A stretch of DNA of 64,000 nucleotides from Marinicella sp. Lineage in GTDB: Bacteria; Pseudomonadota; Gammaproteobacteria; Xanthomonadales; Marinicellaceae. Shown here one piece after another: positions 1-64,000 of this stretch (its first letter is position 1; every line of letters begins with the position of its first letter). A program made the translations under genes and the position numbers. Under the pieces are notes generated by a model. The model was not told where the DNA came from. It did not search any database and worked only from the letters and a program-made list of their open reading frames with translations. The stretch spans positions 512,001 through 576,000 of the forward strand of contig OZ246001.1 of NCBI GenBank assembly GCA_965230295.1, read 5' to 3'.

Positions 1-158
1 TCCTTGGCCATACGCCTGCAATAACTTTGTGGTGACTCGCCTGCCCTGACCGATTCATCTATATCCACAGGAACAACATCAATCACCCATCCCAACTGCT
101 TTAACAATTCTGCACGTCTGGGCGAAGCAGATGCCAGTATGAGATTGGCTTCACTCAC
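1..158 (-). CDS. maf: Maf/YhdE family nucleotide pyrophosphatase, 5' part (runs off window start)
   Basis: Manual translation from GTG at 158: (M)[35 protein letters not shown]..., with the Maf motif LASxSPRR. Conserved rsfS-rlmH-maf order. Confidence 0.9.
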
Positions 159-621
159 GGTGGTAAGGGTGGTTGATTAACAAACTGTGTGCCCGATACA
201 ATTGTTCGGCCACAATGACTTTGACCAACTGATGCGGGAAGGTCATTTTAGATAAGGACCAGGTTTGTTGTGATTGTTGCAACACACTGGCATCCAAGCC
301 ATCGGCACCACCAATGATGATGTTGACGTCTTGACCAGTCATTTGCCATTGGTCCAGATGTTTCGCAACCACCTTGGTGGATATCGATTGGCCGTTCTCA
401 TCCAAAGCAATGTTGATGCTGTCAGGCTTAATGTGCCTGGCAATCAATGCCGCTTCCTGGGCTTTAATTTGCGGGACACTTAAGCCTTTCTGCCTGGACA
501 CAGCGGTCATTTCATTGATATGAATTTTTAAGTGATTGGGCAGCCGATTGTTGTATGTATCAAACGCAACTTGCACCCAATCGGGCATTTTATGCCCCAG
601 GGTCAACAAACTGATTTTCAT
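151..621 (-). CDS. rlmH: 23S rRNA (pseudouridine1915-N3)-methyltransferase RlmH
   Basis: SPOUT motifs [26 protein letters not shown] and C-terminal HPYHRE. Confidence 0.97.
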
Positions 622-980
622 TCCTCAGCTGTTTCTTTGAGGTCCCAAAGCCCTTCCAAATGATAAAATTCTCGTGCATCAGCACTCATCACATGAAGTA
701 CAGCATCACCACAATCAACAATCATCCACTCATTTGAATCCAGACCTTCGGTGCTGAGGATCTCATGGTCGGCTTCATGTAAGGCTTTTTCAGCTTCATC
801 AGCCAAATGTCGCATGTGTCGATTAGATGTGCCCGTACAAATAACCATGTGATCGGTCACAGATGTCAGGTGTTTAACATCTAGAATCACCACATGTTGT
901 GCTTTGGCATCGGTTACAGCTTGAAATATAACTTCGGAGACGGGATTGGACCTGTTTTGGTTTTCTATGTTTTCTTGCAC
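618..980 (-). CDS. rsfS: Ribosome silencing factor RsfS (Iojap)
   Basis: DAKAQHVVILDV, TDHMVICTGTSNRH, WMIVDCGDAVLHVM, REFYHLEGLW; adjacent to rlmH. Confidence 0.95.
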   Translation of the reverse strand: MQENIENQNRSNPVSEVIFQAVTDAKAQHVVILDVKHLTSVTDHMVICTGTSNRHMRHLADEAEKALHEADHEILSTEGLDSNEWMIVDCGDAVLHVMSADAREFYHLEGLWDLKETAEE

Positions 981-1275
981 AAACGGTTATTTAATTGAAC
1001 AATTGGCATTTTAACATGTAATCTTTAACAACGCGTAATGCTTTCAACCCAAACTGCTTGATTTAAGCCAAAATCGAGGATTGCATTCACGTTGATTAAA
1101 CACCCCTTCTTTACAATGTAAAAATCACAAGCATTTGAAAGAGATTAAAATATTGTGGGTCTGTTAAGAGGACTATGGACAAAATTATGCAACCACTTGG
1201 TGCAAAATCCATCCATTTCTAAATGGAATTGATACCCGCATATTGATACAATCTTGATAACACCCAAGGAAAAAT

Positions 1276-3435
1276 ATGACTCAAAAAAATAAGCCCATAA
1301 GCCCAACGTCTGACATCCCACTGAAGATCACCAAAACCCCCATGGTTATTCATGGCGACTCAGATTCTAAGCGTGCCGAAATTAAATCTCACTTCATCAA
1401 CACCTATGAAACTTATGAATGTTTGTTTGAATGCTTAAAGGATGATGAAGCTTACTACCAACAACCTGAACCGCTGCGTCATCCTTTGATATTTTATCTG
1501 GCACACACTGCAGTGTTTTTCATCAATAAATTAAGGGTGGCCAAAATCATAGAACACAATGTGGATGAAAGCATTGAATCCATGATGGCCATTGGGGTGG
1601 ATGAGATGTCTTGGGATGATTTGAATGAAGCCAATTATGATTGGCCAACAGTTGCCAAGGTTTATGAATACAGGCATAAAGTCAAAGCTTTGGTGCTTGA
1701 TTTGATTGATCAAATGCCTTTAACTTTACCCATCAATTGGGAGGATCCATTTTGGATCATCTTGATGGGTATTGAGCATGAACGGATCCATTTAGAAACC
1801 TCTTCTGTGTTGATCAGACAATTGGAGCTGAAATATGTGACCTGTTCAACTGATTGGCCACCTCACAACAAAGACCATGATGTGGTCAATAACCAACTGC
1901 TGAAAGTGCCTTCAGGCCCTGTTTCCCAAGGTCGCGAGATGCCTTCCGAAACCTATGGCTGGGACAACGAATACGGTCACTACTCTGAAGATGTGGCTGC
2001 GTTCAAAGCCGCTCAATATTTGGTTTCCAATTCCGAATTTTTGGCTTTCGTAGAAGATGGTGGCTACAAAGACCAACAATGGTGGACTGAAGAAGGCTGG
2101 CGATGGAAATGCTATAAAAAGGCAGAACACCCCACTTTTTGGCGTCAGCAGGATAATCAGTGGCTTTACCGCACCATGACTAGAGAAATAAACATGCCCT
2201 GGAGTTGGCCGGCCGATGTCAACTACTTGGAAGCCAAAGCTTTTTGTAATTGGCTGGCTGCCAGAACAGGCGAGCCCATCAGGCTGCCTACTGAAGCCGA
2301 GTGGCATCGACTGTATGAACACACCATGGGTGATCAACCTCGCTACCCCTTGTGGCAAGACACACCAGGCAACATAGAATTGTCTTATGCGGCTTCTTCT
2401 GTGCCAGTGGATCTATTCCTGTTCGGTGAACAACAGTTTGGTGATGTCATTGGTAATGTGTGGCAATGGACTGAAACCGCCATTGATGGTTTTGACGGTT
2501 TCAAAGTTCATCCGGCTTATGATGATTTTTCTGTGCCCACTTTTGATGGACAACACAATTTAATCAAAGGTGGCAGCTGGATCAGTACCGGCAATGAAGC
2601 ACACTTGGATTCACGGTATGCTTTTCGCCGACATTTTTTTCAACACGCAGGATTTAGATACGTAGAATCGGAGATAACAGTGGATCAAACATTCAATACA
2701 TACGAAACAGACGAACTCATTTCACAATACCTCGAGTTTCACTATGGTGGCGAGTATTTCGGGGTGCCCAATTTTCCCAAAGCTTGTATCGATGCCTTGA
2801 TTCCACATGTTGATTTAAGTCATAACAGCCGGGCATTGGATTTAGGTTGTGCTGTGGGCCGCAGTTCTTTTGAATTGGCCCGGTATTATGAGCATGTCGA
2901 TGCGCTTGATTTCTCAACCCGTTTCATCCGCAATGCGATCAATTTAGTGGATCATGGCGAAGTTAAATACATGATTCCCACTGAAGGTGAACTGACAGAA
3001 TTGAAGTCATTCAGCCTGGCGGATTTGGCTTTGGGCGAACAAGTCAAAAACATTGAATTTTCTCAAGGCGATGCCTGTAATTTAAAAGCTAAATACAGTG
3101 ATTATGATTTGATTTTTGCCGGCAACTTGATCGACCGTTTGTATCAACCCAAGCAATTTTTAACCAGCATCAAAGATCGCATCAAAACTGGCGGGTATTT
3201 GGTACTGACCTCACCCTACACATGGTTGGAAGAATTCACCGAAAAACAAAACTGGTTGGGTGGCATCAAAGTCAATGGCGAAAACGTCACCACCCTGGAT
3301 GCCTTAAAGACCATTTTAGGTCAAGATTTCGAACTGGTGTCCTTGCCTCAAGATGTGCCATTTGTGATCAGGGAAACAGCCAGGAAACACCAACATACAG
3401 TGGCCCAATTAAGCATTTGGAGAAAACGCAGTTAA
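1276..3435 (+). CDS. ovoA: 5-histidylcysteine sulfoxide synthase / methyltransferase OvoA (ovothiol biosynthesis)
   Basis: DinB-like domain LRHPLIFY and iron motif EHERIHLET, FGE-sulfatase domain (GNVWQW, YDDFSVP, RYAFRRHFFQHAGFRY), C-terminal SAM methyltransferase (ALDLGCAVGR). Confidence 0.95.
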   Translation: MTQKNKPISPTSDIPLKITKTPMVIHGDSDSKRAEIKSHFINTYETYECLFECLKDDEAYYQQPEPLRHPLIFYLAHTAVFFINKLRVAKIIEHNVDESIESMMAIGVDEMSWDDLNEANYDWPTVAKVYEYRHKVKALVLDLIDQMPLTLPINWEDPFWIILMGIEHERIHLETSSVLIRQLELKYVTCSTDWPPHNKDHDVVNNQLLKVPSGPVSQGREMPSETYGWDNEYGHYSEDVAAFKAAQYLVSNSEFLAFVEDGGYKDQQWWTEEGWRWKCYKKAEHPTFWRQQDNQWLYRTMTREINMPWSWPADVNYLEAKAFCNWLAARTGEPIRLPTEAEWHRLYEHTMGDQPRYPLWQDTPGNIELSYAASSVPVDLFLFGEQQFGDVIGNVWQWTETAIDGFDGFKVHPAYDDFSVPTFDGQHNLIKGGSWISTGNEAHLDSRYAFRRHFFQHAGFRYVESEITVDQTFNTYETDELISQYLEFHYGGEYFGVPNFPKACIDALIPHVDLSHNSRALDLGCAVGRSSFELARYYEHVDALDFSTRFIRNAINLVDHGEVKYMIPTEGELTELKSFSLADLALGEQVKNIEFSQGDACNLKAKYSDYDLIFAGNLIDRLYQPKQFLTSIKDRIKTGGYLVLTSPYTWLEEFTEKQNWLGGIKVNGENVTTLDALKTILGQDFELVSLPQDVPFVIRETARKHQHTVAQLSIWRKRS

Positions 3436-4536
3436 ATGAATTTCAAGCCATTCAAAATGGCGCAATTCAGTGCCCAGTGGACTCCAGGTAGCCTCCACAA
3501 CTTGCACAGCAGCAATCCCCAGCCCTGGACATGGGATGAACTGAGTGAGGTCGTCGAGACTGATCTAAACAGCCTACTTATCAAAACGCCCTTTGCCTAT
3601 GAACCGGTAGAGGGCAATCAAACCGTACGCGAACTGATCAGTCACCACTACCATTCAGGTTTGTGTGCTGCTGACATCACCCTGACTTCCGGGGCTCAAG
3701 AAGGGATTTTTCTGGTCATGCAGGCCTTGATCAATCCAGATGATCATGTGATCACTTTCAGCCCCTGTTTTGAACCACTGACTCAAGTAGCCATTGATGC
3801 AGGGGCGGAAGTGTCCATGCTGCCTTTGAATGAATCCAACGGCTGGTCAATCAACTGGGACAGGCTAAAAAGTAGCTTCAAGGATTCAACAAAGCTGGTG
3901 GTTATCAACTTCCCTCACAACCCGACAGGTGCTCACATCAGTCAAGCCGAACTGCTGAAACTGACCGCGCTTTGCGAACAGCACAATTGCTGGCTGTTTT
4001 CAGATGAAGTGTTCCGTGGTTTAGAACACCAATCCGCAGATCGCATCAGCAGTGCTGCTGACCTTTATGACAAGGCTGTATCGATGGGAGTGGTTTCTAA
4101 AGCATTGGCCTTGCCCGGTGTCAGACTCGGTTGGTTGTCATGTCAGGATGATGGCTTGCACCAACGGATTAAGACCATCAAGTCACATTTATCCATATGT
4201 CAAAGCAGTTTAGATGCACAATTGTGTCAAGCCATCATTCCTCACAGTGAAAAAATCTGGCAAAGGAGTATCGACATCATCAACGGCAATAAATCTTATC
4301 TGGCGGCTCTATTGGCAAACAATCAGGCATTCAAATGGCATCTACCAAAGGCTTCGGCCACCGCATTCATAGAGTGTCTAGATTCTGAGGCCACAGCATT
4401 ATGCCAAAATTGGGCAGAACAGCACCGCATGTTGTTGTTACCCAATGAAGTGTTCCTAACTGATGTCTCTGGTTTCAGAATGACGCTGGGATCTCAGAAC
4501 AATCGACCCATGTACGATCACATTTTTAAGATTTAG
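3436..4536 (+). CDS. PLP-dependent class I/II aminotransferase-fold enzyme; candidate OvoB-type C-S lyase
   Basis: NFPHNPTG, FSDEVFR, SKALALPGVRLGW (PLP lysine). Starts directly after the ovoA stop. Confidence 0.8.
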   Translation: MNFKPFKMAQFSAQWTPGSLHNLHSSNPQPWTWDELSEVVETDLNSLLIKTPFAYEPVEGNQTVRELISHHYHSGLCAADITLTSGAQEGIFLVMQALINPDDHVITFSPCFEPLTQVAIDAGAEVSMLPLNESNGWSINWDRLKSSFKDSTKLVVINFPHNPTGAHISQAELLKLTALCEQHNCWLFSDEVFRGLEHQSADRISSAADLYDKAVSMGVVSKALALPGVRLGWLSCQDDGLHQRIKTIKSHLSICQSSLDAQLCQAIIPHSEKIWQRSIDIINGNKSYLAALLANNQAFKWHLPKASATAFIECLDSEATALCQNWAEQHRMLLLPNEVFLTDVSGFRMTLGSQNNRPMYDHIFKI

Positions 4537-6328
4537 CAGCTGTCACTTCATGCATGATTTCGTCATAAGCAACCACTTCATTGCGACCTTTATTTTTGGC
4601 CTCAAACAAGGCCAAATCAGCATGGGTTAACAGCATAGAAATGCGGTGACCTGACAACAAGGTGTTGGTCACTCCAAAACTGGCCGTGATGTCAAAAGCG
4701 GCACCTGATTCACTGCAGTCCATCTGCTCAATGGCATGCCTCATTTTTTCCATCAAGCGCATCATTTCAAGGTGTGAAATACCTGGTGAAACGATGCTGA
4801 ACTCTTCACCACCTAGACGAGCAACGAGAATGTCTTGATCCGCCACTTCTTCACAAGTCAAAATCACTTGTTTCAACACCCAGTCACCCACCAGATGCCC
4901 AAATTGATCATTGACATTTTTAAAATGATCCAAATCCATGATCGCCAAATTGACCGGCTGGTTTTTGGCTTTATGGGTTTCTAACATGTCCTTGATCTTT
5001 TCTTCAAAAGCTTTGCGGGTGAACACCTGGGTCAAGTGGTCTATTTCTGCCACTTCTTTGAAATAATCATGCCGTTTTTTGATTTTATAGGTCCACACGC
5101 CCAACAACAGCAACAAACTGGCAATCAACAACATCATCAGCTGTTGTTTCTTGGTGGTTTCGGCTGACAACTTATTTTCCAATTCCAACAACTTGTTGTT
5201 TTGATTCAATTGATCAATTTGAAGTTCCTGCGCCAAATTAGCATGTTTAACCCTGTAATAGGCCACTTGAGTTGCCAACTTGCGTTCATAGATGGATTTT
5301 TCAATGCTGTTTTTTTGGGCCAAATAATGGTAAGCGGGTTGCATAGAATTACCTTCCAGGCTCAGTTGAATCAAAACATTCAACGCCAAAACCAATTGTT
5401 CAGATTCACCGATACTGGCATTCTCCTCGACTGCCAACACACCAAAAGCCTGGGCTTTTTCATTCAGATCAGCCATCCAATAGATGTGAGCCAGCAAGGC
5501 GTGGTAGTAAACCCTGATGTTCTTAAAGTTGGTTTTCTCAACATCATCTGCCAATGATTCCAGAACGGTCACTGCTTTCATGGCTTCTTCTGGATCAGAT
5601 TGTGCTTTATCGGTAAATTGATAGCGGATTTGGTCAAACCTTAAAAATAGCGATGAAATGTAATTATCAACTTGTTCACAGCGGTCAATGGCTGCAGTGA
5701 TTTCATCATTAAATGCTTCGCCTTTACCCTGACGCATTAAAATCCGATACTTATTAAAACCTCCCATGCATTTATCGTCCTCAGAATAATCTCCTGTCAA
5801 CAGCAATTCAGAGTACTTCAGTGCTATATCATCTTGATTCATCAACCGGTAAGAAATCGCCGCCACATTATTGGTCAATGATCTGAGGTATTTATCTTCG
5901 GTGTTTTCCGTTATTTGAATGGCTGTATTTAAATTGTTCAGCGCTTTCTCGAAATCGCCAGTAATGACTTGTAAATTGGCTGTGAACTGAAGCACTCGAG
6001 CCAAGTACTCAGGGGATTCACAAATGGTAACAATTTCATTGAGTTTATTGATTGAACTGGCGTAGTCTCCTATGAAACTTTCACGGTAAATGACTAAAAA
6101 TTCATAATGACACCGTTCATCAGGACTCATCACTGATACATGGTTTGCCAGTTCAGCCAAGCCAGCAGAAAAGCCAGTTTGATCGACTTTCCTTATCTTT
6201 TCTAATTCCAGCAACCGATGTTTAAATCCATTATCTTCAGCGTTCATGGTTTCTTGTGACCATGAAGACATGGCTGGACCAAGAATCAAACTCAGGCTAA
6301 GAAGCAGTTTAAGAAATAATTTATCCAT
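4526..6328 (-). CDS. Membrane-bound diguanylate cyclase with periplasmic TPR-like helical sensor (copy 2)
   Basis: Signal peptide (MDKLFLKLLLSLSLILG..., likely start 6328), helical repeat region, TM segment LMMLLIASLLLLLGVW, then DHLT...MDLDHFKNVNDQFGHLVGD...RLGGEEF. Confidence 0.92.
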   Translation of the reverse strand: MDKLFLKLLLSLSLILGPAMSSWSQETMNAEDNGFKHRLLELEKIRKVDQTGFSAGLAELANHVSVMSPDERCHYEFLVIYRESFIGDYASSINKLNEIVTICESPEYLARVLQFTANLQVITGDFEKALNNLNTAIQITENTEDKYLRSLTNNVAAISYRLMNQDDIALKYSELLLTGDYSEDDKCMGGFNKYRILMRQGKGEAFNDEITAAIDRCEQVDNYISSLFLRFDQIRYQFTDKAQSDPEEAMKAVTVLESLADDVEKTNFKNIRVYYHALLAHIYWMADLNEKAQAFGVLAVEENASIGESEQLVLALNVLIQLSLEGNSMQPAYHYLAQKNSIEKSIYERKLATQVAYYRVKHANLAQELQIDQLNQNNKLLELENKLSAETTKKQQLMMLLIASLLLLLGVWTYKIKKRHDYFKEVAEIDHLTQVFTRKAFEEKIKDMLETHKAKNQPVNLAIMDLDHFKNVNDQFGHLVGDWVLKQVILTCEEVADQDILVARLGGEEFSIVSPGISHLEMMRLMEKMRHAIEQMDCSESGAAFDITASFGVTNTLLSGHRISMLLTHADLALFEAKNKGRNEVVAYDEIMHEVTAAKS

Positions 6329-6385
6329 AAAATAAAAGTGCCAATGAATCACCAATGGCACTCGGTAAAAGTATTATTTCAACAA

Positions 6386-6553
6386 TCAATCTTCGTCGTC
6401 ATCATCTCCTGGGTGATGGGCGCATTTAAGTTCATTGTTTGACGACAACAATTGTTTTATCTGTACTTTTGAAAGTTGATGAGAAATTTGATTGTTTTGG
6501 TGAACCGAATCAGTTTGTCCGATAGATTCCAATATTTTCACGAGTTTATTCAT
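6386..6553 (-). CDS. Small peptide, putative split-borosin precursor A2 (55 aa; not in ORF track)
   Basis: Manual translation MNKLVKILESIGQTDSVHQNNQISHQLSKVQIKQLLSSNNELKCAHHPGDDDDED*. RBS AAAAGAGG 4 nt before ATG. Clear paralog of 9023..9202. Confidence 0.88.
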   Translation of the reverse strand: MNKLVKILESIGQTDSVHQNNQISHQLSKVQIKQLLSSNNELKCAHHPGDDDDED

Positions 6554-6583
6554 AACACCTCTTTTTATAAGTTATTAAGGAAA

Positions 6584-6610
6584 TGTTGTCATCCCCTTTA
6601 AATGACAACA
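6584..6610 (-). promoter_or_regulatory. Inverted repeat/hairpin in 5'UTR of precursor A2
   Basis: TGTTGTCAT-N9-ATGACAACA; minus strand reads TGTTGTCATTTAAAGGGGATGACAACA. Confidence 0.55.
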
Positions 6611-6630
6611 AAGCTATTCTAACATCAATT

Positions 6631-7185
6631 CTAACCAGAATACGACCCCATCCAAGCTGTCTTTTCGATAAACCATTCTTGGGTCTTTTTTTGATGGACG
6701 CCATGTTCAATGATTTTCCCTTTTTGCATTTTTAAGCGCATATTTGCTGTATTTGCAGCCACATTATCAGCCTGACAAAAAGCAATGATGGTTTCTAAGT
6801 TCAACGCTGTAAAACCATGCGCCATCATCAACTGTTTGGCATGGTGGGCCATTCTTTGACGCCGATAGGCTGATGAAATCATCACACCAATGGCTGCGAT
6901 CATTCGGCTTTCAGGCTTAAACCATGTCAAACCAATGATACCCATATTGACATCATCAATATGGCGCTTAATCACATAAGTGAGGTGATGAGGCTGATCA
7001 TCAGACATCTCTTCAATGGTCTTCTTCAGCTGTTTTTCACATTGGCTGCAGGTCAAAGGTTCACCAATAAACTGCATGACTTCTTGGTTACCATAAATTT
7101 GAACAAAAAAGTCTAAATCGCCTTGGTCTACGGGCTTCAGAAAAATGGGATACTTATTGCTGGTGATGTTGGGTCGAACAATCAA
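6631..7185 (-). CDS. GNAT N-acetyltransferase, RimJ/RimL-like (copy 2)
   Basis: VMQFIGEP, IGVMISSAYRRQRMAH, NVAANT. Probable TTG start near 7185, just after the upstream GGDEF stop; the ORF-track start at 7275 overlaps that gene. Confidence 0.8.
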   Translation of the reverse strand: MIVRPNITSNKYPIFLKPVDQGDLDFFVQIYGNQEVMQFIGEPLTCSQCEKQLKKTIEEMSDDQPHHLTYVIKRHIDDVNMGIIGLTWFKPESRMIAAIGVMISSAYRRQRMAHHAKQLMMAHGFTALNLETIIAFCQADNVAANTANMRLKMQKGKIIEHGVHQKKTQEWFIEKTAWMGSYSG

Positions 7186-7192
7186 AGGTTTC

Positions 7193-9007
7193 TCAATCTT
7201 TGTTAACCCTTTGAATGGTCTTGAACTTAATGACTTGATTACGACCTTGTTTCTTGGCTTCAAACAATGCCACATCAGCGTGGGTTAACAACAAAGGCAA
7301 AGAATAACCAGATGTGATGGATGAGGTGTATCCAAAACTGGCTGTGACTGAAAGTTCAGCGCCAGATTCATCACAATCCAGCGTTTCTACAGCAGAACGC
7401 ATCTGCTCCAATTTGGCTTCCATGACATCACATTCTACTTTTGGAAACACGATACAAAATTCTTCGCCACCCAAGCGCGCCAATATCATGTCTTCTTCTA
7501 CAAATTCCTTGATGGCATAGACCACATTTTTCAGCACCCAATCACCAATCAAATGTCCATGGGTGTCATTAACTTTCTTAAAGTGGTCCAAATCCATGAT
7601 GGCCATCTGAATGGGCAGTTTATGATCCTGACAGTAATTCAATTGCACTTTGACCTGTTCTTCAAAAGCTTTCCTGGTCAACACTTTGGTTAAATGATCT
7701 ATTTCTGAAACACCTTTGAAATAATCATGTTTCTTCTTGATTCGCACCAACCACAATGCCATGAAACCCAACAAGGTCAAAATCAACAAAATGACCAGGC
7801 GTTGGTTGTTGGTTTCTTGCTTAGCCAGTTTTTTCTCCAGCTCCAGAACTTCCTTCTGTCGATTCAACTGTTCAATTTCAAACACCTTGGCCAAATTCGA
7901 ATGCTTGACGGTCATGAAAGCCATTTGTTTGGCTTGTGACTGGTCATACATTTTAAGTTCCGCTTCGTTTTTTCGGTTCAAATAATCGTATGACTTAACA
8001 AAGTCACCGCGAGATTTAGAAATGTTTTCTAACACTTCCAGTGCCATGATTAACTGTTCTGTATAACCCAGGTTTTCATTTAAGCTGATGGTTTTTTCTC
8101 CATGTACCATCGCTTCTTCATAATCACCAACCAAGTAGGCAATTTTGGCTTCAATGGCTTTGAAATTTACTTTGATGTTTTTATAGGGTGTGGCATCAAT
8201 TTCTGCCTTCATTGACTCTACCAAATCAGCTATATAGGCCATTTCACCTGCTGCCATTCCACCTGAGGAAAGGGTTCTTTTTATATTGTCTAAAACAATC
8301 GATTGGGCATACAAAGCGTTTCCACTTTCCTTGCAATTCTTTGCAATTTCTAAGATTGTTTCTAAATCTGGGGCATCTTGGTCACCATCCAGATGATACA
8401 TATTTTTACTGTATTGAACCCGGCACAGGTTTTCATCATTGGGCTCAAGGTTGTAATGAAGTTCACTGTATTTAACACTGAGTTCTTTTTGATCTAATAA
8501 GTTATAAACCACAGACGCTCCAGAATATGCGATTAATTTAGATTTTTTATCAACCGTTTGTTCTGCGTTTTGAATGGCGTTATCGACATGGTACGAGGCT
8601 TTTTTATAGTCTCCACTGATGGCACTGATGTTGGAAATCAAGGCGTCAATTCGAATCCTTGCCCGTAAATCATCACATAGAGGAATGATTTTTTCGAGGT
8701 CTGATACTGCCTGTAAAGATTCACCGGCAAATGCCGTTTGGTAGGCCCGAAGGAACTGGTAATGGCAAACTTGGTAAGCCGACATTTGCGATAATTTGTT
8801 TTCCAGCAAATCCAAGCCAGCAATGAATTCGTTGTGGTTACTCAATCTGATGTTTTCTAAGCGCAGAATTTCTTCAGTTAAATGAGGTGGTTCTCCTGTA
8901 GAGTCTGGGTCAGCTTGTGCCAAAGTAATTTGAGGGCACAACAAAACAAAGGACATGAATAGTAACCATGTCCTTATTGTTTTATTTGAGTTTATATTTA
9001 ACAACAA
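7193..9007 (-). CDS. Membrane-bound diguanylate cyclase with periplasmic TPR-like helical sensor (copy 1)
   Basis: Signal peptide ending LAQA, helical region, TM LVILLILTLLGFMALWLV, then MDLDHFKKVNDTHGHLIGD...RLGGEEF. Paralog of 4526..6328. Confidence 0.92.
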   Translation of the reverse strand: MLLNINSNKTIRTWLLFMSFVLLCPQITLAQADPDSTGEPPHLTEEILRLENIRLSNHNEFIAGLDLLENKLSQMSAYQVCHYQFLRAYQTAFAGESLQAVSDLEKIIPLCDDLRARIRIDALISNISAISGDYKKASYHVDNAIQNAEQTVDKKSKLIAYSGASVVYNLLDQKELSVKYSELHYNLEPNDENLCRVQYSKNMYHLDGDQDAPDLETILEIAKNCKESGNALYAQSIVLDNIKRTLSSGGMAAGEMAYIADLVESMKAEIDATPYKNIKVNFKAIEAKIAYLVGDYEEAMVHGEKTISLNENLGYTEQLIMALEVLENISKSRGDFVKSYDYLNRKNEAELKMYDQSQAKQMAFMTVKHSNLAKVFEIEQLNRQKEVLELEKKLAKQETNNQRLVILLILTLLGFMALWLVRIKKKHDYFKGVSEIDHLTKVLTRKAFEEQVKVQLNYCQDHKLPIQMAIMDLDHFKKVNDTHGHLIGDWVLKNVVYAIKEFVEEDMILARLGGEEFCIVFPKVECDVMEAKLEQMRSAVETLDCDESGAELSVTASFGYTSSITSGYSLPLLLTHADVALFEAKKQGRNQVIKFKTIQRVNKD

Positions 9008-9022
9008 TAGACTGCTATCAGA

Positions 9023-9202
9023 TCACTCTTCGTCATCGTCATCTGGTAACAACAAGCAAATCAGATCATTGTTTTGCAATTTAATCTTGTTGAACGCTCG
9101 TTCCTGAATATTCATGCCTTGAATCATTTGTTTTACAGAATCATTTTGATGAATGGATTGGGTTTGTCCAATTTGTTCCAGCAGTTTTACATTGAATTTC
9201 AT
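9023..9202 (-). CDS. Small peptide, putative split-borosin precursor A1 (59 aa)
   Basis: MKFNVKLLEQIGQTQSIHQNDSVKQMIQGMNIQERAFNKIKLQNNDLICLLLPDDDDEE; ATG at 9202 with AAAAGAGG RBS. Lies between the borosin methyltransferase and a GGDEF gene, the sonM-sonA-GGDEF order of Shewanella. Confidence 0.88.
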   Translation of the reverse strand: MKFNVKLLEQIGQTQSIHQNDSVKQMIQGMNIQERAFNKIKLQNNDLICLLLPDDDDEE

Positions 9203-9238
9203 TGATAGTCCTCTTTTTAAGTTTTTTAAAGATTGCTC

Positions 9239-9256
9239 TTGTCCCCTATAGGACAA
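9239..9256 (-). promoter_or_regulatory. Inverted repeat/hairpin in 5'UTR of precursor A1
   Basis: TTGTCC-CCTATA-GGACAA; minus strand reads TTGTCCTATAGGGGACAA, similar to the hairpin before precursor A2. Confidence 0.5.
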
Positions 9257-9266
9257 AAAAATCATA

Positions 9267-10046
9267 TCATGAATGCTTAATTCGCAACAACCTATTTATT
9301 TTATCAATGTCTTTTTGCTTTTCTTGTCCTGGTGGGATCACTAAAGTGCTTTTTAATGTAACCTCTGCACAAGCTAAGTCCTTGAGCGCCAATGATTTTA
9401 TCAATGGCTTTTCTATGGGCAAGACAGCACATTCATAAATGATCACTTGGTGGTCATCAGGGTAAGTCTCCAACAACATATCAACCAACAGTTGTTTGGC
9501 TTCTTCACTGGTCTCAAATACTTTCAAAGATCTGTCACCAGCCAAAGCTATCTGCCACAAAACCAAATAAGCTGTGGGATCAAAAACGGTTTGATTGAAC
9601 ATGAAATTATTGGCTTCAAAATGCGCAATACCATAGGTTCCAGGATCTATTCCCAAATCTGCATACAAACAATCTTCGGCTGAAACACCCGGTTCCATGT
9701 GGGCTTTGAAACCTTCTTTTCTGGCCATTTCAATGGTTTGGTGTGGAGTCAAAGCAAACACCCCTGGGTGGCCATAAAAAGCACCACAAACTTTTTTCCC
9801 GGCCCTCACTTCCTTCATGATGGTCTCGTTCATTTCCTGGTATGTTTGTTTGCGCGATTTTCCTTCAGCATACAATGACTGTAAACTGATGACATTCTCA
9901 TTCATGGTACCCACCCATTCTTCCACCAATAGGTTAGATGCCGCTACAAAAACCACATCAGCCTGTTCAATAAAATTCCTCGATAAAGGGGTGATGTGAG
10001 CGCCCAAAGTCATGCCTAAGCCCACGTTGACTAAACTGCCTTTCAT
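9267..10046 (-). CDS. Borosin-type peptide alpha-N-methyltransferase (SonM/OphMA family, TP_methylase fold), stand-alone (split)
   Basis: KGSLVNVGLG, LQSLYAEGKSRKQTYQEM (Y...R...Y catalytic set), GAFYGHPGVF, MEPGVSAEDCLYADLGIDPG, LVLWQI, STLVIPP. Start ATG at 10046 overlaps the upstream TGA (ATGA). Confidence 0.92.
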   Translation of the reverse strand: MKGSLVNVGLGMTLGAHITPLSRNFIEQADVVFVAASNLLVEEWVGTMNENVISLQSLYAEGKSRKQTYQEMNETIMKEVRAGKKVCGAFYGHPGVFALTPHQTIEMARKEGFKAHMEPGVSAEDCLYADLGIDPGTYGIAHFEANNFMFNQTVFDPTAYLVLWQIALAGDRSLKVFETSEEAKQLLVDMLLETYPDDHQVIIYECAVLPIEKPLIKSLALKDLACAEVTLKSTLVIPPGQEKQKDIDKINRLLRIKHS

Positions 10047-10540
10047 TGATTCAATTTCTCCATTGTAAAATCCCACCTGACAAGGTTGAGATGTTTCTTT
10101 GCTGTTGATGTATTTTTGACTGGGACAAAGCCCATGTTTTGATAACTGATACTCGCTGCTTTGTTATCTGCATGGATATAAACGGTGCAGAGCTTCGCGG
10201 GAAACAGGCGCCGCACTTGACGCATTGCGTTCATTTGAGCCCACTTGCATACCCCTTTGTTTTGATAGGCAGGCACCACGATCATGCCTGATTCAATGCT
10301 TTCATTATGGGGGTACCAGTGCATACTTAACATGCCTGCCCGGTGCAGACCGTCAGTCGTCTCGATGATTTGATAATCCGCTGTTTGTCGTTCGATCTCT
10401 TGCAACATTTTATGGCACAATTGTGCGGCTATGTCAGGCGACACAAGGTCACCAATGTGTCGCATGATGAGCGGATCTTGATATAAATCACTGACGAATG
10501 ACTGGTCTGATTCGGCCAATCGGCGCAATTGGTATGTCAT
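10043..10540 (-). CDS. GNAT N-acetyltransferase, RimJ/RimL-like (copy 1)
   Basis: LRRLAESD, LYQDPLIMRHIG, GMIVVPAYQNKGV, NKAASISYQNMGF. Translationally coupled to the borosin methyltransferase. Confidence 0.85.
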   Translation of the reverse strand: MTYQLRRLAESDQSFVSDLYQDPLIMRHIGDLVSPDIAAQLCHKMLQEIERQTADYQIIETTDGLHRAGMLSMHWYPHNESIESGMIVVPAYQNKGVCKWAQMNAMRQVRRLFPAKLCTVYIHADNKAASISYQNMGFVPVKNTSTAKKHLNLVRWDFTMEKLNQ

Positions 10541-10616
10541 GAAAATTACATTTCCTTTTGAGGTCTCAGCTAAAACAGGCTTATGTTACTATAAACCCAA
10601 AAATCTCACACAACTT

Positions 10617-11432
10617 ATGGCTCAAATATACTTAATACTTTTCACTGTGTTGCTGGCGATCATCGTCATAATGGGGTTGATAAAATGGCGCAAGCAAAGC
10701 AAAAGACGCGCCATATACCGGCTTGAAACGCCTGAAACTTGGGTGGCGTACATCATCAATAACGTGGCACTTTACTCAGTGCTGCCATCGCACCTACAAC
10801 GAGAGCTGTTGGGCCATGTGAATATTTTTCTGTCTGAAAAATATTTTTCCGGCCATGCCGGCCTGGAGGTGACTGATGAGATGCGTGTCACCATCGCTGC
10901 CCAGGCCTGTCTGCTGCTGTTGAACCGAAAAACCAATTACTACCCCCACTTAAAAACCATCCTGATTTATCCGGCTGGATTTAAAAATCCCAATCACGAG
11001 AAACCAGGCCACCATCTGGGTGAATCTTGGGTCCGGGGGCCAGTGGTGCTGTCTTGGGCAGATGCCAAACACGGTGGCAGCAACGCCAAAGATGGCAGTA
11101 ATGTGGTGATCCACGAATTTGCTCATCAATTAGATCAAGTGGATGGTGCCGGAGATGGCAGGCCAGTCATCGAGGGCAACCAACTCAGAACTTGGGGCAA
11201 AGTCATGAGCAAAGAGTTTAAAAACCTCATTGTCAAAGCCAAAATGCGCAGAAAAACATTTTTTGACCATTACGGTGCCACCAATCCAGCAGAATTTTTT
11301 GCGGTGACTTCTGAGCATTTTTTTGAGCAGCCGCATACCTTCAAACGCAAACACGCTGAACTGTATGATTTATTGATGAAATATTACCGTTTGGACCCAG
11401 CCAGTTGGACCTCCCCTATTAAACAACGTTAA
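10617..11432 (+). CDS. Zinc-dependent peptidase, M90/MtfA family, N-terminal membrane anchor
   Basis: IAAQACL, GESWVRGPVVLSW, NVVIHEFAHQLD, YGATNPAEFFAV.SEHFFE; likely start ATG 10617. Confidence 0.9.
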   Translation: MAQIYLILFTVLLAIIVIMGLIKWRKQSKRRAIYRLETPETWVAYIINNVALYSVLPSHLQRELLGHVNIFLSEKYFSGHAGLEVTDEMRVTIAAQACLLLLNRKTNYYPHLKTILIYPAGFKNPNHEKPGHHLGESWVRGPVVLSWADAKHGGSNAKDGSNVVIHEFAHQLDQVDGAGDGRPVIEGNQLRTWGKVMSKEFKNLIVKAKMRRKTFFDHYGATNPAEFFAVTSEHFFEQPHTFKRKHAELYDLLMKYYRLDPASWTSPIKQR

Positions 11433-11575
11433 TTGAGTGGGTTTTGTCACAAAATGTTCACACCCAATCAGCACAATACCCGAAAAATTAAGGTTTATGA
11501 CTGAACCTATGTAACTTTTTTCAGTCTGAAGCGTTTAACCATACAAATAAAGAAACAACTAAGGCGGGAATTGCC

Positions 11576-12109
11576 ATGCAACAGCACAACATATTTTTCA
11601 ATTTTATCAAGGTGAGTTTATTCACCACCATATTATTTGGTGGCTTATTGGCCCAAAGCTATGCCACCACACTGTTCTCAAACACCATCATGAAGATGAA
11701 CATTGAGTTCAGTACCACCGATGCCAAAAACAGCATCACCCAAAAAGCATCCATGACCGTCCACAATGATCAAGAGTCAAGCATCGCATTTGGCGACCAT
11801 CAGTTGGACATCAAAACCAAATTCATCAGCTGGGAAGAAAATGCCGCTGAACACGAACAGGTTTTTGCAGAAATTTTGGTCCAGAAACTGAATGAAGCGG
11901 GTGAATACCAAGTGATCTATGAACCTTCTTTGTTGATCTTACGCAATGAGTGGGCTGAACTCAAAATCAATTCTGAAGATGGCGAAGAAAGCTTTGAGCT
12001 CAAAATGCAGTATGAAGACTTCAAGTCTGAAAAAGACGACAATGCCTTCTTACAAGAACCTGAGTGGTTGAATTGGACAGAAAAAACAGCTGACGCAGAG
12101 GTTTGCTGA
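11576..12109 (+). CDS. Hypothetical exported protein
   Basis: 177-aa ORF with signal-peptide-like N-terminus (LFGGLLAQSYA); no recognised motif. Confidence 0.7.
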   Translation: MQQHNIFFNFIKVSLFTTILFGGLLAQSYATTLFSNTIMKMNIEFSTTDAKNSITQKASMTVHNDQESSIAFGDHQLDIKTKFISWEENAAEHEQVFAEILVQKLNEAGEYQVIYEPSLLILRNEWAELKINSEDGEESFELKMQYEDFKSEKDDNAFLQEPEWLNWTEKTADAEVC

Positions 12110-12197
12110 TTAAGCAATGACAGTTTTTCCTAAACTCCAAATAAACAGCATGGTTCAAGGATGAACGTGCTGTTAAATTCAATTCATAACAACCAAC

Positions 12198-12305
12198 TCA
12201 ATCACCCTTTACAAGTTCATTTCTTGATACCTTGACTTGTTCCATCGACCCTTCCAAAACACCATCAATAAGCTGATTCATTTGGCGCATTTCGGCTTCG
12301 TTCAT
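12198..12305 (-). CDS. Possible small ORF (35 aa; not in ORF track)
   Basis: MNEAEMRQMNQLIDGVLEGSMEQVKVSRNELVKGD*, with GGAG about 11 nt upstream of the ATG. Confidence 0.3.
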   Translation of the reverse strand: MNEAEMRQMNQLIDGVLEGSMEQVKVSRNELVKGD

Positions 12306-12354
12306 TGAAAAGTTGACTCCATCGGAAAGCTTGCTGAGCAGCTTGACCCGCCGA

Positions 12355-12925
12355 GCCGGTTAGGCAAATCATGCAATCTTGGCGATTTTGCAAAGCAAAG
12401 AAGCCTTGATGTAATGATTGATTAGCCGTGAGCTTTTGTTATAGCGGCCGCTATCGCTCCTGGCTATCGCGGCAGACCTACATCCGTGTAGTCACCTCTG
12501 ATACCGGCATCCTGCCTCCTCAGAGGACTTACTTCCATGTAAGCCAATCAGAGGCGAAGAGAATAGCCAATGAGCATATGGCGATTTGACGAAGTCAAGA
12601 AGCCTTATGTGAATGGCGTTATAGCACAGGTAATGAAAGTTGGGCGGTTTTATCGAAGATAAAGAAGCCCGATTTGAATACCGCAGTGCGTGCGAGGTAG
12701 CAAGTCATGTTCGCCTCGGCAGCTACCGCATCGATCCCCAGGACGGGGTGAATGCAGAGAATTGTTGGGAACAATTCCTGCCTGCTATCGCTGCATACTT
12801 ACATCCATGTAAGCAGTCGCATTCACTTTTGTTAGGAACAGACATGCAGTGCGAAGCAACTGCTCAGACAATAGTCTGTAAAGGTCGGTTTATTTGCGCA
12901 GCAAATATGAAGACCTGTCAGACCA
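12355..12925. repeat. Structured non-coding island with repeated hairpin motifs
   Basis: Four hairpins of form GG(C/TC)-GR-T-stem-RNA triloop-stem-G-AA-G(CC/ACC) at 12381-12405, 12580-12604, 12642-12670 and 12882-12916. Imperfect direct repeat 12459-12491 / 12781-12813. Perfect palindrome ATAGCGGCCGCTAT at 12441-12454. Several GGA-loop hairpins. Confidence 0.75.
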
Positions 12926-13030
12926 TGAACCAGAATGAAGCCCCAAGAACATTCTTTATCTTTGACAAAAACAACACGCTTTTCGGTGTTTCTGAATAAT
13001 TGTCCACTGCCTTTCCTGATAACTTTAATG

Positions 13031-14416
13031 TCACTCACTGTCCACCACCTTACCTCTGTTCAACACCCCATTGGGATCGAACACCTGTTTCACTTGTTGC
13101 ATCAATTTGATTTCTGCTATTGACTTTGAATAAGGCAAAAAGGGCTTTTTGATCAATCCAACGCCATGTTCAGCAGAAATACTGCCACTGAATGCTTTGA
13201 TCAAACCATAAACATGTTCGTTAACGGCTTCACATTGTTGTTTGAATTCAGTGGTGTCCATGACTTCAGGTTTCAGGATGTTGAGGTGCAAATTACCATC
13301 ACCAATGTGGCCAAACCATATGGTTTCGAAATCCGGGTATTCAGCAACCAACACATCTTCCAACTGTTGCATGAAGGCTGGCACTTGGGAAATTTTCACA
13401 GAGATGTCGTTCTTATAAGGCGTGAAATGTGCAATCGACTCAGAAATACCTTCACGGTACTGCCACAACTGTTGCGCTTGATCGATGCTTTGGGCAATGA
13501 TGCCATCGGCAACCCATTCATGTTCCATGCCTGCTTCAAAAACCTCCATAGCCGCCTCTTCATTCTCATCAAACTCCAACAGCACATAAAAGGGATGCAT
13601 GTCTTCAAATGGATTGTCAAAACCACGGTGGGCCATAACACGTTTCAATGATCGGTCTGAAAAGAATTCAAATGAAGACAAGGTCAGTGATTTTCGCGCC
13701 AAAGCAAACACCGACATGACCGCTTCCAGTGAAGACAAGGCCAACAACATCACCGATTGGTTTGGTGGGGTATCGATCAACTTGATCTCGGCTTCCACCA
13801 CCACGCCTAATATTCCTTCAGAGCCTATAAACAAATGTCTGAAGTCCAAACCACTGGCATTTTTCACCAATCCCTGGTTCAGGTGCAGTATTTCTCCAGT
13901 CCCGGTAACCACCGTTAAACCCAACACATAATCGCGGGTTAAACCATACCTGAGCACTCGGATGCCACCGGCGTTGGTGGCTATATTCCCAGCAATGTGA
14001 CTGGAACCCGATGAGGCAAAGTCAACCGGATAAAACAAACCTTGTTCTTCGGCAAACTGTTGCAATTGCTCAGTGATCACACCAGCACCCACTTTAACGG
14101 TTTGATCGATTGGGTTAAAGTCACTGATTTCATTGAACCTGACCATGGAGATGACCCATTCTCCCTGGGTGGCCACTGCCCCGGCACTGTATCCTGTTCT
14201 GCCACCAGAAGGAATCACCACTTGCTGGTTTTGATTCGCCACTTGAATGATTTTCTGCACTTCTTCAACGTTATTCGGAAAAAATATAACCGCTGCATTG
14301 GGTTGGTGAAACCGGGTCCAGTCCTGGCCAAATTGTTCCAGGTCATGGGCTTGGGTTGACCAAGCCAAACCAGGCAACTCCGATTCAAGTAAAGAAGACA
14401 GTTTATCTGCTTGCAT
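13031..14416 (-). CDS. FAD-binding oxidoreductase, D-2-hydroxyglutarate dehydrogenase-like
   Basis: PSGGRTG, GNIATNAGG, LFIGSEGILG, FGHIGDGNLH, SISAEHGVG, FDPNGVLN; likely start ATG 14416; divergent from serA. Confidence 0.88.
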   Translation of the reverse strand: MQADKLSSLLESELPGLAWSTQAHDLEQFGQDWTRFHQPNAAVIFFPNNVEEVQKIIQVANQNQQVVIPSGGRTGYSAGAVATQGEWVISMVRFNEISDFNPIDQTVKVGAGVITEQLQQFAEEQGLFYPVDFASSGSSHIAGNIATNAGGIRVLRYGLTRDYVLGLTVVTGTGEILHLNQGLVKNASGLDFRHLFIGSEGILGVVVEAEIKLIDTPPNQSVMLLALSSLEAVMSVFALARKSLTLSSFEFFSDRSLKRVMAHRGFDNPFEDMHPFYVLLEFDENEEAAMEVFEAGMEHEWVADGIIAQSIDQAQQLWQYREGISESIAHFTPYKNDISVKISQVPAFMQQLEDVLVAEYPDFETIWFGHIGDGNLHLNILKPEVMDTTEFKQQCEAVNEHVYGLIKAFSGSISAEHGVGLIKKPFLPYSKSIAEIKLMQQVKQVFDPNGVLNRGKVVDSE

Positions 14417-14471
14417 ATCTGTTAAAATCCTGTTTTTGTAACTAAACGATCGTTTGAAAAACGCACAGAAT

Positions 14472-15704
14472 ATGACCAAATTATCCCTAAGTAAAGAAAA
14501 AATCAAAGTTGTTTTACTGGAAGGCGTTCATCCAGACGCCGAAAAGCTGTTTCGCGCCGATGGCTACGATAATATCCACGTCTATAACAGCACCCCCAAT
14601 GATGAAGCGTTAAGTGAAATTCTCAGTGATACCCACATCTTAGGCATTCGATCCCGCACCCAATTAAAAGGGCAGAATTTGGCTGCTTGTGAAAAACTGA
14701 TGGCGGTAGGAACATTCTGTATTGGCACCAATCAGGTGGATTTGGACAACTGTAAAACCCAAGGCATCCCGGTGTTCAACGCACCTTTTTCAAACACCCG
14801 CAGTGTGGCTGAACTGGTGATGGCTGAAATCATTTTGTTGTTGCGCGGTATTCCTGAAAAAAATGCCAAAGCACACCGGGGAGAATGGTTTAAATCAGCC
14901 TTACACTCCAATGAAACCAGAGGCAAGACCTTAGGGATTGTTGGTTTTGGTCATATAGGGTCACAATTGTGTATTTTGGCCGAAGCCATGGGCATGAAGG
15001 TCAAATATTATGACATTGAAAATAAATTGCCTTTAGGAAACAGCGAAGCGGTGGCTTCCTTGCATGAATTACTTCCACAAGTAGATGTGTTGTCATTGCA
15101 TGTTCCTGACACCGAGTTAACCCAGCAAATGATTGGGGCCAAAGAACTGGCTTTACTACCCAAAGGCTCGTTCCTGGTCAATGCCGCTCGTGGTCACATT
15201 GTGGTGATTGAAGATTTGGTGGCCAGCCTTGAGGCAAAACACCTCAACGGCGCGGCCATAGATGTCTTTCCAGAAGAGCCAGCCAGCAACAACCACCCTT
15301 TCGAATCACCCTTGTTGAAATTTGACAACGTGATATTGACACCCCATATCGGTGGCAGCACCCAAGAAGCGCAAGTCAACATCGCCAATGAAGTCGCTGA
15401 TAAACTGATTAAATATTCAAACAATGGATCCACTTCTTCAGCAGTCAATTTCCCGGAAGTTTCATTGCCGGCATTACACCCCGACTTAACCCGGGTGATG
15501 CACATCCATGAAAACAAACCTGGCATGCTGGAACAAATCAACCATGCTTTTTCCAGCCAGAAAATCAACATCGCTGCCATGTATTTACAAACATCCGGCG
15601 AAGTGGGCTATGTCATCATGGACGTCAACTGTGAATCATCTGATCCCATTGTTAACCAACTTAAAGACATTGAAGGAACCGTTCGTGTCAGGGTGTTACA
15701 TTAA
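14472..15704 (+). CDS. serA: D-3-phosphoglycerate dehydrogenase
   Basis: GIRSRTQL, FCIGTNQVDL, NAPFSNTRSVAE, LTPHIGGSTQEAQ, C-terminal ACT domain (HIHENKPG). Confidence 0.97.
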   Translation: MTKLSLSKEKIKVVLLEGVHPDAEKLFRADGYDNIHVYNSTPNDEALSEILSDTHILGIRSRTQLKGQNLAACEKLMAVGTFCIGTNQVDLDNCKTQGIPVFNAPFSNTRSVAELVMAEIILLLRGIPEKNAKAHRGEWFKSALHSNETRGKTLGIVGFGHIGSQLCILAEAMGMKVKYYDIENKLPLGNSEAVASLHELLPQVDVLSLHVPDTELTQQMIGAKELALLPKGSFLVNAARGHIVVIEDLVASLEAKHLNGAAIDVFPEEPASNNHPFESPLLKFDNVILTPHIGGSTQEAQVNIANEVADKLIKYSNNGSTSSAVNFPEVSLPALHPDLTRVMHIHENKPGMLEQINHAFSSQKINIAAMYLQTSGEVGYVIMDVNCESSDPIVNQLKDIEGTVRVRVLH

Positions 15705-15724
15705 TCAAAAAACTGAGCAAACAC

Positions 15725-17488
15725 ATGAAAAAACAAGCTTTAATTATCTTCGTCCTCATTATGGTCAGCCAGAACCTGTGGGCCAACCGCACCAGCAATA
15801 AACTGCATCGTATACTCAACGAAATAGAAAACATCAAAGCTGAATTAAGCCCTCAATTAGCCAGCTACCTGGGCGATGAGTCCAAAGCAGGTCAATTGGA
15901 TGATGCATCAGCTGCAGCAGTCCTATTACAAAATGAAAAAATCCAACCTGTTCTGGACAAGTTGAACCGGTTGAACCCTGAAAAATTGGACTTTCAGGAT
16001 CAGATATCGTTACAAATTCAAAAAGCCTTCTTACAGGACACTTTGGCCGACAACTTGTTCAAAGAATATGAAATGCCCATCACCGCAGAGGGCTCATTTC
16101 ATGTGCAATTGGCCACCATGCACCGTTATTCTGCCTTTCAGAAAGCGCAAGACTTTGAGAATCATTTAAGTAAAATGAAACAAGTGGCACGGGTTATGGA
16201 ACAACACATCACCAACATGCGTGCTGGCTTGAAACGCGGCTTTACCCAACCACAAGTGATCATCCAACACTATCCGGAATTCATCCAAACTTACATCAAG
16301 GATAACCCTGAAGAGTCTAACTTTTATCAACCCTTTTTGAAAAAGCCAAAACATCTGGATGCCAATCAATTTGCCGATTTACAAAAACAAGCCAAACAAA
16401 TCATCTCTGATTCCATCAACCCCAGCTACCGGAAATTCAAAACTTTCATGGTTGATGAATACATTCCTGGTGCCAGAACCACCATTGGAGCCTATAGCTT
16501 CCCAGATGGTAAAGCATACTACCAACAACAAATCAAAGAGTACACCACATTAGAATTAACGGCAGAAGAAATCCATCAGATTGGCCGACAAGAGGTTAAA
16601 CGCATACGGGCTGAAATGGAAACCATCATTGCCGATCTGGAATTTGATGGCAGTTTTGCTGATTTTCTCGAGTTTCTCAGGACCGACCCTCAATTTTATG
16701 CCACCTCACCAGAACAACTTTTGAAAGAAGCCAGAGACATTTCAAAACGCATGGATGGCGTGTTGCCACAATTGTTCACCCGTTTACCCAGACAACCCTA
16801 TGCAGTCAATCCGGTACCTGCTGGCATTGCGCCCAATTACACCACTGGCCGTTATGTCCCTGCACCACTGGAATCCACCAGACCAGGACAATATTGGGTC
16901 AACACCTATGCTTTGGACAAAAGACCCTTATACAACCTAGAAGCGCTGACATTTCACGAAGCCGTTCCTGGGCATCACCTCCAAGGGGCCTTGACCAAAG
17001 AATTGTCAGACCTGCCTAAATTCAGACAAAACAGCTACATCTCGGCTTTTGGGGAAGGATGGGGTTTGTATTGCGAAAAACTCGCCAAAGAGGTCGGCTT
17101 TTACCAAGACCCTTACTCTGATTTTGGCCGCCTGACTTATGAAATGTGGCGCGCCATGAGATTGGTGGTGGACACCGGGATGCATGCCATGGGCATGAGC
17201 CGGGATGAAGCCATCAAACTGATGGAAGACAATACAGCCTTATCAAAACACAATGTTCGTACAGAAATCGACCGCTATATAGCATGGCCAGCCCAAGCCC
17301 TGTCTTACAAATTGGGTGAAATAAAAATCTGGGAATTGCGACACAAGGCAGAACAAGCCTTGGGTGCAGATTTTGACATCAGAACCTTCCACGACACGGT
17401 CTTAGGCAGTGGTTCAGTGCCCTTGAATGTGCTGGAACAAATCGTGGATCGGTACATCAGTGAGATCCAAGCAGGAAATAAAAAATAG
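15725..17488 (+). CDS. DUF885 family exported protein (putative metallopeptidase-like)
   Basis: Signal peptide; HEAVPGHHLQ, EGWGLYCE, RAMRLVVDTGMH, PAQALSYKLG. Confidence 0.9.
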   Translation: MKKQALIIFVLIMVSQNLWANRTSNKLHRILNEIENIKAELSPQLASYLGDESKAGQLDDASAAAVLLQNEKIQPVLDKLNRLNPEKLDFQDQISLQIQKAFLQDTLADNLFKEYEMPITAEGSFHVQLATMHRYSAFQKAQDFENHLSKMKQVARVMEQHITNMRAGLKRGFTQPQVIIQHYPEFIQTYIKDNPEESNFYQPFLKKPKHLDANQFADLQKQAKQIISDSINPSYRKFKTFMVDEYIPGARTTIGAYSFPDGKAYYQQQIKEYTTLELTAEEIHQIGRQEVKRIRAEMETIIADLEFDGSFADFLEFLRTDPQFYATSPEQLLKEARDISKRMDGVLPQLFTRLPRQPYAVNPVPAGIAPNYTTGRYVPAPLESTRPGQYWVNTYALDKRPLYNLEALTFHEAVPGHHLQGALTKELSDLPKFRQNSYISAFGEGWGLYCEKLAKEVGFYQDPYSDFGRLTYEMWRAMRLVVDTGMHAMGMSRDEAIKLMEDNTALSKHNVRTEIDRYIAWPAQALSYKLGEIKIWELRHKAEQALGADFDIRTFHDTVLGSGSVPLNVLEQIVDRYISEIQAGNKK

Positions 17489-17504
17489 TAAAGCAAGTGA
17501 ATAT

Positions 17505-17531
17505 TGCCTGGGTTTTGCTCAACCCAGGCAT
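17505..17531. terminator. Hairpin between convergent genes, probable intrinsic terminator
   Basis: TGCCTGGGTT-ttgctc-AACCCAGGCA. Confidence 0.6.
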
Positions 17532-17558
17532 AGACTGATCAATAATTAGCCAGAGTGA

Positions 17559-19049
17559 TCACTGTTTGTTTTCAAATGAAGAATTAAACAAAATATCAGG
17601 CAAGTTGGTGACTGTACCTATACCAATCACATCTGAGGCCGGTAATTTACTGGCAGCAAGTACTGATTCGGGTAATTCAATCAACGTGAGGGTACCACCA
17701 GAAATTTCATTGGTCACTGCATTCAGAGTGGCTTCCTCCAGTTCAACTTCAGCACCCAGAACAACGGTATTAAAAAAGTCCACCGCGGTGATTACTTGTC
17801 CGTTTAAACCAACAAACTGAGTTCCAGTGGTGTCTACCGAAACACCAAAAATTTCAATGATCGACGATCCAATCTGGGTTACAAACCCAGTCAAACTGAC
17901 GTCATCGAAGTCCACATTGCCACTTTGATTCAAGCGGGTGATGTACAACTCACCAGACCCGTAATCATAACCCCTGAATCTGATTTGTGTGGTTTGGCTG
18001 ATGCCCATTCCCAAGATGTCATCAGGGTCTGTTGTTTGCGGTGTGGTTGTTAAAGTCACCCCAGCTACATTGAACTGGTTGCCTACCAAATCAGCAGGTT
18101 CTACCGGTAAAGTCAGGTTCATCCTGGGTTCTATAAACCTGATCTTGTCCGCAGTGATGTCTCCTGTTACCAAGTCAGCCAAACCTTCTACTTCAACTTT
18201 GACGCCTGTTTGGATGTCATCTGCTCGCCCTCTGATGTATTTAGTTGTTTGGGTCACATGAACATCCTGTCCAGCCAATATAAAATCCCCACCTGATAAC
18301 AATGCATCAATAAACCCGTCACTGATGACAGTGTCATCGGCCGCCTGTGGAACCACTGCATCATCAATACATCTGATGACAGTGACTGAATTGACCGGGT
18401 CTCCCAATCCAAAACCTGGAACTGTTGAAGCCATGACTTCAACCAGACTCCCATTAACCAGAGGTCCGTTGCAATCTTCGAAAGCAGGTGCTGAATAAAT
18501 GATCAATTGGTTATTGATGCTGAATTGGTTACCTGTAAACGAATCTACATATCCAGTCAGTTTCCACTCGGATAATTGATCCACTTTCTCCACCCGAGTC
18601 ATCAAAACATTAGAAAAAGAGTCGACAAAACCACTGACCATGACCTCATCACCCAGCTCAATATCATCTGTTGTAAGACCATCCGTAAAAAAAGTCCTGC
18701 CGGTGGTTAATGAATCGACATTGAACACTTTCAAAGGGTTGGTTGAAACCACAGGTCCTTTATAAACATTGATCAAATTAATTTCTTCCAAAGTGCCTTG
18801 TGTGACATTGGGGTCGACATCGAATGCCTTGTACCTGATCTTAAATCCGGTGCCGCCTTGTGCCCTTGTATCAGGAACCACTACTCCATCCTCTTTGTAA
18901 ACGGTGTCTTCATCTGCTTCAAAAATACGGATGTTGTTTATTTTAAAACCAGTGCCCCCTTGCGCCCTGATTTCATCAGTTATGGTCTCACCTGCAGATG
19001 CAGTGGCGAAACAAAAAAATAGGAGTAAATTATAAATAGTTTTTTTCAT
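17559..19049 (-). CDS. Exported DUF5666-repeat protein with C-terminal DILFNSSFE tail
   Basis: Signal peptide from ATG 19049; repeated OB-like units (GDEVMVSG, GSLVEV, GVKVEVEG, GAEVELE); duplicated RAQGGTGFKI. Confidence 0.75.
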   Translation of the reverse strand: MKKTIYNLLLFFCFATASAGETITDEIRAQGGTGFKINNIRIFEADEDTVYKEDGVVVPDTRAQGGTGFKIRYKAFDVDPNVTQGTLEEINLINVYKGPVVSTNPLKVFNVDSLTTGRTFFTDGLTTDDIELGDEVMVSGFVDSFSNVLMTRVEKVDQLSEWKLTGYVDSFTGNQFSINNQLIIYSAPAFEDCNGPLVNGSLVEVMASTVPGFGLGDPVNSVTVIRCIDDAVVPQAADDTVISDGFIDALLSGGDFILAGQDVHVTQTTKYIRGRADDIQTGVKVEVEGLADLVTGDITADKIRFIEPRMNLTLPVEPADLVGNQFNVAGVTLTTTPQTTDPDDILGMGISQTTQIRFRGYDYGSGELYITRLNQSGNVDFDDVSLTGFVTQIGSSIIEIFGVSVDTTGTQFVGLNGQVITAVDFFNTVVLGAEVELEEATLNAVTNEISGGTLTLIELPESVLAASKLPASDVIGIGTVTNLPDILFNSSFENKQ

Positions 19050-19056
19050 GATTTGC

Positions 19057-19890
19057 TTAATCCGATTTATCTTCGTCAGATTTGTAAAAATAGATACCAA
19101 CACCGATATAAGGCAGCATTTCAGGTTCTTCTTCAAGGTCTGAGTGTTGGATTAGATGTTCAATGTATTCATCCACATCGTTGGCCAATTCTTGACTTTT
19201 TTTCCTGGCATAGGATTCAGCTATGTTGGCCAATGATTTGGGCAACTTATCGTGCAATACAATGCGCTGAAACCTGGGCCCAGTTCTTTCATGATCAATG
19301 TTGTGATCAATGGTTTCTAACAGATACTGGGTAGACAAGCCCAAAAAGTCAATGTTCTGAATGTCATCAGGATCATTCTCAGTCAAGTAAAAGGGCTTGA
19401 TCAATTCAACATAGCCCATGTCGTCAACCTCAACAGATTTTGATCGCAACAACTCATCTAAGATGGATCTGAATGTAGCACCTCCAGAGTACCGATCAAC
19501 CAATGCTTTAAAATCTGGTTCACTTGATGACTCTATAGGAATGATCTTTGGTTGCCCGCGGTGGTTGATGTATTCTTTGTCTTCAATCCAGCCAGTCAGA
19601 ACTCTACCAGCTCTGTGCCATTTCCTGTGACTGGTGTTGTCTTTGAATAAATCTAACTTAAGTTGAATGTCTACCTGAGTTCTGGATAACCCGGTGATCA
19701 CTGCAATCCTGGATTTGGTTGGTGGTTTACCATTTAAGCCAAAATGTTTTTTCGACACATCAACATAAGTCCACTTCAAAACATCACTGACTTCGTGAAA
19801 TGGCACATTGAATCGCAACAACATCCGCACCAATGGTCTGAATATTTGGATCAACATTTGCCTGATGACTTCAACCAGTTTTTGACTCAT
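19057..19890 (-). CDS. DUF6502 family protein (N-terminal HTH-like region)
   Basis: RPLVRMLLR, SRIAVITGLSR, RVLTGW, FKALVDRYS, TIDHN, FQR; usual partner upstream of DUF5666 genes. Confidence 0.8.
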   Translation of the reverse strand: MSQKLVEVIRQMLIQIFRPLVRMLLRFNVPFHEVSDVLKWTYVDVSKKHFGLNGKPPTKSRIAVITGLSRTQVDIQLKLDLFKDNTSHRKWHRAGRVLTGWIEDKEYINHRGQPKIIPIESSSEPDFKALVDRYSGGATFRSILDELLRSKSVEVDDMGYVELIKPFYLTENDPDDIQNIDFLGLSTQYLLETIDHNIDHERTGPRFQRIVLHDKLPKSLANIAESYARKKSQELANDVDEYIEHLIQHSDLEEEPEMLPYIGVGIYFYKSDEDKSD

Positions 19891-19996
19891 AGATTTAACA
19901 CAACAACTGAATTAGGGTAAGTATCCTACAAAATTGAAACAACAGTTGCAAATAATACTTCAAGAGAACAAAAGTTGTAAATTTTTCATACCAATA

Positions 19997-20020
19997 AAAA
20001 ACCCTGCCAAAGCAGGGTTC
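19997..20020 (-). terminator. Intrinsic terminator of the S8 protease gene
   Basis: AAAAA-CCCTGC-caaa-GCAGGG; U-tract on the minus strand. Confidence 0.7.
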
Positions 20021-20047
20021 CTTATTGACCAATTAAATCAATTCCCC

Positions 20048-21817
20048 TTATAGATTGATTTCATTGGAGCATGCTGATGTAGAACCTTCTTCACAAACCA
20101 TGAAGGCATAAGAGGTATTCTTATTCACAGAATATGAAGTCGATCCATCATTGGCAGTTGTGTTATTAAAACTACCATTGATGTAAACATCAACATTACT
20201 TGTGGCACCACCCGTCCAAGATAAATTGGCTTGGCGGTTACCCTTGCTGCGATTACCTGACAAAGCCAGGTCTTCACTGCCAGGAGGTTCGGTGCTTCCC
20301 CCGTCACATCCATTGGCAGCTAAATAATCGCTGGCATCTTTTGCTTTGACAATACCGTAACCAAAATATACGTCTTTGCCAGAAGCGCCTGCATCTTCAG
20401 CACTGGCTTTCAATGCATCTCTGATTTCCTGACCAGTACAATCCGGATGGTTTGACCAAACCAAAGCTGCCACGCCTGCAACAGCAGGAGTTGCCATTGA
20501 GGTTCCACTCATGAAACCATAGTCACCAGACCCCACTGAAACGGTTGCATTCGCAGTACCCAATAAAAAGGCGCGATCTTCTTGTGCCGCACCCACAGCT
20601 GGTATTGATGTGTTGTTTGGATCACCCAAGGTTCCATACAACATACCTGGTTCATTATTGATAATGATCGCCCCTGCACCGCCAGAATTTTCACAATTTT
20701 CAACTTTGTCATGGAAAGAAATGTTACCGCGATCGATCAAACAAATTTTACCATTGGCACCATTGTCAGTAGATTCTGCCGTGCCCATATAATAAGTTGA
20801 AGCACTGGCAGATCCGACATTTTCCATGGCTGAGGAAGCTATACCAACCCCATCTGCTGTGGCTGATGCCACCGTGGCCAACCCAGCTGGATAGGTTGAT
20901 AACGTATCCACACCACCAGCAGTCACTTCCACACAAATGGTTTCATCATTTTTACGATTCTTTCCACGACCAGTTTCACAACTTGGAAATTGAGAAAAGT
21001 CGGCAATGTTGTTATCGGCATCATTGGCACCAATCATCATGACCGATGAGTAACCAGCAGGATATGATCGAACTGAATTTCCATCGTTGCCTGCCGCAGC
21101 CAATACCAAACCACCATTGGCAATAAAGGTATCGAATGCATTTTCTTCTGTTGAGTTGGCGCCACCACCACCTAAGCTCATGGTGATGATATTGGCGCCA
21201 GCTGCGGTACATTTTTCAGCTGCATGGGCCAAATCTGATGAATAACCCCAACCAGAAGCATTGAAGACTTTGATGATGTGCATGGGAACACCTGGTGCCA
21301 TACCAACCACACCCACATTGTTATCTGCAGCACCAACCGTTCCTGCCACATGGGTGCCATGTGGACCACCATGCTCATACCAATTGCCTGTTCCCGAGTC
21401 ATTGTCCCCAGTAATGGCTGGCCAATTAAAGTCATTGTTACTGGCATCCAAGCCAGAATCAATGACACACACTTTTTGTCCATTTTGTAAAGTCAGTTGA
21501 TCTGCTTGAGATTGGTATACTGCATAGGGTGTCAATTGTTGCAAACTGGGGTCACCCGCATCATCGTTGTAGATCGCAAACGGATACCTTTTGGCATCCA
21601 CCTCCATATGTTTAAAACCATTTTTGCCCCGCATGTTGCTTTTACCGTTTTCATCCAACTCAACAGCAAACCAGCCATTTCCTTCGACCAAAACATGATG
21701 ACCATTTTTCAGGCCATTGCCATTATTTTCATAAGATACAATCATGCGCTCAGCTTGAGCAAAAGTTCCCAGTGCCAACATGGTTGCCACACAGGTCTTC
21801 TTCATATTTAATTTCAT
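20048..21817 (-). CDS. Secreted S8 (subtilisin-like) serine protease with PA domain
   Basis: Catalytic motifs [20 protein letters not shown]; PA insert (ICLIDRGNISF); signal peptide. Confidence 0.93.
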   Translation of the reverse strand: MKLNMKKTCVATMLALGTFAQAERMIVSYENNGNGLKNGHHVLVEGNGWFAVELDENGKSNMRGKNGFKHMEVDAKRYPFAIYNDDAGDPSLQQLTPYAVYQSQADQLTLQNGQKVCVIDSGLDASNNDFNWPAITGDNDSGTGNWYEHGGPHGTHVAGTVGAADNNVGVVGMAPGVPMHIIKVFNASGWGYSSDLAHAAEKCTAAGANIITMSLGGGGANSTEENAFDTFIANGGLVLAAAGNDGNSVRSYPAGYSSVMMIGANDADNNIADFSQFPSCETGRGKNRKNDETICVEVTAGGVDTLSTYPAGLATVASATADGVGIASSAMENVGSASASTYYMGTAESTDNGANGKICLIDRGNISFHDKVENCENSGGAGAIIINNEPGMLYGTLGDPNNTSIPAVGAAQEDRAFLLGTANATVSVGSGDYGFMSGTSMATPAVAGVAALVWSNHPDCTGQEIRDALKASAEDAGASGKDVYFGYGIVKAKDASDYLAANGCDGGSTEPPGSEDLALSGNRSKGNRQANLSWTGGATSNVDVYINGSFNNTTANDGSTSYSVNKNTSYAFMVCEEGSTSACSNEINL

Positions 21818-22184
21818 TAAATTTCCTCTCTCTATTTTTAGTTTGATCACTTTTAAAACACTGCTGTTATTGTTCTTAGTTTCAAAAGATCATTGAATGC
21901 CATTTAAGGCTGGTCCGAATTAAAGCAATATATTTTATAAATTACAAGTTGTAATTATATTTTTTGAAATATTTTTTACATTTTTAATCATTTATTGACA
22001 TATAAGAAATAAATATTAATTTTTTTATTTCCAATCCAATGCCTATTGATTTACTGAATCTGCTTATTTCTACATGTCAGGTGCCCACATTATTTCTACC
22101 AATTTAAATCATGTTAATTACATCAATCGCCTTCCTTTATAAATGGGGGTCTTTTACAATATCGTTTTCGAGAACTGATGACCC

Positions 22185-22802
22185 ATGCCCGCAATTAAAG
22201 ATCGATTCAGAGGATTTTTGCCCGTCGTTGTAGATGTTGAAACCGGTGGTTTTAATAACCAAACAGATGCCTTGTTAGAGATTGCTGCGGTGATTATCGA
22301 AATGGAGGACGACGGCACTTTGATCCCAGGAGAAACCATCAATGCATACGTCACTCCGTTCGAAGGTTCCAACATCGACCCCAAAGCACTGGAAGTCACC
22401 GGCATAGACCTCAACCACCCTCTGCGTGTATCTATGGAGGAAAATGCGGCCTTGGGTAAGATTTTCACACCGATCAGAAAACACATCAAAGCCACAGGCT
22501 GCACCCGTGCCATATTGGTAGGCCACAACGCACATTTCGATTTAGGTTTTGTTCACGCAGCCGCAGAACGGGCAGGCATCAAGCGCAATCCATTTCATCC
22601 ATTCAGTTGTTTTGATACCGCCACATTATCGGCCTTGGCCTATGGTCAAACCGTTTTAGCCCGTGCCATCAAAGCCGCCGAGATCGCCTGGGAATCTGAC
22701 CAGGCCCACTCTGCCTTGTACGACACCGAGAAAACTGCAGAGTTGTTTTGTGCGATTTTCAACCAAGCCAACAACACTGGGATGTATACGCCTAAGGTTT
22801 AA
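22185..22802 (+). CDS. rnt: Ribonuclease T
   Basis: [49 protein letters not shown]. Confidence 0.97.
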
Positions 22803-22807
22803 ACTTT

Positions 22808-23000
22808 TCGCTGGCTGAGCGGTATGGACAGATCGCTGGCTGAGCGGAGTCGAAGCCTTGGCTAATTATACTTTTGTTGTTGGTTCACTTCGACTTCGCT
22901 CAGTGAACGGTTTGAACCCATCGCTGGCTGAGCGTAGTCGAAGCCTAGAGTATTTATACCCTTGTTGTTGCAAGTTCACTTCGACTTCGCTCAGTGAACG
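22808..23000. repeat. REP/REPIN-like cluster: two tandem inverted doublets plus one truncated unit
   Basis: TCGCTGGCTGAGCG(G/T)AGTCGAAGCC at 22833-22857 and 22921-22945 (partial at 22808-22822), each followed by the inverted TTCACTTCGACTTCGCTCAGTGAACG at 22884-22909 and 22975-23000. Confidence 0.9.
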
Positions 23001-23062
23001 CATATTTTAATTACAGAAAGAGAAGTTCGACTGGCCCAATGTTCTAGAAAGATCTTTAATCG

Positions 23063-23455
23063 TCAACCCAACACATAATCAAAATCATAGTAATGCTGGC
23101 CATCTTCGATGCGGATGTCCATTGACCCCGAGAGGCCGATCAGCTCTCCCGTTCCGGAGTCGGGTACCACAGTCAAAGTGAGGTGGTTCTCACCTTGATG
23201 CATCAGACCATAATGCTGCAGGACAAAACTACCTGACTTGCCTGACAAACTGCCGATTACTTGTTCGATCGCAACATAGCCAGCTGATCCCGGCTTGCTT
23301 GTAACAGCACTGAGCATTTCTCCCATGCTGTGCGCATTGAGTTCACCTTCAAAAGTTTTGTCTAATGATATGCGAGCCAATTGCATGCCTTCCTCAGCCT
23401 GTATGGACAATGCCTCTGGTTGCATTTTCACACTAAATGTACCGGTTATTTTCAT
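23063..23455 (-). CDS. DUF3224 family protein
   Basis: KTFEGEL, SAGYVAIE, GSFVLQH, VVPDSGTGELIGLSG. Confidence 0.88.
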   Translation of the reverse strand: MKITGTFSVKMQPEALSIQAEEGMQLARISLDKTFEGELNAHSMGEMLSAVTSKPGSAGYVAIEQVIGSLSGKSGSFVLQHYGLMHQGENHLTLTVVPDSGTGELIGLSGSMDIRIEDGQHYYDFDYVLG

Positions 23456-23479
23456 GCCTTTGCTCCTTAATTAATTTGC

Positions 23480-25129
23480 TTATATGACTTGTACCTGTTC
23501 TTCAGATGCCTCCATCAATTGTTCTGCCTGTTTTTGATACTGCTTTTCTATGACGGTACGTTTCATTTTTAAGGTGGGTGTTAACAAGCCATTGTCTGGC
23601 CCCCAAGGCAGGTTCGAAACAAACACATGACTGATACGCTCATGCGGTTCCAACTCAGTATTCAATTGATCCATCGCTTGTTGACTGTTCGTCATCAGAT
23701 CACTGGGGTCTTCTGCATGGGATGTTTCATGAGTGGACACCACTACGAAAGGCTGACTGAATCCATTGCCCATTAATATCACGTGATCAACAGCCAACAG
23801 AGACTGCAGTTTCTCCTCAATTGGTGACGGTGCAATGTACTTGCCTTTACTGGTTTTGAAAATGTCTTTAACCCGACCCGTGATGTATAGATAACCTTGC
23901 TCATCCACCTCTCCCAAGTCACCGGTGTGAAGCCAACCATCTTCATCAATGGTTTGAGCAGTTAAGTCTGGCTGTTTGTAATACCCATCCATCATCGCTG
24001 GATTGCGCAACAAAACCTCTCCTGAACCTGTCAACTTACATTCACAACCGGCAATGATTTGTCCCACACTACCCGTACATGTTTGCGATTGTTTAACCAT
24101 GTGTGACAGCCCACAGGTTTCAGACATGCCATAAGCTTCATTCAGTTTCAAACCTAAATGACCAAACCAATCTAACACGTCTTTATTCACTGCGGCGGCG
24201 GCACACAGGGCAAACCTGACATTTTGGAAACCCAATTTTTTCACCAGGGCCTGCTTCAACCATGATCCCAGCAAGGGTAAGCGCAACAAAGTGTTCAGTA
24301 CTTTGGCACCGCCCAACTTGCCTTCTATTCCCAGTTTTATTTTGGTCCATATTCTGGGCACACCAAAGAAGATACTGGGTTGTGCCGCAGCAACATCCGT
24401 CGTGAAAGAATCCAGTGATCTGATGAATGATACATGCGCGCCGTTATACAAGGCACCAAACTCCACAGCCATGCGTTCAGCCACATGCGCTAAAGGCAAG
24501 TATGAAATAAATCGATCCTGTTCGTTGATCACTATGATGCTTTTGATTAAATTCATGGCTGCATGGACGGCTCGATAAGACACCATCACCCCTTTTGGGT
24601 CACCGGTGGTCCCGGAAGTGTAAACAATGCTGACCAAATCATCAGATTGGTTGGTCACCGGTTCATTTAATGACCCATTATCTGCCACCAACTTTTCCCA
24701 AAAAGGCATGTCCGGATAAGCTTGATATATGGCTATGACATCAATATGCTCTGGAACTAAGTTTGGTGCCTGCACAGGATCAAACATCTTGCCCAAAAAC
24801 ACAGCTTTCACACTGGCATGCTCAAGAATTTTCCCTATGGTATCAGCTGAAGCCGTTGGGTATATCGGGATTGAAATATGACCGGCCATTTGAATGGCCA
24901 AATCAGCCATGATCCAATGGGCACAATTCAACGATATGATGCCGATGTGACTGCCTGACGGGTATTGTTGAAGGTGCTGAGCCATGGCTGACACTTCAGT
25001 TTTCACCTGACTCCAACTGTACTCTATCACCCGATCAACAATCGGCTGGGTTAAATAAACCACATCAGGCTTGACTTCTGCCCAATGACATAATCGATCA
25101 ACTGGAGATTGAAATTGAGTGCTGTGCAT
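23480..25129 (-). CDS. Long-chain acyl-CoA synthetase (AMP-binding family)
   Basis: YTSGTTGDPKG, SYLPLAHVAER, EAYGMSE, WLHTGDLG, GLLTPTLKMKR. Confidence 0.9.
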   Translation of the reverse strand: MHSTQFQSPVDRLCHWAEVKPDVVYLTQPIVDRVIEYSWSQVKTEVSAMAQHLQQYPSGSHIGIISLNCAHWIMADLAIQMAGHISIPIYPTASADTIGKILEHASVKAVFLGKMFDPVQAPNLVPEHIDVIAIYQAYPDMPFWEKLVADNGSLNEPVTNQSDDLVSIVYTSGTTGDPKGVMVSYRAVHAAMNLIKSIIVINEQDRFISYLPLAHVAERMAVEFGALYNGAHVSFIRSLDSFTTDVAAAQPSIFFGVPRIWTKIKLGIEGKLGGAKVLNTLLRLPLLGSWLKQALVKKLGFQNVRFALCAAAAVNKDVLDWFGHLGLKLNEAYGMSETCGLSHMVKQSQTCTGSVGQIIAGCECKLTGSGEVLLRNPAMMDGYYKQPDLTAQTIDEDGWLHTGDLGEVDEQGYLYITGRVKDIFKTSKGKYIAPSPIEEKLQSLLAVDHVILMGNGFSQPFVVVSTHETSHAEDPSDLMTNSQQAMDQLNTELEPHERISHVFVSNLPWGPDNGLLTPTLKMKRTVIEKQYQKQAEQLMEASEEQVQVI

Positions 25130-25156
25130 CCAGAAATGATACCACAGATGATTGGC

Positions 25157-26389
25157 TCAATTGTTGGCAACCAAAGATTGACCAGCAGCAAAGCCCGATG
25201 CCCAAGCCCACTGAAAATTAAAACCACCCAAGTGGCCGGTCACATCAACCACTTCACCAATAAAATAGACATTGGGATATTGAAGGCTGGCCATGGTTTT
25301 TGATGACAAACCGGTGGTATCAACACCACCCAAAGTCACTTCGGCAGTCCGGTAACCTTCGGTTCCTGAGGGTTTTAATGGCCAATTATTTAACCATTCA
25401 GACACTTGATGAAGCCGCTCTTTGTTGATGTTTTGTAAGGGCTGATCATGCCAGCCAGGAAACTGATGGGCCAACAACTCATGTGCCACTTTCTTCGGCA
25501 TGTGCTCGGACAGCCATTGATTCAACAAACCATGAGGTGAATTGCTTTTGGCTTCACTCAAAACATCAAAAACATCCATGTCTGGCAATAAATCAACCAC
25601 AATGGACTGCCCATTGTACCAATAGCTAGAAATTTGCAACATGGCTGGCCCACTTAAGCCACGATGGGTAAACAACATGTGATGCTTGAAACTTGGTGCC
25701 GACTTGTTCTCAGGTACAGACACCTCAGCAAGAATCGAGGCTCCAGACAAACGGGCAAACAATTCTTTGTGCTGATCAGTGAACACAAATGGTACCAGCG
25801 CGGCCTGTTTTGGCAGGACGGCATGCCCCAACTTTTCAGCCAATTGGTAGCCATAATCTGACCCACCCATTTTAGGGATGGACAATCCCCCGGTGGCCAC
25901 CACCAACTGTCCAGCGGTGAAACTCCCTGATTGGGTTTTGACACGAACCTGATCACCCACCTGTATGTCATTCAAAACAACTTGTAAACGCATTTCCACT
26001 TGAGCATCAGCACATTCATCAAGCAGCATATTCAAAATGTCTTTTGAACTGCGATCACAAAACAATTGGCCCAACTCTTTTTCGTGGTAAGGAATTTGGT
26101 GTTTTTCAACCATTTCTATGAAATGCCAGGGGGTATAGCGACTTAACGCTGATTTGCAATAGTGTGGATTATTTGAGAGGAAATTTTCTGGCGCTGTAAA
26201 CAAGTTGGTGAAGTTACACCTGCCACCGCCAGACATCAAGATCTTTTTACCAGGTTTGTTGGACTTTTCAAGCAACAACACATTGAGTCCGGCTTGCCCG
26301 GCCGTTAAGGCACACATCAAGCCAGCCGCACCAGCACCCAACACAATCACATCATAGTGGCTCATCTGGTTCATACTCAATGATGGCAT
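25157..26389 (-). CDS. NAD(P)/FAD-dependent oxidoreductase, HI0933/YhiN/BaiN family
   Basis: GAGAAG, KILMSGGGRCNFTN, LFTHRGLSGP, AEVTLGGV, GGFNFQWAWASG. Confidence 0.93.
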   Translation of the reverse strand: MPSLSMNQMSHYDVIVLGAGAAGLMCALTAGQAGLNVLLLEKSNKPGKKILMSGGGRCNFTNLFTAPENFLSNNPHYCKSALSRYTPWHFIEMVEKHQIPYHEKELGQLFCDRSSKDILNMLLDECADAQVEMRLQVVLNDIQVGDQVRVKTQSGSFTAGQLVVATGGLSIPKMGGSDYGYQLAEKLGHAVLPKQAALVPFVFTDQHKELFARLSGASILAEVSVPENKSAPSFKHHMLFTHRGLSGPAMLQISSYWYNGQSIVVDLLPDMDVFDVLSEAKSNSPHGLLNQWLSEHMPKKVAHELLAHQFPGWHDQPLQNINKERLHQVSEWLNNWPLKPSGTEGYRTAEVTLGGVDTTGLSSKTMASLQYPNVYFIGEVVDVTGHLGGFNFQWAWASGFAAGQSLVANN

Positions 26390-26848
26390 TCAGAACAAGT
26401 GCCACTCCCACACAGGGCCATCTTCAGGATGATCAACCACGTCGTGGTAGTTGAAACCTAACTTTTGTAACAGGAAATTAGAGGCATTGGTTTCTGGTAA
26501 AGTTTGAGCCACAATGGTCAACTCTTCATCGGTTTGAATGGTCAAATCAATCAAGGCTTGTGCCGTGGCTGTGGCATACCCCATATTTTCTAACTCTGGC
26601 AGGGTATAATATGCTATTTCAACCTGGCCATTAACTGGCACGGCTTTGAAGGCACCGCCTCCGACAACCTGCCCTTCTGATTCACTGACATAGCCAATCC
26701 ACGGCGGCTGATAGCCTGCAGCCGCATAGAAATCAGCCATCTGATCATTCAATTGTTGTGTCATTTCAGGCAAGGTCAATTCTTGCCCGGCACTTAAAGC
26801 TTGGACTGTACCTGATTCATTGATGGGCAACAGCTTCACTTCAGCCAT
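26390..26848 (-). CDS. GNAT N-acetyltransferase (RimJ/RimL-like)
   Basis: GQVEIAYYTLPELENMGYAT, NASNFLLQKLGF; likely start 26848. Confidence 0.85.
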   Translation of the reverse strand: MAEVKLLPINESGTVQALSAGQELTLPEMTQQLNDQMADFYAAAGYQPPWIGYVSESEGQVVGGGAFKAVPVNGQVEIAYYTLPELENMGYATATAQALIDLTIQTDEELTIVAQTLPETNASNFLLQKLGFNYHDVVDHPEDGPVWEWHLF

Positions 26849-27485
26849 CAATTTCTCCATGCTGGGCTTTTGGAGATGCGTTTTTGAAAGCCGGTATTTC
26901 CATACACCGGTCATTGATAGATTGTATCTTGGGGTATGCAGTCAAAGGAACATTGAACCGGTTGGCGTTGTAAACTTGTGCCACCAAACAAATATCAGAG
27001 ATGCAAGGATATTGGGCATTCATGAAATCCATTTCAGAATCAACCAACATGGTTTCTAATGCGGCAAAACCTTCGTGAATCCAATGGGCATACCACAAGT
27101 CAACTTGGGGTTGATCCCATGATTTTTTCAGCATTTGTAACACCCTTAAGTTATTCAAAGGATGAATGTCCGAAACGATCATTTGCGCCATGGCACGGGT
27201 TTTGGCTTGATCCAAGGCATCAGCAGGCAATATGGGATTCTCAGGATACATGGCTTCTAAATATTCCATGATCGCCATCGATTGATTCAACACTTCGCCG
27301 CCTTCTGTCACCAACGCTGGGACCAGCCCTTGTGGATTCAAAGCCTTGTATTCAGGCTGGTGTTGTTCGCCACCATCCTTAACCAGATGCACCGGTATGG
27401 ATTCATAGTCGAGTCCTTTTAGGTTCAATGCAATGCGAACACGATAAGCAGCTGTACTGCGCCAATAAGTATATAATTTCATCAT
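26841..27485 (-). CDS. maiA: Maleylacetoacetate isomerase (GST zeta)
   Basis: LYTYWRSTAAYRVRIALNLKG, LNPQGLVP, DIHPLNNLRV. Confidence 0.95.
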   Translation of the reverse strand: MMKLYTYWRSTAAYRVRIALNLKGLDYESIPVHLVKDGGEQHQPEYKALNPQGLVPALVTEGGEVLNQSMAIMEYLEAMYPENPILPADALDQAKTRAMAQMIVSDIHPLNNLRVLQMLKKSWDQPQVDLWYAHWIHEGFAALETMLVDSEMDFMNAQYPCISDICLVAQVYNANRFNVPLTAYPKIQSINDRCMEIPAFKNASPKAQHGEIDG

Positions 27486-28153
27486 TGTTTTTCTTCCATA
27501 TTTTCTTTATCACGGTAATAAGTACCAAACAACCAATCACCGATTGGATAGGTGATGTTGAAGTTATATTTGGACATGAGTTCTGGTTTGTGATGCTGCT
27601 GGTGTAAGGCCATGACTTTTTTTATTCCAGGAACTTTCATCACCCAGGAGTCTTTCTTACAATGGAAAGCAAAATGAAACAATTCGTAATTTAAAAAATA
27701 GGACACAGCCACAAACACGAATAACCACGCCACATTGTCGCTGAACAACAGCTGCATGACAAACCATACTGGCACCCCAAACACACCAAAGAAAAACACC
27801 ACCAACAGCAATGGAAATAAAGTCACTTTAAAATCCTGGTGGTGGTCAAATGGCATGTGGCTGTCGGTAAAAAATTGGTGGTGCTGTTTGCTGTGCCTGA
27901 GATAAATCGACTTCAGCCCTTTTCTTGGCACGTGCATAACATAGCGGTGTCCCAGGTACTCAGACAGATTGGCATACACAAAAGCCAGTGGCAAGGTCAG
28001 CCATTCCAGTGGCATCACATCATTCAATTGCCACAATGACCAAGTGATCAACGTTGCTGAAAGTAATACCGTAACACCCAAGTGCACATACCCGACATAC
28101 CAACCGGGTATGTGCTTTTGTCTGAACTCAGATCTGAACTCAGTGTTGTTCAT
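27482..28153 (-). CDS. Sterol desaturase / fatty acid hydroxylase family membrane protein
   Basis: His boxes HRYVMH, HSKQHH, HFAFH, HQQHH; TM segments; NFNIT...DWLFGT. Confidence 0.85.
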   Translation of the reverse strand: MNNTEFRSEFRQKHIPGWYVGYVHLGVTVLLSATLITWSLWQLNDVMPLEWLTLPLAFVYANLSEYLGHRYVMHVPRKGLKSIYLRHSKQHHQFFTDSHMPFDHHQDFKVTLFPLLLVVFFFGVFGVPVWFVMQLLFSDNVAWLFVFVAVSYFLNYELFHFAFHCKKDSWVMKVPGIKKVMALHQQHHKPELMSKYNFNITYPIGDWLFGTYYRDKENMEEKQ

Positions 28154-31100
28154 TACTCGGATGAATTGTCTTCAAAATACAATCGACTTCTGGTCACTTG
28201 ATCAGGATACACTTGATTCATGCTACTGGCTTCATACAACCGGCCATTGAGCATCACATGACTGACATCATCGGTGCTGTATATGTCTTGCATGGGATCA
28301 GAGTTCAAGATCACCATGTCAGCCAGTTTACCGGCTTTGATGCTGCCTAGCTCATGGTCCATGCCAATGTATTTGGCCGGATCAATGGTGCTGGCTTTGA
28401 TGACATTCCAGGGTGACATGCCACCTTGGGCAAACATCCACATTTCCCAATGAGAGCCCAAGCCTTCTCTTTGTCCGTGAGCACCTAACAACACATCAAC
28501 ACCTTCACTTTGTAACTCAGTAGCCACCCTCGCATTATTGAAGTGATTATAATCTTCCAATGGGGCTTTGGTTCTGCGAACAGAGACTGGCTCAAGCACA
28601 CCTTTGGGTACAAATTGGCTCAGTAAGGGGTGTTTCCAGACTTCAGTGGTGTCATACCAGTATCGCTCACCCCAAATACCGCCGTAACCAACAGTTAAAG
28701 TGGGCACATATGCGGTTTCTGTACCAGCCCAAAGCTGTTTCACATCATCATAGATCGCTGCCACTGGAATCGAATGTTCAATGCCGGTGTGGCCATCGAT
28801 GATCATCGTCATGTTGTGCATAAACAGTGATCCACCTTCAGGAACCACCATCAGACCTGTTTGTCGCGCTGCCTCCAACACCTGTTGGCGCTGGTCTCTC
28901 CTGGGTTGGTTATAACTCTTCACTGAAAAAGCACCAACGGCTTTCATCCGTTCCAAATGGCCAACAGCATCTTCTAAAGAATCCACCTTAGCGGTGAAAT
29001 AATGCGTGGCTCCATACAAAATGGTGCCGGTAGAATAAATTCTGGGTGCCGTGATGACCCCAGCCTGCTGCATCTCAGAAGCTGAAAACACAGCGGCTGT
29101 ATCAGCAGATGGGTTGTGGGTGGTGGTCACACCAAAGGCTAAATTAGCCAATGCATTCCAACTGGTTTGTGGGGTGATTTGACCGTTGGCATAAGGACCG
29201 TGCCAATGCACATCAACCAAACCGGGAATGATGGTTTTACCAGTGACATCAATGACTTCTGCATTCTCAGGGGGTTGGATCTGAGCGGCTGTACCCACGG
29301 CTGAAATCCGATTGTTGTTGATGATCACCACACCATCATTAATCACTGAGTTTTCACCCCCTGTTTGTTCCATGGTCACAATTTTTGCCCCAACCAGTGC
29401 CACTGTACCTTGTGGTACGTCAGTTTTAACAGACATTGAAATATGGGTCGTTTGGGCAACTTTGGGTTCATCATCCGCTTCATCGCCATCGCTGGTAACA
29501 TGAATTTCGCCAGCCAGGAAGTCGAATTGCTCGGACAATTTTTGTTGGTAAATCACCGGTCCCATGGACCAACTCAACGCATCTGAGCCTTCGTTCCAAC
29601 TGATGTAATTACCTGCATGTTCAGAAAACTTCTTAACCGGTAAATTACTGGCGCCTGCACCGGTGCTGATGTGTTTGCCATTGCGGATGAATGGCGTGAC
29701 ATAAACTTGATAATTTTGAATAAAAGCCAGCCATTGTTCATCCGGAGATACCTGGAAATGAGTGATCCACTCACCTTGGTAATGATTTTGTAGTTCATTC
29801 CCGGTTAAATCCGTTGATTGCAATTGTGTAGTGATCACCTCACCTGATACTGATTGCCCCATAAAAAATACCCGTGAATTGTCTTTTGTGAAGAACGGGT
29901 TGCGACCACTGTCACTGATTTTAGTTTGTTGTTTTGATTGCAGATTCACAGCAAACAAACCAGTATCATGTGAATACAATGGAGAAGTTAAATAACCTCC
30001 AGCTCCAGCTTGAAACACCACCGTCTGACCATCAACTGAGATCACAGGGTTGGTGTAATGGCCTGGTTTACTTGAAATAATTTGAGACCTGCCTTTCAGG
30101 TTTGACAAACGCACAGACCCCAAGGCTTCATCATGCCAAGTGGTATATACCAACTGCTTACCATCGGCGCTGAATTGTGGAAATAACTCGAAATGATCAT
30201 TTTGTTTGGTTAACCTTTCGGGTTCTCCATGCATGGACCCATCTTTAATCCGCACGGTATAAATCTTACCTAAGGACTGGAATACTGCCAAATCACCTTG
30301 GGGTGACAATTGCAACCATCTGAGCATTTTGGCTTCAAACTGCTCCGGAGACACCGTGTTTTTGACCGTCACAGCTTGTCTGACTTCTCTTTGATCTTCA
30401 ACGTTAAACGGGATGTTGGTTACAACCTCGGAAGCCACATCAATGTGATGAATTTGTCCTTTGGCATAGAACACAATGCCTTGCCCGTCTGAAGTCCATG
30501 ACATACTGGGATAAACACCATGTATGGCCCAGGTTTCCTGCATGTCGCGCTCTAGGTTGGTATAAATAGGTTTGACTGCTCCGCTTTCACGGTCTTGGAT
30601 AAACAGGGCACTGTTGTTGCGAATGCGGCGCACAAATGCCAAAGATTTCCCATCAGGTGATGGCGTGGGCCTGATTGCACCACCCGGGCCGGAAACCCAT
30701 GATTTGATGTCACCTGTGGCCAATTCAATGGCATAGATTTCATAAATCTGATTGTTGGCATCTTTGGAGTACTCAAAATACTGTCCCGGTGTAGAATCAC
30801 GGGAGAACAACACATATTTACCATCAGGGGTGTAGACTGGCTCACCCAAGTCTTTTTGTTCGTTCGGGCGTTTATTCAGCTGTACCCCCTTTCCTCCTGA
30901 GGTGTGATACATCCAGATTTCACCTGCCCCCAAAGAGCGCATACCCGTAAAATGTTTTCTGGCCACAATGTAGTTCCCGTCAGGTGACCAACTGGGTGAG
31001 TTCAATAACCTGAATTTTTCTTTGGTCACCTGCTGCTGGTCGCTACCATCCACTGCCATGATCCAAATGTTATCTCCACCACCTTGGTCGGAGGTGAAAG

Positions 31101-31407
31101 CCAACTGAGAGCCATCGGGTGAAAACTGTGGCTGCATGTCCCAAGCCATTGAGTTGGTGATGTTGGTCGCTTTACCACCAGCAAATGGCATGGTATAAAT
31201 ATCGCCTAACATATCAAACACAATCCACCTTCCATCCGGACTGACATCCACATTCATCCAAGTACCACTGGTGGTGTTGATATCGACCATTTTCTTGATA
31301 CCAGGGGGGTTGTTCACATCCCATTTTTTTTCTTCCGTCCCTTCATCAGCTTGCACCAGAGCAGGTGAGAAAAGAAAACTGAACATTAATAGGTAAATCG
31401 ATTTCAT
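28153..31407 (-). CDS. Exported amidohydrolase with N-terminal TolB-like (PD40) propeller
   Basis: Repeated SPDG motifs; PGLVDVHWH, LGAHGQ, GSIKAGKLADMVIL; signal peptide. Confidence 0.9.
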   Translation of the reverse strand: MKSIYLLMFSFLFSPALVQADEGTEEKKWDVNNPPGIKKMVDINTTSGTWMNVDVSPDGRWIVFDMLGDIYTMPFAGGKATNITNSMAWDMQPQFSPDGSQLAFTSDQGGGDNIWIMAVDGSDQQQVTKEKFRLLNSPSWSPDGNYIVARKHFTGMRSLGAGEIWMYHTSGGKGVQLNKRPNEQKDLGEPVYTPDGKYVLFSRDSTPGQYFEYSKDANNQIYEIYAIELATGDIKSWVSGPGGAIRPTPSPDGKSLAFVRRIRNNSALFIQDRESGAVKPIYTNLERDMQETWAIHGVYPSMSWTSDGQGIVFYAKGQIHHIDVASEVVTNIPFNVEDQREVRQAVTVKNTVSPEQFEAKMLRWLQLSPQGDLAVFQSLGKIYTVRIKDGSMHGEPERLTKQNDHFELFPQFSADGKQLVYTTWHDEALGSVRLSNLKGRSQIISSKPGHYTNPVISVDGQTVVFQAGAGGYLTSPLYSHDTGLFAVNLQSKQQTKISDSGRNPFFTKDNSRVFFMGQSVSGEVITTQLQSTDLTGNELQNHYQGEWITHFQVSPDEQWLAFIQNYQVYVTPFIRNGKHISTGAGASNLPVKKFSEHAGNYISWNEGSDALSWSMGPVIYQQKLSEQFDFLAGEIHVTSDGDEADDEPKVAQTTHISMSVKTDVPQGTVALVGAKIVTMEQTGGENSVINDGVVIINNNRISAVGTAAQIQPPENAEVIDVTGKTIIPGLVDVHWHGPYANGQITPQTSWNALANLAFGVTTTHNPSADTAAVFSASEMQQAGVITAPRIYSTGTILYGATHYFTAKVDSLEDAVGHLERMKAVGAFSVKSYNQPRRDQRQQVLEAARQTGLMVVPEGGSLFMHNMTMIIDGHTGIEHSIPVAAIYDDVKQLWAGTETAYVPTLTVGYGGIWGERYWYDTTEVWKHPLLSQFVPKGVLEPVSVRRTKAPLEDYNHFNNARVATELQSEGVDVLLGAHGQREGLGSHWEMWMFAQGGMSPWNVIKASTIDPAKYIGMDHELGSIKAGKLADMVILNSDPMQDIYSTDDVSHVMLNGRLYEASSMNQVYPDQVTRSRLYFEDNSSE

Positions 31408-31498
31408 TGGTGTCCCCATATAAACAAAGTCGATAATTATACGTTTAAAATGAAGTATATCGATTACAATCTGAAGAATTTCTAACGGCTATATTTTC

Positions 31499-32386
31499 AT
31501 GACCATAGGGTTGGGTGAATTCCTGTCATTGTTGTGTGCCCTGTTATGGGCTTTTGCAGTCATTTGTTACCGCAAGGCTGGTGACTCCATCAATGTCAGC
31601 GCCATGAACCTATTCAAAATCAGTTTAACTTTGGTGCTGATGATCCCAACCTTATATTTCACTGATGGGTTATCTCCTCCTGACTTGACGTTGGCACAAT
31701 GGGGGTTGCTGTTAATCAGCGGCTTTTTTGGCATCATGCTGGCAGACTTATTTTATCTGAGAGCCTTACAATTAATTGGTGCTGGCCTCACAGGGCTGAC
31801 CGGCAGTCTATACAGCCCTTTTGTGGTCTTTTTGTCCTTGTTTTTCTTGGGTGAACGCCTCAACATCTGGCAAATCATGGGCATGGCACTGGTGATTGTC
31901 GGGGTTATGGTCATCAGTTATCGAAAAAAATCCCTGACCATTGAACACCCACCGATCAAAGGATTTGTATATGCCGCACTGGGTGTTTTTTTCACCGCCT
32001 TGGGCATCGTGATCATCAAACCTGTAACCACAGACATTCCATTCTTTTGGATCATCACCATTCGAACAGTGGGAGGGATCATGACCATGATTTTATTTAA
32101 TTTGTTGTTACAAAAAAGCCTTAACCCGCTGTCAGTGATGAGCAGTCGAGGTAAGTACTGGCTATTGGCTGGTGCCATTTTGGGACAGTACCTGTCTACC
32201 ATGGTTTGGGTGGCGGGGTATAAATACACGTCTGCTTCTGTGGCTTCGATTCTCAATGAAACGGCCTCAATATTCATATTAATCCTGGGCTGGTTGATGC
32301 TAAAAGAGGAGATCAGCCAACGAAAAATACTGGGTGCCATCATCAGTATATCTGGCGTTATCTTGGTGTTGCAATTCAGCCATTAA
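31499..32386 (+). CDS. DMT/EamA family transporter
   Basis: About 10 hydrophobic segments; two EamA halves (FLGERL, LKEEI). Confidence 0.88.
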   Translation: MTIGLGEFLSLLCALLWAFAVICYRKAGDSINVSAMNLFKISLTLVLMIPTLYFTDGLSPPDLTLAQWGLLLISGFFGIMLADLFYLRALQLIGAGLTGLTGSLYSPFVVFLSLFFLGERLNIWQIMGMALVIVGVMVISYRKKSLTIEHPPIKGFVYAALGVFFTALGIVIIKPVTTDIPFFWIITIRTVGGIMTMILFNLLLQKSLNPLSVMSSRGKYWLLAGAILGQYLSTMVWVAGYKYTSASVASILNETASIFILILGWLMLKEEISQRKILGAIISISGVILVLQFSH

Positions 32387-32481
32387 TGCGGGTACGTTAC
32401 ATTTGTTTACAGAAACCTTTCCCTAACGATTCAGGATTCCACTATCATATATATCAATGAAATGTGTGTGTGATAATCAAA

Positions 32482-33246
32482 ATGACCCAACTACAATTTA
32501 ACAGCCCAAACCCACCCAAAAATTCAGATGAACTGTCGCCTATTGTTTATTTCAGAGGCATCAATCGCATTCATGTGAATCGTTTCAAAGCCTACACCCA
32601 AATCTTATCCAATCGTTTGAAATCGTCATGGCAAATCACCCAAGACATCAAACAAGCCAATGTTGTGGTCGGAACCAGTGAAGTGAATGGAAAAAAAGTG
32701 ATGCGTTTATCGGTTTTGACGGATTTGGCCAACTTAAAGCCCAAGAGCCTCTACTCGTTTGAACTTACTTTTGAAGAAAATAAACTGGTCAGACAGCTTA
32801 ACTTAGCAAGTAAACACTTACTCAAAGGTTTTCAAGGTGATCTTCAAAATGAAAGTTGTCATCGCACTGTAACCATCTGTGGTCTACTGAATGAGTCACT
32901 CAGTATGCTATGTGATTTGCTGAACCAAAAATCTCAAGACATCGAGTTCACGCCTTCAGTGGGTATCTTCTCGTCATTGAATAACTTATATCGCGATCAT
33001 TTGCTGTTGGTTGTTGACCCCAAACTACCTGAATCTATGCAGGCCTACCAGAGTTTGATTGAGAAAAAATCTCAAGGCAACATCATCATTGATGAATTGA
33101 CCATTGCCATCATTCAAAACGAAGACGAACAAACCAATGAAGAAGTTTTTGATCTGATTTATGGCAATGCTGATGCATCGACCCAAGTCACCCTATTGAA
33201 CCCAGCCGATGAAAGGGACCTGGCGAGTTTTGTTCAGTTTTTTTGA
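32482..33246 (+). CDS. Hypothetical protein, C-terminal half resembling a degenerate small-GTPase fold
   Basis: Long ORF filling the intergenic space; see findings for the motif argument. Confidence 0.65.
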   Translation: MTQLQFNSPNPPKNSDELSPIVYFRGINRIHVNRFKAYTQILSNRLKSSWQITQDIKQANVVVGTSEVNGKKVMRLSVLTDLANLKPKSLYSFELTFEENKLVRQLNLASKHLLKGFQGDLQNESCHRTVTICGLLNESLSMLCDLLNQKSQDIEFTPSVGIFSSLNNLYRDHLLLVVDPKLPESMQAYQSLIEKKSQGNIIIDELTIAIIQNEDEQTNEEVFDLIYGNADASTQVTLLNPADERDLASFVQFF

Positions 33247-33343
33247 ACCTGTTCCAGCTTAATCGTAAAAACCATCATTTTTACACCCAATTCACTGCTT
33301 AACCGTTAACATTAAAACCAATGTTAATCATGCAGAAAAAACG

Positions 33344-34243
33344 ATGGGTATTCAGAAACAAGTCCTTTTTATAACCGGTCAAAACGGTATGTTGGGACAA
33401 CATTTGACTCAATTTTTATCTCAGCAATATGAGGTTGTTGGGTTACAAAGAAACACGCAATCAATTGATAAACCAAGCTGGAATTATCGCCAATTACTTG
33501 AACAACTCAAGATGAAAGCTCCCGACGCCATCATTCACCTGGCAGGGGCCGGTATTGCAGATAAGCGCTGGAGTGGGCGATACAAAAAAACCATATATGT
33601 CAGCCGCATCAATGGAACCCAATGGTTGGTCAACGAAATTTTACAGCATGATGAACGACCCAAAACATTCATGTGTGCGTCTGCCATTGGATACTATGGA
33701 CATCGACCTGAAGAACAGTTAACTGAAAATGCAGGCAAAGGCAAAAACTTTGTCGCCAAAATTGCTGAGCATTGGGAAGCAGCTGCCCAAGAATTAAACC
33801 GAACTGAAGTCCGGGTGATTAACATGCGGTTTGGCATGATATTATCCAAGACTGGTGGGGCATTGAAAGACATGATGTTACCATTCAAGTTGGGTTTAGG
33901 AGGACGGCTGGGTAAGGGCCAGCAAAAATACAGTTGGATCAGTATCGATGATGCAAGCAGAGCGATTGATTTTTTACTTCACCATGAAACACTCCAAGGC
34001 CCGATCAATTTAACCTCACCCAACCCTGTCACCAATCAAGAATTTACCCAAATCCTGGCCAAAACGTTGAGAAGGCCTGCATTCATGCACATGCCTGCCT
34101 TTGTGGTGCGCCTGGTGTTTGGTGAAATGGCTGATGAACTGTTGTTAGCTGATGCACATGTTATGCCTCAAATATTGATGAATGCAGGCTTTGAGTTCAA
34201 ACATGCCAAGTTGGATGCCGCAATGAAATACTTAATGCAATGA
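33344..34243 (+). CDS. TIGR01777 family (YfcH-like) NAD-dependent epimerase
   Basis: ITGQNGMLG, IHLAGAGIADKRW, SAIGYYG, SWISIDD, PVTNQEF. Confidence 0.92.
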   Translation: MGIQKQVLFITGQNGMLGQHLTQFLSQQYEVVGLQRNTQSIDKPSWNYRQLLEQLKMKAPDAIIHLAGAGIADKRWSGRYKKTIYVSRINGTQWLVNEILQHDERPKTFMCASAIGYYGHRPEEQLTENAGKGKNFVAKIAEHWEAAAQELNRTEVRVINMRFGMILSKTGGALKDMMLPFKLGLGGRLGKGQQKYSWISIDDASRAIDFLLHHETLQGPINLTSPNPVTNQEFTQILAKTLRRPAFMHMPAFVVRLVFGEMADELLLADAHVMPQILMNAGFEFKHAKLDAAMKYLMQ

Positions 34244-34965
34244 ACATCCTGATCATTGGTGCCAATCAAGGCATAGGTGCAGCCATAGCAAAGCAACTTA
34301 ATGTTGAAGGTAATCACACGGTTATCAAAACAAGTCGTCAATATGCCACTTTGACTCAGGTAGATGAAATGACTTGGGAAGTGGCGGTTGACGTCACAGA
34401 CGAAAATTCCATTTCTGAATTTTCAAAACAACTGCGTGATGGATTCTCTGTCATTGATTGGGTGATCAATTGTGCAGGGCTTTTACACAGTAAACGATTC
34501 ATGCCAGAAAAGTCTCTAGATCAAGTGAACCAGCTTCAGATGTTACAAAGCTTCATGACCAATGCCGTTGGCCATTTATGGATCATCAATGCACTGAAGA
34601 AAATGATCATTCAAAGTAAGCTACCATTGGTGTGCTCTGTTTCAGCCAGAATTGGCAGCATAACTGATAACCATTTAGGTGGTTGGTATGCCTATCGAAT
34701 GAGCAAAGCAGCACTGAACATGGGCATTAAAAATGTAGCCATTGAATGGTCAAGACTGCACCCAAAAGTGAAATTTATTTTGATCCATCCTGGCACTTCA
34801 GACACTGATTTATCAAAACCCTTTCAAAAACGACTGCCCAAAGGACAATTACAAACAACTGACACCACTGCTAAACAATTATTGAAACAGTTAAACCAAC
34901 ATCAAAACCACCCCGAAAAACATCCGTTGTATATTGATTATCAAGGCCGTGTCATAGCTTGGTGA
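34240..34965 (+). CDS. Short-chain dehydrogenase, CsgA (C-factor)-like
   Basis: GANQGIG, PEKSL, SARIGSITDNHLGGWYAYRMSKAALN, HPGTSDTDLSKPF. Confidence 0.9.
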   Translation: MNILIIGANQGIGAAIAKQLNVEGNHTVIKTSRQYATLTQVDEMTWEVAVDVTDENSISEFSKQLRDGFSVIDWVINCAGLLHSKRFMPEKSLDQVNQLQMLQSFMTNAVGHLWIINALKKMIIQSKLPLVCSVSARIGSITDNHLGGWYAYRMSKAALNMGIKNVAIEWSRLHPKVKFILIHPGTSDTDLSKPFQKRLPKGQLQTTDTTAKQLLKQLNQHQNHPEKHPLYIDYQGRVIAW

Positions 34966-35015
34966 ATTAGGGTCTGTACTTGAGTGACTCGATTTTTTAT
35001 GGCATAGTGCGGCTC

Positions 35016-36638
35016 ATGAAAAATACATTTTTGATGGCTGCTGTCTTATTACTTACCGGGAATGTGACATCTGCCGCTGACTTTAAAGAACAGCTGATTC
35101 TGGCACTGCACCAAGACCAAAGACACCGCGGTGAAATCAATCGTTTAAAAAAACAGCACCACAACATTGACCTGATTCAACAATTAGAACAAGCCCAAGC
35201 TCAACTTGACCAAGGTAATCTCAAGACCCTGGACAACATCATCAACCAATTGGGCCACTGGCCAGGCATAGATGATGTGGGAAAGAATCCAGCCAGCATT
35301 GCACTGATCTTATTCAAAAGAAGTGAGTTAAAACAACAAGCTCGGTACCTGCCCTTGATGCACACTGCGGTACTCAACAAACAAATCCCGGCCATTTGGT
35401 ATGCCGAAGCCCATGACCATCATTTGATGTTACTGAACAAGCCGCAAAAATTTGGACACCTGATGATTCAATCTTCTGATGGTAAACAAGGTTTATACCC
35501 AATCGAATCATTAGAAACCGTTAATAATGAACGATCAGGCCTGGGCCTGCCTGATTTAAAAACAACATTGGGACAGCGCAATATATTGCTCAGAACTGAT
35601 TTGAAAGACCCACATAACCCCCAGCTTCTGGAGGCTGATAAAATGATGTCTGTGGCAGAATTAGCTGCGGCATGTCTGGACCAAATTTACCCCAATTCGA
35701 TCAAACATGTACTGAACAGCAAAGCAGATGCCGCTAGCCCTGATCAATTGTATCCAGCCTTTTTCGGCTGTTTTGACTGGCATTCATCGGTGCATGGTCA
35801 TTGGTTATTGGTTAGGGCAGCAAAATTATTTCCGAACCATGCTCAATCGGCAGCTTTCATGAAGCGATTGGATGCCCATTTCCAACCAGATAAATTAACT
35901 GCCGAACTGACTTACTTTCAACAACCTGGTCGAGCAGGATTTGAACGCCCATATGGATTGGCCTGGTTTCTTCAATTGTATGCTGAACTACACGAATGGC
36001 AAAACCCCCAGGCACAGCAGTGGCGGGTCAATCTGACCCCGCTTAAAAACCATGTGGTTAAACAATTGAGTCAGTGGATCCCCAAACTGGCTTACCCGAT
36101 ACGAACTGGCGAACACAGTCAAACGGCTTTCGCCTTTGGATTGGCTTACGATTATGCTGTAAACACAGGTGATGAGGCCTTTGCAAACTTGTTGAAAGAA
36201 CATGTGATGCGCTTGTATTTAGATGACAAAAATTGTCCCATCAATTATGAACCTTCTGGTCAAGACTTTCTCTCAGCTTGTTTAGCAGAAGCTGATTTGA
36301 TGCGGCGTATGATGACACCTCAGCAATTTGCCAAATGGTTCAAGAAGTTCATTCCAGCCAGCAAAAAACAAAGTAACTGGTTACCTGTAGCACGTGTGAC
36401 AGACAGGGTGGACGGTAAACTGGCACATTTAGACGGGTTGAACATCGCCAGGGCCTGGATGTTAGAGGGCATTGCGATGGGGCTGCCTTTGGCCGACAAA
36501 AGACGTCAAAACCTGGGTAAACTCGCGGACATGCATGCCAAATCGGGTCTGGCAGCTGTGACTGGAGAACATTATGCCGGTGGACATTGGCTGGGTTCAT
36601 TCGCTGTTTATTACCTCAGCCAACGCGGGCTGCCATAA
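35016..36638 (+). CDS. Exported protein: DUF6624-like N-terminal domain fused to DUF2891
   Basis: N-half DQRHR...N...IINQLGHWPG..VG...PQKFG...RSGLGL; C-half YPAFFGCFDWHSSVHGHW, FERPYGLAW, HLDGLNIAR, YAGGHWLGSFA. Confidence 0.8.
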   Translation: MKNTFLMAAVLLLTGNVTSAADFKEQLILALHQDQRHRGEINRLKKQHHNIDLIQQLEQAQAQLDQGNLKTLDNIINQLGHWPGIDDVGKNPASIALILFKRSELKQQARYLPLMHTAVLNKQIPAIWYAEAHDHHLMLLNKPQKFGHLMIQSSDGKQGLYPIESLETVNNERSGLGLPDLKTTLGQRNILLRTDLKDPHNPQLLEADKMMSVAELAAACLDQIYPNSIKHVLNSKADAASPDQLYPAFFGCFDWHSSVHGHWLLVRAAKLFPNHAQSAAFMKRLDAHFQPDKLTAELTYFQQPGRAGFERPYGLAWFLQLYAELHEWQNPQAQQWRVNLTPLKNHVVKQLSQWIPKLAYPIRTGEHSQTAFAFGLAYDYAVNTGDEAFANLLKEHVMRLYLDDKNCPINYEPSGQDFLSACLAEADLMRRMMTPQQFAKWFKKFIPASKKQSNWLPVARVTDRVDGKLAHLDGLNIARAWMLEGIAMGLPLADKRRQNLGKLADMHAKSGLAAVTGEHYAGGHWLGSFAVYYLSQRGLP

Positions 36639-36750
36639 GACAACCCTTTCAGCCACAATTATTTACATCTTCAGAAGCAGCAGGTCTTTAAGAGCCAAGC
36701 GATTGATGCTAACATAATATCAATTAAAACAATGACCTGCTTACATTATT

Positions 36751-39723
36751 GTGAGATCCAATAAAACAGTCATCACCAGTCACCCACAGCTCAAATTCTT
36801 GTGGTTAATTCTGATTTTTGTTTGGTCAAGTTTTTCCATCAATTCCTCCCATGCTCAACAGCTGCCATTTGCCGAACTCGACATCGCTGATGGTTTAGAA
36901 GACATGGTTGTTTTTGATATGGACCAGGATGACTTGGGGTTTTTATGGATCACCACTAGAACGGGTGTCAACCGATTTGATGGCACAAGATTTGAGACCT
37001 ATAAAAAATCAGATGGCTTACCACATAACCTGGTCAGGGACTTGCTGAAAGACCGTCATGGTATTTTGTGGGCTGGATCTGAGTCAGGATTGGCTCGCTT
37101 TAATGGCAAATCTTTTGAGCAAGTTTTGACAGATCAATGGCCTGAACATGTTTCAGTTCGTATGGTCAAGGCAGGTGCAGAAGACACTTTATGGGTAGCC
37201 ACTTATGGCATGGGGATATTAAAGATTGATACAGCCTCATCGGTACCTCGCATTGAACAACAGTTTAACCGCCAAACTGGATTTCCAAGTGATCGCATCA
37301 GAAGCCTTATGGTGGCAGAAGATGGCAGTATATGGGCCGGTGACAGTGCCCATGTTTATCACATCACAGAGGGCGATACCAAGATCATCAATTGGGAAGC
37401 CAGTTCTTCTGAAATCAGGTACTTGTACCAGCACACCGATCAAAGCATTTGGGCTGGAACCCGGGAAGGGATCGCTTATTTCACCGGCGATTCATTTGTT
37501 CAAAAACAGTTTAATGTTGATCTCAGTGACCTGACCATCAACAGCATCAATAGGGCCAACGATGGTCATGTTTGGGTCAGTACCAGGGACAACGGCGCCT
37601 TTCAATTCGATGCAGAAGATCTGCTGATACAGCACTTGAATATGAGTAATGGCTTACCAGACAACAGCGTTAACTCCATTTTTCATGATTCTGAGCAGAA
37701 CCTGTGGCTGGGCACGTACGGTGGTGGTTTGGCCAGGCTCAGTACTTCTGATGTCATCAACTGGAAATCGCAGGCCGTCATGCCCAATCCAAATGTGTAC
37801 ATCATCACCAATGATCAGCAAGGTTGTATTTGGGTGGGTACCAATGGTGACGGCGTTACCTCGTTTTGTGAGAATGTAACCACTCACATCACCACAGCAG
37901 ATGGTTTAGCCCACAATAAAGTATTGAGCGGTTTGATAGACCAAGATGGCAATCCATGGTTTGGGACCTTGCAAGGTGTCAGTTATTTGAAAGATGGACA
38001 ATTCATAAATTTTGATGAATCAGATGGTTTAACTGGTCTGGTGGTTTATCACATGGCTTATGGCCAAGATGGCAGTATTTGGCTGGCGACCAATAATGGT
38101 CTCAACCATTATCAAGACGGTCAGTTTTCAGCATACTTTGAGTCTGATGGTCTACCGGACAACCGAATTAACATGGTCATTCAAGCCCAAGACGGCAGTT
38201 TATGGTTGGGTACATCGAATGGTTTATCACATTATCGGGATGGAAAATTCACTAACTGGACCAATGATGATGGCTTGGCAGCCAATTTCATCAATGACAT
38301 TTATGAAGATGCAAACGGGCAACTTTGGTTAGCCACCAACAATGGATTGAGCTTATTCGATGGCCAACATTTCAGAACATGGACGGTTGATGATGGCTTA
38401 CCACATAACAATGCCACCACTATTTTACCGGGCAAAGAAGGTGAGATTTGGATCGGAACCAGCCGCGGTGTGGCCATTTATGATGCCGAATCATTCACAG
38501 TCATCACATCAAGAGAAGGGTTGGTGTTTGATTTGGTCAACCGCAGTGCCGGGTATAAAGACAACGAAGGAAATTTATGGTTTGGCACAGGGGCAGGCAT
38601 CAGTCGTTTTGCCAAAGGCTTCGAACCTGGTTCAACTTCGCCACCACCCGTTCACATCCTTGAAATTCACAATGAAACAGAAAAACTGGCCAACCACTCT
38701 ACACCTTTATTAGAGCAGCAAAATTCCAGTTTGACCATCAGTTACACTGCCATCAGCTTTCAACGGGCGCCTGACATCAGTTATCGGTACCGCATGAACA
38801 AAAAACAAGAAAACATCCCGTGGCGTGAAACCCGATTGAATGAATTACAAATTGACTCTTTGGCAGCTGGTGAATATCAGTTTCAAGTGACGGCAAAAAT
38901 TGGCAACGGGTTGTGGAACCCCACACCCGCAGTTTTTAATTTCAAAGTGACTCCCCCATTTTGGGAGACCCCTTGGTTCATGGTTTTGGTGTTGATGTTA
39001 CTGATGGTTGCCTGGTTCTATCGCAGTTGGCGAAGCAAACAACATGCACTGAAATTAGAAGCCATTGTTCATGAACGAACCAAACAATTGAAAAAAGTTA
39101 ATCATGGACTGGATTGGCTGGCCCATCATGACAGCTTAACCAAACTGTCAAACCGTCACCACATCAAGGAAGTCCTGGGTGGCATAAAAACACCAGATTC
39201 AGCCATTCCCTTGGGGGTTTTGCTCATTGACCTCGATCACTTTAAAAATGTCAATGACCGTTATGGACATGCCGTGGGTGATAAAGTGCTACAAACGGTA
39301 GCAAACATGTTGCAAAAGGTCATTCCTGAAAACCATACTGTGGCCAGATGGGGTGGTGAAGAATTTATTGTCTTGTGTCCAAAGGCGCGCTTGGTGGAGA
39401 TCCAGAAGTTGGTACAAGACCTGCTGCATGGGTGCCAACAGATTGAGGTTTCCGTAGAAGCAGAACAAACCATCCACATCAAATGTTCTATTGGCTTTAC
39501 TTACTTGTCTAAATTGTTGGATCAGGAAAACCTGGGTAAACAAATTGAAAACTCAATTCAGTTGGCTGACATAGCCCTCTACCAAGCCAAAGAACAAGGA
39601 CGGAATCAGGCCTGTGGATACCTGATCAAACAAGCCATTGACGAATCAACTTTAAAAGGTTACATTGCTGAGACGACACAAGCGATTGCAGATGGTCACA
39701 TCACAGTCACTGCCATTAAATAA
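36751..39723 (+). CDS. Diguanylate cyclase with two-component-regulator beta-propeller and Y_Y_Y periplasmic sensor
   Basis: Many DGL...D..G.LW.GT repeats, PPFWETPWF TM anchor, IDLDHFKNVNDRYGH, RWGGEEF. Confidence 0.93.
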   Translation: MRSNKTVITSHPQLKFLWLILIFVWSSFSINSSHAQQLPFAELDIADGLEDMVVFDMDQDDLGFLWITTRTGVNRFDGTRFETYKKSDGLPHNLVRDLLKDRHGILWAGSESGLARFNGKSFEQVLTDQWPEHVSVRMVKAGAEDTLWVATYGMGILKIDTASSVPRIEQQFNRQTGFPSDRIRSLMVAEDGSIWAGDSAHVYHITEGDTKIINWEASSSEIRYLYQHTDQSIWAGTREGIAYFTGDSFVQKQFNVDLSDLTINSINRANDGHVWVSTRDNGAFQFDAEDLLIQHLNMSNGLPDNSVNSIFHDSEQNLWLGTYGGGLARLSTSDVINWKSQAVMPNPNVYIITNDQQGCIWVGTNGDGVTSFCENVTTHITTADGLAHNKVLSGLIDQDGNPWFGTLQGVSYLKDGQFINFDESDGLTGLVVYHMAYGQDGSIWLATNNGLNHYQDGQFSAYFESDGLPDNRINMVIQAQDGSLWLGTSNGLSHYRDGKFTNWTNDDGLAANFINDIYEDANGQLWLATNNGLSLFDGQHFRTWTVDDGLPHNNATTILPGKEGEIWIGTSRGVAIYDAESFTVITSREGLVFDLVNRSAGYKDNEGNLWFGTGAGISRFAKGFEPGSTSPPPVHILEIHNETEKLANHSTPLLEQQNSSLTISYTAISFQRAPDISYRYRMNKKQENIPWRETRLNELQIDSLAAGEYQFQVTAKIGNGLWNPTPAVFNFKVTPPFWETPWFMVLVLMLLMVAWFYRSWRSKQHALKLEAIVHERTKQLKKVNHGLDWLAHHDSLTKLSNRHHIKEVLGGIKTPDSAIPLGVLLIDLDHFKNVNDRYGHAVGDKVLQTVANMLQKVIPENHTVARWGGEEFIVLCPKARLVEIQKLVQDLLHGCQQIEVSVEAEQTIHIKCSIGFTYLSKLLDQENLGKQIENSIQLADIALYQAKEQGRNQACGYLIKQAIDESTLKGYIAETTQAIADGHITVTAIK

Positions 39724-39784
39724 CAAAATCCTGCCATTTTATTTAGTATAGAGTTAGGTTGGTTTCACAAAACCAGACATCACC

Positions 39785-41002
39785 ATGAAAAACATCATAA
39801 AATCAGAAAAGCTGAAAGGCGTGTGTTATGACATCCGGGGCCCAGTTCTGGATATGGCTAAACGCATTGAGGAACAAGGTGAAAAAGTCCTGAAACTCAA
39901 CATTGGCAATCCTGCACCTTTTGGCTTTGATGCTCCTGATGACATCGTAAGGGATGTGGTACATAACATCACAGATGCTGAAGGTTATTGTGATTCCAAA
40001 GGCATCTACCCCGCTCGAGTAGCCATTTACCAATACTACCAAAAACGCCGAATTAAAAACCTTGATATAGACAAAATCATTATTGGTAACGGTGTCAGTG
40101 AACTGATAGTGATGACCATGCAAGCTTTACTGAATGATGGCGATGAAATGTTGATACCTGCACCTGATTATCCATTATGGACAGCTGCGGTCAACTTGTC
40201 AGGTGGTCAGGCGATTCACTACCTGTGTGACGAAGCCAATGATTGGGGACCCAATTTGGATGACATGGAATCGAAAATCACTGATAAGACCCGTGGCATA
40301 GTTCTGATCAACCCCAACAACCCCACCGGCGCAGTCTATACCAAAGACCAGTTAGAGGCAGTGTTAGATCTTGCCAGGAAACATGAGCTGATTATTTTCA
40401 GTGATGAAATTTATGAACTCATTCGTTATGATAACACACCGTTCACTTCAATTGCCTCTTTGGCAGATGATTTGATGTTTGTGACTTTCAATGGCTTATC
40501 GAAAACTTATCGTGTGGCGGGCTACCGCACAGGATGGATGCTGATATCCGGGAACACACTGCATGCCCAAGATTACATCGATGGCTTAAACATCCTGTCA
40601 TCAATGCGATTGTGTGCCAATGTGCCCACTCAATTTGCCATCCAATCGGCCCTGGGTGGCAGACAATCTATTTTCGATTTGACCGAAGGGGAAGGCCGGC
40701 TCAATCGTCAGCGTTTGTTAGCCCATCAAATGATCAATGACACACCCGGGTTGTCAACCACATTGCCCAAAGGTGCTTTGTATTGTTTCGTTAAAATCGA
40801 CACAGCACGGTTCAACATCACCAATGATGAGCAATTTATTTTAGATCTGCTGATTGAAAAACACATCCTGCTGGTTCATGGAACCGCTTTCAACTGGCCT
40901 GAGCCCGACCACTTCAGACTGGTGTATTTACCTCAAGTCGAAGTTCTTGAAGATGCCCTAAACCGTTTGCAAGACTTTCTGAAAACTTACCAACAAAATT
41001 AG
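39785..41002 (+). CDS. alaA: Glutamate-pyruvate aminotransferase AlaA
   Basis: YDIRGPV, LKLNIGNPAPFGF, NPNNPTG, FNGLSKTYRVAGYRTGW, SMRLCANVP. Confidence 0.93.
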   Translation: MKNIIKSEKLKGVCYDIRGPVLDMAKRIEEQGEKVLKLNIGNPAPFGFDAPDDIVRDVVHNITDAEGYCDSKGIYPARVAIYQYYQKRRIKNLDIDKIIIGNGVSELIVMTMQALLNDGDEMLIPAPDYPLWTAAVNLSGGQAIHYLCDEANDWGPNLDDMESKITDKTRGIVLINPNNPTGAVYTKDQLEAVLDLARKHELIIFSDEIYELIRYDNTPFTSIASLADDLMFVTFNGLSKTYRVAGYRTGWMLISGNTLHAQDYIDGLNILSSMRLCANVPTQFAIQSALGGRQSIFDLTEGEGRLNRQRLLAHQMINDTPGLSTTLPKGALYCFVKIDTARFNITNDEQFILDLLIEKHILLVHGTAFNWPEPDHFRLVYLPQVEVLEDALNRLQDFLKTYQQN

Positions 41003-41020
41003 GGCAGTAAACACCAACAT

Positions 41021-42346
41021 TCAGCGATTCTTTTTAATCGCTTTTCGGTTTTTCTTACCTCCGGCTCTGGCGCTGATTGATTTTTTCTTGCCTCGCACAC
41101 GGGTCTGTTTGTTCTTTCCGGAAGGTTTGGAATGCTTGGCATCTGTTTGTGATTTTTTGCTTCTGGCCGATTGGGGCTTGCTTGGTTGCCTGGTACTGCT
41201 GATGTCCCTGGCCGTTAATTCAAAACCTTTTTGATAAATACGTTTCACCTCAGTACCAATCACCCGTTCAATGCGGTGCAATACATGGGCTTCTTCCGGG
41301 CAGACAAAAGAAATGGCATGACCAGCTTTACCCGCCCGACCTGTACGCCCTATGCGGTGTACGTAGTCCTCTGGCAAGTAAGGTAAATTGTAATTCAACA
41401 CATGCTCTAACCCCTCAATATCTATCCCTCTGGCTGCCACCTCTGTGGCGATCAGTACTTGTATCTTGGCTGCTTTGAAATCAGCCAAAGCACGTCGCCT
41501 TGAACCTTGGCTTTTGTCACCATGACATATGGCTGCTTTAACTGCTGTGTGCTTCATCCTTGCCAACAAATGATCGGCTTGTTTCCTGGTGCTGGTAAAC
41601 ACCAATATTTGGAACCAATTGTGCTGTTCCAACAAAGCCATGAATAAATCCAGTTTGCGGCTTTCTTCGACCGGGTACAGCACATGCTCAACGGTGTCTG
41701 CTGTCGCGTTGGCTTTACTGAGCCTGATTGCTTGGTGATTGTTAAGAATTTTATGGGCCAGTTCATTCATTGCCGGAGTGGTGGTCGCCGAAAACAACAG
41801 GGTCTGACGCGCCGGATTGGTTTGGCTGATCAGTTGTTGTGCGTCTTCAATGAACCCCATATCTAACATGCGATCAGCTTCATCCAAAACCACAAACTCT
41901 ACATCAGCTAAATTAACATGCCCCAACTCCAAATGTTCCTGCAGTCGTCCTGGTGTGGCTATCAACAGATCCAAGCCTGATTTTAATCGATTGGCTTGAC
42001 CACCCAATTTGACTCCACCAAAGATGGCTGCAATTGTCAGGTCTGTATACTGAGCATAGTTTCCTATGGTGCGAGCCAGTTGTTCAGCCAATTCTCTGGT
42101 CGGGGTCAATACCATAGCACGCACTTTGCCAGCCGATGAGGTTGTTGGCTGGTCTAACATTTGTTGCAAAATGGGCAGCGCAAAAGCAGCTGTTTTTCCG
42201 GTGCCTGTTTGGGCATTGACTAACAGGTCTTTACCGCGGCGAGCTGGAATGATGGCTTGTTCTTGTACAGGAGTCAGCACTTGATATCCACATTGCTGGA
42301 TGGCTTGTTGAAGTTCTGCGGCGAGTCCTAATGAGGAAAATTTCAT
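41021..42346 (-). CDS. DEAD-box RNA helicase (RhlE-like)
   Basis: AQTGTGKT, PTRELA, LDEADRMLDMGF, SAT, HRIGRTGRAG, basic C-terminal tail. Confidence 0.95.
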   Translation of the reverse strand: MKFSSLGLAAELQQAIQQCGYQVLTPVQEQAIIPARRGKDLLVNAQTGTGKTAAFALPILQQMLDQPTTSSAGKVRAMVLTPTRELAEQLARTIGNYAQYTDLTIAAIFGGVKLGGQANRLKSGLDLLIATPGRLQEHLELGHVNLADVEFVVLDEADRMLDMGFIEDAQQLISQTNPARQTLLFSATTTPAMNELAHKILNNHQAIRLSKANATADTVEHVLYPVEESRKLDLFMALLEQHNWFQILVFTSTRKQADHLLARMKHTAVKAAICHGDKSQGSRRRALADFKAAKIQVLIATEVAARGIDIEGLEHVLNYNLPYLPEDYVHRIGRTGRAGKAGHAISFVCPEEAHVLHRIERVIGTEVKRIYQKGFELTARDISSTRQPSKPQSARSKKSQTDAKHSKPSGKNKQTRVRGKKKSISARAGGKKNRKAIKKNR

Positions 42347-42573
42347 GTTGTGTTCTCTTATTGATCAGATACAAACTGTAATTGGGCGCAATATACAGCA
42401 ATTTTGTGCCCTTCGGGTGGTCAATTGAACTTATTTCTGACCAAGTTTAAATGATTAGGCTTGAAAAGTACCAGGGCCTGTTCACACTAATTCACCAATT
42501 TAACCAAACAAAGATTGACAATCAACAGCATTGATTTATTATGCGCGCCTTAATCTTTTTACGGCAACTGACC

Positions 42574-44133
42574 ATGTTTAATTTAATTTCTAAAAGAATG
42601 GGCTACAGCATCAAAAATGATGTCCTGTCAGGCTTAACAGTGGCTTTGGCATTGGTACCTGAGGCAGTGGCTTTTGCTTTTGTCGCCAAGGTGGATCCAT
42701 TGGTCGGTTTATATGCAGCATTCATGGTCGGGCTGATTACATCTGTTTTTGGGGGTCGTCCAGGCATGATTTCAGGAGCCACAGGAGCCATGGCAGTTGT
42801 GATGGTGGCGTTGGTGGCCGAACATGGGGTGCAATACTTATTTGCCGCAGTGGTGTTAACAGGCATCATTCAAATGCTGGCTGGGGTATTTAAGCTGGGT
42901 ATGTTCATCCGCATGGTCCCCTATCCGGTGATGTTGGGCTTTGTTAATGGTTTAGCCATTGTGATTTTCCTGGCCCAATTGGGCCAATTTAAAATTGTTG
43001 ATGAAGCCGGCCTCCATCAATGGATGCAAGGTGAAACGCTTTATTGGATGATTGGTATGGTGGCACTGACCATGTTTATCATTCATTTCTTACCTAAACT
43101 GACTCGCATCATTCCGGCCTCTTTAGCGGCTATTTTGATCGTCACAGGCTTGGTGATCGTACTTGATATTCCCATTCCTAATGTGATTGATTATGTCCGT
43201 TCAGAATCAGGCAACCCCAGTGCCACCATTGCTGCAGGGTTACCTACTTTTGCCATTCCTTCTGTGCCCTTTAACCTGGAAACTTTCAACATCATTCTAC
43301 CCTATGCGCTTATTTTAGCTGCAGTGGGTCTGATTGAGTCATTGTTGACCATGACACTGATTGATGAGATCACTGAAACCCGAGGTCACGGTAACCGAGA
43401 GTGTATGGGTCAGGGCCTGGCCAATTTTACCAATGGCTTCTTCGGAGGCATGGGAGGTTGCGCCATGATTGGTCAAAGTATGATCAACATCAAATCAGGT
43501 GGCCGTGGCAGGTTGTCCGGCATCACGGCTGCTGTGGCACTGTTACTTTTTATACTCATTGGATCTTCTTGGATTGAAATGGTCCCATTAGCCGCACTGG
43601 TTGGTTTGATGTTTATGGTGGTATTGGGCACCTTTGAGTGGGCCAGTTTAAGGATGATTAACAAAGTTCAAAAGTCAGAAATCTTTATCATTGTATTGGT
43701 TTCAGGTATCACAGTGATCGCTGATTTGGCCATTGCTGTGGTCATTGGGGTGATCGTCAGTGCTCTGGTTTTTGCATGGAAAGGGGCCAAGAGGATTCAA
43801 GGCAAAAGTCACATTGATGACAACGGCTCAAAAATTTATGTGCTCAAAGGTCCTGTGTTTTTTGGTTCTGTACAAAATTTTCAAGACCTGTTCTCTCCAA
43901 GGACAGATCCAGATGATGTCATCGTAGATTTTTTGGATGCACGGGTTTATGACCATTCAGCCATTGAGGCTTTGGACTCTTTGGCAGAGCGCTATGAACG
44001 CAATGGCAAAACTTTGCACTACCGGCACCTCAGTCCTGAATGCAAACAATTATTGAACAAAGCAGGTAATTTAGTGGAAGTCAATTTGATCGAAGATCCA
44101 GACTATAAAGTAGCAGACAGTGCTTTGGGCTGA
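42574..44133 (+). CDS. SulP family anion transporter with STAS domain
   Basis: [44 protein letters not shown]. Confidence 0.93.
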
Positions 44134-44564
44134 ACCTGGCAACAAGTTTTTTATGTTCTTTTTTGTATACATTTATTTTCAAGTCTAAATACTTCAACAA
44201 TTCAATCAAATCAATCGTTCATACAGATGACCGCAAATGCAGTCATCTGTTACTCTAAAAACCAAACTTTCATAAGTTATTGTTTATATAAGCTTTTTCT
44301 AATAATAAACTGCCACCATAAAGCCTAAAACGTACGAAATAAAGCCTAATTAATTCAACCAGGATTTTCATTTCATATATACGTCTAAAATCCCCTTTTT
44401 TGTGAACTGTGTCACACTTTTTTCGCTGAAAATCCAAATAATTATTGATGGCTGTCATATATATGTTATATATTCTAGCCACCACAACAATAAAAATTAC
44501 ACATGTGGTAAAGCCAGATTAGAAATTAATCTGAAATAAAAAAAATAGAGGAGAGACATCTAAT

Positions 44565-46589
44565 ATGAAAAAATTAGATATTGGTGCGCGTTCGCCAAAA
44601 ATAAAACTAAAGAACGCAATTTCCAAATCGCTGACTGTCATGACACTGGCTGCATCTTGCCAGGTTGCTCTTGCACAAAGCATCGGCGAAGAGCCAATCC
44701 AAACCAGCCTTATTCAAGGGTTCAACGTAGCCAACAAGATCCATAACCAATACATTGTGGTATACAAAGACACCTTTGTTAATACGGAAACAGTGGCCAG
44801 ACGTGCTGGCAATCAAACCCTTGAGCAAGCAAGAAAAGCTTTGATCCAGGAAATGAGTGTAGATATGGCCACCAAGGCCAAAGGTGAAATGGTTCGTAGC
44901 TATTCATCATCTATCTATGGCATGGTATTGAACAGTCTGTCAATCGATGAAGTGGTGGCATTGACTAAAGACCCAAGAGTTGCTTTCGTTGAAGCCGACA
45001 AGACAGTTAGCCTCAGCGCCACGCAAAACAATGCAACTTGGGGTTTGGATCGGATCGACCAAGCCAGTTTACCTTTGAACAACACTTACAACTATGATGC
45101 AGATGGCACAGGCGTGAACGCATATGTAGTCGATACAGGTGTCAGAATTTCACACACCCAATTTGGTGGACGTGGTAATACAGGTTTTACTGCAATTAAC
45201 GATGGTAACGGCACCAATGACTGCCAAGGTCATGGAACCCACGTAGCTGGTACCATAGGTAGTAGCACTTATGGTGTGGCTAAAAACGTTGAAATCTACG
45301 CTGTTAGGGTTTTGGGTTGTGATGGTTCAGGTACAAACTCAGGCGTCATCGCAGGTGTGGATTGGGTTGGTGACAACCACGTCGCACCAGCTGTTGCTAA
45401 CATGAGTTTGGGTGGTGGAGCCAGTTCAGCTTTGGATAATGCTGTGAATGCAGTGGTAGCCCAAGGTGTAACTATGGTTGTTGCTGCTGGTAATGATAAC
45501 CGCAATGCTTGTAACTATTCACCAGCACGTGCTGCCAATGCAGTGACTGTTGGTTCAACCACAAGTTCTGATGCCCGTTCTTCTTTCTCGAACTATGGTT
45601 CTTGTTTAGATATTTATGCGCCAGGTTCATCAATCACCTCAACTTGGTCTACCAGTAACACGGCGACCAACACCATCAGTGGTACTTCAATGGCAGCACC
45701 ACATGTAGCTGGTGTGGCTGCCTTGTATTTGGATGACAACCCCAATGCAACACCTGCTCAGGTACAAGCAGCCATGGAAAATGCAGCCATTTCTGGTGTC
45801 ATTTCTGACGCAAGAACCGGTTCACCCAACTTATTGCTGAACAACTTCAGTGGTAATGGCGGTGGCGGCGGTGGTGGCGGCGGTGGCGGCGGCGGCAACG
45901 GCGAACTCACCAACGGCCAAGCTGAAACAGGCATTTCAGGCGCGCAAGGCTCACAAGCGTTCTATACATTAGCTGTTCCTGCTGGTGCCACTGACTTAAG
46001 CTTTGCTATCAGTGGTGGCTCTGGAGATGCTGACATGTATGTAAGATTTGGCGCAGCACCAACGACTTCAACTTATGATTGTCGTCCTTACAGAAATGGC
46101 AACAACGAAACTTGTGACATCACCAATGTCCAAGCAGGTACTTACCATGTGATGCTAAGAGGGTACAGCGCTTACTCTGGTGTAAGTCTGGTTGGTAGCT
46201 ACACTGCTGGCGGCGGCGGTGGCGGCGGTGGTGGCGGCGGTAATTTCTTTGAAAATACCACCAATGTGACCATTTCAAGCGGCGCACCAAGTACAGTCAG
46301 TTCTAGTATCAATGTAACCAGAACTGGCGCATCAGGTACCATCACAATCAAAGCTGACATCAAGCACACTTATCGTGGTGACTTGTCCGCTAAGATTTAT
46401 GCACCCAATGGTGCCAGTGGTACTGTTCATGCCAGAAGTAACTCATCTGACAGTGGTGATGATTTGTTAATTGACGTCAACCTGAACGCTGGAACCATCG
46501 AATCCAGTGGTGAATGGAGATTTGAAGTAACAGACCATGCCAACCAGGATGGTGGTTATATCGATTCTTGGAGCATTGAATTCAACTGA
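44565..46589 (+). CDS. Secreted S8 protease (proteinase K/aqualysin-like) with I9 propeptide, PPC and P domains
   Basis: [34 protein letters not shown], poly-Gly linkers, [11 protein letters not shown] (PPC), HTYRGDL (P domain). Confidence 0.95.
45858..45896 (+). repeat. (GGC/GGT)n triplet repeat encoding a poly-Gly linker; second copy at about 46209-46241
   Basis: 13 and 11 consecutive Gly codons between protease domains. Confidence 0.85.
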
Positions 46590-46613
46590 TTCATGCTTTG
46601 AATTGAAATGATA

Positions 46614-46642
46614 GAAAAAGGAGGCTCCGGCCTCCTTTTTTT
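46614..46642. terminator. Bidirectional intrinsic terminator
   Basis: AAAAAGGAGGC-tccg-GCCTCCTTTTTT between convergent genes. Confidence 0.85.
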
Positions 46643-47507
46643 ATGCCCCAAAAGTTTGCAAAATCGCTTTAGACCATACTTCCGGGTCTTCCAACATGGG
46701 GAAATGACCCAAATTATCCAGTTCAATCAAGTCACTGTTGTTGATTTCCGCTGCCAACACTTGAGCCATGGCTTGCACAGCCACCGGATCATTCTTGGCC
46801 CATACGATTTTTACCGGCAAGGTTGTGTTTTGTAAGGCACCAATCCACCGATGCCAATAGGTATACCTTTGTTTGATGTACTGCGTGGTTTTGTGAAGAA
46901 CATTTTTTCCACCAGCATGATTCATCATTTCCCACAAGGCATCCAACTCTTCATCACTAATCAAATCCGGATTGTGGTAAATGTTTTTAAGATTTCTTGC
47001 CAATGTACGGCGATTACTTAATCGAGCCACCCATGGGCCTGTCAACTTATTGAGCAACAGTTTTTGGATCAGGCGCAATTGAGCCATTTCTACATGCATG
47101 CTGCCATTACATAAAATCAGCTGTTTGATTTCCACAGCAAATTGATCAAACCTTTGCTTTCTGGCCAACAGTTCAGTGGCAACACTGGTTCCATAATCAT
47201 GGGCCAAAACGGTGGCCTCCTTGATACCTAGTTGTTGCCACAACATCAAAGCTTGATCAGTTTGTTCCATCAAAGAATAGGAGTAATTCCGGGGTTTGGC
47301 AGAGAAACCGAACCCCAAATGATCATGCATCACCACTCGAAATTGACTTTCTAAATAGGGCAAAGCCTTGTGGTAGTCATAAGTACATGTGGGGTAGCCA
47401 TGTAGCACCACCAGAACTGGCTTATCAGATCCAGAATCATAGACAAAATGTTCGAAGCCATTCACCGATTGTATCGAACCTGAATTTTTCCATTGTTCTG
47501 CTTTCAT
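46641..47507 (-). CDS. Alpha/beta hydrolase (epoxide hydrolase/MEST-like)
   Basis: LHGYPT, DHLGFGFS, AHDYG nucleophile Asp, GHFPMLE. Confidence 0.9.
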   Translation of the reverse strand: MKAEQWKNSGSIQSVNGFEHFVYDSGSDKPVLVVLHGYPTCTYDYHKALPYLESQFRVVMHDHLGFGFSAKPRNYSYSLMEQTDQALMLWQQLGIKEATVLAHDYGTSVATELLARKQRFDQFAVEIKQLILCNGSMHVEMAQLRLIQKLLLNKLTGPWVARLSNRRTLARNLKNIYHNPDLISDEELDALWEMMNHAGGKNVLHKTTQYIKQRYTYWHRWIGALQNTTLPVKIVWAKNDPVAVQAMAQVLAAEINNSDLIELDNLGHFPMLEDPEVWSKAILQTFGA

Positions 47508-47571
47508 GAGTTTACCTCTGTCGTGATTTATGGCTATATAATAACGCACAATTCACTACAACAATGCATCT

Positions 47572-48465
47572 ATGAAATTGGCCATCATCACTTGTCAGGA
47601 TCTGCCAAATGGCGTCGAAGACGACCAGGGGTTTTTCAATGCTTTGCGAAATTTAAATATCGACACAGATGTCATAAGCTGGGATGCTGATGTTGATTGG
47701 TCAGTTTATGACGCCTGCCTCTTACGATCAGTTTGGGATTATCATGAACGGGTTGATGCCTTTAATCACTGGTTAACGGGCCTTGAAAACATCACTGAAG
47801 TGATCAATCATGTCGATGTGGTCCGTTGGAATCAAAATAAGAAATACCTGTCAGAATTGGCTGATTTTGGCATCACCATTGCCCCCACAGAATGGTTATC
47901 TGTAGAACATGAATTTGATTTGGCAACCTGGAGTCAACAACAAAATGCCACTCATTTTTTTCTGAAACCCGTTATAGGCGCAGACTCTTCAGGTACTTTA
48001 AAGTTTGAGAACAGCAAGGAAGGACTTGAAACAGCACAACAGCACCTGGATCTGTGGCTCCCCCAGGTGGACATGATGTTACAACCCTATTTACCTCAAG
48101 TAGAGACCTACGGTGAAACTTCAGCCATCTATTTTGCTGGCAGCCTTGCACATGCAGTCAGGAAAGTGCCAGTAACAGGAGACTACCGAGTCCAAGATAC
48201 ATTTGGTGCCACTGACACAGCCTATCAATTGACTGCAGTGGAAATGGCCTTGTCAAAAGCTTGTCTGAATTTTCTGGAGCAAAAATTTTCCACTGTGGTG
48301 TATGCCAGATTTGATTTCTTACATGATGATCAAGGATCAGCTTACCTCAATGAAGCTGAACTTATAGAACCTTCGTTGTTTTTTGCTCACGGTCCCGAAT
48401 CAGCAGACATGTTTGCTCAGGCCATCAAAGATCACTTGTCATCAATAACCTCTGAGTCGGTTTGA
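47572..48465 (+). CDS. ATP-grasp protein (RimK/glutathione synthetase-like)
   Basis: RSVWDY, WNQNKKYL, LKPVIG, LQPYL, DYRVQ, YARFD, EAELIEPSLF. Confidence 0.85.
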   Translation: MKLAIITCQDLPNGVEDDQGFFNALRNLNIDTDVISWDADVDWSVYDACLLRSVWDYHERVDAFNHWLTGLENITEVINHVDVVRWNQNKKYLSELADFGITIAPTEWLSVEHEFDLATWSQQQNATHFFLKPVIGADSSGTLKFENSKEGLETAQQHLDLWLPQVDMMLQPYLPQVETYGETSAIYFAGSLAHAVRKVPVTGDYRVQDTFGATDTAYQLTAVEMALSKACLNFLEQKFSTVVYARFDFLHDDQGSAYLNEAELIEPSLFFAHGPESADMFAQAIKDHLSSITSESV

Positions 48466-49241
48466 CCTAACCCGGGACCCAATTCCCAGGCATCGGCATC
48501 AATGGTCTCACGATAAGCATGCCATGTTGCATGACCTACGATGGGTAACAGCACCACAAAACCAATATAGAAAGTTAAGATGCCCACAACTATCAAAAAA
48601 ATGATAGATAAGCCCCAGACCAACATCGCCAATTTATTTTTTAAAACCGCATTGATCGATGTGATCACGGCTGTCACAGTGTCCACTTTTCGATCCATTA
48701 ACATCGGGATTGAAAACGCACCCGCAGCAAAAATGATGCCAGCAAATACGGCACCTACCATGGTTCCTACCCCAATGAACATATACCAATCTTCAGGTTT
48801 CATGATCGTGTAAGATGGAAAAAAGATGTGTAACATGCTGGCCGCTCTGGCCCAAATCAAAAACACGATCAAGAACATGAAAGACAACACCATCTCATTG
48901 CCTAAGTTTTTCTTACCTTCTTTCAAACAACGCAGAAATTGAGGCTCAACTTGATTGCTGATTTGTCGGCTGAGTGAATACAAACCAATGGCTATGATCG
49001 GGCCTAAAAAGAAAAACCCTGCTGTCAAAGCTATCGCCAAAACTACAGAATGAGCCCAATAGGCCACCACAGTGATCAGCACACTGATTAACATCATCAC
49101 CATGCCATAAATCAAACTGATCTTGCTCACTTGTTTAAAATCTTTCCACCCCAACTTCAACCAATGCCATGCCGCCAATGGTTTTAACTGGCGGCATGGT
49201 GCCACCAAAGGTTTCATTTCATTATTTGGTTGTTCTGACAT
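48432..49241 (-). CDS. DUF2189 family membrane protein
   Basis: WLKLGWKDF, GPIIAIGLYSLSR, LPIVGHATWHAYR. Confidence 0.88.
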   Translation of the reverse strand: MSEQPNNEMKPLVAPCRQLKPLAAWHWLKLGWKDFKQVSKISLIYGMVMMLISVLITVVAYWAHSVVLAIALTAGFFFLGPIIAIGLYSLSRQISNQVEPQFLRCLKEGKKNLGNEMVLSFMFLIVFLIWARAASMLHIFFPSYTIMKPEDWYMFIGVGTMVGAVFAGIIFAAGAFSIPMLMDRKVDTVTAVITSINAVLKNKLAMLVWGLSIIFLIVVGILTFYIGFVVLLPIVGHATWHAYRETIDADAWELGPGLGQTDSEVIDDK

Positions 49242-49357
49242 CTATTGCCACCCGAATTTACTTTTACAAAGCATATCAAAATCTATGGTTCATGGTTTTG
49301 ACAATAATCAAGGCTGTTCATGTCATGGAAAAAACTTGAGTCAATACAATGAATTAC

Positions 49358-49657
49358 TCACGGTAATACTTTTAGATAGGGTTTGACCAGCACGTGTGCA
49401 TACACCCCTGCTGCAACGTAAGGATCGGCATCAGCCCAATCTTGCGCCGCTTGTAAAGACTCAAATTCAGCCACCACCAAAGATCCGGTAAATGCCAATT
49501 CTGCAGGTTGTGCTTCGTCAGTAGCCGGGTGTGGCCCGGCGATCATCAAGCGACCGGCTTCATTCAGTTCATGTAAGCGAGCTAAATGTTGTTCACGAGC
49601 CGTTTTACGTAAGGGCAAGGAGTCAGGAACATCTTGAGAAATGATGGCGAAATACAT
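49358..49657 (-). CDS. yciI: YciI family protein
   Basis: [36 protein letters not shown]. Confidence 0.92.
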
Positions 49658-49717
49658 GTAAATTCCAAACGATTAAAGAGCTCGATTATAATGTGCTTTT
49701 CATTCAAATTAAACCGC

Positions 49718-49912
49718 ATGTCAGGAAACATCAGAAGTCACCTATCCATCGGTCAAGAAGTCTCAGTGGTGCAAAAACACCACCAAAGATCAGGCGAGTT
49801 GACCCAAGGTTGTATAGCTCGCATCTTGACCAAATCTCCGAATCACCCACATGGCATCAAAGTCAAGTTAGATTCAGGCATTGTGGGTCGAGTTAAAGTG
49901 ATTCATGACTGA
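49718..49912 (+). CDS. YwbE/DUF2196 family small protein
   Basis: MSGNIRS...QRSGELTQG...ILTKSPNHPHGIKVKLDSGIVGRV. Confidence 0.85.
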   Translation: MSGNIRSHLSIGQEVSVVQKHHQRSGELTQGCIARILTKSPNHPHGIKVKLDSGIVGRVKVIHD

Positions 49913-50570
49913 ACATATTTTGTACTCCTTCAGGCGCTGTCCTTACGCCATCAGAGCGCGCATGGCCTTGGCATATGCTGGCATCAATTGTGAACTGCGT
50001 GAATTGGTTTTACGCGACAAACCTGCCGATATGTTAAGCCACTCGCCCAAGGGTACTGTACCTGTTTTGATCACCCAATGTGGCCAAGTGCTTGATGAAA
50101 GCCTGGATGTGATGCTGTGGGCCCTACAAAATCATGATCCTGATTCCTGGTCAGAAAACCAATCAGACAGCATGCGGTTGATTGACCAGAATGACCATGA
50201 ATTCAAACCCTTGTTGGATCGCTATAAATATGCGGACAGGCATCCAGAACTGACACCTGAACAACATCGGGATTTGACTTGGCCTTTCATTAAAAGCCTC
50301 GATGATCTACTGTTGAATCAACCTTTCTTGTTAACCGACGAAATAAGACTGGCAGACGTGGCCTTGTTCCCATTCATTCGCCAATATGCTTTTGTAGACA
50401 TCCAATGGTTCGAAGGCCAACCTCTACCCCACCTACAAAACTGGCTGAACAACTTCCTCAAAGCTGACTTGTTTAAACGCATCATGCCTAAATACAATCT
50501 GTATAACGAAGGTTTTCGATACCGATTCCCAGCGATCAGTGACATTGACTTCAATCAAATGATGGCCTGA
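49905..50570 (+). CDS. Glutathione S-transferase family protein
   Basis: LYSFRRCPYAIRAR, SPKGTVPVL, DESLDVM, LADVALFPFIRQ. Confidence 0.92.
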   Translation: MTEHILYSFRRCPYAIRARMALAYAGINCELRELVLRDKPADMLSHSPKGTVPVLITQCGQVLDESLDVMLWALQNHDPDSWSENQSDSMRLIDQNDHEFKPLLDRYKYADRHPELTPEQHRDLTWPFIKSLDDLLLNQPFLLTDEIRLADVALFPFIRQYAFVDIQWFEGQPLPHLQNWLNNFLKADLFKRIMPKYNLYNEGFRYRFPAISDIDFNQMMA

Positions 50571-50683
50571 TTGATTCATTTTATGGCCTAAAATACTTGG
50601 CAAAAGGCGTGGCATGGTTAAAATGCGTGCTGAAATATCTTTAAATAGCGCCTGATTTACGCTCAGGTCAGCAGGAGAACAAC

Positions 50684-51688
50684 ATGTCAAACAATTCCGG
50701 GCAAGCGCCCATTGTGGTCTGCGCACTGTATCATTTTGTGCGTTTGGAAAACCATTCCGACTTACAACAACCCCTACTCACTGTGTTAAAAGACCATGGC
50801 GTCAAAGGCACACTGTTACTGGCCAATGAAGGCATCAATGGCACCATTGCCGGCAGCCGTGAAGGCATCGATGCAGTGATGAACTGGCTGCGTCAAGATG
50901 AACGATTGGCCGAAGTAGACAGCAAAGAATCTTATACAAAAAAAATGCCTTTTTACCGCTCAAAAGTCAAACTGAAAAAAGAAATCGTCACCATGGGTGT
51001 TGAAGGCATCGACCCCAAGAAAGTGGTTGGCACCTACGTGCAAGCCAAAGATTGGAATGCGCTGATTTCAGACCCGGATGTGGTGTTGGTCGATACACGA
51101 AACGACTATGAGTACAACATAGGCACTTTCAAAAACGCCATCAACCCCAACACCGAAACCTTCAGAGAATTCCCTGAATATGTAAAGCAAAATCTGGACC
51201 CTGATAAACACAAGAAGGTGGCGATGTTTTGCACAGGCGGTATCCGTTGTGAAAAATCAACAGCTTATTTAAAGGAACAAGGCTTTGATGAAGTCTATCA
51301 CCTCAAAGGTGGCATTTTGAAATATTTGGAAGAAGTGCCTTCTGAAGACACCTTATGGGAAGGTGAGTGCTTTGTGTTTGATAACCGGGTTGCGGTCAAC
51401 CATGACTTAGAAAAGGGTCAATATGACCAGTGTTATGCTTGCCGTTACCCCATCACCGAGGCAGATAAACAATCTCCTCATTATGAAAAAGGCGTCAGTT
51501 GCCACCATTGTTTCGATCAAACCACAGCTGAACAACGGGCCCATTTTGCCGAACGCGAAAAACAAATGCAGTTGGCCAAAGCGCGTGGCGAATCTCACAT
51601 CGGTATGTCAGCTGCTGACGCCATTGAAAAGCGTCGTCAGGAAAAGTTGGCAGCGAAAAATGCCATGCGTGAACAAGCCCAACAATGA
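50684..51688 (+). CDS. trhO: Oxygen-dependent tRNA uridine(34) hydroxylase TrhO (rhodanese domain, YceA)
   Basis: [44 protein letters not shown]. Confidence 0.93.
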
Positions 51689-52326
51689 TTGGGTTGTTGC
51701 CAATTATTTGCCTGTTCGGGTGCGCGCTCAGTATCAGCTTTGAGGCCAAAAATCTTGGCCAACTGACCATCAAAGCCAAGCTGCTGGCCAGCTTGGCTTT
51801 TGTCGGCTTTGCCTGGACACTGGGTGCTTGGCAAAGCAGTTATGGGCAATTGATATTTGTTGGTTTGTTGCTCAGTTTGGTGGGTGATGTTTTGCTGGCA
51901 TTGAAAGGCAAGAAAACCTATTTTTTACTGGGCATTGCAGCTTTCCTGTTAGCCCACGTTATCTATTCACTGGCTTTTTTTACAACCGGGTTTGATACTG
52001 CAAAACTCCCACTCATACTGCCTGTCATAGGGATTTTTATATTGGCCACTGGGCTTTGGTTACGACAACATTTAACAGGCACTTTTGTGTTTGCTGTCCC
52101 TGCTTATTTGATCGCCATTGGTGTGATGTTGGTGTTTGCATGGGGTAACCAAGCCAGTGCAGCCTGGATTTGGGTGGTCGGTGGTGCCAGTCTATTTGCC
52201 ATTTCAGACTTATTGGTGGCACGCAATCGATTCATCAAGCCTGACATCAATAACCGCATCGTGGGGCTACCCATGTATTACATCGCTCAACTGATGTTGG
52301 CATACAGCATATCACTGATTAATTAA
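51685..52326 (+). CDS. Lysoplasmalogenase / YhhN family membrane protein
   Basis: [25 protein letters not shown]. Confidence 0.88.
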
Positions 52327-52959
52327 ATAGAGTGAACTTACACTTATTCACACTTGCCTATCAATCATCTAGATAATCAAAAACGCCTGTATTAACACAA
52401 TTTTCAGGTATGTTTTGGGAGTTACAATAATCAGAGCTAAGCCTGTTCTCCACTTCAGATTTGCCAGTAATAGATACACTAAGACAAGCATTCGCAACCG
52501 CATCATCGGCTTAGCATTTATTATGCGGAACAACTGTTCCTGACATAGAGTGTCAGTTTGGTGACATAAATTCAATAAACCCTCTATGGCGTGTTTGGTA
52601 ATTGAAGCGTTCGCGTTCTCAAATCGATTGGCATGAACAACACCAGTAAATTCATACGCAAACATATAACATTTACCCAATCGTTATCACAGTGGGATGA
52701 CTGCGTCTTAAAAAAACGATCGAAACTCGAAGACTTATCATCATTGAGTTCAATTTTCCATTTGGGTGCCTTCCTGCCATTCCCGAAGAGGCCTGGTATC
52801 ATTGTATTTCGCTTTACAAAATCTTTGGTGAGAACAATAATATGAATAAACAAGCAGGATACTTCGGTAACAATAAACAAACGTTAATTGTTTTTTTTAA
52901 ACAGTTTAGCCTTTTTCTTTTAAACCGGTAAACGTTAATGAGAATTCAGAATCTATCTT

Positions 52960-54078
52960 ATGAAGCTTAAACTGTATACAATTTTCATGTCCATGCTGAT
53001 GACACCAATGTGGATGACTCAGGCATCAGAACAATCAAAAACCACAGGAATAGGGTTTACCAGCAGCATTGAAAAAGACCTGTCCAGACCATCAACACAG
53101 AATGGTCAACCGGGCAGGCTGATTCAAATCAACATGTGGTACCCCGCAGAATCAAACCAAAGCTCACCCCAGATGTCTTTTGCCGACTATTTGGTCGTAA
53201 AAAGTAATGAAATGGGAGAAACCAATCCGAAACTAGATCATGAAAAAACCCTGGAAAACTATTTGCGTTGGCCCATTTCACAAGGTGCTGACAAAGCCTT
53301 GCTTGGATCTTTGTCATTTTCAGATTTATCGATGAAAGCAGCCAAAGACCTCACCATTTTGCCAGGCAAACATCCAGTCATATTATTGGTACATGGCTCC
53401 GCAGTTGATTTTGCATTCTTGGCTGAGTCGTTGGTTGAACAAGGCTATGTTGTGGTGAATGTACCAATCAAAGGTTATTTGCAACAAGAACTGGATGTTA
53501 ATGGCATCGGTATGGAAACGGAAACCCGAGACTTTGAATTCGCATTATCAATTCTGTCAACCAACCCTCATCTTAAACTGTCAGATGTCACAGCCATTGG
53601 CTTCAGCTTTGGAGGCCAGTCAGCCCTGAGTATGGCATGTAGGAACCCGATGATAACAGCAGTGGTCAGTTATGATGGAGGCATTGGTGACAGGTTTGGA
53701 GCCAGATTAATTAATCAAACCCCTTTTTGTTCCATTGAACATGTGTCGGCATCAATCATGCATATTTACGACACCTCATATTCACAGGCCTATTTAGATA
53801 AAATTCGCAGCTTTGTGTATGCTGAGCGGGTTTTTGTCGGACTTGAAAATATAGCACATTGGCACTTCACATCGTTCGGTCATTTGGATTCCCATTTCCC
53901 GGGGTTTTTTGGCGAGCATAAGTTCTCGAAAAAAGGTTTTGAGACCATATTGAATATCACTGATGACTTCCTGAATTTAAAAGCAGTTGATTCAAAAACG
54001 CCTTATAAATTACCACCAAATGGGTATGATTTGGTGAAGCATTTCGAGCGACTGGAACCCATAAAACCTCAGCAATAG
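52960..54078 (+). CDS. Exported alpha/beta hydrolase (dienelactone hydrolase/chlorophyllase-like)
   Basis: Signal peptide; MWYPA, PVILLVHG, GFSFGG nucleophile elbow. Confidence 0.8.
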   Translation: MKLKLYTIFMSMLMTPMWMTQASEQSKTTGIGFTSSIEKDLSRPSTQNGQPGRLIQINMWYPAESNQSSPQMSFADYLVVKSNEMGETNPKLDHEKTLENYLRWPISQGADKALLGSLSFSDLSMKAAKDLTILPGKHPVILLVHGSAVDFAFLAESLVEQGYVVVNVPIKGYLQQELDVNGIGMETETRDFEFALSILSTNPHLKLSDVTAIGFSFGGQSALSMACRNPMITAVVSYDGGIGDRFGARLINQTPFCSIEHVSASIMHIYDTSYSQAYLDKIRSFVYAERVFVGLENIAHWHFTSFGHLDSHFPGFFGEHKFSKKGFETILNITDDFLNLKAVDSKTPYKLPPNGYDLVKHFERLEPIKPQQ

Positions 54079-54247
54079 AATGCCATCGACCAAGCTAAAA
54101 CAACAGCCATCTTTGATTGATATCGATGAATAAACAAGAGGTTAAAGTGCTGGTTTCTTACATGACTCTTCTGACAAGATCCATTCAGACATTGCAGGAT
54201 GTGGGATAACAAGCAATACATTGCTGGTTCAAGTTATTTTTGCAAGG

Positions 54248-55360
54248 TTAAGCCTTGGTTTTTTGTTGCCACATTTTGATGATCTCTGCTTCTTTACTGT
54301 CGCTGATACCAAAAATAGACTCTGATTCGGGGATGAATCTTTTTGCTTTGAAGGAATCGTAACTCCTCAATACTGTTTTGGCATACCGGGTAAACTTCAG
54401 GCCCGCAGCCAATGCTTTGCTGTTATTTATTTGGTAAAAACCAGGTTCAGGATCAGATTTGATAGGAATCCAATACGGTATTTGAATGAATGGTTCTAAT
54501 TTGGCATCCTCAAGAATGAACTCAGGCGGCACCCACACAATGTCAACTTGACTGTTGAGGGCTTGTTTTGCACCCGTGATCATTTCTTTATATGTCATCT
54601 TTACAGCAGGCCCAACCAGATTATAGTATCCGGTCTTTTTCTGTTCTGCACATTTACAGGCAAATTCACCAATATCCTGCGCATCTATCAGTTGGACTGG
54701 ATCATCAGCATCAACCGCCAGTATCTGCTCACGGTTCATGATGCGACTCAAAAGATCTGTACCAAACGGGCCAGGATCCCTGTCACCAACTATGCCACCC
54801 GGCCTATAAATCGTGAAGTTTTTCGGAAAATGCTCAGTCACCACTTTCTCACACAACACTTTATTCAAATTGTAATTATTCGGCTGGTATTCTGTTCCCG
54901 ACCTCAATGGTGCTGATTCATCCATATTCGGGCTGACAAAATTCTTATAAACAGCCACACTAGAAACAAACATGTAATGTTTGGTTTTATGTTTTAAAAC
55001 TTGAATGGCTTCTTCAACATGATTTGGATTTTGTGTCCATACATCAACAACCACATCCCAATGCTCATTTTGAGCATTTACAGCCGCATAGCCTGGCAGT
55101 CCTTGGTCACGATCTCCTCGAATTTTATTCAATCCGGGAAACAACTGTGGATTGGTGATACCACGATTGAATAATGTCACCGCATGTCCCTGGCTTCGAA
55201 ATGCCTTAACGATTGCCGGGCCTAAAAAATTAGTCCCTCCCAGAACCAAAACATTCAGTTTGGTTTTGGGTGTCAAAGTAGAAGCCATCATGGGTAAAGT
55301 AGCCAATCCTAAGCCACTGATGCCTATCAATTGCATCAATTGTCTTCTGTTATAACCCAA
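54248..55360 (-). CDS. NAD-dependent epimerase/dehydratase with twin-arginine signal
   Basis: NRRQLM Tat motif; LVLGGTNFLG, FNRG, YMFVSSVAVY, YNLNK. Confidence 0.85.
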   Translation of the reverse strand: MGYNRRQLMQLIGISGLGLATLPMMASTLTPKTKLNVLVLGGTNFLGPAIVKAFRSQGHAVTLFNRGITNPQLFPGLNKIRGDRDQGLPGYAAVNAQNEHWDVVVDVWTQNPNHVEEAIQVLKHKTKHYMFVSSVAVYKNFVSPNMDESAPLRSGTEYQPNNYNLNKVLCEKVVTEHFPKNFTIYRPGGIVGDRDPGPFGTDLLSRIMNREQILAVDADDPVQLIDAQDIGEFACKCAEQKKTGYYNLVGPAVKMTYKEMITGAKQALNSQVDIVWVPPEFILEDAKLEPFIQIPYWIPIKSDPEPGFYQINNSKALAAGLKFTRYAKTVLRSYDSFKAKRFIPESESIFGISDSKEAEIIKMWQQKTKA

Positions 55361-55515
55361 GATCCTACCCTCCTGACCAATCGTATTTTTTGCGCTTCAT
55401 TGATAAAAAAAACCTTATAGAAATCACAATGAAAATACAATGAATGAATGCCAGGTTTGAGATGAACAGAAGTGTTTTTGCGACCAATGGTGTGTCTGTT
55501 GATTGAGTTGCTTAC

Positions 55516-56751
55516 TCAGTCGAACCCATCAGCAAATATCACATCGTTGTATTCAAACGCACCGACATCACAATCCGCCGTGCCATCTCCATCGCCATCA
55601 ATGGGTCTGGCCTTTCCGGTTTGATCCTGGTTTGATCCACATTCCATACTGGGAATCGCATCCACCGCTTCGGTGCCAGGTAACAAAGCATGTGTTTCGG
55701 TTAATCCCCCATTGTCTGCCAGGTTGGCTGCTATGATGGTACCCACCACTGCACCTGATGGAACAATGTCTGATGCACCTGCAGTGATGCCAACCAGGCC
55801 CGAGTCTCCATTTTGCCCCAGAATGTTGTAATTATTTAATTCGAGACCGCCTGTTGATACATGAATTTCGTTACCCAAGCCATTGGCTGAATTGCCTGAT
55901 ACCAGGGATTGATTGACCAAAAACCTATCAGCGTCACCTATAGACAAACCACCGCCATTTTCATTGGTTGTGTTGTTAACGATCGTTGAGTTATTCACCG
56001 AAATGAAACTGTAGTTGTTGTAATCAGAATGGGAAATACCACCGCCTTGGTTTGCAGATGTGTTACCAGAAATGGTTGAATTATTAACAAACAAAGCCAT
56101 ACTGGCTGTGTAATCAGAAGTCCAGATAGCCCCACCAGAAACACTGGCCTGATTGTTATTCCCAACAATGGTAGAATTCATGATACCCGCTGTTGTACCG
56201 ACCACTGATAAAGCTGCGCCAAAGTAACTGCCATTGGAGTTACCGGTGTTTTCAATGGTCACTTCATTTAGAATGCCACCCCAACCCTGTAATGAAATGC
56301 CTCCTCCAATGGTGTCCTTGACGGTGGATCGATTCAATGTCAAATTACCGGTACCACTGACTGAAACACCACCGACTGAAGCATCATAACCATTTTGTAA
56401 GGTCACATCATTGATGGTAACAAAGCCACTGGTGATTGAGGCCAGTTGAAAGCTTCCAGGCTGTGGTCCACTGACGGTTGATCCATTGCCATTGATGGTC
56501 ACTTCAGATGTGATCATTAAGGTTCCCGACAACTCAAGACTGGAGTTCGAAGGCAGCTCAATGACATCAGCACCATTACCTGCATCACAGCCGTTGGTCA
56601 TGGTGTCGGTATTGGCTGCAATGACTGCGTCGTTTAACACACAGCTGGAGTTATCCACCACTATGGTGTCAGCTTGTGCCACAACGGCCAGTTCTAACAT
56701 CATTGCTGAAATCAAAGCAGTCTTTTTCATGTGAGATTTTTTTCTGATCAT
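55516..56751 (-). CDS. Exported beta-helix protein with choice-of-anchor Q domain (paralog 1)
   Basis: CVLNDAVIAAN (CSLREA-like), STISGN repeats, LADNGGLTETHALLPG, DQTG..RP, CDVGAFE, tail DVIFADGFD. Confidence 0.85.
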   Translation of the reverse strand: MIRKKSHMKKTALISAMMLELAVVAQADTIVVDNSSCVLNDAVIAANTDTMTNGCDAGNGADVIELPSNSSLELSGTLMITSEVTINGNGSTVSGPQPGSFQLASITSGFVTINDVTLQNGYDASVGGVSVSGTGNLTLNRSTVKDTIGGGISLQGWGGILNEVTIENTGNSNGSYFGAALSVVGTTAGIMNSTIVGNNNQASVSGGAIWTSDYTASMALFVNNSTISGNTSANQGGGISHSDYNNYSFISVNNSTIVNNTTNENGGGLSIGDADRFLVNQSLVSGNSANGLGNEIHVSTGGLELNNYNILGQNGDSGLVGITAGASDIVPSGAVVGTIIAANLADNGGLTETHALLPGTEAVDAIPSMECGSNQDQTGKARPIDGDGDGTADCDVGAFEYNDVIFADGFD

Positions 56752-56845
56752 TGTATACCTATTTTATAAGAAGTCGTGGTGGTTCTTGGTCATGAAAATG
56801 GAGCGTTCATATCAAATCATTTTCATGCCAACAATCGAATTAATT

Positions 56846-57169
56846 TCAAATGCCTTTGATCAGCTCCAAAACCCGGTTTTGGTTAAAGCCTTTAACCACT
56901 TCGCCCTTGATCAAAAACACGGGGACACCCTGTCCACCCAAAGATTTCATTTCAGCATTGGCTTCAGCAGATTGTTCTATGTCCAGCTCTTTGTATTGGA
57001 CCCCTTGCATGTTCAGTAACACCCTCGCTTTGCGGCAGTAACCACACCATGATGTTGAATACATGATCACATCTGAACCATGCTTTTGATTCAATGTGGC
57101 AGCCGCATCGGTCACACCCCACTTTTGATAGGCAACAAATAAAACAACAAATACTATCAGGTATCTCAT
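56846..57169 (-). CDS. Glutaredoxin family protein (NrdH-like) with N-terminal anchor
   Basis: MYSTSWCGYC, GVPVFLI. Confidence 0.88.
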   Translation of the reverse strand: MRYLIVFVVLFVAYQKWGVTDAAATLNQKHGSDVIMYSTSWCGYCRKARVLLNMQGVQYKELDIEQSAEANAEMKSLGGQGVPVFLIKGEVVKGFNQNRVLELIKGI

Positions 57170-57216
57170 GGAATGTCCTTTTCAAATTGATGTGTCATTT
57201 TATACCACAACAGCCA

Positions 57217-57245
57217 CAAAAAAGCCCGAACCTGTCGGGCTTTTC
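57217..57245. terminator. Intrinsic terminator (bidirectional form)
   Basis: AAAAAAGCCCGA-acctg-TCGGGCTTTT. Confidence 0.85.
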
Positions 57246-57264
57246 ATCAAATTAAATTCAATGG

Positions 57265-58533
57265 TCAATTGAATGGATCATTGAAGCCGTTTTTAAAGAT
57301 CACATCCGGGTTTTCATTTTCAAAGGCCCCCACATCACACAGGGCCGTGCCATCGGCATTACCATCTATGGGCCGTGATTTCCCCGCTTGATCATTACTG
57401 AACAAACAATTGAGAATGGCATCAACTGCAGGCCCGGTTTCTATCAACGCATGGGTTGGGGTTGGACCACCGTTGTCTATTAAATTGGTGTCAATAATTT
57501 CATTGAGCCCCACCGTAGGGACGATGTCATAGCTCCCTGGTGTGACCCCAGTCAAACCTGAAGCCGAACTTTCACCAAATATGTTGTAGGCATCAACTGT
57601 AATATAGGCGCCACCGACTGACTCCCATTGGTTCGCGGATGTGGCTGTGTTGCCTGAAAGCAATGATTGGGAAACTGCCACATCACCACCGTTGCTGTGA
57701 ATACCACCACCATTACCTGCTGTTGAATTCAATGTGACCGTGACACTGTTGAGGTTCAACTCGATGCCATTACCAAAGCCATAAGTGGCAATCCCACCGC
57801 CATTTATGGTAGAGGTGTTGCCTGAAATGGTTGAGTTAGATACGCCAACAGTAACGGCACCGGAATAATCGGTGACGTATAAACCACCGCCGCCGGCATT
57901 GGTTGAATCTGCAGAATTGCCTGAAATGGTGGTATTTTGAATATCAACTTCTCCACCGTTAATAATGACCCCACCGGTGTAATACTGCGAACCAGAAATT
58001 CCAGTATTGTATTCAATCACAGAGTTTGTTATTGAAGATGATACCCCCCTGATGAATCTGACGGCCCCACCAGTGTTTCCACTTACTGTGCTGTTGCTTA
58101 ATATCAACTGTGCATCAAATGCACTGATGCCACCAGCCAAATTTTCAGCTGCATCTGCCTGTCCACCAGTTACGGTTGCATCATTCAATGTCAACGAACC
58201 GCCAGCTGCTGCACTTAAAACGACGAATAAGCCAGCACCGGGATCTCTTGCGATCGTCGTACCATTGGCATTAATGGTGACATTGGTGGTGATGGCAGGT
58301 GGTTCAGCTGTTAATGTGAATGTATCATTCACAGGCAAATCCAGTATATCGTCACCAGCACCTGCCGTGCAACCTCCTGCCACTGCATCAGTATTGGCAG
58401 CTGTTATGGCATCTGCCAATGTGCAGGTGGTGCCATCCACCGCAATATTGGCGGCCTGAGCACCAGTCCCTATTTCAATCAACAGAGCAGAAACCAAAGC
58501 CGTTTTCTTAATATGAGATAAATTTTTTTTCAA
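57265..58533 (-). CDS. Exported beta-helix protein with choice-of-anchor Q domain (paralog 2)
   Basis: CTLADAITAAN, STISGN repeats, LIDNGGPTPTHAL, DQAG..RP, CDVGAFE, tail DVIFKNGFN; TTG start. Confidence 0.85.
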   Translation of the reverse strand: MKKNLSHIKKTALVSALLIEIGTGAQAANIAVDGTTCTLADAITAANTDAVAGGCTAGAGDDILDLPVNDTFTLTAEPPAITTNVTINANGTTIARDPGAGLFVVLSAAAGGSLTLNDATVTGGQADAAENLAGGISAFDAQLILSNSTVSGNTGGAVRFIRGVSSSITNSVIEYNTGISGSQYYTGGVIINGGEVDIQNTTISGNSADSTNAGGGGLYVTDYSGAVTVGVSNSTISGNTSTINGGGIATYGFGNGIELNLNSVTVTLNSTAGNGGGIHSNGGDVAVSQSLLSGNTATSANQWESVGGAYITVDAYNIFGESSASGLTGVTPGSYDIVPTVGLNEIIDTNLIDNGGPTPTHALIETGPAVDAILNCLFSNDQAGKSRPIDGNADGTALCDVGAFENENPDVIFKNGFNDPFN

Positions 58534-58622
58534 TGTATTTCCCCAAATAAACTGTATTTAAAATAACACAATGGCTAAACTTCCTCAAGAAATAAGGCCA
58601 GCAATGAATTGTTGTTCCGGAC

Positions 58623-60896
58623 TCAGGTGTATTTTTTCAGTATCTTTTGCTTCATTTCAGCCAATGGCTTATCCCAATGAGGCTGCTCACCACCTTGCCG
58701 AAATAAGGTGGCCGTTGGGTACCACTCACTTTGGTTGCCGCTTAAATGCCAGCGCCAATCGGCATTTTGACACAACAGTATCCAGGTTTCTTTACCCAAT
58801 GCAGCCGCCAAGTGTGCGATGGCGGTGTCCACTGAAATGACCAAATCCATCTGTTCTACCAAGGCTGCCGTTCGAGCATAACCAGGCAGTTCAGGCTCAA
58901 GATCAATCACATCATGTTGCTTAAGCAAGTCTCGGTCTTCTGCACTCAAGGGCATTTGTAAAGAATAAAATTGAGCATCAACCCCATCGGTTACTTTCAA
59001 TAATTCTTTGAGTCCCACAGATCGGCTGGCATCATTGACATGGGTAGGCGATCCTGCCCAAGACAAGCCTATCTTAATGTCAGCTTCCAGCTGGCTGACA
59101 ACCACTTGTTTAGGGATATTGACATACCGTTTGGGGGCTGGCAAATTATCTAATGTGATGCCTAAATACCTGGGTAGGCTCATCAAAGGACAATAAACGT
59201 CAAACAAATCTTTACTCAAGGCTCCAGGGATGCGACTTTGACTGACGCCTGCAATTTCAGCGGCCAAAGGCGCTAAATTTTCAGGGCCAAAATAAATGAT
59301 CTCTTTGCACTTTTCCGCCAACATGGGCAAGAACCGCCAAAACATGATGTGGTCGCCATTGCCTTGTTCTGAATGTACCAGGATGGTCTTGTCGCTGATG
59401 TCTTCACCTTCCCACAAAGGCTTGTCGCATTTGAATGGAACAAATTGGGGGGTTTGCCAGCGCCAATCGTACTCGACCCAACCATTCTCATAATCTTGTT
59501 GCTTAAGCAGCAACATGCCTCGATTGAAATGGGCTTGGGCAAACTGTTGATCAGTAGCGATCGATTGATCAAACCAATTCATGGCTTGCGCATAATCTAA
59601 CTGTTCCATATAAGCACAACCCAGCGAGTTCATGGCCTCAGCATTATCTGGTTGCAATTGCAAAACCTTTTCAATCTGCTTAATGGCCTCTACCCATCGC
59701 TTGGCATCAACCAAACACAAACCATATTGGTGGTTGGCGGCGATGTGATCCGGGTGATGCTTTAAGATTTCTTTGTATTGTTTGAGGGCTTCATCCAGTT
59801 CAGCATTGACATGAGCCCTGGTGGCCATGTCCAGAGCGCCCTGAATCGGATCACCAGGGGCCAAATTGCTCAGCACTTCGTCTGACAACTCATATGAAGT
59901 GCTCAGAAATGGGCTTTGTCCATCAACAATGGCAGCAAACTGGTGTGGCAACACCTTGACTTCGAAGACTTCTTGCACATTCCCGGTAAACACCAGAAAA
60001 GCCACAATCTGCCCTGTTTGTGTGTCCACCACCCAAACGCCACTCTGTCTCTCTTCGACCCGTTTGGTTAAAGGCAAACCCGCGAATGTCGAACTTTCTC
60101 GTATTTGTGACAAGCCAATAATGGCATAGCGATCAATAAAATCCAGCCCCCGAGCAAAACCGGGTAATTCGGCCACCACCTCTGGAGCCTGATCGGGTAT
60201 CATTCTCATCAATTGTCCTGATCCTGATGACAAGAACCACAAGGCATTGTTGTACCAACGAGGAGAATGCGGCATGCACAAACCATCAACCATCACTTCA
60301 TTGGTGGTGATGTCCATGATTTGCCCGCCTGAGATTTTATTTTTTCGCCAGCCGCCAGGTTCATCGGATGCCCCCAACATACTCACATATCGGGGCACTC
60401 CATCACGAAAGCCCAAACCATTGAGGTGACAACGGTCAGTGAGGTCATAAGCTGTGATGAAAGGGGGTCGCCATTCCGGTTTAAAACTGTGGTCCTGATC
60501 CAGTGTCGCCAGACAAGACATTTTGGTGTTAATAAACCACAGCTTATCAAATTTATCATAGCCCATTTCATGGATATCGATGGTGCCTGTGACATGGCTT
60601 TTACGAGGAATATAACAGGCATCCACCTGATCACCCTGGCCTGTCTTTGGTCCCACAGCCGCCAAATTTCTGAATGTGGTGATGGAGTTGGCCCCGCCGA
60701 TTGCGAATTCATTGTTGCGCCTGGCAATGCCCATGGGACGTTCAAAAGCCATGAAGTGGGTGTTAACCCCTGCTTGTTGGGGTCGAACCATGACAACCTG
60801 TCCAGCCTGATAAGTGGTCACCAATAAATTACATTGACCTAAAGTGAGGAGTTCGCGGAATGAATCTGTGGTCTGACTGGAAAATGTTTCGGTCAT
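58623..60896 (-). CDS. TIGR03032 (DUF4915) domain fused to TPRs and a GT-B glycosyltransferase-like domain
   Basis: TTYQAG, FERPMG, IDIHE, DRCHLNGL, MPHSPRWY, LPGFARGL, GLSQIRE; TPRs; EQGNGD, PLMSLP, GLSWAG, DLVISVDTAIAHLAAALG, DWRW, WYPTATLFRQ. Confidence 0.88.
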   Translation of the reverse strand: MTETFSSQTTDSFRELLTLGQCNLLVTTYQAGQVVMVRPQQAGVNTHFMAFERPMGIARRNNEFAIGGANSITTFRNLAAVGPKTGQGDQVDACYIPRKSHVTGTIDIHEMGYDKFDKLWFINTKMSCLATLDQDHSFKPEWRPPFITAYDLTDRCHLNGLGFRDGVPRYVSMLGASDEPGGWRKNKISGGQIMDITTNEVMVDGLCMPHSPRWYNNALWFLSSGSGQLMRMIPDQAPEVVAELPGFARGLDFIDRYAIIGLSQIRESSTFAGLPLTKRVEERQSGVWVVDTQTGQIVAFLVFTGNVQEVFEVKVLPHQFAAIVDGQSPFLSTSYELSDEVLSNLAPGDPIQGALDMATRAHVNAELDEALKQYKEILKHHPDHIAANHQYGLCLVDAKRWVEAIKQIEKVLQLQPDNAEAMNSLGCAYMEQLDYAQAMNWFDQSIATDQQFAQAHFNRGMLLLKQQDYENGWVEYDWRWQTPQFVPFKCDKPLWEGEDISDKTILVHSEQGNGDHIMFWRFLPMLAEKCKEIIYFGPENLAPLAAEIAGVSQSRIPGALSKDLFDVYCPLMSLPRYLGITLDNLPAPKRYVNIPKQVVVSQLEADIKIGLSWAGSPTHVNDASRSVGLKELLKVTDGVDAQFYSLQMPLSAEDRDLLKQHDVIDLEPELPGYARTAALVEQMDLVISVDTAIAHLAAALGKETWILLCQNADWRWHLSGNQSEWYPTATLFRQGGEQPHWDKPLAEMKQKILKKYT

Positions 60897-60957
60897 GGCT
60901 TATTTTTAAAAGTTCAAACCATGCATTATGCCACTGAGTAAGCAAATAGTTAAGGCC

Positions 60958-60985
60958 AAAAAAACCCGAATAAATCGGGTTTTTC
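60958..60985. terminator. Intrinsic terminator after fahA
   Basis: AAAAAACCCGA-ataaa-TCGGGTTTTT. Confidence 0.85.
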
Positions 60986-61001
60986 TTAAGACCGATGAAC
61001 T

Positions 61002-61982
61002 TCAGAACTTAACCACCTTCTGATGTATGGTGCCAAATATATTTTGACCCTGGCTGTCAGTGATTTCAATTTTCACATCATCTCCAAAACTCATGAATGG
61101 TGTTTTGGGTGCGCCTTCAGCGATCACTTCCAAGACCCGTTTTTCTGCCAGGCAGGTTGAGCCTTTGGACATGTCATGGTTGGCAATGGTGCCTGAACCA
61201 ATGATGGCACCGGCAGCCAACGGCCTGGTCTTGGCTGCATGGGCCACCAGTTCAGCAAAATCAAATTGCATGTCAACACCGCAATCAGGTTCACCAAACC
61301 ATTCGCCATTCAACCAGGTTCTCATCGGCAAATGGATTTTGTCATCCTTCCATGCTGAACCCAATTCATCAGGAGTCACAAAAAATGGTGACAACGCTGT
61401 TCTTGGTTTCGATTGCATGAACCCAAATCCTTTGGCCAATTCAGCTGGAATCAAATTTCGCAAAGACACATCATTCAAGATACAGACCAATTGAATGTAT
61501 TGGCTGGCTTCTGAGGCACTGACATTCATCGGTACATCTGAAGTGATCACCGCAGCTTCGGCTTCAAAATCAATGCCATAGTCTTCACTGACCACTTCAA
61601 TGTCCTGGTTGTGCGCCAGAAAACCATCGCTGACTGCCTGGTACATCAAAGGATCTTGTTTAAAGCTGGGAGGCATGTCTGCACCTCTGGCCTTCCTGAC
61701 TCGCTCTACATGAGCCAAATAGGCACTGCCATCTAAAAACTGGAAAGCACGAGGCAACGGTGCCAACAAGTCGTTTAACGACAGGTTGAAGGCATCATTC
61801 AAGCCACCATGATTCAAATGTTCATACACAGTGTTTAACTGTGGTGCAATGGATTCCCAACTATCCAGGGCCTCTTGCATGGTCTGTGCAATGTGTGGCA
61901 CTTTAACGGCTTGGGTGCCAGCACGATTGACTACGATCAACTGGCCGTCTCTGGTTTGGTTATTTAAGGTTGCTAATTTCAT
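61002..61982 (-). CDS. fahA: Fumarylacetoacetate hydrolase family protein (homogentisate pathway)
   Basis: MKLATL, PLPRAFQFLDGSAY, DFEAE, NDVSLRNLIP.ELAKGFGF, GSGT; downstream of hmgA. Confidence 0.85.
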   Translation of the reverse strand: MKLATLNNQTRDGQLIVVNRAGTQAVKVPHIAQTMQEALDSWESIAPQLNTVYEHLNHGGLNDAFNLSLNDLLAPLPRAFQFLDGSAYLAHVERVRKARGADMPPSFKQDPLMYQAVSDGFLAHNQDIEVVSEDYGIDFEAEAAVITSDVPMNVSASEASQYIQLVCILNDVSLRNLIPAELAKGFGFMQSKPRTALSPFFVTPDELGSAWKDDKIHLPMRTWLNGEWFGEPDCGVDMQFDFAELVAHAAKTRPLAAGAIIGSGTIANHDMSKGSTCLAEKRVLEVIAEGAPKTPFMSFGDDVKIEITDSQGQNIFGTIHQKVVKF

Positions 61983-62137
61983 GTTATTTTCTGATATGTT
62001 TTATGTTTTTTTGACAACCTTTTAAAGTTGCCCTAATTATTATTTTACCAACTGAACCCCAGGCCCGCCATGCCTTTTGGATGGAATATGACAGGACATA
62101 GGGGCGGAAAAATGATTGCTTACTTCAATGCTGATGT

Positions 62138-63268
62138 TTATTTTGATTCACGCCAAGAGTTGACATACTCAGGCCATTCGACCTGTTCAGCAGCATCACA
62201 AACTTCCAATGGGTCACGTGTATCAATCATCACTGCCACTTCCTCGGTCATGGCATTTTTTTGCTCAAAAGCATTGTTCATGGCCTTGGGGTGTGGTCCA
62301 TGGGTAAACCCGGTAGGATGTAAAGTGATCATGCCAGGGTGGATGTTATCCCGTGAGAAAAAGTTACCAGCATGGTAAAACAACACCTCATCATAATCAT
62401 CGTTGTTATGATAAAACGGTACTTTAAGCGCTTCCGGATCAGTTTCAAACAACCTGGGTACAAAAGTACAAATCACAAATCGATTACCTAAAAATGTGGT
62501 GTGTGCTGAAGGGGGCACATGATATCGGTGGCTCATGACGGGTGAAATGTCACGCCAGTTCAAGGCCACAGGCATCAGATCACCTTGCCAACCCATCGCA
62601 TCCAGTGGATTGAATGGGTAGTTGATGGTCGAAATTTTCTGTAATCTTTTAACCAAAACTGTCCATGCATCCTCACTGTATTGGTCTTTAAAAGCCTCAT
62701 TGATCTCCGGCGTGCGGTAAACCGCAGCATCAACAATGGCATTCGGGCCTAACAAGCCTTTGTCAGGCAATTGGTAATGCCCATTGGTTGATTCCACCAT
62801 CAAAATTTGACAAGGGTTGGTGATTTCTAATCGCCACATGGTGCCTTTGGGTAACATCAGGTAGTCGCCCTCCTTGATCACCAGATGACCAAAATCACAG
62901 TACAGATCAGCCGTGCCTTGGTGAAAAAACAGCAAATCATCGCCATCGGCATTCCTGACCAGTTGTTGCATGCTGGTTTCCAAAGTCATTATGCGAATCT
63001 TAACACTGTTGTTTTTCATCAAAACATGCGCATCCCAGGGGGTTTCATGACCTGAACCAAATAAATTGGTGTCAAAAGCCCGTGGCCGATTGTCACCCTC
63101 GAAATCGGTCCAACCGGTGTGTTTATTGCGGTGATAAAAATGAGTCACAGGTCCGAAAAAACCCTCTTTACCCATCTCACGTTCAAAGCTGCCTTCTGGA
63201 AAACCCAAGTGGGCTTGCTTGGCCACCTTGCCTTGTTTCTTGTAAAAGTTAAACCACTTACCATTCAT
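62138..63268 (-). CDS. hmgA: Homogentisate 1,2-dioxygenase
   Basis: RNADGDDLLFFH, NPLDAMGWQG, PPSAHTTF, PFYHNNDDYDEVLFYH, HPTGFTHGPHP. Confidence 0.93.
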   Translation of the reverse strand: MNGKWFNFYKKQGKVAKQAHLGFPEGSFEREMGKEGFFGPVTHFYHRNKHTGWTDFEGDNRPRAFDTNLFGSGHETPWDAHVLMKNNSVKIRIMTLETSMQQLVRNADGDDLLFFHQGTADLYCDFGHLVIKEGDYLMLPKGTMWRLEITNPCQILMVESTNGHYQLPDKGLLGPNAIVDAAVYRTPEINEAFKDQYSEDAWTVLVKRLQKISTINYPFNPLDAMGWQGDLMPVALNWRDISPVMSHRYHVPPSAHTTFLGNRFVICTFVPRLFETDPEALKVPFYHNNDDYDEVLFYHAGNFFSRDNIHPGMITLHPTGFTHGPHPKAMNNAFEQKNAMTEEVAVMIDTRDPLEVCDAAEQVEWPEYVNSWRESK

Positions 63269-63284
63269 GATTCATGACTCCTTC

Positions 63285-64000
63285 TTATAAGTACCCACGA
63301 CGTTGTTGTTCTAACTCTATGGAATCGAACAAAGCCTGAAAGTTACCCTCGCCAAACCCTTCATTGCCCTTGCGTTGAATGATTTCAAAAAAGATGGGGC
63401 CTATGGCTGTATTGGTAAAGATCTGTAATAAAATTTGTTTTTGGGTGGCTTCATCGGCATCGATCAAAATGTGATTGCGCTGCATGCGTGCGACATCTTC
63501 TTCATGATTAGGTACACGGCGATCGATGATGCTGAAATAAGTTTCTGGAGTAACCATGAACTCCACGCCAGCTGCCCGCATGGACTCTACCGACTCATAA
63601 ATGTTGTCGGTAAATAAGGCAATGTGCTGAATGCCTTCGCCTTTGTACTCATCCAGATATTCATTGATTTGAGATTTGGGGTCTTCTGATTCGTTCAAAG
63701 GAATCTTGACCGATCCATTTGGGCTGGTCATGGCTTTAGAAACCAAACCTGTTTTTTGTCCCTTGATATCAAAATATCTGATTTCACTGAAATTAAAGAG
63801 GTCTTCATAGTATTGACTCCATTTCTCCATGTTACCGAAGTAAACGTTGTGAGTCAGATGATCAATAAAAGTCAACCCAAAACCGGTAGGTGACTGGTGC
63901 ATGCCTACAATGTCTTCAAATTCGGCAACTAACATGTCTGCATAGCTTTGTTTATCCAATATATACAAAGCGGCATCACCGATCCCTTTGATGGCTGGAA
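63285..64000 (-). CDS. hppD: 4-hydroxyphenylpyruvate dioxygenase, 3' part (5' end beyond window)
   Basis: PAIKGIG at the window edge, IDHLTHNV, GEGIQHIAL, LLQIFT, FFEIIQRKGNEGFGEGNFQALF. Confidence 0.96.
   Translation of the reverse strand, partial: PAIKGIGDAALYILDKQSYADMLVAEFEDIVGMHQSPTGFGLTFIDHLTHNVYFGNMEKWSQYYEDLFNFSEIRYFDIKGQKTGLVSKAMTSPNGSVKIPLNESEDPKSQINEYLDEYKGEGIQHIALFTDNIYESVESMRAAGVEFMVTPETYFSIIDRRVPNHEEDVARMQRNHILIDADEATQKQILLQIFTNTAIGPIFFEIIQRKGNEGFGEGNFQALFDSIELEQQRRGYL

Follow-up and report, generated by a model that had tools for sequence, protein, structure and literature searches.

Split borosin clusters have been surveyed by Imani et al., who found GGDEF proteins in 56% and PF13302 acetyltransferases in approximately 26% of them, published TPR-TM-GGDEF partners of borosins, and described Type X borosins, in which the methyltransferase forms the C-terminus of a TPR-TM-GGDEF protein. 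In the son cluster of Shewanella oneidensis MR-1, SonM and SonA are encoded together with the GGDEF protein SO1480 and the cation efflux protein SO1481, and the product is shewanellamide A. The sam cluster of Shewanella amazonensis (Lee et al., 2024 preprint) comprises SamM1, SamA1, the pepsin-like shewasin A (SamP) and a PF13302 acetyltransferase. SamA1 is cut between Phe53 and Pro54, giving an anionic tail, in a cleavage that depends on methylation; the released anionic peptide carried no methylation, and Lee et al., who found the free anionic C-terminal peptide in cell extracts, invoked antimicrobial anionic peptides.

The locus described here lies in a window of 64,000 nucleotides (the whole stretch of DNA that was analysed) from a Marinicella-like gammaproteobacterium, and very probably represents a two-module form of a Type IV ‘split borosin’ RiPP locus. 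ORF calling over positions 4526-10540 returned seven co-oriented minus-strand genes, in the order GNAT1, methyltransferase, precursor A1, sensor-GGDEF1, GNAT2, precursor A2 and sensor-GGDEF2, each of them where an earlier note on this DNA had placed it (Table 1). Our best explanation overall, to which we give a probability of roughly 0.4, is that of a split borosin locus whose precursors would be methylated, cleaved and perhaps acetylated, and would then feed the paired cyclases.

Table 1. Genes of the two-module locus, with positions counted from the first nucleotide of the window.
Feature	Position	Strand	Product	Evidence
GNAT1, PF13302 (Acetyltransf_3)	10043-10540	−	165 aa	Pfam E 3.5e-10
SonM-type alpha-N-methyltransferase, stand-alone	9267-10046	−	259 aa from ATG	PF00590 E 8.4e-21
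Precursor A1	9023-9202	−	59 aa from family-consistent ATG	ORF and ribosome-binding site
DGC1 (sensor-GGDEF1)	7193-9007	−	604 aa	PF00990 E 6.9e-36
GNAT2, PF13302	6631-7275	−	214-aa ORF	Pfam E 1.2e-19
Precursor A2	6386-6553	−	55 aa	ORF and ribosome-binding site
DGC2 (sensor-GGDEF2)	4526-6361	−	611 aa	PF00990 E 7.8e-35

The GNAT1 stop codon overlaps the methyltransferase ATG in the sequence ATGA (10043-10046), 64 nt separate the methyltransferase stop from the A1 start, and the gaps between precursor and cyclase are 15 nt (A1 to GGDEF1) and 24 nt (A2 to GGDEF2). The methyltransferase ORF extends 5′ to a GTG at 10076, and that of A1 as far as 9265. Read from its first ATG, GNAT2 shares 83 nt with the end of GGDEF1; matches in relatives start at approximately residue 31-46 of the ORF, and translation may really begin downstream of this overlap. 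A1 is encoded directly beside the methyltransferase but A2, because it lies 2.7 kb away, beyond DGC1 and GNAT2, can be called its neighbour only in the sense that both belong to one locus. Sequence comparison shows the modules to be paralogous, with 40% identity between A1 and A2 (E 3e-12) and 39% between DGC1 and DGC2 over 554 residues (E 6e-132). The GNATs share a low 22% (E 1e-5) and relatives of the locus show mixed layouts, so that ‘tandem duplication’, the term first applied to this arrangement, is too simple. A synteny frame at genus level surrounds the whole: OvoA and an aminotransferase border it on one flank and, at the opposite end, an M90 peptidase and an FAD oxidase.

On sequence comparison, the methyltransferase is a borosin enzyme of the SonM type and not a tetrapyrrole methylase. 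It matched SonM (7ltc_A) at E 6e-72 (245 bits) and OphMA at ~1e-45 (~157 bits), and the top NCBIfam tetrapyrrole/YabN model scored 55 bits, far short of its cut-off of 525; the comparison with SonM and OphMA that the earlier note had proposed thus upheld its assignment. All three borosin motifs quoted in that note were found in the translation, including FYGHPGVF and SAEDCLYADLGIDPG, which represent the YGHP and DCL(F/Y)AD motif models named by Imani et al. Residues Y58, R67, Y71 and Y93 of SonM, for which PMC8429565 gives active-site roles, align with Y59, R65, Y69 and Y91 here, and these are invariant across 13 relatives. We found separate ORFs for methyltransferase and cyclases at this locus, with no Type X fusion. 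A search of the organism's own genome returned a single match, the sole copy of the enzyme, and in two relatives (L026 and L037) the same methyltransferase clade adjoins an A2-class precursor only; because of these two observations, the suggestion that one enzyme serves both A1 and A2 is plausible.

An AGAGG ribosome-binding site stands 5-7 nt upstream of the ATG in each of the peptide genes, the two belong to a conserved family (L8, E9, C49, P53 and D55 invariant, and D56 conserved, in a 26-sequence alignment), and 86 representative clusters were found at E ≤ 0.001 in a library of 1.84 billion proteins; A1 and A2 are therefore real genes rather than chance ORFs. Pfam gave no match for either, and neither translation contains a signal peptide. 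A1 starts with a helical leader, which is followed by a class-1 patch (C-L-L-L), the invariant Pro and the tail DDDDEE, and A2 consists of a leader of the same family, a class-2 patch (C-A-H-H), the invariant Pro and the tail GDDDDED; class-2 orthologues were found in five relatives. The model of A1 (pLDDT 82.5) has helices at residues 2-14, 23-29 and 34-41 and an extended C-terminus, giving a leader of three helices compared with the five described for SonA in PMC8429565. Using hhalign, the A1 family matched a set of 51 longer precursors (98.5% probability, E 3.9e-15), relative to which approximately 11-13 leader positions are absent, and the longer-precursor profile matched the SonA chains (E 1e-4, residues 1-57). 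The A1 profile searched directly gave no SonA match, and Foldseek with the A1 model returned 0 matches. By this indirect, two-step homology chain, A1 and A2 appear to be shortened relatives of the SonA/SamA1 leader family. The single methyltransferase would dock on the short helical leader of each precursor and N-methylate the backbone at one or more amides of the patch, four residues running from the conserved Cys to just before the Pro, a step that homology makes probable.

Methylation would then license one of two distant pepsin-like peptidases to cut the x–Pro bond, the products being a leader fragment that ends in the class-specific methylated patch and a poly-Asp/Glu tail of 7-8 residues. 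This step is proposed by analogy with SamP and SamA1, the single precursor of this type to have been studied, and we put it at somewhat below even odds. The organism's own genome contains two full-length PF00026 genes, together with a short fragment bearing two stop codons; the peptidases occupy chromosomal positions ~0.2 Mb and 2.09 Mb, far from the locus (the window begins at 0.51 Mb), and belong to the kind of enzyme for which cleavage of methylated SamA1 has been demonstrated. One of them, when translated and scanned, contained two D-S-G motifs, which we take to be catalytic. Genes of the PF00026 family were present in 17 of 41 relatives, compared with none of 14 control genomes, and a peptidase adjoins a precursor-cyclase pair in three congeners, in 12 of the 58 wider loci and in 18 of 74 loci. 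Eleven of the 25 methyltransferase-positive relatives had no pepsin-like gene, which counts against our best explanation; in these another protease would have to act, perhaps further upstream, as in SonA.

Orthologues of GNAT1 lie upstream of the methyltransferase in relatives, and comparison with the PDB yielded weak matches to diamine acetyltransferases only. The PF13302 GNATs might acetylate an amino group of the processed peptide, although we consider this doubtful.

DGC1 begins with a hydrophobic helix, followed by a TPR-like sensor that is all-helical (scored as TPR-like in Atlas clusters, 0.94), one long transmembrane helix and a GGDEF domain with the sequence GGEEF. Its model (pLDDT 92.6) shows helices over residues 41-332, a single helix at 336-435 and a GGDEF fold that matches the PDB at E 1e-12, and its hydropathy peaks at 401-407. 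DGC2 has the same domain order, with hydropathy peaks near 9-15 and 405-410 and a weak Pfam match to TPR_12. The sensor, lying between the hydrophobic N-terminal helix and one membrane helix, is predicted from this topology to be periplasmic. Compared part by part, the sensors of DGC1 and DGC2 are 29% identical and the GGDEF domains 54%. The GGEEF sequence was invariant in 100 of 100 family sequences, and from this intact motif the cyclases are likely to be of the active type. An RxxD I-site was found in 60 of the 100 cyclase family members and in none of the 26 rows of the locus's own cyclase family, DGC1 and DGC2 included. The sensor domains are net acidic (−14 and −17 in the two cyclases of this locus; median over 60 sequences, −8), which does not favour a model in which a polyanionic tail simply binds to them.

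Each precursor, as had been proposed, is paired with a neighbouring cyclase of its own, an arrangement that is conserved across relatives. A survey of neighbourhoods for repeated modules, also suggested earlier, showed that the locus holds one to three precursor-cyclase pairs in Marinicella genomes. A cyclase starts within 179 nt (median 27 nt) downstream of 24 of the 26 candidate peptide genes, the other two being a false positive and a gene cut by a contig end, and in all evaluable cases the precursor gene directly precedes the cyclase. Of 58 wider loci, 55 contain a full-length homologous cyclase, and at least 15 of the 18 loci missed by the peptide pattern do contain a peptide; the organism's own genome gave exactly two strong sensor matches and two peptide matches. 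The core class of the precursor tracks the clade of the cyclase sensor in 26 of 26 rows, and the part that tracks class is the sensor (45-59% identity; 59-80% for the GGDEF domain), an agreement that could result from linkage alone. The residues that distinguish the classes would stay with the leader after a SamP-type cut, and the two tails are nearly alike. Sensor-cyclases with no detectable precursor were seen in G014, G016, G018, G020 and G021. The cassette of methyltransferase, precursor and cyclase turns up repeatedly across many genera, in genomic settings that are unrelated, and in 74 loci no exporter or other conserved gene accompanies it.

In the last step of the proposed mechanism, the processed peptide, or its processing state, would serve as input to the cyclase whose gene immediately follows that of the precursor, and the locus would feed c-di-GMP through two parallel precursor/cyclase pairs. 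We offer peptide-to-c-di-GMP signalling as a tentative inference, less likely than not. No exporter is conserved and the precursors have no signal peptide, although the sensor is predicted to be periplasmic; these points, the acidic sensors, the precursor-less cyclases and the leader-side class residues count against our best explanation. A more specific version, which we think unlikely, is that the precursors and TPR-GGDEF proteins are cognate pairs of peptide signal and receptor, in which a self-made, methylation-gated, protease-released cue would be sensed by its own cyclase and converted into c-di-GMP. The classes would then resemble pherotypes, with one to three channels per Marinicella genome sharing one methyltransferase and with precursor-less ‘solo’ cyclases listening in. 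If true, the reading as cognate pairs would provide the first biological function for the widespread bacterial borosins.

Export would be unnecessary if the methyltransferase-precursor complex touched the cyclase inside the cell, either with the state of the sensor gating methylation and cleavage, so that the peptide is an output, or with the bound precursor keeping the GGDEF domain inactive until processing. Such an arrangement would fit the Type X fusions of Imani et al., which place methyltransferase and GGDEF domain in the cytoplasm, as well as the want of a conserved exporter, and near-contiguous precursor and cyclase genes would suit proteins that assemble together. However, what invariably adjoins the cyclase is the precursor and not the methyltransferase, module 2 has no adjacent methyltransferase, and the fast-evolving part that tracks class is the predicted periplasmic sensor; we regard cytoplasmic coupling as improbable.

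We give similarly little credence to the proposal that the peptide is an end product, whether anionic, metal-binding or antagonistic, and that the cyclase co-regulates lifestyle with no sensing of the peptide. A peptide of 7-8 residues of poly-Asp/Glu is a poor antibiotic candidate, immunity and export genes were absent from the 74 loci, and a one-to-one, class-matched pairing with a sensor in dozens of loci demands more than co-regulation, even though the free SamA1 peptide in extracts and its antimicrobial parallel (Lee et al.), the cation efflux gene of the S. oneidensis cluster and the occurrence of cyclases of this family without precursors all agree with an end product, and the Cys, His and poly-Asp of A2 would, we infer, suit metal binding. 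That the cyclases and GNATs are merely syntenic neighbours with no functional link seems very improbable: the whole locus does lie within a conserved genus-level frame, but the cassette stands in unrelated contexts (55 of 58 loci), GGDEF proteins accompany 56% of clusters (Imani et al.) and fused forms exist.

Among known systems, the son cluster shares with this locus a stand-alone methyltransferase of the same family, an adjacent short precursor with a helical leader and a GGDEF protein, and likewise has no protease or exporter for the peptide; it differs in that two precursors, two cyclases and two GNATs are present here and the efflux gene is not, and in that the leader here is shorter and a Cys-x3-Pro patch with a poly-acidic tail replaces the C-terminus of SonA. 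The resemblance to sam lies in a precursor with hydrophobic residues, a Pro and an anionic tail, a PF13302 protein in the cluster and a pepsin-like A1 peptidase in the genome, although here the peptidases are far from the locus, the tails have just 6-8 residues and a near-invariant Cys precedes the patch. As in Type X borosins, the three functions and the sensor architecture are associated, but in separate genes, and the neighbour of the cyclase is the precursor rather than the methyltransferase. ComQXP of Bacillus subtilis comprises a modifying enzyme, a precursor of ~55 aa and a membrane receptor, with no dedicated exporter, and its peptide has diversified into classes in step with the sensor of the receptor. 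The likeness to our locus, in gene order, in the missing dedicated exporter and in the classes of peptide and sensor, is one of working only; the proteins are unrelated, the output here is c-di-GMP rather than phosphorylation, and peptide sensing here is a proposal. The earlier note had suggested that the architecture was uncharacterised, whereas loci of this kind are already in print, with the GGDEF (56%), PF13302 (~26%) and TPR-TM-GGDEF partners of Imani et al. and the PF13302 protein of sam. What is new here is the variation between one and three pairs, the constancy with which precursor precedes cyclase, the match of class with clade, and a single methyltransferase combined with two distant peptidases, and we consider the locus a useful comparative system.

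The locus at 4526-10540 of the window consists of seven co-oriented minus-strand ORFs (see table), all of them present as described in an earlier note that had been made from the sequence alone. The genes are tightly packed: those for the acetyltransferase GNAT1 and the methyltransferase share an ATGA overlap, the gaps between the precursor peptides A1 and A2 and the GGDEF proteins encoded behind them (DGC1 and DGC2) are 15 and 24 nt, respectively, and an AGAGG ribosome-binding site stands before both peptide genes. The second half of the locus is paralogous to the first, with identities of 40% between A1 and A2 and 39% between DGC1 and DGC2. A simple tandem duplication, the reading of the earlier note, was set aside, because GNAT1 and GNAT2 are only 22% identical and the layouts among relatives are mixed. 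Hairpins were also seen before the two precursor genes, and these could set the ratio of precursor to upstream gene or mark processing sites.

Features of the locus and its flanks (window coordinates)
Feature	Position	Strand	Description
GNAT1	10043-10540	(-)	165 aa, PF13302 (Pfam)
Methyltransferase	9267-10046	(-)	259 aa, PF00590 (Pfam)
Peptide A1	9023-9202	(-)	59 aa, no Pfam assignment
GGDEF protein DGC1	7193-9007	(-)	604 aa, PF00990 (Pfam)
GNAT2	6631-7275	(-)	214 aa, PF13302 (Pfam)
Peptide A2	6386-6553	(-)	55 aa, no Pfam assignment
GGDEF protein DGC2	4526-6361	(-)	611 aa, PF00990 (Pfam)
Hairpin before A1 gene	~9239-9256	(-)	6-pair stem (read by eye)
Hairpin before A2 gene	6584-6610	(-)	11-pair stem (terminator scan)
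OvoA gene, then directly a PLP-dependent aminotransferase-like gene	1276-4536	(+)	
M90 (MtfA-like) metallopeptidase	10539-11432	(+)	N-terminal hydrophobic stretch; divergent from GNAT1

The methyltransferase, present as one copy only in the window's genome, is by homology a borosin enzyme of the SonM type, as first proposed. Its best sequence matches in the PDB are chains of SonM, the methyltransferase of Shewanella oneidensis (7ltc_A and others, E 6e-72), followed by the fungal enzymes OphMA, dbOphMA and MroMA (1e-42 to 1e-47), and the SonM residues given as important by Miller et al. (PMC8429565), Y58, R67, Y71 and Y93, align with Y59, R65, Y69 and Y91 of the window enzyme, all four of which are invariant among 13 relatives. 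Clustering with the tetrapyrrole methylases, which the earlier note had named as the result that would speak against this identity, was not found; the NCBIfam tetrapyrrole and YabN models fell far under their cut-offs (best 55 bits vs 525).

A1 and A2 are probably shortened precursors of the SonA/SamA1 type (from S. oneidensis and Shewanella amazonensis, respectively). An alignment over 59 columns of 26 such peptides, collected within the genus and the family to which it belongs, showed M1, L8, E9, C49, P53 and D55 to be invariant and G12, Q13, S16, Q19 and D56 nearly so. The precursors are 55-59 residues long and share one layout: a helical leader with L-E-x-x-G-Q, a variable stretch, a four-residue patch made up of Cys and three further residues, the invariant Pro, and a run of Asp/Glu to the C-terminus, with a tail of 6-8 residues. 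SonA was not found in the PDB by a search with A1 alone, nor by one with the 26-row profile; the profile did match 51 aligned rows of longer precursors, which come from other genera (hhalign probability 98.5%, E 3.9e-15), and this longer family in turn matches SonA chains over positions 1-57 (E 1e-4), so that the putative homology to SonA holds in two steps, via the longer precursors. In an AlphaFold model of A1 (90-row alignment, pLDDT 82.5), residues 2-14, 23-29 and 34-41 are helical and residues 42-59 extended; SonA is described with a five-helix leader, whereas the model has three helices and may therefore be a mini-version of it. A Foldseek search of the model against the PDB gave no matches. 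The compact form of the precursor is a small family, with 86 representative clusters at E <= 0.001 among 1.84 billion proteins, and 34 of the 401 genomes sampled across the order carry it; of these, 31 belong to the window's own family, which contributed 43 genomes.

The GNATs gave only weak matches to polyamine acetyltransferases in the PDB and NCBIfam, from which no substrate could be named. At a locus from another genus (L121:8786-9680 (+)), one 298-aa ORF spans both a GNAT and a leader-type precursor, and its tail is Lys/Pro/Ala-rich, not acidic; a leader-GNAT fusion is mentioned by Lee et al. (bioRxiv 10.1101/2024.01.09.574750), and the ORF may point to a GNAT acting on the precursor. In some relatives (L074, L125 and L128), the Cys-rich patch occurs twice within a peptide, or a cyclase is preceded by two to three different precursors.

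Of 41 related genomes, counting that of the window, 25 carry the methyltransferase, as do 16 of 23 congeners. Across the genus the locus is framed by OvoA and the aminotransferase on one side, a pair that flanks it in most Marinicella genomes examined, and by the M90 peptidase and an FAD oxidase on the other; OvoA is a 5-histidylcysteine sulfoxide synthase and 4-mercaptohistidine methyltransferase, both NCBIfam models scoring above cut-off. The M90 peptidase was set aside as a maturation protease: it adjoins the locus genus-wide but not in other genera, and this is probably synteny rather than membership of the cassette. Writing G for GNAT, M for methyltransferase, a for precursor and D for cyclase, the window's layout, G-M-a-D-G-a-D, recurs in three other genomes (L021, L022 and L023), L024 has two modules, each with its own methyltransferase, L025 has three precursor-cyclase pairs, L029 is G-a-D-M-a-D, L026 and L037 are M-G-a-D, L027 is M-a-D-G-D and lacks a peptide in front of its final cyclase, and L028, L030, L034, L035, L036 and L038 are single G-M-a-D loci. 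The constant unit is a precursor and then immediately a cyclase: the cyclase starts at most 179 nt (median 27 nt) after 24 of the 26 candidate peptide genes, and the other two candidates are one false positive of the search pattern and one gene cut by a contig end.

A wider survey, with one genome per species, gave at least 589 methyltransferase relatives; counts were taken on the 58 of the best 80 loci that have at least 6 kb downstream of the methyltransferase. A full-length same-strand homologue of the window's cyclases is present at 55 of these 58 loci (two or more at 11), a GNAT at 19, a pepsin-like gene at 12 and two methyltransferases at one. The pattern search placed a precursor before a cyclase at 39 of the 58, a lower bound, since at least 15 of the 18 pattern-negative loci inspected hold a leader-type peptide that the pattern missed. 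Two precursors lie close before a cyclase at eight loci: three Marinicella-family records already counted, four from other genera (L102, L107, L120 and L131), and L098, where both precursors precede the same cyclase. Repeated pairs, for which a neighbourhood survey had been suggested, thus recur, other genera included, but as a minority. When all ORFs of at least 120 aa in 74 non-Marinicella loci were clustered, few families recurred: the methyltransferase in all 74, the GGDEF protein in 67 and a pepsin-like peptidase in 18; the other families were shadow ORFs or present in 10 loci or fewer, and no conserved exporter was found.

In the model of DGC1 (100-row alignment, pLDDT 92.6), residues 10-29 form an N-terminal helix, the stretch 41-332 holds sixteen helices, and one continuous helix, 336-435, inside which the hydrophobic peak at 401-407 lies, is followed by the GGDEF fold. 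Its sensor part is TPR-like in the ESM Atlas (0.94), and DGC2 has a weak TPR_12 match (Pfam); the matches listed by Foldseek for the whole DGC1 model were all to GGDEF domains, and are therefore uninformative on the sensor. GGEEF and the sensor residues C195 and C225 are invariant in 100 of 100 cyclase homologues, and the RxxD inhibitory site, present in 60 of the 100, is absent from all 26 rows of the window's family. A disulfide between the peptide Cys and the two sensor Cys is not favoured, because the latter persist where the peptides have no Cys. In the window's genome, a sensor-only profile had two strong matches and no more, both of them within this locus and equal in number to the precursors; sensor-cyclases without a detectable precursor occur in the genomes G014, G016, G018, G020 and G021.

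A quick IQ-TREE phylogeny of the sensor domains (29 rows, SH-aLRT supports) sorts them exactly into the classes of the peptides encoded before them. The class C-(L/V/M)-x-x-P-D (8 rows, support 100) contains C-V-L-F (3 rows, 95) and C-(L/M)-(L/I)-L (5 rows, 95), and the classes C-x-H-x-P-G (6 rows) and C-L-V-E-P-E (2 rows) each have a support of 100. Between orthologues, divergence is faster in the sensors than in the GGDEF domains, with identities of 45-59% vs 59-80% for DGC1 and 43-67% vs 62-84% for DGC2. The match of class and sensor is consistent with cognate pairs, but is not proof of them, because linked inheritance of each pair would yield the same result. In the methyltransferase tree, the window enzyme falls in a supported 8-row clade with those of L026 and L037, where an A2-class precursor is the only one present, which supports a single enzyme lineage predicted to handle both the A1 and A2 classes.

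In S. amazonensis, SamM1 is reported to methylate SamA1 at Phe52, after which the pepsin-like peptidase shewasin A (SamP) cuts between Phe53 and Pro54, releasing an unmethylated anionic peptide; such peptidases sit in the borosin cluster or elsewhere in the genome (Lee et al., bioRxiv 10.1101/2024.01.09.574750). Pepsin-like (PF00026) genes, rare in bacteria and found in none of 14 control genomes, are present in 17 of 41 relatives, and a search with the peptidase protein of the window's own genome (G000) returned the same 17. That genome has two full copies, both far from the locus: copy 1 (G000:C1:2087758-2088999, ~2.088 Mb; 414 aa, Pfam Asp E 4e-17, two D-S-G motifs) and copy 2 (~0.207 Mb), which is 35% identical to copy 1. 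The genes around the two are unrelated (patatin, UmuDC-like genes, a regulator). A 70-residue peptidase fragment with 53% identity and two stop codons (G000:C1:2078849-2079058 (-)) lies 9 kb from intact copy 1; a small unrelated GGDEF protein (L053:3515-4519 (+), ~0.2025-0.2035 Mb of the same genome) is encoded ~3.4 kb upstream of copy 2, and GGDEF matches lie 1.5-2 kb from the orthologue of copy 2 in three congeners (L058, L059 and L062). The peptidase is present in 14 of the 25 methyltransferase-positive genomes and absent from 11; it is present in three of the 16 methyltransferase-negative ones, two of these three being 76% and 81% complete. In three congeners (L030, L055 and L056) it is convergent, right after a precursor-cyclase pair. 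This distribution makes a SamA1-type route plausible here by analogy, yet such a route cannot be universal.

Homology thus shows a SonM-type enzyme with two presumptive leader-bearing substrates. By analogy with SamA1, methylation would fall within the C-x-x-x patch of A1 and A2, and cleavage before the Pro would depend on it. The order of the genes, their pairing one to one, the match of classes and the fusion forms already in print suggest that peptides and cyclases act together. That the peptide is the input of the cyclase has, in our estimate, a probability of about one in three. Against it stand the lack of an exporter, the net acidic sensor domains (-14 and -17 in the window, median -8 over 60 sequences), the nearly identical tails of A1 and A2, the class-specific residues lying on the leader's side of the predicted cleavage site, the precursor-less cyclases and the peptidase-less relatives. 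A complex prediction for the DGC1 sensor (residues 31-390, 100-row alignment) with A1 (26-row alignment) scored 0.02 vs a mark of 0.32, run without controls, and weighs neither way. Two other explanations are each somewhat less probable: the cyclase might instead be coupled in the cytoplasm with the complex of methyltransferase and precursor, or the peptide might be an end product that is merely co-regulated with the cyclase, and we consider both unlikely.

The value of the locus lies in its modular series within one genus, the strict adjacency of precursor and cyclase and the class matching, which together bring the open question of what borosins do within reach of a test. The genus offers a compact natural series for asking directly whether a ribosomal peptide feeds c-di-GMP signalling, spanning one, two or three precursor-cyclase pairs, modules with or without their own methyltransferase or GNAT, precursor-less cyclases, and genomes with or without the pepsin-like peptidase; the precursors, being short, lend themselves to synthesis and to tracking by mass spectrometry.

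The earlier note was correct in reading a split borosin locus (a stand-alone methyltransferase acting on a separate precursor) with a GGDEF partner, but the architecture is not uncharacterised as a kind, and the locus is a member of a published one. Imani et al. (bioRxiv 10.1101/2021.12.24.474128) report more than 1,600 split borosin clusters, in which GGDEF leads the accessory Pfam domains (56%, usually encoded by a gene of its own), the GGDEF proteins being predicted to span the membrane and to have a periplasmic TPR domain; PF13302 acetyltransferases occur in ~26%, and in the Type X enzymes the methyltransferase is fused to a GGDEF protein. Among the papers searched, that of Imani et al. 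alone mentions both borosins and di-GMP. In the texts examined, neither this paper nor that of Crone et al. (PMC10549244) gives a function for borosin peptides or for the GGDEF link, and neither these nor Lee et al. test the link between peptide and cyclase, although supplementary tables may list similar loci. Lee et al. (bioRxiv 10.1101/2024.01.09.574750) also mention a cluster with 11 precursors. The son cluster comprises SonM, SonA, a GGDEF protein and a cation efflux pump, and its native role is called elusive by Crone et al. (PMC10549244); the sam cluster of S. amazonensis is described with a PF13302 gene, and the window locus has two GNATs of that family.

Follow-up and report, generated by a model that had tools for sequence, protein, structure and literature searches.

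The small open reading frame at 6386..6553 on the minus strand of the window, by which we mean the whole 64,000-nucleotide (64-kb) stretch of Marinicella DNA that was analysed, is best explained as a genuine second precursor gene that serves a Marinicella RiPP pathway of the type IV 'split' borosin kind, and we consider this explanation very probable. The frame, which we call A2, starts with ATG and encodes 55 aa (the coordinates include the stop); position, length and sequence all agree exactly with what the initial annotation had reported. Its identification draws on the reading frame itself, its paralogy to the first precursor (A1), its conservation, the selection pattern and a co-folding prediction. 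The peptide consists of a predicted three-helix docking leader with the motif LExxGQxxS (residues 1-38), the segment C44-AHH-P48, in which a variable tripeptide (x3) lies between an invariant Cys and an invariant Pro, and the acidic tail PGDDDDED.

In the window, the genes on the minus strand follow the order GNAT1 - methyltransferase - A1 - GGDEF-1 - GNAT2 - A2 - GGDEF-2. The acetyltransferase GNAT1 (10043..10540, PF13302) precedes a SonM-like borosin alpha-N-methyltransferase of the TP-methylase type (9267..10046), the start of which was set at the ATG at 10046 from an alignment with homologues and SonM. Directly after the methyltransferase comes precursor A1 (9023..9202, 59 aa, with C-LLL-P-DDDDEE), and then GGDEF-1 (7193..9007), a paralogue of GGDEF-2 that likewise joins a TPR sensor to a cyclase. 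A2 itself is found on the same strand as the SonM homologue, 2.7 kb downstream of it, with the acetyltransferase GNAT2 (6631..7275, PF13302, RimJ/RimL-like) upstream and GGDEF-2 (4526..6361) beginning 25 nt past its stop. The unit GNAT - precursor - TPR/GGDEF is thus present twice in the locus and the methyltransferase once, the latter being a single copy in the whole genome. Given the homology of the methylase to SonM and the twice-present unit, the locus is a type IV split borosin cluster with a duplicated module sharing one methyltransferase. In its longest form, the GNAT2 frame shares 83 nt (7193-7275) with the 3' end of GGDEF-1, and its true start is probably internal, since the Pfam domain begins at residue 45.

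Two plus-strand neighbours of the cluster were also noted. At 1276-4536 of the window, a homologue of the 5-histidylcysteine sulfoxide synthase OvoA, which scores over the cut-offs of both TIGR04344 (662.7 bits) and TIGR04345 (333.4 bits), precedes a class I/II PLP enzyme; the two likely form an ovothiol pair. The pair flanks the borosin locus genus-wide and is not found there in more distant genera; that it lies near a Cys/His-bearing peptide is probably a coincidence. At 10539-11432, divergent from the cluster, lies a gene for a metallopeptidase of the MtfA-like M90 type that has a hydrophobic anchor at its N-terminus. It is syntenic across most Marinicella loci but missing from clusters in other genera, and it could be a maturation protease or a mere neighbour.

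Several observations indicate that A2 is a conserved and selected small gene and a paralogue of A1. A BLASTP comparison of the two peptides gave 22/55 identities (40%) with an E-value of 3e-12 for the pair, and the blocks that had been described as common to both, VK(I/L)LExIGQTxS(V/I)HQN, NN(E/D)LxC-x3-P and an acidic tail, are all seen in this alignment, as is the exchange of AHH for LLL. A strong Shine-Dalgarno sequence, AGAGGTG, can be read at 6556..6562 (minus strand), 2 nt upstream of the start, and a GAGG-like site precedes the start in 30/30 family peptides from 20 fetched loci and the window. Searching related genomes with the A2 protein returned matching open frames without stops, so that the conservation of the frame, which the initial annotation had proposed to check in this way, was found in relatives. 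A profile built from 28 peptides matched 32 of the 44 genomes of the taxonomic family (E<=1e-4), and the peptide-positive genomes often contain two to three copies about 3 kb apart. In a class-wide sample the profile matched only the genome of the window among the 400 scored, a result that says little as at most three genomes per family were sampled. Compared with its M. litoralis-type ortholog (81% aa identity), A2 has a pN of 0.12 at saturated synonymous sites (Sd 32.5 on 30.5 synonymous sites), a pattern which, at the sequence level, indicates purifying selection in related species.

Comparison across species also points to candidate expression signals in the spacer between GNAT2 and A2. 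An extended -10-like element, TGTTAGAAT, is located at 6616..6624 on the minus strand (TG at 6623-6624, TAGAAT at 6616-6621); the element TGTTAGAATA lies 50-60 nt ahead of the A2 ATG and is conserved in four of the six aligned A2 upstream regions, and a two-hexamer promoter scan did not flag it. An 11-bp stem-loop at 6584..6610 (minus strand), detected in a cross-species hairpin comparison, is probably a 5' hairpin of the A2 mRNA. Hairpins occur also in the orthologous spacers and before A1, with different sequences and modest z-scores of -1.1 to -2.9. As the counts of the promoter and terminator scan were not above those of shuffled sequences (12 vs a mean of 15.8, and 4 vs a mean of 5.5), the hairpin and -10 calls rest on the cross-species comparison. 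Taken at these modest statistics, the data suggest a candidate promoter and a 5' stem-loop belonging to A2-GGDEF-2 itself. The hairpin before A1 (9203-9269, minus strand; 10 bp, z -2.2) follows the stop of the methyltransferase, ahead of the ribosome-binding site of A1, and parallels the one before A2.

Both precursors belong to a peptide family characterised by an N-terminal LExxGQxxS docking motif, an invariant Cys-x3-Pro and an acidic tail. Searched against 1.84 billion proteins, the family profile found 89 representatives at E<=1e-3, 67 of them at E<=1e-10. Residues M1, L8, G12, C44 and P48 are invariant in a 28-sequence alignment, in which E9, S16, Q19, D50 and D51 are at least 90% conserved, and C44 and P48 stay invariant across 60 aligned sequences. 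The strict C-x3-P-acidic pattern is present in 119 of 171 distinct tails; these 119 carry 78 distinct tripeptides between them, and tail length across the family ranges from 5 to about 40 low-complexity residues. The profile extends to proteins of 85-91 aa with an N-terminal I-x-x-L-E-x-x-G-Q, a longer helical middle and tails of the form C-x3-P-A-E-D-D-E; in P0090, a hypothetical protein of Pleionea sp., the tail opens with PAEDEPEKE. In some members the core segment is doubled or repeated, as with two CCxxxP units or a 9-10-residue unit present five times (loci L081, L113, L118, L123 and L129 from Rhodanobacter and relatives, and proteins P0070 and P0073), and some loci contain two tandem precursor genes ahead of one GGDEF gene.

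The neighbouring enzyme had been taken to be of the borosin type, and this is confirmed: the TP-methylase is a clear homologue of SonM from Shewanella oneidensis (E 6.8e-72) and also matches fungal OphMA/dbOphM (E 1e-45 to 1e-47). The motifs YGHPGVF and DCLYAD (Y91-G-H-P and D125-C-L-Y-A-D) are invariant among 15 homologues and agree with the borosin motif models YGHP and DCLFAD named in the accessible text of Cho et al. (bioRxiv 10.1101/2021.12.24.474128). R65, F97, E144 and W164, invariant in the same 15 homologues, are the equivalents of SonM R67, F99, E146 and W166, which the available part of PMC8429565 describes as core-peptide/lock residues. The tie of the family to borosin methyltransferase and GGDEF neighbourhoods, on which the initial annotation had made its proposal depend, was recovered: 31 of the 32 peptide-positive genomes have a methyltransferase, the exception being a 530-contig assembly, and a GGDEF gene is next to 73 of the 84 peptides found in methyltransferase-seeded loci. 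Peptide matches outnumber methyltransferase matches in 12 of these 32 genomes, and the type of peptide that adjoins the enzyme varies between species, with orphan and enzyme-adjacent positions swapped.

Structure prediction of A2 together with the methyltransferase, a check that had likewise been suggested, passed its controls. With both partners supplied as alignments, three runs gave a median score of 0.74, whereas the best of 3 controls scored 0.00; of solved complexes 58 of 80 reach the mark applied, and of mismatched pairs 2 of 110. The runs had at least 82% of their contacts in common, with a partner pLDDT of at least 73. In the predicted complex, A2 residues 2-18 contact enzyme residues 13-16, 40-47 and 209-211, residues 2-18 and 38-50 contact 65-66, 97-101, 144-147 and 164-165, and the stretch 38-50, including C44-P48, is placed at the equivalents of SonM R67, F99, E146 and W166. 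The model supports binding of A2 to the methyltransferase, with the reservation that, SonM-SonA complexes having already been solved, the pass may reflect likeness to those complexes.

The comparison with SonA allows the leader to be viewed in context. In the model of A2 alone (pLDDT 70.6), helices span residues 3-11, 21-26 and 29-38 and the tail is disordered. The borosin-binding domain (BBD) of SonA is described in the available text of PMC10549244 as five helices in 53 residues, so the three predicted helices of A2 in about 38 residues bear out the earlier impression of a short leader, which may serve as a minimal binding domain. Searches of PDB sequences by phmmer with A2, A1 and profiles of 28 and 60 members gave no SonA match, Foldseek with the A2 model gave 0 matches, and VIA-align of this small model against 48,161 chains reached a best Z of 2.7, with unrelated helical rows only. 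A2 may belong to the BBD fold class, for which the co-fold and the literature classification of SamA1 are the grounds. The SonA/SonM/SO1480 cluster of Shewanella oneidensis (Shewanellamide A), as far as it is covered by the accessible parts of PMC8429565 and PMC10549244, resembles the Marinicella locus in its homologous methyltransferase, in the order methyltransferase - precursor - GGDEF protein, and in the docking of SonA by an N-terminal helical domain, as predicted for A2. On the other hand, no likeness of A1 and A2 to SonA was detected in sequence or in fold, SonA as described there lacks a Cys-x3-Pro and an acidic tail and yields as its product a C-terminal 16-mer with two N-methyls, and the Marinicella locus differs by a missing cation-efflux gene and by the presence of GNAT genes.

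A closer parallel is provided by SamA1 of Shewanella amazonensis. According to the available text of Lee et al. (bioRxiv 10.1101/2024.01.09.574750), SamM1 N-methylates SamA1 at Phe52, the pepsin-like protease SamP cleaves methylated SamA1 only, at Phe53|Pro54, what was found of SamA1 in cells is its acidic C-terminal tail in unmethylated form, and the cluster contains a PF13302 acetyltransferase. The opening of the P0090 tail, PAEDEPEKE, is identical to the first nine residues of the SamA1 fragment given there, which links the A2 family, by sequence and by analogy, to SamA1-type type IV split borosin precursors. Mapped onto the family, the methylated residue of SamA1 would correspond to the second of x3 (C+2) and the cut to x3|Pro. 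Both systems have a separate N-methyltransferase and a short precursor, hydrophobic or variable residues right before a Pro that leads into an acidic tail, a cluster that includes a PF13302 acetyltransferase and a genome that encodes a pepsin-like A1 peptidase, and our profile reaches relatives whose tail starts as the SamA1 fragment does. They differ in that Marinicella has leaders shorter by about 30 residues and tails of only 7-8 residues, that two precursors, each with a TPR-GGDEF gene of its own, are served by one enzyme, that the Marinicella peptidases are encoded away from the cluster, and that the Marinicella system is known from sequence.

The pepsin-like genes of this genome are two PF00026 ORFs of 414 and 417 aa, over the Pfam cut-off, with DSG/DTG motifs and no signal peptide. 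Among the genomes of the taxonomic family PF00026 was found in 17 of 44, compared with 0 of 14 control genomes, and in five genomes it lies directly beyond the GGDEF gene of a borosin locus; 15 of the 32 peptide-positive genomes gave no PF00026 match. The two ORFs (1474-2718 on the minus strand of locus L052 and 1429-2682 on the plus strand of locus L053) map to contig C1 of the genome, near 2,087,755-2,088,999 and 206,901-208,154; they are paralogous and cytoplasmic, and PF00026 is rare in bacteria.

Turning to the sensors, in both GGDEF proteins an N-terminal signal peptide/TM1 is followed by helical repeats over about 365 aa, a single TM helix and a GGEEF domain; in GGDEF-2 these are a periplasmic TPR superhelix of about 365 aa, a TM helix at approximately residues 405-428 and a cytoplasmic GGEEF diguanylate cyclase domain. 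The sensors of GGDEF-1 and GGDEF-2 are 31% identical and the GGDEF domains 55%. The GGDEF-2 sensor is modelled as a TPR superhelix (pLDDT 89.8), and Foldseek matched it to peptide-binding TPR domains with LGN on top, RapJ-CSF (4gyo), phage phi3T Rap with its pheromone (8rsv) and NprR (5dbk) having TMq values of 0.63, 0.61 and 0.62, respectively. With LGN TPR domains ranking above Rap and NprR, these matches are generic TPR similarity.

To look at the neighbourhoods, 80 loci from Marinicella, Rhodanobacter, Dyella, Pseudoxanthomonas, Arenimonas, Alteromonas and others were seeded by the methyltransferase alignment alone, the peptide alignment having no stretch conserved enough for seeding. The family profile found 84 peptides in 65 of these loci and none in the other 15. 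The gene after the peptide is a GGDEF gene in 73/84 cases, another peptide in 7/84 and the end of the locus in 4/84, and the gene before it is the methyltransferase in just 56/84. As GGDEF is next for 73 peptides while the enzyme is upstream of 56, the precursor-GGDEF pair is the invariant unit. A maximum likelihood tree of 31 sensor domains contains a GGDEF-2 clade (7 rows, support 100/99), with C-x-H-x-P in all six rows that have a peptide, and a GGDEF-1 clade (9 rows, 100/99) with hydrophobic x3, sub-clades of which unite, across species, the sensors next to CVLFP (three species) and those next to CMILP (two species). At the sequence level, x3 is conserved inside each receptor lineage and differs from one lineage to the next, which fits cognate pairs, and with them the receptor specificity that the initial annotation had suggested, and linked, co-inherited genes alike. 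In loci L041 (GGDEF gene at 9935-11767) and L051 (10604-12373), a sensor of the same family has no precursor gene detected in front of it; these two may be regarded as orphan receptors.

Combining these data, we propose the following sequence of events for A2. Its N-terminal ~38 residues, with LExxGQxxS and three helices, would act as a shortened borosin-binding domain through which the peptide attaches to the methyltransferase, and residues 38-50 would thread into the active site, where at least one backbone amide within C44-A-H-H-P48 would be N-methylated. By analogy with SamA1 the methylated residue would be His46, two before the Pro, and a distally encoded pepsin-like A1 peptidase would then cut at H47|P48. 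The PF13302 GNAT may acetylate a product. The processed peptide could, finally, modulate its cognate diguanylate cyclase, which appears the most likely role because a TPR-GGDEF gene follows the precursor and the type of x3 tracks the sensor clade.

A2 is short and, like A1, matches no Pfam or NCBIfam model, as might a chance open frame; conservation and the selection pattern, together with the Shine-Dalgarno site and synteny, rule this out, and we give it practically no credence. The initial annotation had raised the idea that Cys-Ala-His-His binds metal, and a metal-binding peptide with no tie to signalling would be a further reading of A2. Cys with two His makes a plausible metal site, and His at C+2 is kept in all six A2-clade peptides, yet Cys and Pro are invariant family-wide while x3 is purely hydrophobic in most members. 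The Cys is found in members with and without His, His at C+2 occurs in just 10 of the 119 motif-bearing tails and the module is without metal-handling genes, all of which speaks against the idea and makes this reading highly improbable. More weight, within the range of the unlikely, goes to A2 being an unmodified partner of GGDEF-2, for example a co-translated regulator or chaperone, that acts independently of the methyltransferase and keeps its leader as a relic of the duplication. Such a peptide would agree with the lack of a methyltransferase in the A2 module itself, with an adjacency to GGDEF that is tighter than that to the enzyme, and with the one peptide-positive genome that gave no methyltransferase match, though this is the 530-contig assembly. 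It would sit poorly with the docking residues L8, E9, G12 and S16 being kept in A2, with the co-fold, with the enzyme being retained in 31 of 32 peptide-positive genomes, and with the swapping of orphan and enzyme-adjacent positions between peptide types in other species.

A different matter is which part of the precursor carries the information. The initial annotation had seen a conserved recognition region and a variable core, and the conserved docking region and the divergent x3 are borne out; the label 'core' became uncertain in the light of SamA1. With methylation two residues before the Pro, a cut at X|Pro and the acidic tail as the fragment detected, the precedent in the available text of bioRxiv 10.1101/2024.01.09.574750 raises the prospect that the variable tripeptide may be a processing or specificity site and not part of a released product. 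In its strict form this would make x3 a processing site only, with methylation before the Pro licensing a pepsin-like cut and the unmethylated polyanionic tail (PGDDDDED in A2, PDDDDEE in A1) as the product, the swapped core conferring no product specificity. SamP cutting methylated SamA1 at F53|P54 with an acidic fragment in cells, the pepsin-like genes in this genome and the almost identical tails of A1 and A2 all point that way. However, one shared enzyme predicts similar x3 in paralogues, when x3 differs and is kept per sensor lineage; 78 distinct tripeptides occur among the 119 motif-bearing tails, and low-complexity tails of 5 to ~40 residues are unlike a specific ligand. We regard the processing-site reading as possible, if on the doubtful side. 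The more specific proposal that each precursor supplies the cognate signal for the TPR-GGDEF receptor directly downstream, with the Cys-x3-Pro tripeptide as specificity code, is offered tentatively and we think it rather unlikely as it stands. The main obstacle to a signalling role is that the sensor is periplasmic while A2, read from its sequence, has no signal peptide and no exporter or transporter is encoded nearby.

The arrangement brings to mind the RRNPP quorum sensing systems (Rap/NprR/PlcR with Phr-type peptides), in which, as here, a small peptide gene adjoins a TPR receptor gene, paralogous peptide/receptor pairs occur in one genome and the TPR fold is shared, at the level of the generic matches to RapJ, phi3T Rap and NprR. 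Unlike the cytoplasmic RRNPP regulators, the Marinicella sensor lies in the periplasm and forms one protein with a diguanylate cyclase, and the Marinicella peptide has no secretion signal and is predicted to be enzyme-modified. Membership in RRNPP, which involves a secreted pro-peptide, re-import and a cytoplasmic TPR regulator, was rejected as there is no signal sequence and the TPR is periplasmic; the resemblance is one of logic only.

Borosin clusters with GGDEF, GNAT and several precursors have been published, so that a second precursor is not new in kind. The accessible text of Cho et al. (bioRxiv 10.1101/2021.12.24.474128) reports GGDEF in 56% and PF13302 in 26% of split borosin clusters and describes periplasmic TPR domains, leaving the presence of GGDEF without explanation, and that of Lee et al. 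(bioRxiv 10.1101/2024.01.09.574750) gives 3064 predicted precursors in 2596 clusters, one of which has 11. As far as their available text goes, the split borosin papers that mention GGDEF list the domain only; their supplementary datasets may already include the Marinicella precursors. In the literature text searched, we found no statement of the precursor-GGDEF pair as a conserved unit or of a precursor type tracking a sensor clade, and a full-text search returned no paper joining borosin with c-di-GMP, or with diguanylate cyclase from 2022 on. What we add is the precursor-GGDEF pair as an invariant unit and an x3 type that tracks the sensor clade, two patterns that, taken together, open a role in peptide-to-receptor signalling to testing.

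According to the available text of the borosin papers, it is not known what bacterial borosins do for their hosts, and the Marinicella locus offers a natural experiment on this question, since the precursor and the TPR-GGDEF gene were duplicated as a unit and the methyltransferase was not. Duplication of a precursor with its own membrane sensor that makes c-di-GMP hints that the peptides may act as signals, and two peptides combined with two sensors provide a cheap test of borosin control over c-di-GMP synthesis. The very short predicted docking leader, of about 38 aa, may in addition be of use for engineering. If the signalling role were true, each genome would hold one to three orthogonal signalling channels that lead from a RiPP peptide to c-di-GMP and have a single N-methyltransferase in common, in Marinicella as well as in many relatives among the Xanthomonadales and Alteromonadales, and bacterial borosins would gain a function as autocrine or quorum-type signals.
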